Positions 1-20,980 of a stretch of 20,980 nt of DNA are shown one piece after another. The stretch is from Prasinococcaceae sp. CCMP 1430 (Eukaryota; Plantae; Prasinodermophyta). The notes beneath the pieces are model-generated. The model ran no database searches. It was not told the origin of the DNA and saw only the letters and a program-made list of their open reading frames with translations. Position 1 is the first letter of the stretch. Every line of letters begins with the position of its first letter. The translations under genes were made by a program, and so were the position numbers. The stretch covers positions 141,625-162,604 of the forward strand of contig RQSC01000012.1 of assembly GCA_013416795.1 (NCBI GenBank), read 5' to 3'.

Positions 1-96
1 CACGGCGCGCCGAGCGCCGAGCGCCGCCTCGTCCTCGCGCGCCTGCAGCGCGCGCGCGAGCGCCTCGTCGTCGGCATGCGGCGCCGCGCCAGCCAT
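1..96 (-). CDS. Partial hypothetical protein running off the left edge, with a UIM-like acidic helix
   Basis: ATG at 96-94 on the minus strand gives MAGAAPHADDEALARALQAREDEAALGARRAV. DDEALARALQ resembles ubiquitin-interacting-motif helices. Only 32 codons are visible. Confidence 0.4.
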   Translation of the reverse strand, partial: MAGAAPHADDEALARALQAREDEAALGARRAV

Positions 97-110
97 GGCA
101 CGGCACCTTA

Positions 111-196
111 CCCCCCCCCCCCCCCCCCCCCCCCCGCCCCCCGTGGGGGCGCCGGGGCGCGAGCGAGTGGCGCACATCTCCACCACCACCACCACA

Positions 197-227
<31 letters not shown>

Positions 228-246
228 CACACACACATGCATGCAT

Positions 247-295
<49 letters not shown>

Positions 296-376
296 CCAAC
301 CACCGCCACCGCCACCGCCGCCGCCGCCGCTGCCACGGCCACCACCACCACCACCACCACCACCACCACCACCACG
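111..376. repeat. Compound simple repeat: poly-C, (CCA)n, (CA)n, (CCG)n
   Basis: C26 at 111-136, (CA)n at about 194-291, CCA/CCG triplets at about 292-375, read directly. Confidence 0.95.
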
Positions 377-438
377 AGCACGGGAGCGCACGAGGCAGCG
401 CCGGCAGCGCCAGCGCGACAGCTGTCAGGCGAAAGGCG

Positions 439-482
439 AACCCTATATCGGAACTTTAATAGAACCCTAAATGAAACCTTAA
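439..482. promoter_or_regulatory. Telo-box-like motif cluster in a divergent intergenic island
   Basis: AACCCTA (439-445), AACCCTAAA (463-471) and AAACCTTAA (474-482) resemble the plant telo-box AAACCCTA. The island lies between head-to-head genes. Confidence 0.4.
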
Positions 483-516
483 CCGGCGCGCGCTGGTGTG
501 TGTGCCATCACGGTAT

Positions 517-572
517 ACACACACGCACACACACACACACACGCACACACATGCACACACACGCACACACGC

Positions 573-625
<53 letters not shown>

Positions 626-632
626 CACGCAT

Positions 633-690
<58 letters not shown>
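517..690. repeat. Tripartite (CA)n-(TG)n-(CA)n microsatellite (self-complementary)
   Basis: CA-rich at 517-570, (TG)n at 574-624, short junction GACACGCATGTA, (CA)n at 635-690. Confidence 0.95.
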
Positions 691-692
<2 letters not shown>

Positions 693-869
693 CACCGGCG
701 GCGTGGCGGTATCAGATTTTTTGCCGGGAAATGGGTGCCAGTGCGAAGCGCTGTGGCTGCCAATGGCGTGGCAGTGGCGTGGGTGGGCGGCGCTGCCTGC
801 GCACGTCCTCGGCCCCTGCCCTCGCGACGTCGCCGCAGGGGAGTCCGCTGCCACACCGGTCGCGCGCAG

Positions 870-901
<32 letters not shown>

Positions 902-922
902 AGGGCGCTCAGCGTGGCACGC

Positions 923-1239
923 ATGGCGCGCGGCGCGGCAATGGCAACTGCTGCAGCGGCGAGGCATTTGGTGCGGGCGGCGGCGGGTGGGAGGGCGGCG
1001 AGCGCAGGCGGCGGAGGCACGCGCGCGAGCGCGAGCGCGTCGGCGTCGGCGTGGGCGTGGGGGCTGGCCAGCCCCTTCCCCGCGCTCAACGCCGCGCGGC
1101 GGGCGCACAACTTCAGCCCGGGGCCCGGCATGCTGCCCACGGCGGTCATGGAGCGAGCGCAGCGCGAGTTCATGGACTTTGCGGGCATGGGCATGGGCGT
1201 TATTGAGGTGAGGGACCGCATCGTGTGTCTCTGTTTGCC

Positions 1240-1296
<57 letters not shown>

Positions 1297-2521
1297 GTGC
1301 GTGTGCGTGCGTGCGTGTGCGTGCGTGTGTGTGTGTGCGTGTGTGCGTGTCTCTGTTTGTCTTTGTGTGTGTTCGTGCGTGCAAGTGTGTGTGTGTGTCG
1401 CTGACTCTTGCCCCTCCCCCCCAACTCCCTCGCGCGCTCGATTGATGCGCCGTCGCAAGGTGACCAACCTGGACGCGCTCGGCGCGTCCCATCCGGGCGT
1501 GGCCAAGCACCCCTTGCAGCAGATGATGCTCGACACCGAGCGCAAGCTGCGCGAGGCCCTCGACGTCCCCGAGAGCCACCGCGTGCTGTTCATGCACGGC
1601 GGCGCGGTGGGCCAGTTCTCGGCGGTGCCGCTCAACCTGCTCCCCGGCGGCGAGGCCGAGCCGGCCAGGGCCGACTACGTCCAAATGGGCTTCTGGACCC
1701 AGCGCGCCATGGCCGAGGCCGAGAAGTACTGCGACGTGCACGTGCCCGCCACCTTCGAGAAGGCCATCCTGCCCGTCAGCGAGTGGAGGGCGAACGTGCG
1801 CTCCGACGCGGCGTACGTCCACCTCTGCGCGAACGAGACCGTGCAGGGCATGGAGTACCACGACGACCCCGAGTGGGACGAGTCGCTCCCGCCGCTGGTG
1901 CTGGACGCCACGTCGACGCTGCTGAGCCGGCCGATGGACGTCGCGCGCTACGGCGTCGTCTACGCGAGCGGTGGCAAGAACCTGCCGGCCGGCGTCTGCG
2001 TGGTGATCGTGCGCGAGAGCCTGCTCAAGGAGCGCCAGGCCCACCCGCTGTGCCCCCAGATCATGGACTACCGCATGAACGGCGGCGGTCTGATGCCCTC
2101 GCCCAGCGTCTTCGAGTCGCGCCCCAACACGCCGCCGACCTTTGGGGTGTACATGCTCGGCCTCGTCTTGGACGACCTCAGGGACGCGAAGGGAGGCCTG
2201 CATGCGGTGCAGGAGTGGGTGACGGCGCGCGCGTCCCGCGTGTACGACGCCGTCGACAGCTCGGACGGCTATTACGTCAACACGGTCGACGCCTCGGCGC
2301 GCAGCAGGATGAACGTCGTGTTCAACATCGCGGGCGGCAAGGAGGTCGAGAGGCGCTTCGTCGCCGAGGCGGAGGCCGAGGGACTGTTCGCGCTCTTCGG
2401 ACATCCGATCGGCGGCGGCGTGCGCATCACGCTCTACAACGGCGTGCCCGACGCGGCGGTCGACGCCGTGATCGGCTTCATGCAGTCCTTCAAGGCTGCT
2501 AATAACTCGAGCGCCTCTTGA
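923..2521 (+). CDS. serC: Phosphoserine aminotransferase (SerC/PSAT)-like class V PLP aminotransferase, divergent active site, with transit-like N-terminus; exons 923-1207 and 1460-2521
   Basis: Family motifs [42 protein letters not shown] (PLP Lys), [22 protein letters not shown]. Intron GTGAGG(1208)...CGCAAG(1459) is filled with (TG)n and has CTGAC near 1402. Start is 923 or 941. The substrate may not be phosphoserine (see findings). Confidence 0.85.
1240..1397. repeat. (TG)n microsatellite inside the PSAT-like intron
   Basis: Imperfect TG/TGCG run, read directly. Confidence 0.95.
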
Positions 2522-2819
2522 GCGTGCTTCTCTATCACAGCGTCGCACCTGGCGATGAGGTGGCACGGGGTGTGGCGGAGGCGGGGAACGTTCGCGGCGG
2601 TACGTGCCGCGTGCGCCCGCGCGTGCCGGCGGCACTTAGCCGGCGATCGGCTCGAGGACTCGGACATATCCAATAACAGCGTGGTCATCGCTTCGTGCGA
2701 TAACGCACTTATTACGCCTCATTATCATTCATTCGGTGTGAAGCCTACCTACACGCGGTGCGCCGCTGCGCACGCGCTATGTGCGCGCCCGTGGCCCCGA
2801 CGAGCGCGTGGCTAGCTAG

Positions 2820-4120
2820 CTAGCTGGGGGCAGAGCCGCGCCCGCCGCCGTCGCGGGCGGCCACAAGCCGCTCGCACTCAAAGACGTCGTAGCCGAAAGC
2901 GACAAAGTCGAGCAGAAAGCGTCGGGCGATCACCCCGCAGGCTTCCATGTCGTACAGGGCCGACCATTGCGAGTGGTCCGAGGTCACGCAATCGCCGTCC
3001 TTTCGGCAATGTCCCCCGATCGAGTTCGCGCGAGTTGCCGAAGCGTGGGCGAGCAGCTCGTGAACGGCCGCGTCGTCGGCGGGGGGGCGCCATATCGGCG
3101 CCCCAAACGGCGCAGTCGCCGTGGGCGCACGGGACTCGACCGAGCCGCGGAGCGCTGCCTCGCTCGCGTTGCAGGCGATCCACTCCAGTCCCTCTTTGGA
3201 CATCCAGACCGCCGTCGATTCGTGGTCCTCGAGGCGCACAATGTGCTTCACCGCCCACCGCTTCTGGCCGCAGTCTGTGAGCCAGTAGAGCTGGGAGGTG
3301 TCGCCGCACCCGTTGTCGCGGCACATCGCATCGCACGCATGGTTGAGCCTCGTACTGATGACATTCTTCCACATGAAGCGCGGTGACAAGCCCGTCGCAC
3401 GTCGTCTGTCGTGCTCCTTCACCCACTCGCTGAAGGTCAGGTTGGTGAGGCATCCTGGCCATTTCACCCCTCCTGGGTCTTCCTGGCCAGGCTCGTGTTC
3501 GCACAGCCAGCGACGAAAGTCGTACTGGGACACGGCCCAGCTGTACGGGTTGCGGACTGTCGCGAAGGTTTCGGCGGCCGAGTAGGCCTCCGGCGACCTG
3601 TGCGCCTGCTCTACGGCGGTGTAGTGGTTCTGCCCGTGACTCTGCCCGTCCTTCTCAACGAAATACGTGCGCTCCTTGAGCACCGTCGAGCTCCTGATCG
3701 CTTTGAGGACGCTGCAGGCGGGGGAGATGTCAGACAGTCAGATATGGAGTAGCAACGCGGAGGAGTGTGCGAAGACACAGCGTCGGGCTGCGTACATGCC
3801 CTGCCACCACGCGCCTCCGCAGGGTCTCGCCGCCAGCCCCTCCCTCCCTTGAGCGCCGCGCGCGCCGGCGCTCACCTCGTCCCGCCGGTCTTTGGTATGT
3901 GCACGAAGCCGAGCGTGCGACATTCAGAGGGGTCGGCCGCGGCCGCGCGTCCTTCGTGCGCGCGGGCTCTAAACACCCCCTCCGAATGCGACTCGCGCGC
4001 ACGCAAGCCACCCGCCACCCGCTGCGACACCGACTGCTCGGCCCTCGCCGGAAACGACAGCGCGAGCGCCGCGACCGCCAGTGCCAGCGCTGCGATCGGT
4101 GCCCGGGCCGCCGTCGCCAT
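2820..4120 (-). CDS. Sulfotransferase, Sulfotransfer_2 / carbohydrate-sulfotransferase-like, with N-terminal signal or anchor; exons 4120-3876 and 3711-2820
   Basis: Splicing GTGAG(3875)...CTGCAG(3712) joins FVHIPKTGGT to SVLKAIRSS, giving the 5'-PSB motif HIPKTGGTS. The 3'-PB motif is FATVRNPYSWAVSQY. The N-terminus MATAARAPIAALALAVAALALSFPARA is hydrophobic. Confidence 0.85.
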
Positions 4121-4597
4121 GATGCGGCGCCCTCCCACGCGAGGCTGCTCGCAGCCCCGCCAGCTGGCACGCGAGCGTGCCTCGCTCGCCACTGTCACTA
4201 CTCTTCTAATTGGCCGCGGCACCGCGGCGGCAGGCGCCGACGCCGACGCCGGCGCGAGGACGCCCGCGCACTGGTGGCGCGCTGTGCGGCGCGCGCCGTG
4301 CGACGCGCGCCGTGTGGCGTGGCGCGTGGCGTTGCCCGCCAGCCATCAGTCAGTGCGCATGGCAAATTCCTACGTCAAATCGCATTGCGAATCGATCGCG
4401 GCCGCGCGCGGAAAAAAAACAAAAAATTATCCCGGCGCCGCAGCAGAGCGGGGCGCGGGGCGTGCCACACCGCGCGGGGGCGCAGGCGCCCCGCGCCGCG
4501 CGGCAGAGTGCGAGGGAAGGTCGGAGGCGGACGCGGGGGCGGGGAGGCGGATACCTCGCCTGATGGGCATGCCTGCGCCGCGAGGGCGGCGGCGGCG

Positions 4598-6623
4598 ATG
4601 GACTTCAGAGGCGGGGCGGCGATGCCGCTCGCGGCAAGAATGGCTGCGGCGAGCGAGGGGGCGCGGTCGGTGCGACCGACGAGGCTTCTGCCGCGGGCGC
4701 CGGGCGCAGCGATGCGATCATCGGCCTCAAGGAGGGCGTCAGCAGCTGGATCCGCTCGCCGGCGACCGCGATCGGCGACCGCGGCCTGCGCTGGGACCAC
4801 TTCGGAGGATCACAGCGCCACCGAGGCCTCGTCGCTGACGCCCGAGCAGCAGAAGCGCCTGGACAAGCTGCTCGACCTCGGCGTGTCTGCGAGGAAGCTC
4901 GAGCAGCAAGACACGCAGGGGCGCCTGCTCAAGCAGAGCTTCGAGCACGCGACCATGCCTACTTTTCTGAAGCTCCAAGAGCTCGGCATCTCCGACAACG
5001 CCATCTGCAGCTACCCTGACCTGCTGTGGAGTGACTTCGAAAACAACACACTTCCAATGTTCAGGAAGCTCCGCAAGCTTGGTACGCCCATCCCCGCGCT
5101 CGCGCCCCGCTCCCCACACGAGCACTCTCCCGCTAGCAGTGCGCGCGAGCCCGTCCGGGGGCAGGTCGCGCGGCGCGCCGCCCCACGCTGCGCGTGCGAT
5201 GCCCCTGGCTCGCCGCTGACGCGATGCAACGCCGTCAATGCACTTTGCCTCCTTACGCACATGTGCGCATCCGTCTGCGCTCGGCTGCGTGTGCGCCGAT
5301 CGCAGGCATATCTGCGAAGGCGATCAGTGCGTATCCGGAACTGCTGCTGTATAACGTCGACGAGTCGACGGTGGAGACTTGCGAGAGGCTCTACACCCTG
5401 GGGTCAGTGACGTGCGCGCCGCGCATGCGCGCTCGCCGTCATGATGTGCCTCGCTGACTGACGTTCGTTGCCGCTGCCGCGCGCTCGCGGTCGTGCAGCC
5501 TGTCCGCGAGGACCCTTTGCGCCTTCCCCGAGCTCCTTTGGCGCAGCTATGAGGACGACATCCTACCATCGTATGAGAAGCTGCAGGTGCGCCGGGCGCG
5601 CGCGCGCGCGCACGCATGTGCGCGCGCGCACGCTCATTCGCACGCACGTGCACACACCCGGGTGCGCTAACACATGCGCCCGCGCGGCAGGATCTGGGCC
5701 TCACCTCGAAAGCCATCTCTTCGCATCCTCGCCTTCTCATGCACAGTTTCGAGGACGTCATCCTCCCATCCTTCGAAGCGCTGTCGTCTCTCGGCATGAC
5801 CCCGCAGGCAATCTGCTCGTTTCCGCTCTTGCTCGGGGCCGACTTTGACGAGAACATCCTGCCCACTTTCCACAAGCTCCGCGGCCTGGGCCTGTCAGCC
5901 AGGGCAATCTGCTCGAACCCGCCCTTGCTCTGGTACAGCTTCGAGGACAGCACCTTGCCCAATTTCGACAAGTTGCGTGGCTTGGGGCTGTCCGCCAGGG
6001 CCATCTGCGCGAATCCGAGGCTGCTGGGGACGGGCTTCGAGGCCAAGACGCTCGGGACCTTCGAGAAGCTCGAGGAGCTCGGCATACCCAAGAAGTCCAT
6101 CTGCGCCAAGCCGCAGCTTTTGCTGAGCAACTTCGAGCACGCCACGCTGCCGACCTACGCGAAGCTGCGCGCGGAGCTCAGAATCCCCGAGGACGCGATC
6201 TGCGCGCACCCCGCGCTTCTCCTGGCGAGCTTCGAGGAGGACCTGATGCCACGCTTTGACAGGCTCGTTGACGAGCTGGGCATTCCTGCGGCGACGGTGC
6301 GCCAGCAGCCCGACCTGCTCATTCGTAGCTACGAGACCCTCGAGGCAAACGTGCTGGCCATGCGCGCGTACGGCCTCCCCGACGGCCTCGCCACCAAGCG
6401 CAGCTTGCTCGCGGCCAACCCCGACAGGGTGGCCACCAACCTGCGCTTCCTGGGCGAGGTCGTCGGGCTCTCGCCGGAGCGCGTGAATCAGACCATGCTG
6501 CTGTGCAAGCCTTGGCAGCTGGAGGAGCAGTGGGAGCGCAACGCGGCGGGCCGGGACGCGAGCGGCATGGGCCAGGCGGAGAGGGCCAAGGCGCTCAGGG
6601 GCGCCAGTCGGCTCAGGCGCTAG
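4598..6623 (+). CDS. mTERF-like helical repeat protein, probably organelle-targeted; exons 4598-5081, 5306-5402, 5499-5586, 5691-6623
   Basis: About 12-13 tandem ~32-aa repeats (LGxSxxAICxxPxLLxxxFExxxLPxFxKL). Three GT-AG introns restore a continuous repeat register. The N-terminus is rich in Arg/Ser/Ala. Alternative starts are 4622 and 4640. Confidence 0.75.
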
Positions 6624-7106
6624 CTCCTGGAGTTAGTGGAGTAGCAGCGCGCCGGCGCCACGAATGCGATTGAGGAGGAGGAGGAGGGCGAACCCAACGA
6701 CGACGCCCACTAACTTTTAGCGGACTCCGTACGCATCATGCGTCTCGCGCACTGCGCCCGCGCGACGCTCGCAGCGCAGGCGCTCCCGCCCCGCCCCGGC
6801 CGCCGCGCAGCGTGCCGGCACGCGCCTCGCTCGTACTCGACAGATTGGCGCAGCGCCGGCGCTCCCTGCCGCCCGCCGCGGCGCGGCGCGGCGCGCTACG
6901 CGCGCCCACGCACGAGCGCCCCGCGCGCCCTCGCTCCGCGAAGCTCAGCTCAGTCAGTGGGCTGTGTAGTGGGGCACCGCCACGCCGCGTCACGTGGCGT
7001 GCGCACACGGGCACCGTCCTAATTCACACTCAAGAAATCTGATCCCCTCGAATGCGTTCAATACTACTACACATGCAAGCACATGGTGTGCATGGTGTGC
7101 GTGAAT

Positions 7107-7107
<1 letters not shown>

Positions 7108-7198
<91 letters not shown>

Positions 7199-7199
7199 N

Positions 7200-7284
<85 letters not shown>
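7108..7284. repeat. Long (CA)n microsatellite containing a single N at 7199
   Basis: Read directly. True length is uncertain because of the N. Confidence 0.95.
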
Positions 7285-7286
<2 letters not shown>

Positions 7287-7849
7287 AGACAAAGACAACA
7301 ACAACTTCAACACGCTGCGATTGTGTGTGAAAAAAAATCTGCGTATACTTCGATGCGTTCCAACGACCCATAGTCGCGAAAGGTGGCAGCCTCGCGGCGC
7401 ACTCAGTGCATTTTGACGCGCCGACGTGGCGCTTCGCGCCACGTGTCGGCGGAAGTGCGCGCGCGCTGCCCCGCGGCGTGGCACGAAGGTGCCGCCTGCG
7501 CGCCGCTGCTGCACATGGTGGCGCGCGCGCGTCGCCGCGTGACGTTGACACTGCAACGTGTGTGGCGCGCGCCTGTGCGTGTGTGCGCTAGCCTGGAGCT
7601 GCGAAGGAGCTGCGGGGGTGCGTTGGGAGGGCGGGCGCAGCGACGGCGCGGGGTGCCACAGTGTGCACGTCGACAGGCTGCGCTCGGAGGCGCCGTTGTA
7701 CCGCCGGGAGACCTCATGCAGGCCGCGGAGTGCGGAGGAGGGCAGAGATGCGCATGCATCGCGGGCGCGCGGGCGCCGGCCGCGCGGAGGCTCCGCCGGC
7801 GCGCCCCGCCGCTAACCTTGACGCGGGGCCGCGGCGGCAGCGCGCTGAG

Positions 7850-8170
7850 ATGGCGGCGACCGGGGGCCGAGCCTCGCGCGGCGCGTGCGCGCTCCCCTCC
7901 CCCCGGCGCACCGTGCACATCACCGCGTGCGATGCCTCGGGCTCGTGCTGCAAGGCCAAGTACTACAGCATCGACGAATCGACCGGCCACTGCGGTGAGA
8001 GCTGCCACCGCCCGGAGCTCTTCTGGCTGTGGCGCATCTTCGAGCCCGGCATGCTGCGCGCGCACACGCCGACGCCGTGCCGCGACGCAGGCTTCGACAG
8101 ATACCTGATGACGCACACCCACGGACTCTGGCCACTGGCTGCGCGGGTGGACCACTATCACCGCGACTGA
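7850..8170 (+). CDS. Small Cys-rich hypothetical protein; 5' end uncertain, possibly with an upstream exon
   Basis: Frame reads CDASGSCCKAKYYSIDESTGHCGESCHRPELFWLWRIFEPGMLRAHTPTPCRDAGFDRYLMTHTHGLWPLAARVDHYHRD*, which is non-low-complexity and protein-like. GCTAAC (7811) and GGCAG (7840) upstream could be an intron 3' end. Confidence 0.6.
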   Translation: MAATGGRASRGACALPSPRRTVHITACDASGSCCKAKYYSIDESTGHCGESCHRPELFWLWRIFEPGMLRAHTPTPCRDAGFDRYLMTHTHGLWPLAARVDHYHRD

Positions 8171-8549
8171 CTGTATGAGAGAGAGAGAGAGAGAGGCCCA
8201 CGCTCGCACGAGCGAGGACTTCCAACCATGCACGCAACCACTCACAGTCTCACACCTTGCAAGCACGGTTGCATCAATAGCATCACGAACGCACTGCAAG
8301 CACGCAATGCATGCCCCCGCGACGAGTCGGACACGGCGCCGCAGCCCGCAGGCATACGTACGACGCGGCCACCGACCCCTAGCGACGGAGAGCACCAAGG
8401 ATCGACTTTCATTCTTGCATGAGCACATGCATGCGAGCGCACATCGATGCGCATACTTGCGCGCGCGCATTCGCACGCGCATCGACACGAAGGAAGGTTA
8501 CGCACATGAGCATCGAACATTTTTCCATCCAGCGTCGCCATGCACGGTC

Positions 8550-9339
8550 TCACGCGTAGCAGCTCGTGTAGCACCCGTATGCGACGCGGGCCTTCTTCTT
8601 GTTGTCCTTGGAGCCCGTTGTGACGGCTTCCGGGATGTCATCCTCGAAGCAGAAGCGCCCGTCGTTTTTCTCGACGGTGAGCACCTCCAGCGACTCGAGC
8701 TCGGCCAGCGCGCCCACGGGCTGCGGGCCCTGTTGTGGCGCACATCGAGGCACACGCGAGCGTCGTGCGCAAGCGCCGGGTCAGCGCGCCACAGAACAGG
8801 CCTCGAGCGAGGATCGAGCGCAACATCAATAGTTGCGAGTTCAGCGCACGCCTTTCAGTTGGCCGCACCTGAAGCTCGTTCTTGTCGAGCTCGAGCACCT
8901 TGAGCTCCGAGAGGCCCCGCAGCTCTTGCGCGTCGAGCCTGGTGAGCGCGTTGCCTTTCAGGCTGAGCTTCTTCTTGACTGGCACGCCCGCTAGGGCGTC
9001 GCCGAGAATCTCGATGCCCAGCCAGTCGAGCTTGAGATTGTTGCATCCGCCGCCGCATGGGAGGTCATCCTTCTTGTTGTCCTTCTTGTTCTTCTTCTTG
9101 TCGCTCGCCGCCGGGCCCACCTGCTGCTTCGCCAGGGCGCCAGCCTCGGACGCGTCCTCGCGCCTGAGCCCCATCGAACCATCCGACCGCTCGTCGACGT
9201 AGAACGCGCACGTGCCGCACGCCGCCACCGGCAGTGGCAGGTCGGCCACGAAGGCGCCGCCGGCGGCGAAGCCGTCGTCCGCTGGCGATGGCGCGGGCGC
9301 GACCGCAGCAGCGATCCGCGTCGGCGCCGCCGCGAGCAT
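8550..9339 (-). CDS. Small leucine-rich repeat protein; exons 9339-8869 and 8729-8550
   Basis: LRR units KKLSLKGNALTRL, LKVLELDKNELQ and LEVLTVEKN follow a Cys-containing N-cap (LPCGGGCNNLKL). Intron is GTGCGG(8868)...AACAG(8730), phase 0. The start codon is uncertain. Confidence 0.65.
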
Positions 9340-9650
9340 GCGGCGGCGGCGGCGGCCGAGGCCCGGGTGGCAAGGGCCCACCGGCGCGTCAGCGGGCGCA
9401 TCGCAGCGGGTGGGTGGGCGGGGTGGAGCGCCAGGCGCGCAGCGTATGGTGCCCCTCCGGCGCCGGCGCCGAAGGGGCAGTCATCGCCACCGGCCGGCCC
9501 GCCATGAAAGCGCCCAAATTACCCACGGGAGAGTATTTGCTTCGCCAATTCGAATGAGACGTCGCTCCGCTCAACGTTGTGCAGCACTCATGAGCGCCTC
9601 AGGCAGCACTCAGCATCGGCCATCGAAAGGCGCGAGGCGCCAGACGCTGC

Positions 9651-9703
<53 letters not shown>

Positions 9704-9711
9704 CACGTGTG

Positions 9712-9761
<50 letters not shown>

Positions 9762-9855
9762 CGTGCGTGCGCTTGTGTGTGTGTGTGTGTGTGCGCGCGC
9801 GCGCGTGTGTGTGTGCACGTGTGTGTGTGTGTGCACGTGTGTCTGTGTGTGTGTG
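9651..9855. repeat. Tripartite (TG)n-(CA)n-(TG)n microsatellite (self-complementary)
   Basis: (TG)n at 9651-9712, (CA)n at 9713-9760, TG-rich at 9774-9855. Confidence 0.95.
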
Positions 9856-10165
9856 AAGCAGCGCAAATACTGCTGACCGACAAGTCAGGCGGTCACTGTT
9901 CATCAACACTGCTTCAATATGCTTCGTAGTGCCAATGGCGACGCACGCATCCCCCCTCGCCCTCGCCGTGCGTGTGGCCACCGCTGCGTCCGCTGGCATG
10001 CGCCACAGCACACGCACGCGCACGCGCACGCGCACCGCGCGCACCGGCACGCGTCGTCGCTGGCAATCGCCCCCTCGCGAACGTGTTCGTCGCTGCGGAG
10101 GAGCGGCACCTCGCGCGCCGCGGCGGCGCGGAAGACCNCGCGCCGCCTGCGAGGCTCGAGCGAGC

Positions 10166-11416
10166 ATGGCGGCAGTGTCGGCGGCGCGCCCGCAGCGCAG
10201 TACGAGCAGGCGCGGCGTCGCGGTGAGCGCACGCGACGGGACTCCTCGCGGCGACGCGCCCGCCCGCGTGCGCGCGGTGGGCAGCGATGCGAGCGTCGGG
10301 GTCGCCCGCCTGCGGCAGGTCGTCGACGCCTTCCCCCGCCGCGGCTACGTGCAGGAGCCCACGCCGGTGCAGGCGATGCCCCGCCTGCGCGAGCACTGCG
10401 CCCTCCACTCCCCCTCCTTGCTCGTGAAGCGCGACGACTTCCTGCCGCTGCTGGGCGGCGGGAACAAGACGAGGAAGCTGGACTACGTCGTCCAGGACGC
10501 CATGGACAAGGGCTGCGACGCGCTGGTGACCTCCGGCGCCGTGCAGTCCAACCACTGCCGGCTGACGGCCGCCGCGGCCGCGATGGAGGGCATGGACTGC
10601 CACCTGGTGGTGGAGGAGCGCGTGCCGAACTCGTACGCGGCGGCCGCCGGCGGCAACAACTACCTGTTCGGCCTGCTGGGCGTGCAGTCCATCCGGCACG
10701 TGGCGCTGGGCGAGACCGACGAGGCCGTCGAGGCGCTCTCCGATCGCCTCGAGGCGCTCGGCCTCGCGCCGTACGTGATCCCCGGCGGCGCGAGCAACGA
10801 CCTGGGCGCGCTGGGCTACTGCAGGATGGCCCTCGAGATCATTGACGAGCACGGCCTCGACGCCTTCGACGCCATCGTCGTGTGCTCCGGCAGCGGCGGC
10901 ACGCACACGGGCTTGCTCACGGGCCTCCGCGCCGCCGGCGACACCACGAAGGTCATCGGGGTCAGCGTGCGCGGCTCCGCGGACGCACAGGCCGCCAAGA
11001 TCCTCGCGATGTGCCACGCGCTGGAGGATGCGCGCTTCCGCGGCATCACCGACGACTCCGAGGACGGCTCCGACTCCGGGCAGGACGGCTCCGCGGGATC
11101 CTACCTCGTCGGACCAGAGGACGTCGTCGTCATCGACGACTACGTCGGCCCCGGCTACAGCCTCAACACCGAGGCCCAGGCGATAGCCATCCAGCTGTTC
11201 GCGCGCCGCGAGTCAATTCTGCTCGATCCTGTGTACACGGGCAAGACGGCGGCCTGCTTCCTGGACATCGCGAGGTCGGGGGAGTATGGCGCGGAGCAGA
11301 AGCTGCTCTTCGTGCATACCGGCGGCGCGCCCGCGCTGTACCACTACAAGACGACCGCCACCGAGTTCACGGGCGGGCGGGCCGAGATGGACCGCGTCAA
11401 GGACCCGGCCGCCTAG
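10166..11416 (+). CDS. D-cysteine desulfhydrase-family PLP enzyme (ACC deaminase / D-CDes / CuyA family), intronless, transit-like N-terminus
   Basis: Motifs KRDD, GGNKTRKL (PLP Lys), SGAVQSNHCR, SGSGGT, LLDPVYTGK, FVHTGG. Y-T and H-T, rather than the Y-E and H-L of true ACC deaminases, indicate the D-CDes side of the family. An in-frame ATG also exists at 9935 but is separated by N10138. Confidence 0.9.
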   Translation: MAAVSAARPQRSTSRRGVAVSARDGTPRGDAPARVRAVGSDASVGVARLRQVVDAFPRRGYVQEPTPVQAMPRLREHCALHSPSLLVKRDDFLPLLGGGNKTRKLDYVVQDAMDKGCDALVTSGAVQSNHCRLTAAAAAMEGMDCHLVVEERVPNSYAAAAGGNNYLFGLLGVQSIRHVALGETDEAVEALSDRLEALGLAPYVIPGGASNDLGALGYCRMALEIIDEHGLDAFDAIVVCSGSGGTHTGLLTGLRAAGDTTKVIGVSVRGSADAQAAKILAMCHALEDARFRGITDDSEDGSDSGQDGSAGSYLVGPEDVVVIDDYVGPGYSLNTEAQAIAIQLFARRESILLDPVYTGKTAACFLDIARSGEYGAEQKLLFVHTGGAPALYHYKTTATEFTGGRAEMDRVKDPAA

Positions 11417-11563
11417 TCGGGCGGTGGACGCAGACGTAATTGCTGGCGGGGGCGCACGCGCGTGCATGCGGGCGGGTGCAAGCCTATCTCGGCGCCAGCG
11501 GATGTTGTCGTCGAGAAAGCCATCGTTCTGAAGGTCCTCATGCGCTACCCAGGGCGTGTACGC

Positions 11564-11568
11564 TTACA
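11564..11568 (-). terminator. Candidate TGTAA polyadenylation signal of the ankyrin gene
   Basis: TTACA on the plus strand lies 28 nt past the ankyrin stop. UGUAA is the established chlorophyte poly(A) signal. Confidence 0.35.
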
Positions 11569-11595
11569 GATCCTCTCTTATAGGCTCTCGTCTAG

Positions 11596-12648
11596 CTAGA
11601 GCGCGTCGGGTGGGGTGTGCTGGCGCAGAAGCCCGACGACCCTACCGGCAACGTAGTTGTTTCTGTAATCGCCAACCCGCTCAGCGAGTTCGAGCGCTGT
11701 CTGCCCGTTTCTGGTGCGTGCGGACGCGTCCGCACCCGCCTCGAGCAGCAGACTGAGGCACTTGTAGCACATGGATTCAGCGGCGATGTGGATAGGAGCG
11801 CATCCGTAGCTATCTTTCTTGTCCTTGTCTGCGCCCGTCTCGAGCAGCAGACCGAGGCAGTCGGCGCGCGTGCTCTGAGCTGCGATGTGCAGAGGGGTGC
11901 GACCGTGGCCATTCGCCTTGTTCGTGTCGGCGCCGGCCTCGAGCAGCAGGCGGAGGCAGTCAGCATTGCCTTGGGCGATCGCAATGTGCACCGGAGCAGT
12001 GTATACACGCATCTCAGATCTCGTTGCCGTGTCTGGGTCTGCGCCGGCCTCGAGCAAAAGCCGAAGGCAGCTGGCGCTGCCATTTGAAGCCGCGTAGTAC
12101 ACAGGAGTGTTGCCATTCCTGCCTGCCCTGTCGTTGTCGGCGCCTGCATCGAGCAGCAGCCGAAGGCAGTCAGGCTTGTCATGCTTGGCTGCGGCGTGCA
12201 CAGCAGTCTCGCCATTTCTGTCCTCGCTGTCGCTGTTGGCGCCTGCATCGAGGAGCAGGCGAAGGCAGTCAGGGCGGTCATGCTTGGCGGCGGCGTGCAC
12301 CGGCGTATTGCCAATTCTGTCCGCTTTGTCGGCGTCGGCGCCCGCATCGAGCAAAAGCCGAAGGCAGGTAGGCCTGGGATGCCGAGCCGCGGCGTGCACA
12401 GCAGTCTCGCCGTTGCTGTTTGGCATCATGTCAGCGATGTGCTTGTCGGCACCCGCCGCAAGCAAGCGCCCCAAGAAGTCGGCGTGGCCGCTCTGAGCGG
12501 CGACGTGCACTGACATCCCGATCATGGCGTCGCGCTCCTCGCGCGCCTCGCGCACGGCCGCGGCGTTAACACCCAGCGCCTGCGTGGCCAGCAGCAGCGC
12601 CTGGCGCGCGGTCTCCGCCGACGCGCCCCCAGCGCCGGGCCCGCCCAT
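11596..12648 (-). CDS. Ankyrin repeat protein (about 8 repeats), intronless
   Basis: Repeated 33-aa units of the type G(E/N/R)T(A/P)(V/L)HxAAxxxxxxCLRLLLxAGADxD. The start is uncertain (ATG 12648, or the later MIGMS). Confidence 0.9.
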   Translation of the reverse strand: MGGPGAGGASAETARQALLLATQALGVNAAAVREAREERDAMIGMSVHVAAQSGHADFLGRLLAAGADKHIADMMPNSNGETAVHAAARHPRPTCLRLLLDAGADADKADRIGNTPVHAAAKHDRPDCLRLLLDAGANSDSEDRNGETAVHAAAKHDKPDCLRLLLDAGADNDRAGRNGNTPVYYAASNGSASCLRLLLEAGADPDTATRSEMRVYTAPVHIAIAQGNADCLRLLLEAGADTNKANGHGRTPLHIAAQSTRADCLGLLLETGADKDKKDSYGCAPIHIAAESMCYKCLSLLLEAGADASARTRNGQTALELAERVGDYRNNYVAGRVVGLLRQHTPPDAL

Positions 12649-12806
12649 CCCTTGCCCCGCGCCGCTGCCGCCGGCGCGCGCAGTGGCGCCCCGGCCGGCG
12701 CCTTTTTTCGCGCGCGTCGCGCGATCATGCAGGCGCCAGCCGGGGGCCTCGAAACGCAATGTCTTTTTGAGAACCAAAATGATACGTATAAATGCATTAA
12801 AACGCG

Positions 12807-12822
12807 AACCCTAAAACCCTAA
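12807..12822. promoter_or_regulatory. Tandem telo-box-like motif AACCCTAAAACCCTAA
   Basis: Contains an exact AAACCCTA within the AT-rich island between the divergent ankyrin and basic-protein genes. Confidence 0.5.
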
Positions 12823-12998
12823 TGTCGCAACCAAAAACAACAAAAAGATTTGAGGGTCCCCCTCCACGCATTCTGACCTATCATTTGATGAAAGTAATAA
12901 TTACGCGCCCGTGGTTAAATATGAGTGTATTTTCAATTGTGCGTAGCAGGCGCCCCTTCGCCGTGCGGCGCTTTCGCCGAACGGGTGCGGCGCGAGCG

Positions 12999-13903
12999 AT
13001 GAGTGGCGCCGTGAGTGCGGGCGGGGGGGGGGGGGGGGCAGGCGGAGGCAGGCNGGCGGCGGAGCTGTGTGGGCGGGCGGCGCGGAGAGCAGCGCGGCCG
13101 ACCGCGGCGGCGGGCGGGGCGCGTACCGGTCGCCGAGCCGCTACCTCCCGGAGGACGCGCAGGCGCTGCAGGCGAAGCTCGCGCGCCTCCAGCGCCGACC
13201 GTCGACGCGCGCCACCGCGCGCAAAAGTAGTGGCGGCAGCTCCTCCAAGAGCAGCAGGAGGTGGCTCAGGAAGCGGCTCGGGAGCCTCCGCAAGAGCCTC
13301 AGCGGCGGAAGCCGTAGCAAGAAGAAGGAGAACAATCTCGGCGGCAGCAAGAGCACCAGGAGCGACAGCAATCCCTCGAGTCCGAGAACCAATGACCGCA
13401 CCAAAGCCAGCAGCAGCACAGGGCTCTCTCGAGCGCTGAAGCGCCTCAAGAAAGCTTTAGTATCGCCTTGGCGGAGCAGGAAGAAGAGCAGCGAGCGACC
13501 GGCCCCGGAAGAGGACGGCGCAGACGTTGCCATTGGGACTCAGAGCGCGAGCCCACAGTACGTCTCGAGCCTCCCCGCGGCCGCAGCGGCGACAGCCCTC
13601 TCGCCGGCTGCGCAACACAAAGCAGGGCAAGCGACCCCACCAGCGACCTCGATGCTTGCGCTCGACGCGGACGCCCAGATGGAGTGTGAGAAGGAGAAGG
13701 CGAGGCGCCTCAAGGGCGTGCGCTCATCTCCCACTACGTTCTCGTCTTTCGCCCGCTCCGTGCGCAAGACCTCCAAGCGCGTGGTTGGCCACGCGGCGGG
13801 CGTGGCGAGTGCGGCAGTGGGCGGCTCGTATGTGGTCGCAGTGTCGCCCTTCGTGCTTGTCGGGGCGGTGAGCCCGAGGAAGACCGTGCGCAAGCGCAAA
13901 TGA
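12999..13903 (+). CDS. Hypothetical Lys/Arg/Ser-rich basic low-complexity protein; tentative exons 12999-13010 and 13052-13903
   Basis: The 278-aa open frame 13067-13903 has protein-like segments. ATG AGT GGC GCC is followed by a perfect GTGAGT donor (13011), and CAG at 13051 restores the frame. This region contains poly-G and N13054, so the 5' model is tentative. Confidence 0.5.
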
Positions 13904-13997
13904 ACAGCGAGCGCGTCATGGCAGCCGCGCACACCGTGGGTGGCAATGGAGAAGACACACAGTGTGTACACATTATATAAAACAAACAACGACACAC

Positions 13998-15695
13998 TCA
14001 GTACGTTGCCGCGGCGCCCGCGCGGCGCACGCCGACGGGCATGGCGGCGGCGGATGCCATCTGCTGCTGGGGCACTGGCGGCGGCCCGTCCGCGTAGCCG
14101 ACGGCGTGGAGCCACCACGCCGGGTAGCCCGTTGAGTCGGCTGACTTGGGCAGCTCGTTCACCCAGCCGTCAGCGTACTTGAACATGAGCACGTCGGAGA
14201 GGCGCCACCACGCCTCGTTGGCCTTCTCCGCGTGCGCGCCGTAGACGTCGTCTACGCACGCCGCGAGCGCGCCCGAGCCCAGCGCGAGGCCCTTGCACTT
14301 CTGATCGGCGGCCTCCACGGCAGCGGCGCCGGCGACGGCCTCGAGTGCGTGCTGCGCGGCGGCGACGTCGCGAACCATGAACTTCCACTTGAGGTCCATG
14401 ATGTTGGACACGTACTTGGTGCCCCACGTCGCGGTCGTGCGGTCGAATTCGAGCGGGTTGCCATGCGAGTACGCGTGCGGCACCCGCGTCATGTGCGGCG
14501 AGAGCGGCACGAAGACGGTGCCGTGGGCAGCGCCCGGCGCGAACCACACCACTGGCCCCGCGGCGTCGCCAAGGTCGCCGCGAGAGACGCTCACGTAAGA
14601 GTCCGTCGTGCGATAGAGCGCGATGGAGCGCTCCCAGTTGCCGCTCACCTCCGCCTCGCCCGCGCCCTTGCCCACACCGGCGGCGATGCGGTTGGGCGAG
14701 CCGAAGGGGCCCGCCGCCAGGCCCTTCGTCATGTCGTACTCCGTGCCCTCGTAGTGGTCGCGCAGCACGTCCAGCACGTCCAGCACGCTCACCTTGGCGT
14801 CGGGCTTGAGGCTCACCGGGTAAGGACGGCTCTTGCGGTACTCGCCATACTCGCTCGGGAGGTCGACGCTCGGCGCGAGCAGGCGGTACGCGCCCCACAC
14901 GCGGCGGCCCGAGTAATACTTGTGCGCGTACTCGCCGTCCGAGTAAATGGCGGTGAAGTCGAGCTTCTTGCCCGACGACGGCGACCACCAGCCCTTCTCC
15001 TGCGCGACGGAGAACGCGCTGGCGGACGCCTGAAAGTTGTCCTCGTCGTCGGGGTCGACCTCGCGGATGATGAAGGCGTTGGCGACGACGGCGACCTCGC
15101 CGTCGGGCACGCGCTGCGCGGCCCAAATGGCCGACGTGCCCGTGGGGTCGGGCAGGATGTGAAAGATCCACGCCTCCTCGGTGTCGGACACCAGCAGCGA
15201 CTCGGCGGTGCCCTCGAACGAGCCCGCCCCGTAGAAGCCGTACTCCTCGGCGGCCGCGCCCATGAGGGCGACCGCGTCGCGCGCCTTGGCCGCCCGCTCC
15301 ATCGCGAGCTGCGTGAGCACGTCGACGCTCAGCAGCGCCTTGCCGCCCTGGCCCGCAGGAGAAGTGCCGAAGACCCCCGAGCACGTGCTCTCGGCGATGC
15401 CCAGCTGGTGCTCGTTGATGGCGCCGTACGTCTCCTCCAGGTACGCGTACGTGTGGCTCACCTCCGGGATGTGGCCGATGGGCTCCCACGCCGTCTGGTT
15501 GAGGTCGGCGCGCGGCGCGTACTCGGGCACGCCGCGCGCGTCGCCGGCGTAGCGCGGGTACGACTCGGGCGTGAAGAACACGGGCCGCATCGCCCCCGGC
15601 GCGTGGTCCGCCGCGGGCACCTTCACCAGCCGCGCGTCCGTCGGCGCCTCGCCGTCGTTCGTGTGCGCGACGTACACGCCGCCGTCCGCCGCATG
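13998..15695 (-). CDS. Peptidase C69 (dipeptidase/secernin-like Ntn hydrolase), 5'-truncated
   Basis: Motifs ADGGVYVAHTNDG, INEHQLGIAESTC, ERAAKARDAVALMG, EEYGFYG, WAAQRVPDGEV.VVANAF, YSGRRVWG, LRDHYEGT, WERSI and YPAWWL. The signal peptide and the N-terminal catalytic Cys are not found. Confidence 0.85.
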   Translation of the reverse strand, partial: HAADGGVYVAHTNDGEAPTDARLVKVPAADHAPGAMRPVFFTPESYPRYAGDARGVPEYAPRADLNQTAWEPIGHIPEVSHTYAYLEETYGAINEHQLGIAESTCSGVFGTSPAGQGGKALLSVDVLTQLAMERAAKARDAVALMGAAAEEYGFYGAGSFEGTAESLLVSDTEEAWIFHILPDPTGTSAIWAAQRVPDGEVAVVANAFIIREVDPDDEDNFQASASAFSVAQEKGWWSPSSGKKLDFTAIYSDGEYAHKYYSGRRVWGAYRLLAPSVDLPSEYGEYRKSRPYPVSLKPDAKVSVLDVLDVLRDHYEGTEYDMTKGLAAGPFGSPNRIAAGVGKGAGEAEVSGNWERSIALYRTTDSYVSVSRGDLGDAAGPVVWFAPGAAHGTVFVPLSPHMTRVPHAYSHGNPLEFDRTTATWGTKYVSNIMDLKWKFMVRDVAAAQHALEAVAGAAAVEAADQKCKGLALGSGALAACVDDVYGAHAEKANEAWWRLSDVLMFKYADGWVNELPKSADSTGYPAWWLHAVGYADGPPPVPQQQMASAAAMPVGVRRAGAAATY

Positions 15696-15878
15696 CCGCA
15701 CGTACTCTGCGATCGTGGCGCGTTTGACCTGTACAGTGAGTGCGAGCTGGTTTTGGACGCCTTCAAGAGCTGCGAGCGCGTGGTGTCCACGCCCATCCCT
15801 TACCAGTACCTGCACATGGTCAACTTTGTGACCTTCTGCTTCGTCTTCAGCGTTCCTTTCACCTTCTCGTACTCGTGG
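15693..15878 (+). CDS. Bestrophin (RFP-TM/YneE-like) anion channel fragment, truncated at both ends
   Basis: DRGAFDLYSECELVLDAFKSCERVVSTPIPYQYLHMVNFVTFCFVFSVPFTFSYSW matches the family signature CERIxxTPxPxxY followed by a TM helix ending in xPF. It stops at N15879. Confidence 0.75.
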
Positions 15879-16040
15879 NGCCGGCGCCCGCCCGCGCGGC
15901 AGCGCCGGCGCACTCGGCGAGCGCAGCCCCGGGAGCGCGGGCGCGCGCGCCGAGTGCTCCCGCTCGTTCTCCCGCCCGCAAGTGCTTTCGCCGCGATGCA
16001 GTCTTACGCGCGCGCGCGCGCATGCGCGCGGACCGGCCGC

Positions 16041-17233
16041 CTACTTGTTGGCCTCCGCCTCGATCGCCGCCTGGTGCTCCTTGAGCGCCTTGTCGGTGGC
16101 CCCCGCGCCCAGCATGTCGTACATGATCTCACCGTCGTCGTCCTTGCGCAGCGTCGCGATCTCCACCTTCTCGTGGTTGAGTGTGGTGGAGTCCATGGTC
16201 TTGGCGAGCACCTTGATCGCCAGCTTGGTGGCCGCCTCGAGGTCCATCTCGGGGTCGTAGTCGGTCTTGAGGATCGACTGGGAGCTCTGCGAGTTGGCGC
16301 CAATCGCCGTGGCCTTCCAGCCGCCAAAGTTGCCGCTCGGATCGCTCTGGTACAGCTGGAAGCCGTGGTGGTCGTCGTAGCCGGCGAACAGGAACGACAC
16401 GCCGAATGGGCGCAGGCCGCCGTACTGCGTGTACCCCTGCTTGCGATCGCAGATGCTCTGCACCAGCTGCTCCACGGGCATCGCCTCCTGGTATTGGAAG
16501 CGGTATCGCTGCGACGCAAGCCTGCAGTCGTTGATGAGAATGTTTGCGTCGGCGGTGAGGCCCGCGACCGCGCACGCCACGTGCTCGTCGATGCGGTACA
16601 TCTTCTCGGCGGTCTTGGCGGTCTCGAGCAGCTTGGAGGTGATCTTCTTCTCGGCGGCGAGCACGATGCTGTGCGGGCACACACAAGGGACGGGCGGGTG
16701 AAAGATGGGCGCGGGGTGCGCACGCGGTGATCGCATCCGTCATCGCGGAAGCACCGCGCGGCGTGAAGCCACCAGCGCCAAGCAGCAGCGTTTTCAGGAG
16801 CAGCAGCAGCAGCGGCGGCAGGTCGCTACGTGTCAGCGCACGCGCCGCGTCTGCCCGCACTACCAATTTGCACTGCTCGGCTCTGTTCGAGCGCCCGAAC
16901 CCCGCTGCGCACGGGAGGGCTCGCTCGGCATCACAACGCGCTCGCCCATGCCTGGAGCACGCGCGAGAACGACGGCTGGGCCAGCCAGGGCGCGCCAGCG
17001 GTAGCTGGTGTCGCATGCCGCAGAGCTCCGCACAGATCCCTTCGCGTGGAGCGCGCTTCGGGCGCCGCAGCGCCGCCGGCGCGGCTGTGCGCACGGCGGC
17101 GCACGCACCCGTCCTTGGCGTGGATGCCTACGCACGACCCCGCGTTGGAGATCGCCTCCATGGCGTACTCTACCTGGTACAGCCGCCCCTCGGGCGAGAA
17201 GATGGTCGTGCGCGAGTCATAGCGGCGCGCCAT
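16041..17233 (-). CDS. PSMA4: 20S proteasome subunit alpha-3 (alpha type-4); exons 17233-17109 and 16668-16041
   Basis: [28 protein letters not shown], spliced via GTGCGT(17108)...GCACAG(16669) to [14 protein letters not shown], then [46 protein letters not shown]. Confidence 0.97.
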
Positions 17234-17563
17234 CGCCGCTCGCCAGCGGCCCGCCCGGCCCGCCCTGCGCCCCCTCTTTTCCCCCCCGCGCCCGCCCGCG
17301 CACGCCCCCCGCGCGCCACGGACACGGCAGTGCGAGCCGAGCGAGGCGACAGGCGCAGAGGAGCGCGGCGATCCGCGCCGCTGGGCCCCGCCCAAGGGGG
17401 GGCACGCGCGTGGCGAGCGCCCGGCAAGGCTATTTGCATACGGTATGCCCAAGGCGAGGGCGAAGATATTGAACACGGCCAAAGACTTCGACACCAACTG
17501 GGACATCTTTGTGGGGAGCTGAGCCGTGCGCAGGCCACCCGTGAATATGTGATACAGTGCATT

Positions 17564-18219
17564 TTACAACACGCGCTCGCGCCCCCTACGCGCGAGCGCG
17601 CCGATTATGCCTGCACGGCGCGGCGTCTCGCTGAACGCGCGCTCCCATGCCGCCGGGCACGCCTGGAGGCGCGTGCGTGTTGATAGCGGTGAGAGAGGTC
17701 AGCAGCGCTCGTGAGCCAGCGGGCGGTCGCACTGCGCGGGCAGCCAGACGCGCACCTTGATGTCCCCTTCGCCGCTCGTCCGCGCTGCGGCCTCGCCAGC
17801 GCCGCGTAGCGACGCAATCCACTCGCCAAGCGACGCCAAGCGCTGTTCGAAGCTTTCCCGCGCGAGACGCTGCTGGTTGCGAGCCACCGCTGCCTGCCGT
17901 CCGTTTGCCCCCCGAGCGCGTGTGGTCGCACAACGCGCTTTCGAGTCAGCACTTGCCCCTCGCAGAGGGCGCGCACCAGAACGCCACACCAGAAGATGCA
18001 AATGAGCGCCCAAGGCTTACCTCACTGATACCTACTCCCGTCCATCGGCTTCGCAACCCCTGCGTCGCCATCTCGAACATCCTCTCGGCAGCCAGCATGT
18101 GCAGGCGGAAGGCCTGCAGGCACAGCCGCCGCGTGTGCGCGTCGGCCGGCCGCGGACTCACCCATGAGCCCGTCGCCAGCGCCGCGCCCTCGATGCACTG
18201 CGCAGCATGCGCCGCACCA
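17564..18219 (-). CDS. Multi-exon hypothetical protein, 5'-truncated at N18220; exons 18219-18162, 18113-18021, 17893-17756, 17662-17564
   Basis: Three phase-0 introns with strong donors (GTGAGT 18161, GTAAGC 18020, GTGCGC 17755) and CAG acceptors give a stop-free product ending ...GSWAFRLHMLAAERMFEMATQGLRSRWTGVGISEAAVARNQQRLARESFEQRLASLGEWIASLRG...ACPAAWERAFSETPRRAGIIGALARRGRERVL*. No family was recognised. Confidence 0.6.
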
Positions 18220-18240
18220 NCCCGCACGCGCCCCCCGCAG

Positions 18241-18501
18241 GGCCGCCGCCGCTCGCCGGCGCCCGTGGTCGTCGCACCCGAGGCACGCGCGAACTACTAC
18301 GAGGCGGCCGACGGCGCCGGCGGGCTGCTCGCGATCGTCAAGTCCCCCATGGGCCTCATGATGCTCATGATGGTCGGCATGGTGTTCCTGCTGCCCAAGA
18401 TGATGGACGGCATCGACCCGGAGGAGCTCAAGCAGATGCAGAAGGAGATGGCCGCCAAGCAGAAGGACAACCCGCTCAACAAGCTGCTCGGCGGGCAGTG
18501 A
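18241..18501 (+). CDS. EMC7: ER membrane protein complex subunit 7, terminal exon only
   Basis: After acceptor CCCGCAG (18240) the frame reads [14 protein letters not shown]...[42 protein letters not shown], matching the plant-type EMC7 C-terminus (KSPMGLM...PK...DPEE). Upstream exons are missing beyond N18220. Confidence 0.85.
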
Positions 18502-18527
18502 GAACTCGGCCAGCGACGCGCTCGACG

Positions 18528-18532
18528 TGTAA
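18528..18532 (+). terminator. Candidate TGTAA polyadenylation signal of EMC7
   Basis: TGTAA lies 27 nt after the EMC7 stop codon. Confidence 0.4.
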
Positions 18533-18560
18533 TGCTGAGTTGGTCTCTCGCCCCTCGCGA

Positions 18561-18745
18561 CACACACACACGCACACACACACACACACCACGCAAGCAC
18601 ACACACACACGCACACACACCACGCAAGCACACACACATACGCACACGCACACATTGACACACACACACACACACACGCACACGCACACACCACGCAAGC
18701 ACACACACATGCGCTAACGCGCGCACACACACACACACGCACGAG
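18561..18745. repeat. Degenerate (CA)n tract with three embedded CACCACGCAAGCACACAC units
   Basis: Read directly, in the intergenic region between convergent genes. Confidence 0.9.
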
Positions 18746-18814
18746 CGCGTGTGCACGCGCACGGGCACAGCCGGTCGCAGTCCTCCACCTCGCTTTCCTT
18801 ACTCTCGCGGCCGC

Positions 18815-19132
18815 TCACTCCTCGTCGTCTCCCGCGCCGTCGTCGCTGTCGCGCCGCCGCGTGTCGCCCTCCGCTGCCTCGGCGGGGGCGGCGCCGTCAC
18901 CGTCTCCCTCCGCGGCGGGCGCCTCCTTGGCCTCCTCGGCGGCCTCGGCGGCCCCCTCCGCGGCCCCGTCGGGCGCCTCGTCGCCGGCGGCGGCCTTGCC
19001 CGCGCCCTCCCTCTCCCTGCGCCGCTCCTGCCGCTCCCTGCGCTCGCGCTGCCGCTTCTCCTTCAGCTCCTTGGCGCGCTCCGACAGCTCGGGCCGGCGC
19101 TCCACGCCGTCCCAGTGCTTGCTCGCGACAAC
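18815..19132 (-). CDS. Terminal exon of an unidentified protein (charged helix plus acidic Ala/Glu/Asp tail); upstream exons are in or beyond the gap
   Basis: Acceptor CGCTCAG (19133) follows a microsatellite intron, then VVASKHWDGVERRPELSERAKELKEKRQRERRERQERR...GDDEE*. The reading phase is assumed. Confidence 0.55.
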   Translation of the reverse strand, partial: VVASKHWDGVERRPELSERAKELKEKRQRERRERQERRREREGAGKAAAGDEAPDGAAEGAAEAAEEAKEAPAAEGDGDGAAPAEAAEGDTRRRDSDDGAGDDEE

Positions 19133-19164
19133 CTGAGCGAGATGGCGGAGCGAGCAGGCGCGCA

Positions 19165-19165
<1 letters not shown>

Positions 19166-19255
<90 letters not shown>

Positions 19256-20236
19256 NNNNNNNNNNNNNNNNNNNNNNNNNNNNNNNNNNNNNNNNNNNNN
19301 NNNNNNNNNNNNNNNNNNNNNNNNNNNNNNNNNNNNNNNNNNNNNNNNNNNNNNNNNNNNNNNNNNNNNNNNNNNNNNNNNNNNNNNNNNNNNNNNNNNN
19401 NNNNNNNNNNNNNNNNNNNNNNNNNNNNNNNNNNNNNNNNNNNNNNNNNNNNNNNNNNNNNNNNNNNNNNNNNNNNNNNNNNNNNNNNNNNNNNNNNNNN
19501 NNNNNNNNNNNNNNNNNNNNNNNNNNNNNNNNNNNNNNNNNNNNNNNNNNNNNNNNNNNNNNNNNNNNNNNNNNNNNNNNNNNNNNNNNNNNNNNNNNNN
19601 NNNNNNNNNNNNNNNNNNNNNNNNNNNNNNNNNNNNNNNNNNNNNNNNNNNNNNNNNNNNNNNNNNNNNNNNNNNNNNNNNNNNNNNNNNNNNNNNNNNN
19701 NNNNNNNNNNNNNNNNNNNNNNNNNNNNNNNNNNNNNNNNNNNNNNNNNNNNNNNNNNNNNNNNNNNNNNNNNNNNNNNNNNNNNNNNNNNNNNNNNNNN
19801 NNNNNNNNNNNNNNNNNNNNNNNNNNNNNNNNNNNNNNNNNNNNNNNNNNNNNNNNNNNNNNNNNNNNNNNNNNNNNNNNNNNNNNNNNNNNNNNNNNNN
19901 NNNNNNNNNNNNNNNNNNNNNNNNNNNNNNNNNNNNNNNNNNNNNNNNNNNNNNNNNNNNNNNNNNNNNNNNNNNNNNNNNNNNNNNNNNNNNNNNNNNN
20001 NNNNNNNNNNNNNNNNNNNNNNNNNNNNNNNNNNNNNNNNNNNNNNNNNNNNNNNNNNNNNNNNNNNNNNNNNNNNNNNNNNNNNNNNNNNNNNNNNNNN
20101 NNNNNNNNNNNNNNNNNNNNNNNNNNNNNNNNNNNNNNNNNNNNNNNNNNNNNNNNNNNNNNNNNNNNNNNNNNNNNNNNNNNNNNNNNNNNNNNNNNNN
20201 NNNNNNNNNNNNNNNNNNNNNCACACACACACACAC

Positions 20237-20317
<81 letters not shown>

Positions 20318-20416
20318 CACACACACCACACACCACACACCGCACACCGCACACCACACACACACACCACACACACACCACACACCGCACACACGCACAC
20401 ACACACACGCACACAC
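19166..20416. repeat. (TG)n tract (19166-19255) and (CA)n tract (20222-20416) flanking an assembly gap
   Basis: Read directly. Confidence 0.9.
19256..20221. other. Assembly gap (966 N)
   Basis: Run of N. Confidence 1.
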
Positions 20417-20452
20417 GCAGGCACGCGCGTGCGCTGTCGCCCTCGCCGATCG

Positions 20453-20533
20453 CCCTAACTTCGGCCGCCGAGGCGCCGCGGAACTTCCAAGGCTTTTTCA
20501 TATACGACTACTAACCCTATCATGTACCCTAAT
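20453..20533. promoter_or_regulatory. Three telo-box-like CCCTA(A) motifs
   Basis: CCCTAA (20453-58), TAACCCTAT (20512-20) and CCCTAA (20528-33) in an AT-richer island upstream of the minus-strand gene. Confidence 0.35.
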
Positions 20534-20595
20534 GTAGGCGCATCACCCGAAACCTCCTTTGCCGCCCCTTGTAATTATATGGGTGTGACGCGCCA

Positions 20596-20760
20596 GCGTT
20601 TCAGTGCGTTTTGACGTGGGCGCGACAGAGGTCAAAACGCATTGATACGCACTCGCGCGTGCGTTTTGACGTGGGAGCGAAGGAGGTCAAAACGCATTGA
20701 AACGCACTCGCGGGTGCGTTTTGACGTGGGCGCGAACGAGGTCAAAACGCATTGGAACGC
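20596..20760. repeat. Three-copy 55-nt tandem repeat, each unit containing a perfect 11-bp inverted repeat
   Basis: TGCGTTTTGAC at 20605, 20660 and 20715, and its complement GTCAAAACGCA at 20631, 20686 and 20741, with 15-nt loops and 18-nt linkers. Confidence 0.95.
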
Positions 20761-20980
20761 GCCCGCGCGGGGCGGGCGGGGGGCGTCGGCGTCGCGCGGC
20801 GGCCGCCGCGAGCTTTGAGAATTTCATCACCGTCGTTTCGTTTTTAGCGTCCTTTTGGATATCAAAAAGTGATTTATATGAAATTTGAAGGTGTGTTCTG
20901 CATTTCTAACAGTGCCAGTGCTGCCCCCGCAGCCGCCGCCGGCGGCGGCGGCGGCCAGGCCGGGGCCACAGCGCGCGCCG

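Follow-up and report, generated by a model that had tools for sequence, protein, structure and literature searches.

The window, the whole stretch of 20,980 nucleotides analysed here, contains at positions 923-2521 of the plus strand a gene with two exons, which is expressed and encodes an aminotransferase of the SerC/PSAT fold preceded by an N-terminal presequence (all features of this gene given below lie on the plus strand). Exon 1 (923-1207) runs from the start codon through the presequence to a conserved N-terminus that includes GMGVIE, and its residues 59-95 match positions 2-38 of the NCBIfam profile NF003764. According to the translation the presequence is rich in Ala, Arg, Ser and Gly and about 55-60 residues long; it carries in-frame indels between strains, and the mature part is identical. 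Exon 2 (1460-2521) consists of 353 codons and a TGA stop and encodes most of the aminotransferase. The two are separated by an intron of 252 nt (1208-1459) with GT..AG borders, which consists mostly of a (GT)n microsatellite and by accident is in frame in this assembly; an in-frame ORF at 731-2521 spans it. The donor site GAG/GTGAGG follows position 1207 and the acceptor site CGCAAG/GTG precedes position 1460. In transcript contigs of two studies position 1207 is followed directly by 1460, the 252 nt being skipped, in contrast to a DNA run in which the intron is retained. Wild TARA contigs of this species have an intron that is shorter by 22 nt, showing that 1208-1459 is non-coding. The gene is nuclear and belongs to a marine green alga; its product is a PLP-dependent alpha-aminotransferase of the SerC/PSAT fold, predicted to be organelle-targeted.

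Between positions 990 and 2684 the transcript contigs do not differ from the DNA in a single letter, exon 1 being covered from 990 to 1205. GC3 of the coding sequence is 0.935, and its GC content is 0.70 compared to 0.59 in the intron, which agrees with the strongly G/C-ending codons remarked on in the initial annotation. That annotation had proposed a functional aminotransferase gene and not a decaying serC; this proposal is supported by spliced transcripts identical to the DNA, the high GC3, the invariant catalytic core and the conservation across distant eukaryotes described below. It had also named a restoration of the His-Arg motifs in cDNA as an observation that would speak against it, which did not occur, since the transcript contigs of both studies match the DNA. 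Each of the Arg-to-Pro changes highlighted there could be reached by one base (CGG to CCG), and the gene lies amid microsatellites in a window with an assembly gap. It is nevertheless hardly conceivable that these changes are sequencing errors or that the gene is a decaying serC copy: the same codons are present in the transcript contigs of two studies and in six environmental contigs, the reading frame is intact, GC3 is high and the same residues recur in 30 or more homologues from different supergroups. The transcripts, the wild contigs and the conservation within the clade rule out an error of sequencing or assembly, RNA editing and a pseudogene.

By sequence and fold the protein belongs to the SerC/PSAT family (class V aminotransferases, fold type I). 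Exon 2 matched Pfam PF00266 with an E-value of 5e-27 and PSATs of the PDB with E-values down to 7e-69, and alone it reached 298.6 bits with NF003764, an 'equivalog' model for PSAT, passing the cut-off of 253. The strict equivalog thresholds are not reached: exon 2 scores 289 bits with TIGR01364 (serC_1, cut-off 443.6 bits) and 237 bits with NF009112 (cut-off 563 bits). The AlphaFold model of a relative that is 71% identical (P0003) has a pLDDT of 93.5, with values of about 89-95 in the insertion regions, and a Foldseek search with this model returned only PSATs as top matches, with a TM-score of about 0.9. A feature search of the ESM Atlas yielded generic bacterial PSAT clusters only.

The initial annotation had suggested a search for orthologues carrying the same substitutions. 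Such orthologues were found, showing that the remodelling is the signature of a clade and not private to one lineage. This clade (clade A) comprises 30 or more sequences with the same residue pattern, drawn from several supergroups of eukaryotes and including Chromera, a ciliate, an amoebozoan, Telonema, this alga and marine metagenomes; conservation figures for clade A given below were obtained from 30 sequences. Because the pattern is conserved across so many sequences and supergroups, it lies far beyond chance. Clade A is monophyletic with a support of 99 (FastTree) and 100 SH-aLRT (IQ-TREE), and the window protein is nested inside it with a support of 99-100. It is itself nested in a larger protist clade formed together with clade B, and this clade A+B is split from the canonical enzymes (clade C) at 100. 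With TIGR01364 full-length clade-A proteins score 286-318 bits (224-238 bits with NF009112), and clades A and B together range from 286 to 392 bits, compared to 527-544 bits for canonical controls. The clade-A signature consists of E-x-T-N-[LI]-D, an x-H-P-G loop, Val50, GGKN[LIV]-P, S-x-F-E-S-x-P-N-T-P-P and F-G-H-P, all of which are present in the window protein. A literature search found no description of clade A, of PSAT-like enzymes without the Arg pairs, of HIBADH-SerC fusions or of a Prasinoderma PSAT. Clade A is a conserved, uncharacterised eukaryotic subclade.

The nearest relatives, the much larger clade B, show 45-52% identity and are annotated by homology only; examples are Micromonas pusilla C1N1Y0 / XP_003062196, Porphyra umbilicalis OSX74903 and Myrmecia bisecta KAK9824500. 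Like clade A, clade B has the motifs [SG]GKN and FGHP (or FCHP), has lost Trp239 and Lys313, carries three additional residues ahead of NTPP and includes proteins fused to a dehydrogenase of one and the same subfamily, GGKN, FGHP and the Trp loss being common to A+B as a whole. Unlike clade A, it keeps S-H-R-D and has a His at position 50 instead of Val; it has neither the HPG loop nor the FES-x-P insertion, and the single residue deleted in clade A is retained. The canonical enzymes (EC 2.6.1.52; E. coli 1BJN, Arabidopsis AtPSAT1 6CZX-6CZZ, human 8A5V) have the same fold, with a TM-score of about 0.9 to the clade-A model and about 35-45% identity, and they do not differ in the PLP ligands (Lys, Asp, Thr and Trp, with Asn-Thr from the partner subunit) or in the alpha-carboxylate Arg; the NTPP loop implies a dimeric active site here as well.

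The PLP core and the carboxylate-binding Arg had been described as intact, and the alignment column table bears this out. W79, T127 (in NET), D149, K173-N174, N223-T224 (in NTPP) and R322 (exon-2 numbering, as throughout) are conserved to 100% in clades A, B and C. The PLP machinery, i.e. the Schiff-base Lys, the Asp to N1, the NET Thr, the stacking Trp and the partner-subunit Asn-Thr, is complete except for a Gly in place of the Gln before the Lys. The alpha-carboxylate Arg (AtPSAT1 R403, E. coli R335) is R322 in GGVRITLYN. In AtPSAT1 the Asn and Thr of NTPP bind the PLP phosphate in the partner subunit, Q264 forms a hydrogen bond to the PLP phosphate, and phosphoserine is held at its phosphate by H396/R397 and H110*/R111* and at its carboxylate by R403 (PMC6043687).

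Of the four canonical phosphate ligands, all but one His are replaced: SHR has become TNL and KGHR has become FGHP, and the T/R77 position is occupied by Val. The positional counterpart of SHR (AtPSAT1 H110/R111, E. coli H41/R42) is T-N-L at 1463-1471, as shown by a gap-free alignment of EMSHRD with EVTNLD, and the first His-Arg pair is accordingly an Asn-Leu. At this site T and N are found in 100% of the ungapped clade-A rows, followed by L or I (100%), whereas clades B and C have SHR. The SHP noted in the initial annotation as an altered SHR turned out to be something else: SHPG sits in a 9-residue loop insertion (A-S-H-P-G-V-A-K-H, 1484-1510) that is specific for clade A, clades B and C being 100% gapped there. 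Every clade-A sequence has the His of this loop (His11), about 87% have the Pro and about 96% the Gly, and a wild TARA allele has SHAG for SHPG (CCG to GCG, Ala for Pro). SHP as a point-mutated SHR was ruled out by the gap-free TNL alignment together with the SHAG allele. Val50 (1607-1609) corresponds to Arg77 of E. coli and Thr146 of AtPSAT1, a position next to the PLP phosphate and the substrate site whose role has been described (PMC6043687). Clade A has Val here in 97% of cases, clade B has His in 95%, and clade C has T, R, S or N.

In the gate-keeping loop of ten residues (2396-2425), aligned with PSATs of the PDB, Lys is changed to Phe before GH and Arg to Pro after the His, and Arg322 is kept. 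The second pair (GHR; AtPSAT1 H396/R397) is thus reduced to His315, followed by Pro316, as the GHP reading had stated. Position 316 is Pro in 90% of clade A and 91% of clade B versus R/K in 100% of clade C, and position 313 is Phe in the window protein versus Lys in 100% of clade C. The claim that both phosphate-binding Arg residues are lost is confirmed by the alignment. Loss of the second Arg is not peculiar to this gene, since about 91% of clade B have GHP together with a retained SHR.

Further differences to canonical PSATs are found around the Schiff-base Lys. S-G-G-K-N-L-P-A (1967-1990) carries Lys173 with the preceding Gln changed to Gly and one residue deleted after KNL, so the change from AQKNIGPAG to GGKNLPAG noted earlier is a substitution plus a deletion; the invariant Trp239 is replaced by His or Asp. 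The loop of twelve residues preceding N-T-P-P (2090-2137 including this motif) contains 8 residues more than canonical PSATs, at positions 211-214 and 219-222; the initial annotation had read this stretch correctly and estimated about 8 inserted residues. S220 and P222 are present in 100% of clade A, E219 in 77% and R/K221 in 67%. There are three indels on active-site loops, one of which brings a conserved Glu-Ser. Possible anion ligands kept or gained in clade A are His315, the new invariant His11, R/K82 (97%) and R/K221 (67%).

Members of both clades are found fused to a second enzyme. A beta-hydroxyacid dehydrogenase of the HIBADH type is located N-terminal to the aminotransferase in seven proteins from three lineages, five of them in clade B (P0144, P0145, P0147, P0149 and P0150) and two in clade A (P0009 and P0146). 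The dehydrogenase consists of PF03446 and PF14833, carries the motifs LD[AC]GVAGGP and HVLSxxFDFGF, and is nearest to the models for tartronate-semialdehyde reductase and HIBADH; its best PDB match is the HIBADH of T. thermophilus (E 7.5e-60). Stand-alone orthologues of this FDFGF-type dehydrogenase exist, and they have presequences. In the window protein the presequence is followed by the aminotransferase with no PF03446 or PF14833 domain, the fusion being confined to relatives. HIBADH-family enzymes characterised so far take C3-C4 3-hydroxy acids and L-serine (PMC3642240). The same order of a dehydrogenase followed by a SerC-type aminotransferase, catalysing consecutive steps from hydroxy acid to oxo acid to amino acid, has been reported for the PGDH-PSAT fusion of oomycetes (bioRxiv 10.64898/2026.07.27.741032) and is found in oomycetes and brown algae (P. 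infestans PITG_00133). In that fusion the dehydrogenase is of the D-2-hydroxyacid type (PGDH) and the aminotransferase groups with plastid-type PSATs, whereas the fusions described here combine a HIBADH-type dehydrogenase with an aminotransferase of clade A or B. The fact that members of both clades are fused behind a HIBADH-type dehydrogenase suggests a two-step conversion between hydroxy acid, oxo acid and amino acid.

The simplest role for a directly fused aminotransferase would be to use the product of the dehydrogenase. It might then aminate malonate or methylmalonate semialdehyde (from 3-hydroxypropionate or 3-hydroxyisobutyrate) to beta-alanine or 3-aminoisobutyrate, given that the fused dehydrogenase is HIBADH-like, with an HIBADH as best PDB match, and that semialdehydes are the usual products of its family (PMC3642240). 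Such an activity is quite unlikely, because enzymes with the SerC fold act as alpha-aminotransferases, neither the alpha-carboxylate Arg322 nor Trp79 varies, and no sign of omega-amine chemistry was seen here. The transaminases known for beta-alanine and beta-aminoisobutyrate are class III enzymes.

A substrate other than phosphoserine is likely for the window protein, in view of the replaced phosphate site and its membership of an unstudied protist group that is sometimes fused to a hydroxy-acid dehydrogenase. The lost phosphate ligands and the conserved Glu in the new FES loop may point to a non-phosphorylated substrate. We propose that enzymes of clade A would retain ping-pong transamination on a pair of alpha-amino and 2-oxo acid with something other than a phosphate ester as side chain, and that they would act in tandem with the particular HIBADH-type beta-hydroxyacid dehydrogenase, the pair forming a two-step route between hydroxy acid, oxo acid and amino acid. 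Our best guess would be a C3 route without phosphorylation, of the serine / hydroxypyruvate / glycerate (tartronate semialdehyde) type, which would parallel PGDH and PSAT but do without the phosphate. Taken as a whole, this reading is quite possible, if still short of probable. Several observations run against it. Dehydrogenases of the HIBADH type usually oxidise a 3-hydroxyl to an aldehyde and do not yield the 2-oxo acid of an alpha-transaminase, and the aminotransferase gene of this alga is unfused, with no dehydrogenase partner found for it. Clade B, with the same dehydrogenase partner, keeps SHR and the invariant His50 and may still bind an anion. In addition, the PSAT 'equivalog' model NF003764 is passed, and it is possible that a phosphate site has been rebuilt from His315, His11, R/K82 and R/K221.

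The last two points lead to the alternative that the protein is still the phosphoserine aminotransferase of the cell. Phosphate would be bound in a rebuilt site by His11, His315, Arg82, Arg221 and backbone amides, clades A and B would be divergent yet isofunctional PSATs, and the dehydrogenase of the fusions would act as a 3-phosphoglycerate dehydrogenase of non-homologous origin. Besides the NF003764 score, the retained PSAT fold with all catalytic residues and the dehydrogenase-aminotransferase order, parallel to that of the oomycete PGDH-PSAT fusion, are in line with this alternative. We regard it as doubtful, since one His is left of the four phosphate ligands, Lys313 is lost, a conserved Glu (E219) is inserted beside the NTPP loop of the active site, and the scores fall more than 100 bits short of the cut-offs of TIGR01364 and NF009112. 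Moreover, clade B is present in other green algae (Micromonas, Myrmecia, Chloroparvula) and in stramenopiles beside the plastid-type PGDH-PSAT, which at the level of lineages suggests that A and B are extra paralogues and not the housekeeping enzyme.

Returning to a changed substrate, the phosphate site could also have been adapted to a sulfonate with a single charge. The enzyme would then be an L-cysteate : 2-oxo-acid aminotransferase (cysteate to 3-sulfopyruvate and back) in the algal C3-sulfonate metabolism of cysteate, sulfolactate and DHPS. Cysteate and sulfopyruvate are closely analogous to phosphoserine and phosphohydroxypyruvate, and the named taxa and metagenome matches are largely marine. 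A precedent is the (S)-sulfolactate dehydrogenase SlcC of Chromohalobacter salexigens, which groups with SerA and acts on a sulfonate analogue (PMC6303947), as a SerC paralogue with changed substrate would; SlcC is a bacterial dehydrogenase with no sequence relation to the window gene, and the analogy is a functional one. We had also considered SlcC as an HIBADH-type enzyme, which was ruled out, as it is SerA-like (PMC6303947). Within the window, the gene at 9929-11413, which lies 7.4 kb downstream, has its best score with the model of the D-cysteate sulfo-lyase CuyA (353 bits versus 245 bits for D-cysteine desulfhydrase), and the adjacent minus-strand gene is weakly sulfotransferase-like. The CuyA score is, however, below the cut-off of 450 of that model, and eukaryotic gene order means little; no conserved cluster was detected around clade-A genes, the four other loci inspected (L007-L010) having no neighbour in common with the window. 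A sulfonate site would be expected to have more cationic residues than clade A offers, the dehydrogenase partner lies outside the known sulfolactate dehydrogenase families, and we found no literature linking SerC-like enzymes to algal sulfonates. A sulfonate substrate is therefore unlikely.

A broader proposal is that clades A and B together with the FDFGF-type HIBADH-like dehydrogenases constitute an undescribed two-enzyme pathway of largely marine protists, which would interconvert a small hydroxy acid and a non-phosphorylated amino acid. Clade A would be further specialised for a non-anionic or sulfonate side chain, in phosphate-free serine / glycerate metabolism or in cysteate / sulfopyruvate metabolism feeding algal C3 sulfonates. 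We put this forward tentatively, as a possibility. Databases label all clade A and B proteins "phosphoserine aminotransferase"; should the substrate of clade A, and perhaps of B, be a different one, reconstructions of the serine pathway would be wrong at the PSAT step for many algae and protists, and a widespread marine dehydrogenase-transaminase pair would be left without an assigned role. Small organic acids, amino acids and sulfonates are released in bulk by marine protists, and a new route would matter for carbon and sulfur cycling in the ocean. The clade also offers a natural experiment, in which the dual-substrate anion site of a PLP enzyme (phosphate and gamma-carboxylate) was rebuilt with the catalytic core frozen.

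Concerning the genomic neighbourhood, no adjacency of dehydrogenase and aminotransferase was found at the stand-alone dehydrogenase orthologue, and the gene immediately upstream of P0008 is not a dehydrogenase. Two neighbouring Amino_oxidase genes, considered as a related pair, proved to be unrelated: one is phytoene-desaturase-like as judged by eye, the other polyamine-oxidase/LSD-like according to a PDB search.

The aminotransferase gene (923-2521, + strand) lies within a 596-codon open reading frame (731-2521, +), which reads through a (GT)n microsatellite. Splice sites are present in the DNA, with a phase-0 donor (GAG/GTGAGG) after 1207 and an acceptor (CGCAAG/GTG) before 1460. In the source organism's transcripts, contigs of two separate studies join 1207 to 1460, skipping 252 nt bounded by GT..AG; a DNA run, by contrast, retains the intron (1208-1459, +). 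In six same-species environmental contigs from TARA and other marine assemblies (encoded protein P0001, 99% identical), the intron is 22 nt shorter, and thus 1208-1459 cannot be coding. An Ala/Arg/Ser/Gly-rich presequence and, behind it, the conserved PSAT N-terminus make up the product of exon 1 (923-1207, +); exon 2 (1460-2521, +) contributes 353 residues. The presequence carries in-frame indels between strains; the PSAT N-terminus after it is identical. The intron consists almost wholly of (GT)n and GC-interrupted (GT)n microsatellite that keeps the frame by chance, so that prokaryote-style gene callers either run straight through it or place the start at an ATG inside it (the case of P0001). 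CA/GT tracts of this kind also occur at 860-900 and 1-700. GC content of the DNA is 66-72%, and GC3 of the gene is 0.935 versus a GC of 0.59 in the intron, bearing out the strongly G/C-ending codons described in the initial annotation. Its view that this is not a decaying serC was upheld as well: an artefact or pseudogene was refuted, and the probability left to it is practically nil.

The two exons were queried separately. With exon 2 as sole query, PF00266 is matched; the NCBIfam score is 298.6 bits on NF003764 (3-phosphoserine/phosphohydroxythreonine transaminase, cut-off 253) but just 289 bits on TIGR01364 (cut-off 443.6), and solved PSATs match with E values down to 7e-69. The AlphaFold model of P0003, a full-length relative (71% identical), has a pLDDT of 93.5 and a pTM of 0.92, and every one of its top PDB matches is a PSAT (TM about 0.9). 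The PSAT fold and the membership in the SerC family are not in doubt. A word search for relatives yielded hits falling into three groups: canonical PSATs (C), the nearest protist and algal relatives (B) and the group of the query itself (A). Canonical controls reach 510-580 bits in the NCBIfam comparison, clade B 330-392 and clade A 286-329, which places A and B below the strict TIGR01364 threshold and above the lenient NF003764 one. In phylogenetic trees C is split from A+B with full support, and A is recovered as one clade among B lineages (FastTree 99; IQ-TREE SH-aLRT 100). Named members of A are Chromera velia, the ciliate Pseudocohnilembus persalinus, the amoebozoan Vermistella antarctica, Telonema subtile and this alga; those of B include Micromonas, Chloroparvula, Myrmecia, Porphyra, Gracilaria, Hildenbrandia, Rhizamoeba, Rigifila, Stygamoeba, Aplanochytrium, Bolidomonas and Eutreptiella, all of them, in A and B alike, annotated by homology only.

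In structures of Arabidopsis PSAT1 two His-Arg pairs grip the phosphate of phosphoserine, H396/R397 of the gate-keeping loop and, from the partner subunit, H110*/R111*; R403 holds the substrate carboxylate, and PLP is bound by K265, D241, T221, W171, Q264 and N306*/T307* (PMC6043687). An alignment of 169 relatives was used to compare these motifs (residue numbers of the query refer to exon 2). The PLP residues W79, T127, D149, K173 and N223-T224 and the carboxylate-binding R322 are present and invariant, in agreement with the intact core described earlier. At the catalytic Lys, C has GAQKNIGPAG, B [SG]GKNLGPAG and A GGKN[LIV]-P; the change from AQKNIGPAG to GGKNL-PAG is thus real and comprises Gln to Gly and a one-residue deletion. 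The gate-keeping loop reads KGHRSVGGMRASIYN in C, F[GC]HP in B and FGHP in A, confirming GHP in place of the canonical GHR. The first His-Arg motif is EMSHRGK in C, EMSHRDxGGP in B and ExTN[LI]D in A. Arg is indeed missing from both phosphate-binding motifs of the query (TNL, GHP); however, SHPG, which had been taken for a mutated SHR, is not its equivalent. Since E-M-S-H-R-D aligns without gaps to E-V-T-N-L-D, the homologue of SHR is T-N-L, and SHPG lies inside a nine-residue insertion behind that motif, a loop absent from B and C in which clade A has an invariant His followed by Pro-Gly. A wild allele of the same species reads SHAG, so the Pro is not essential. Orthologues with the same substitutions were found for GHP, in A and also in B, whereas the first motif of clade A is TN[LI] and not HP. 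The transcript contigs, with 0 letters differing from the window over 990-2684, restore no HR motif.

The insertion before NTPP was also confirmed: C has no extra residues, B three and A eight, including S-x-F-E-S-x-P, with Ser220 and Pro222 at 100%, Glu219 at 77% and Arg/Lys221 at 67% conservation within A. Position 50 is T/R/S/N in C, His in B (95%) and Val in A (97%); the invariant Trp239 of C is lost in A and B. Judged by this alignment, the remodelled motifs are a clade signature and no private oddity of this genome.

The N-terminus of P0009, a clade A protein, corresponds to the final 60 residues of an NAD_binding_11 domain. Searching with P0009 as query, which raised the length window, revealed full-length PF03446 + PF14833 + PF00266 fusions (P0144, P0145, P0147, P0149 and P0150, 704-753 aa, and P0146). 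Their aminotransferase domains occupy three tree positions, of which two lie in B and the third in A. One 2373-nt contig (L013) carries a single uninterrupted 719-codon fusion ORF, and P0150 was called as a single 736-residue ORF on a 15.5-kb contig. Contig L014 encodes the dehydrogenase and an A-like aminotransferase with a one-base frame slip at about 2460-2540, right after NTPP, the remainder (FGHP...R) running on in the next frame; the slip may be a Logan assembly error or a real lesion. The fused dehydrogenase forms a distinct HIBADH-family subgroup (LD[AC]GVAGGP, GAGHAVKSVNN, HVLSxxFDFGF..DLM.KD), nearest to the tartronate-semialdehyde reductase and HIBADH models yet far under their cut-offs; its best PDB match is T. 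thermophilus HIBADH (E 7.5e-60). Stand-alone orthologues with presequences occur, and P0207-P0219 make up a coherent eukaryotic HIBADH-type subfamily with the HVLSxxFDFGF motif, in which Ala replaces the substrate-binding Ser of the family (VAGGP versus VSGG). The same order, dehydrogenase before SerC-type transaminase, is already known from the oomycete PGDH-PSAT fusion. The query gene is unfused, and no dehydrogenase gene was found within the window. Taken together, the SerC-family subclade is well supported, conserved and expressed; its substrate site is rebuilt, and the dehydrogenase is its candidate Rosetta-stone partner. A full-text literature search found no description of the clade, its motif pattern or the dehydrogenase fusion.

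The motif comparison shows an intact transaminase core and a replaced distal anion site in the query. In canonical PSATs this site binds the glutamate gamma-carboxylate besides the phosphate of phosphoserine. In clade A it would be lined by Asn, Leu, Val, Ala150, Phe and Pro together with the new His loop and the Glu-Ser loop, so that a dianionic phosphate ester looks disfavoured as substrate. If the protein were still a PSAT whose phosphate site had been rebuilt, His11, His315, Arg82 and Arg221 would be available to it; it clears the NF003764 cut-off, and a PSAT is required by the genome should no other be present. We regard this alternative as unlikely, though far from negligible. That the fusion recurs speaks for A and B working immediately downstream, or upstream, of a hydroxy-acid dehydrogenase in a reaction sequence. 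Thermus HIBADH accepts 3-hydroxyisobutyrate and serine. Substrates of characterised HIBADH-family enzymes are C3-C4 3-hydroxy acids and L-serine (PMC3642240). We tentatively favour, as the best joint explanation, that clade A handles a side chain without phosphate ester in tandem with the HIBADH-type dehydrogenase; the most economical chemistry would be a phosphate-free C3 route (glycerate or tartronate semialdehyde/hydroxypyruvate/serine). Amination of the semialdehyde product of the dehydrogenase to beta-alanine or beta-aminoisobutyrate appears improbable.

A cysteate/sulfopyruvate transaminase is improbable too. Specific to it are two weak pointers, a CuyA-like gene 7.4 kb downstream and the adjoining sulfotransferase-like gene, but four other clade-A loci have no neighbour genes in common with the window. 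The former, an ORF of 495 codons (9929-11413, +) that encodes a PLP enzyme of the PALP fold, best matches D-cysteate sulfo-lyase CuyA in NCBIfam (353 bits, below the cut-off of 450), about 100 bits above D-cysteine desulfhydrase models; in the PDB it is closest to D-cysteine desulfhydrase (E 4e-64). The CuyA match falls into two stretches and thus probably spans an intron. Its presence could point to metabolism of cysteate in the alga. The latter (2820-4222, - strand) is tail-to-tail with the aminotransferase gene and matches Sulfotransfer_2 weakly (E 0.01). By eye it contains the sulfotransferase-typical motifs PKTGGT and RNPYSWAVSQY, and it is conserved in same-species TARA contigs.

The mTERF-domain gene (5616-6620, +) and the seven-repeat ankyrin gene (11599-12777, -) are ordinary. 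A Peptidase_C69 ORF (14001-15815, -) gives a good match (E 5e-43); the overlapping opposite-strand ORF (14232-16727, +), having only a faint bestrophin-like match, is probably spurious or real only in part. An assembly gap (run of N) at 19257-20221 lies between a (GT)n and a (CA)n tract, and ORFs across 18749-20537 are artefacts of it.
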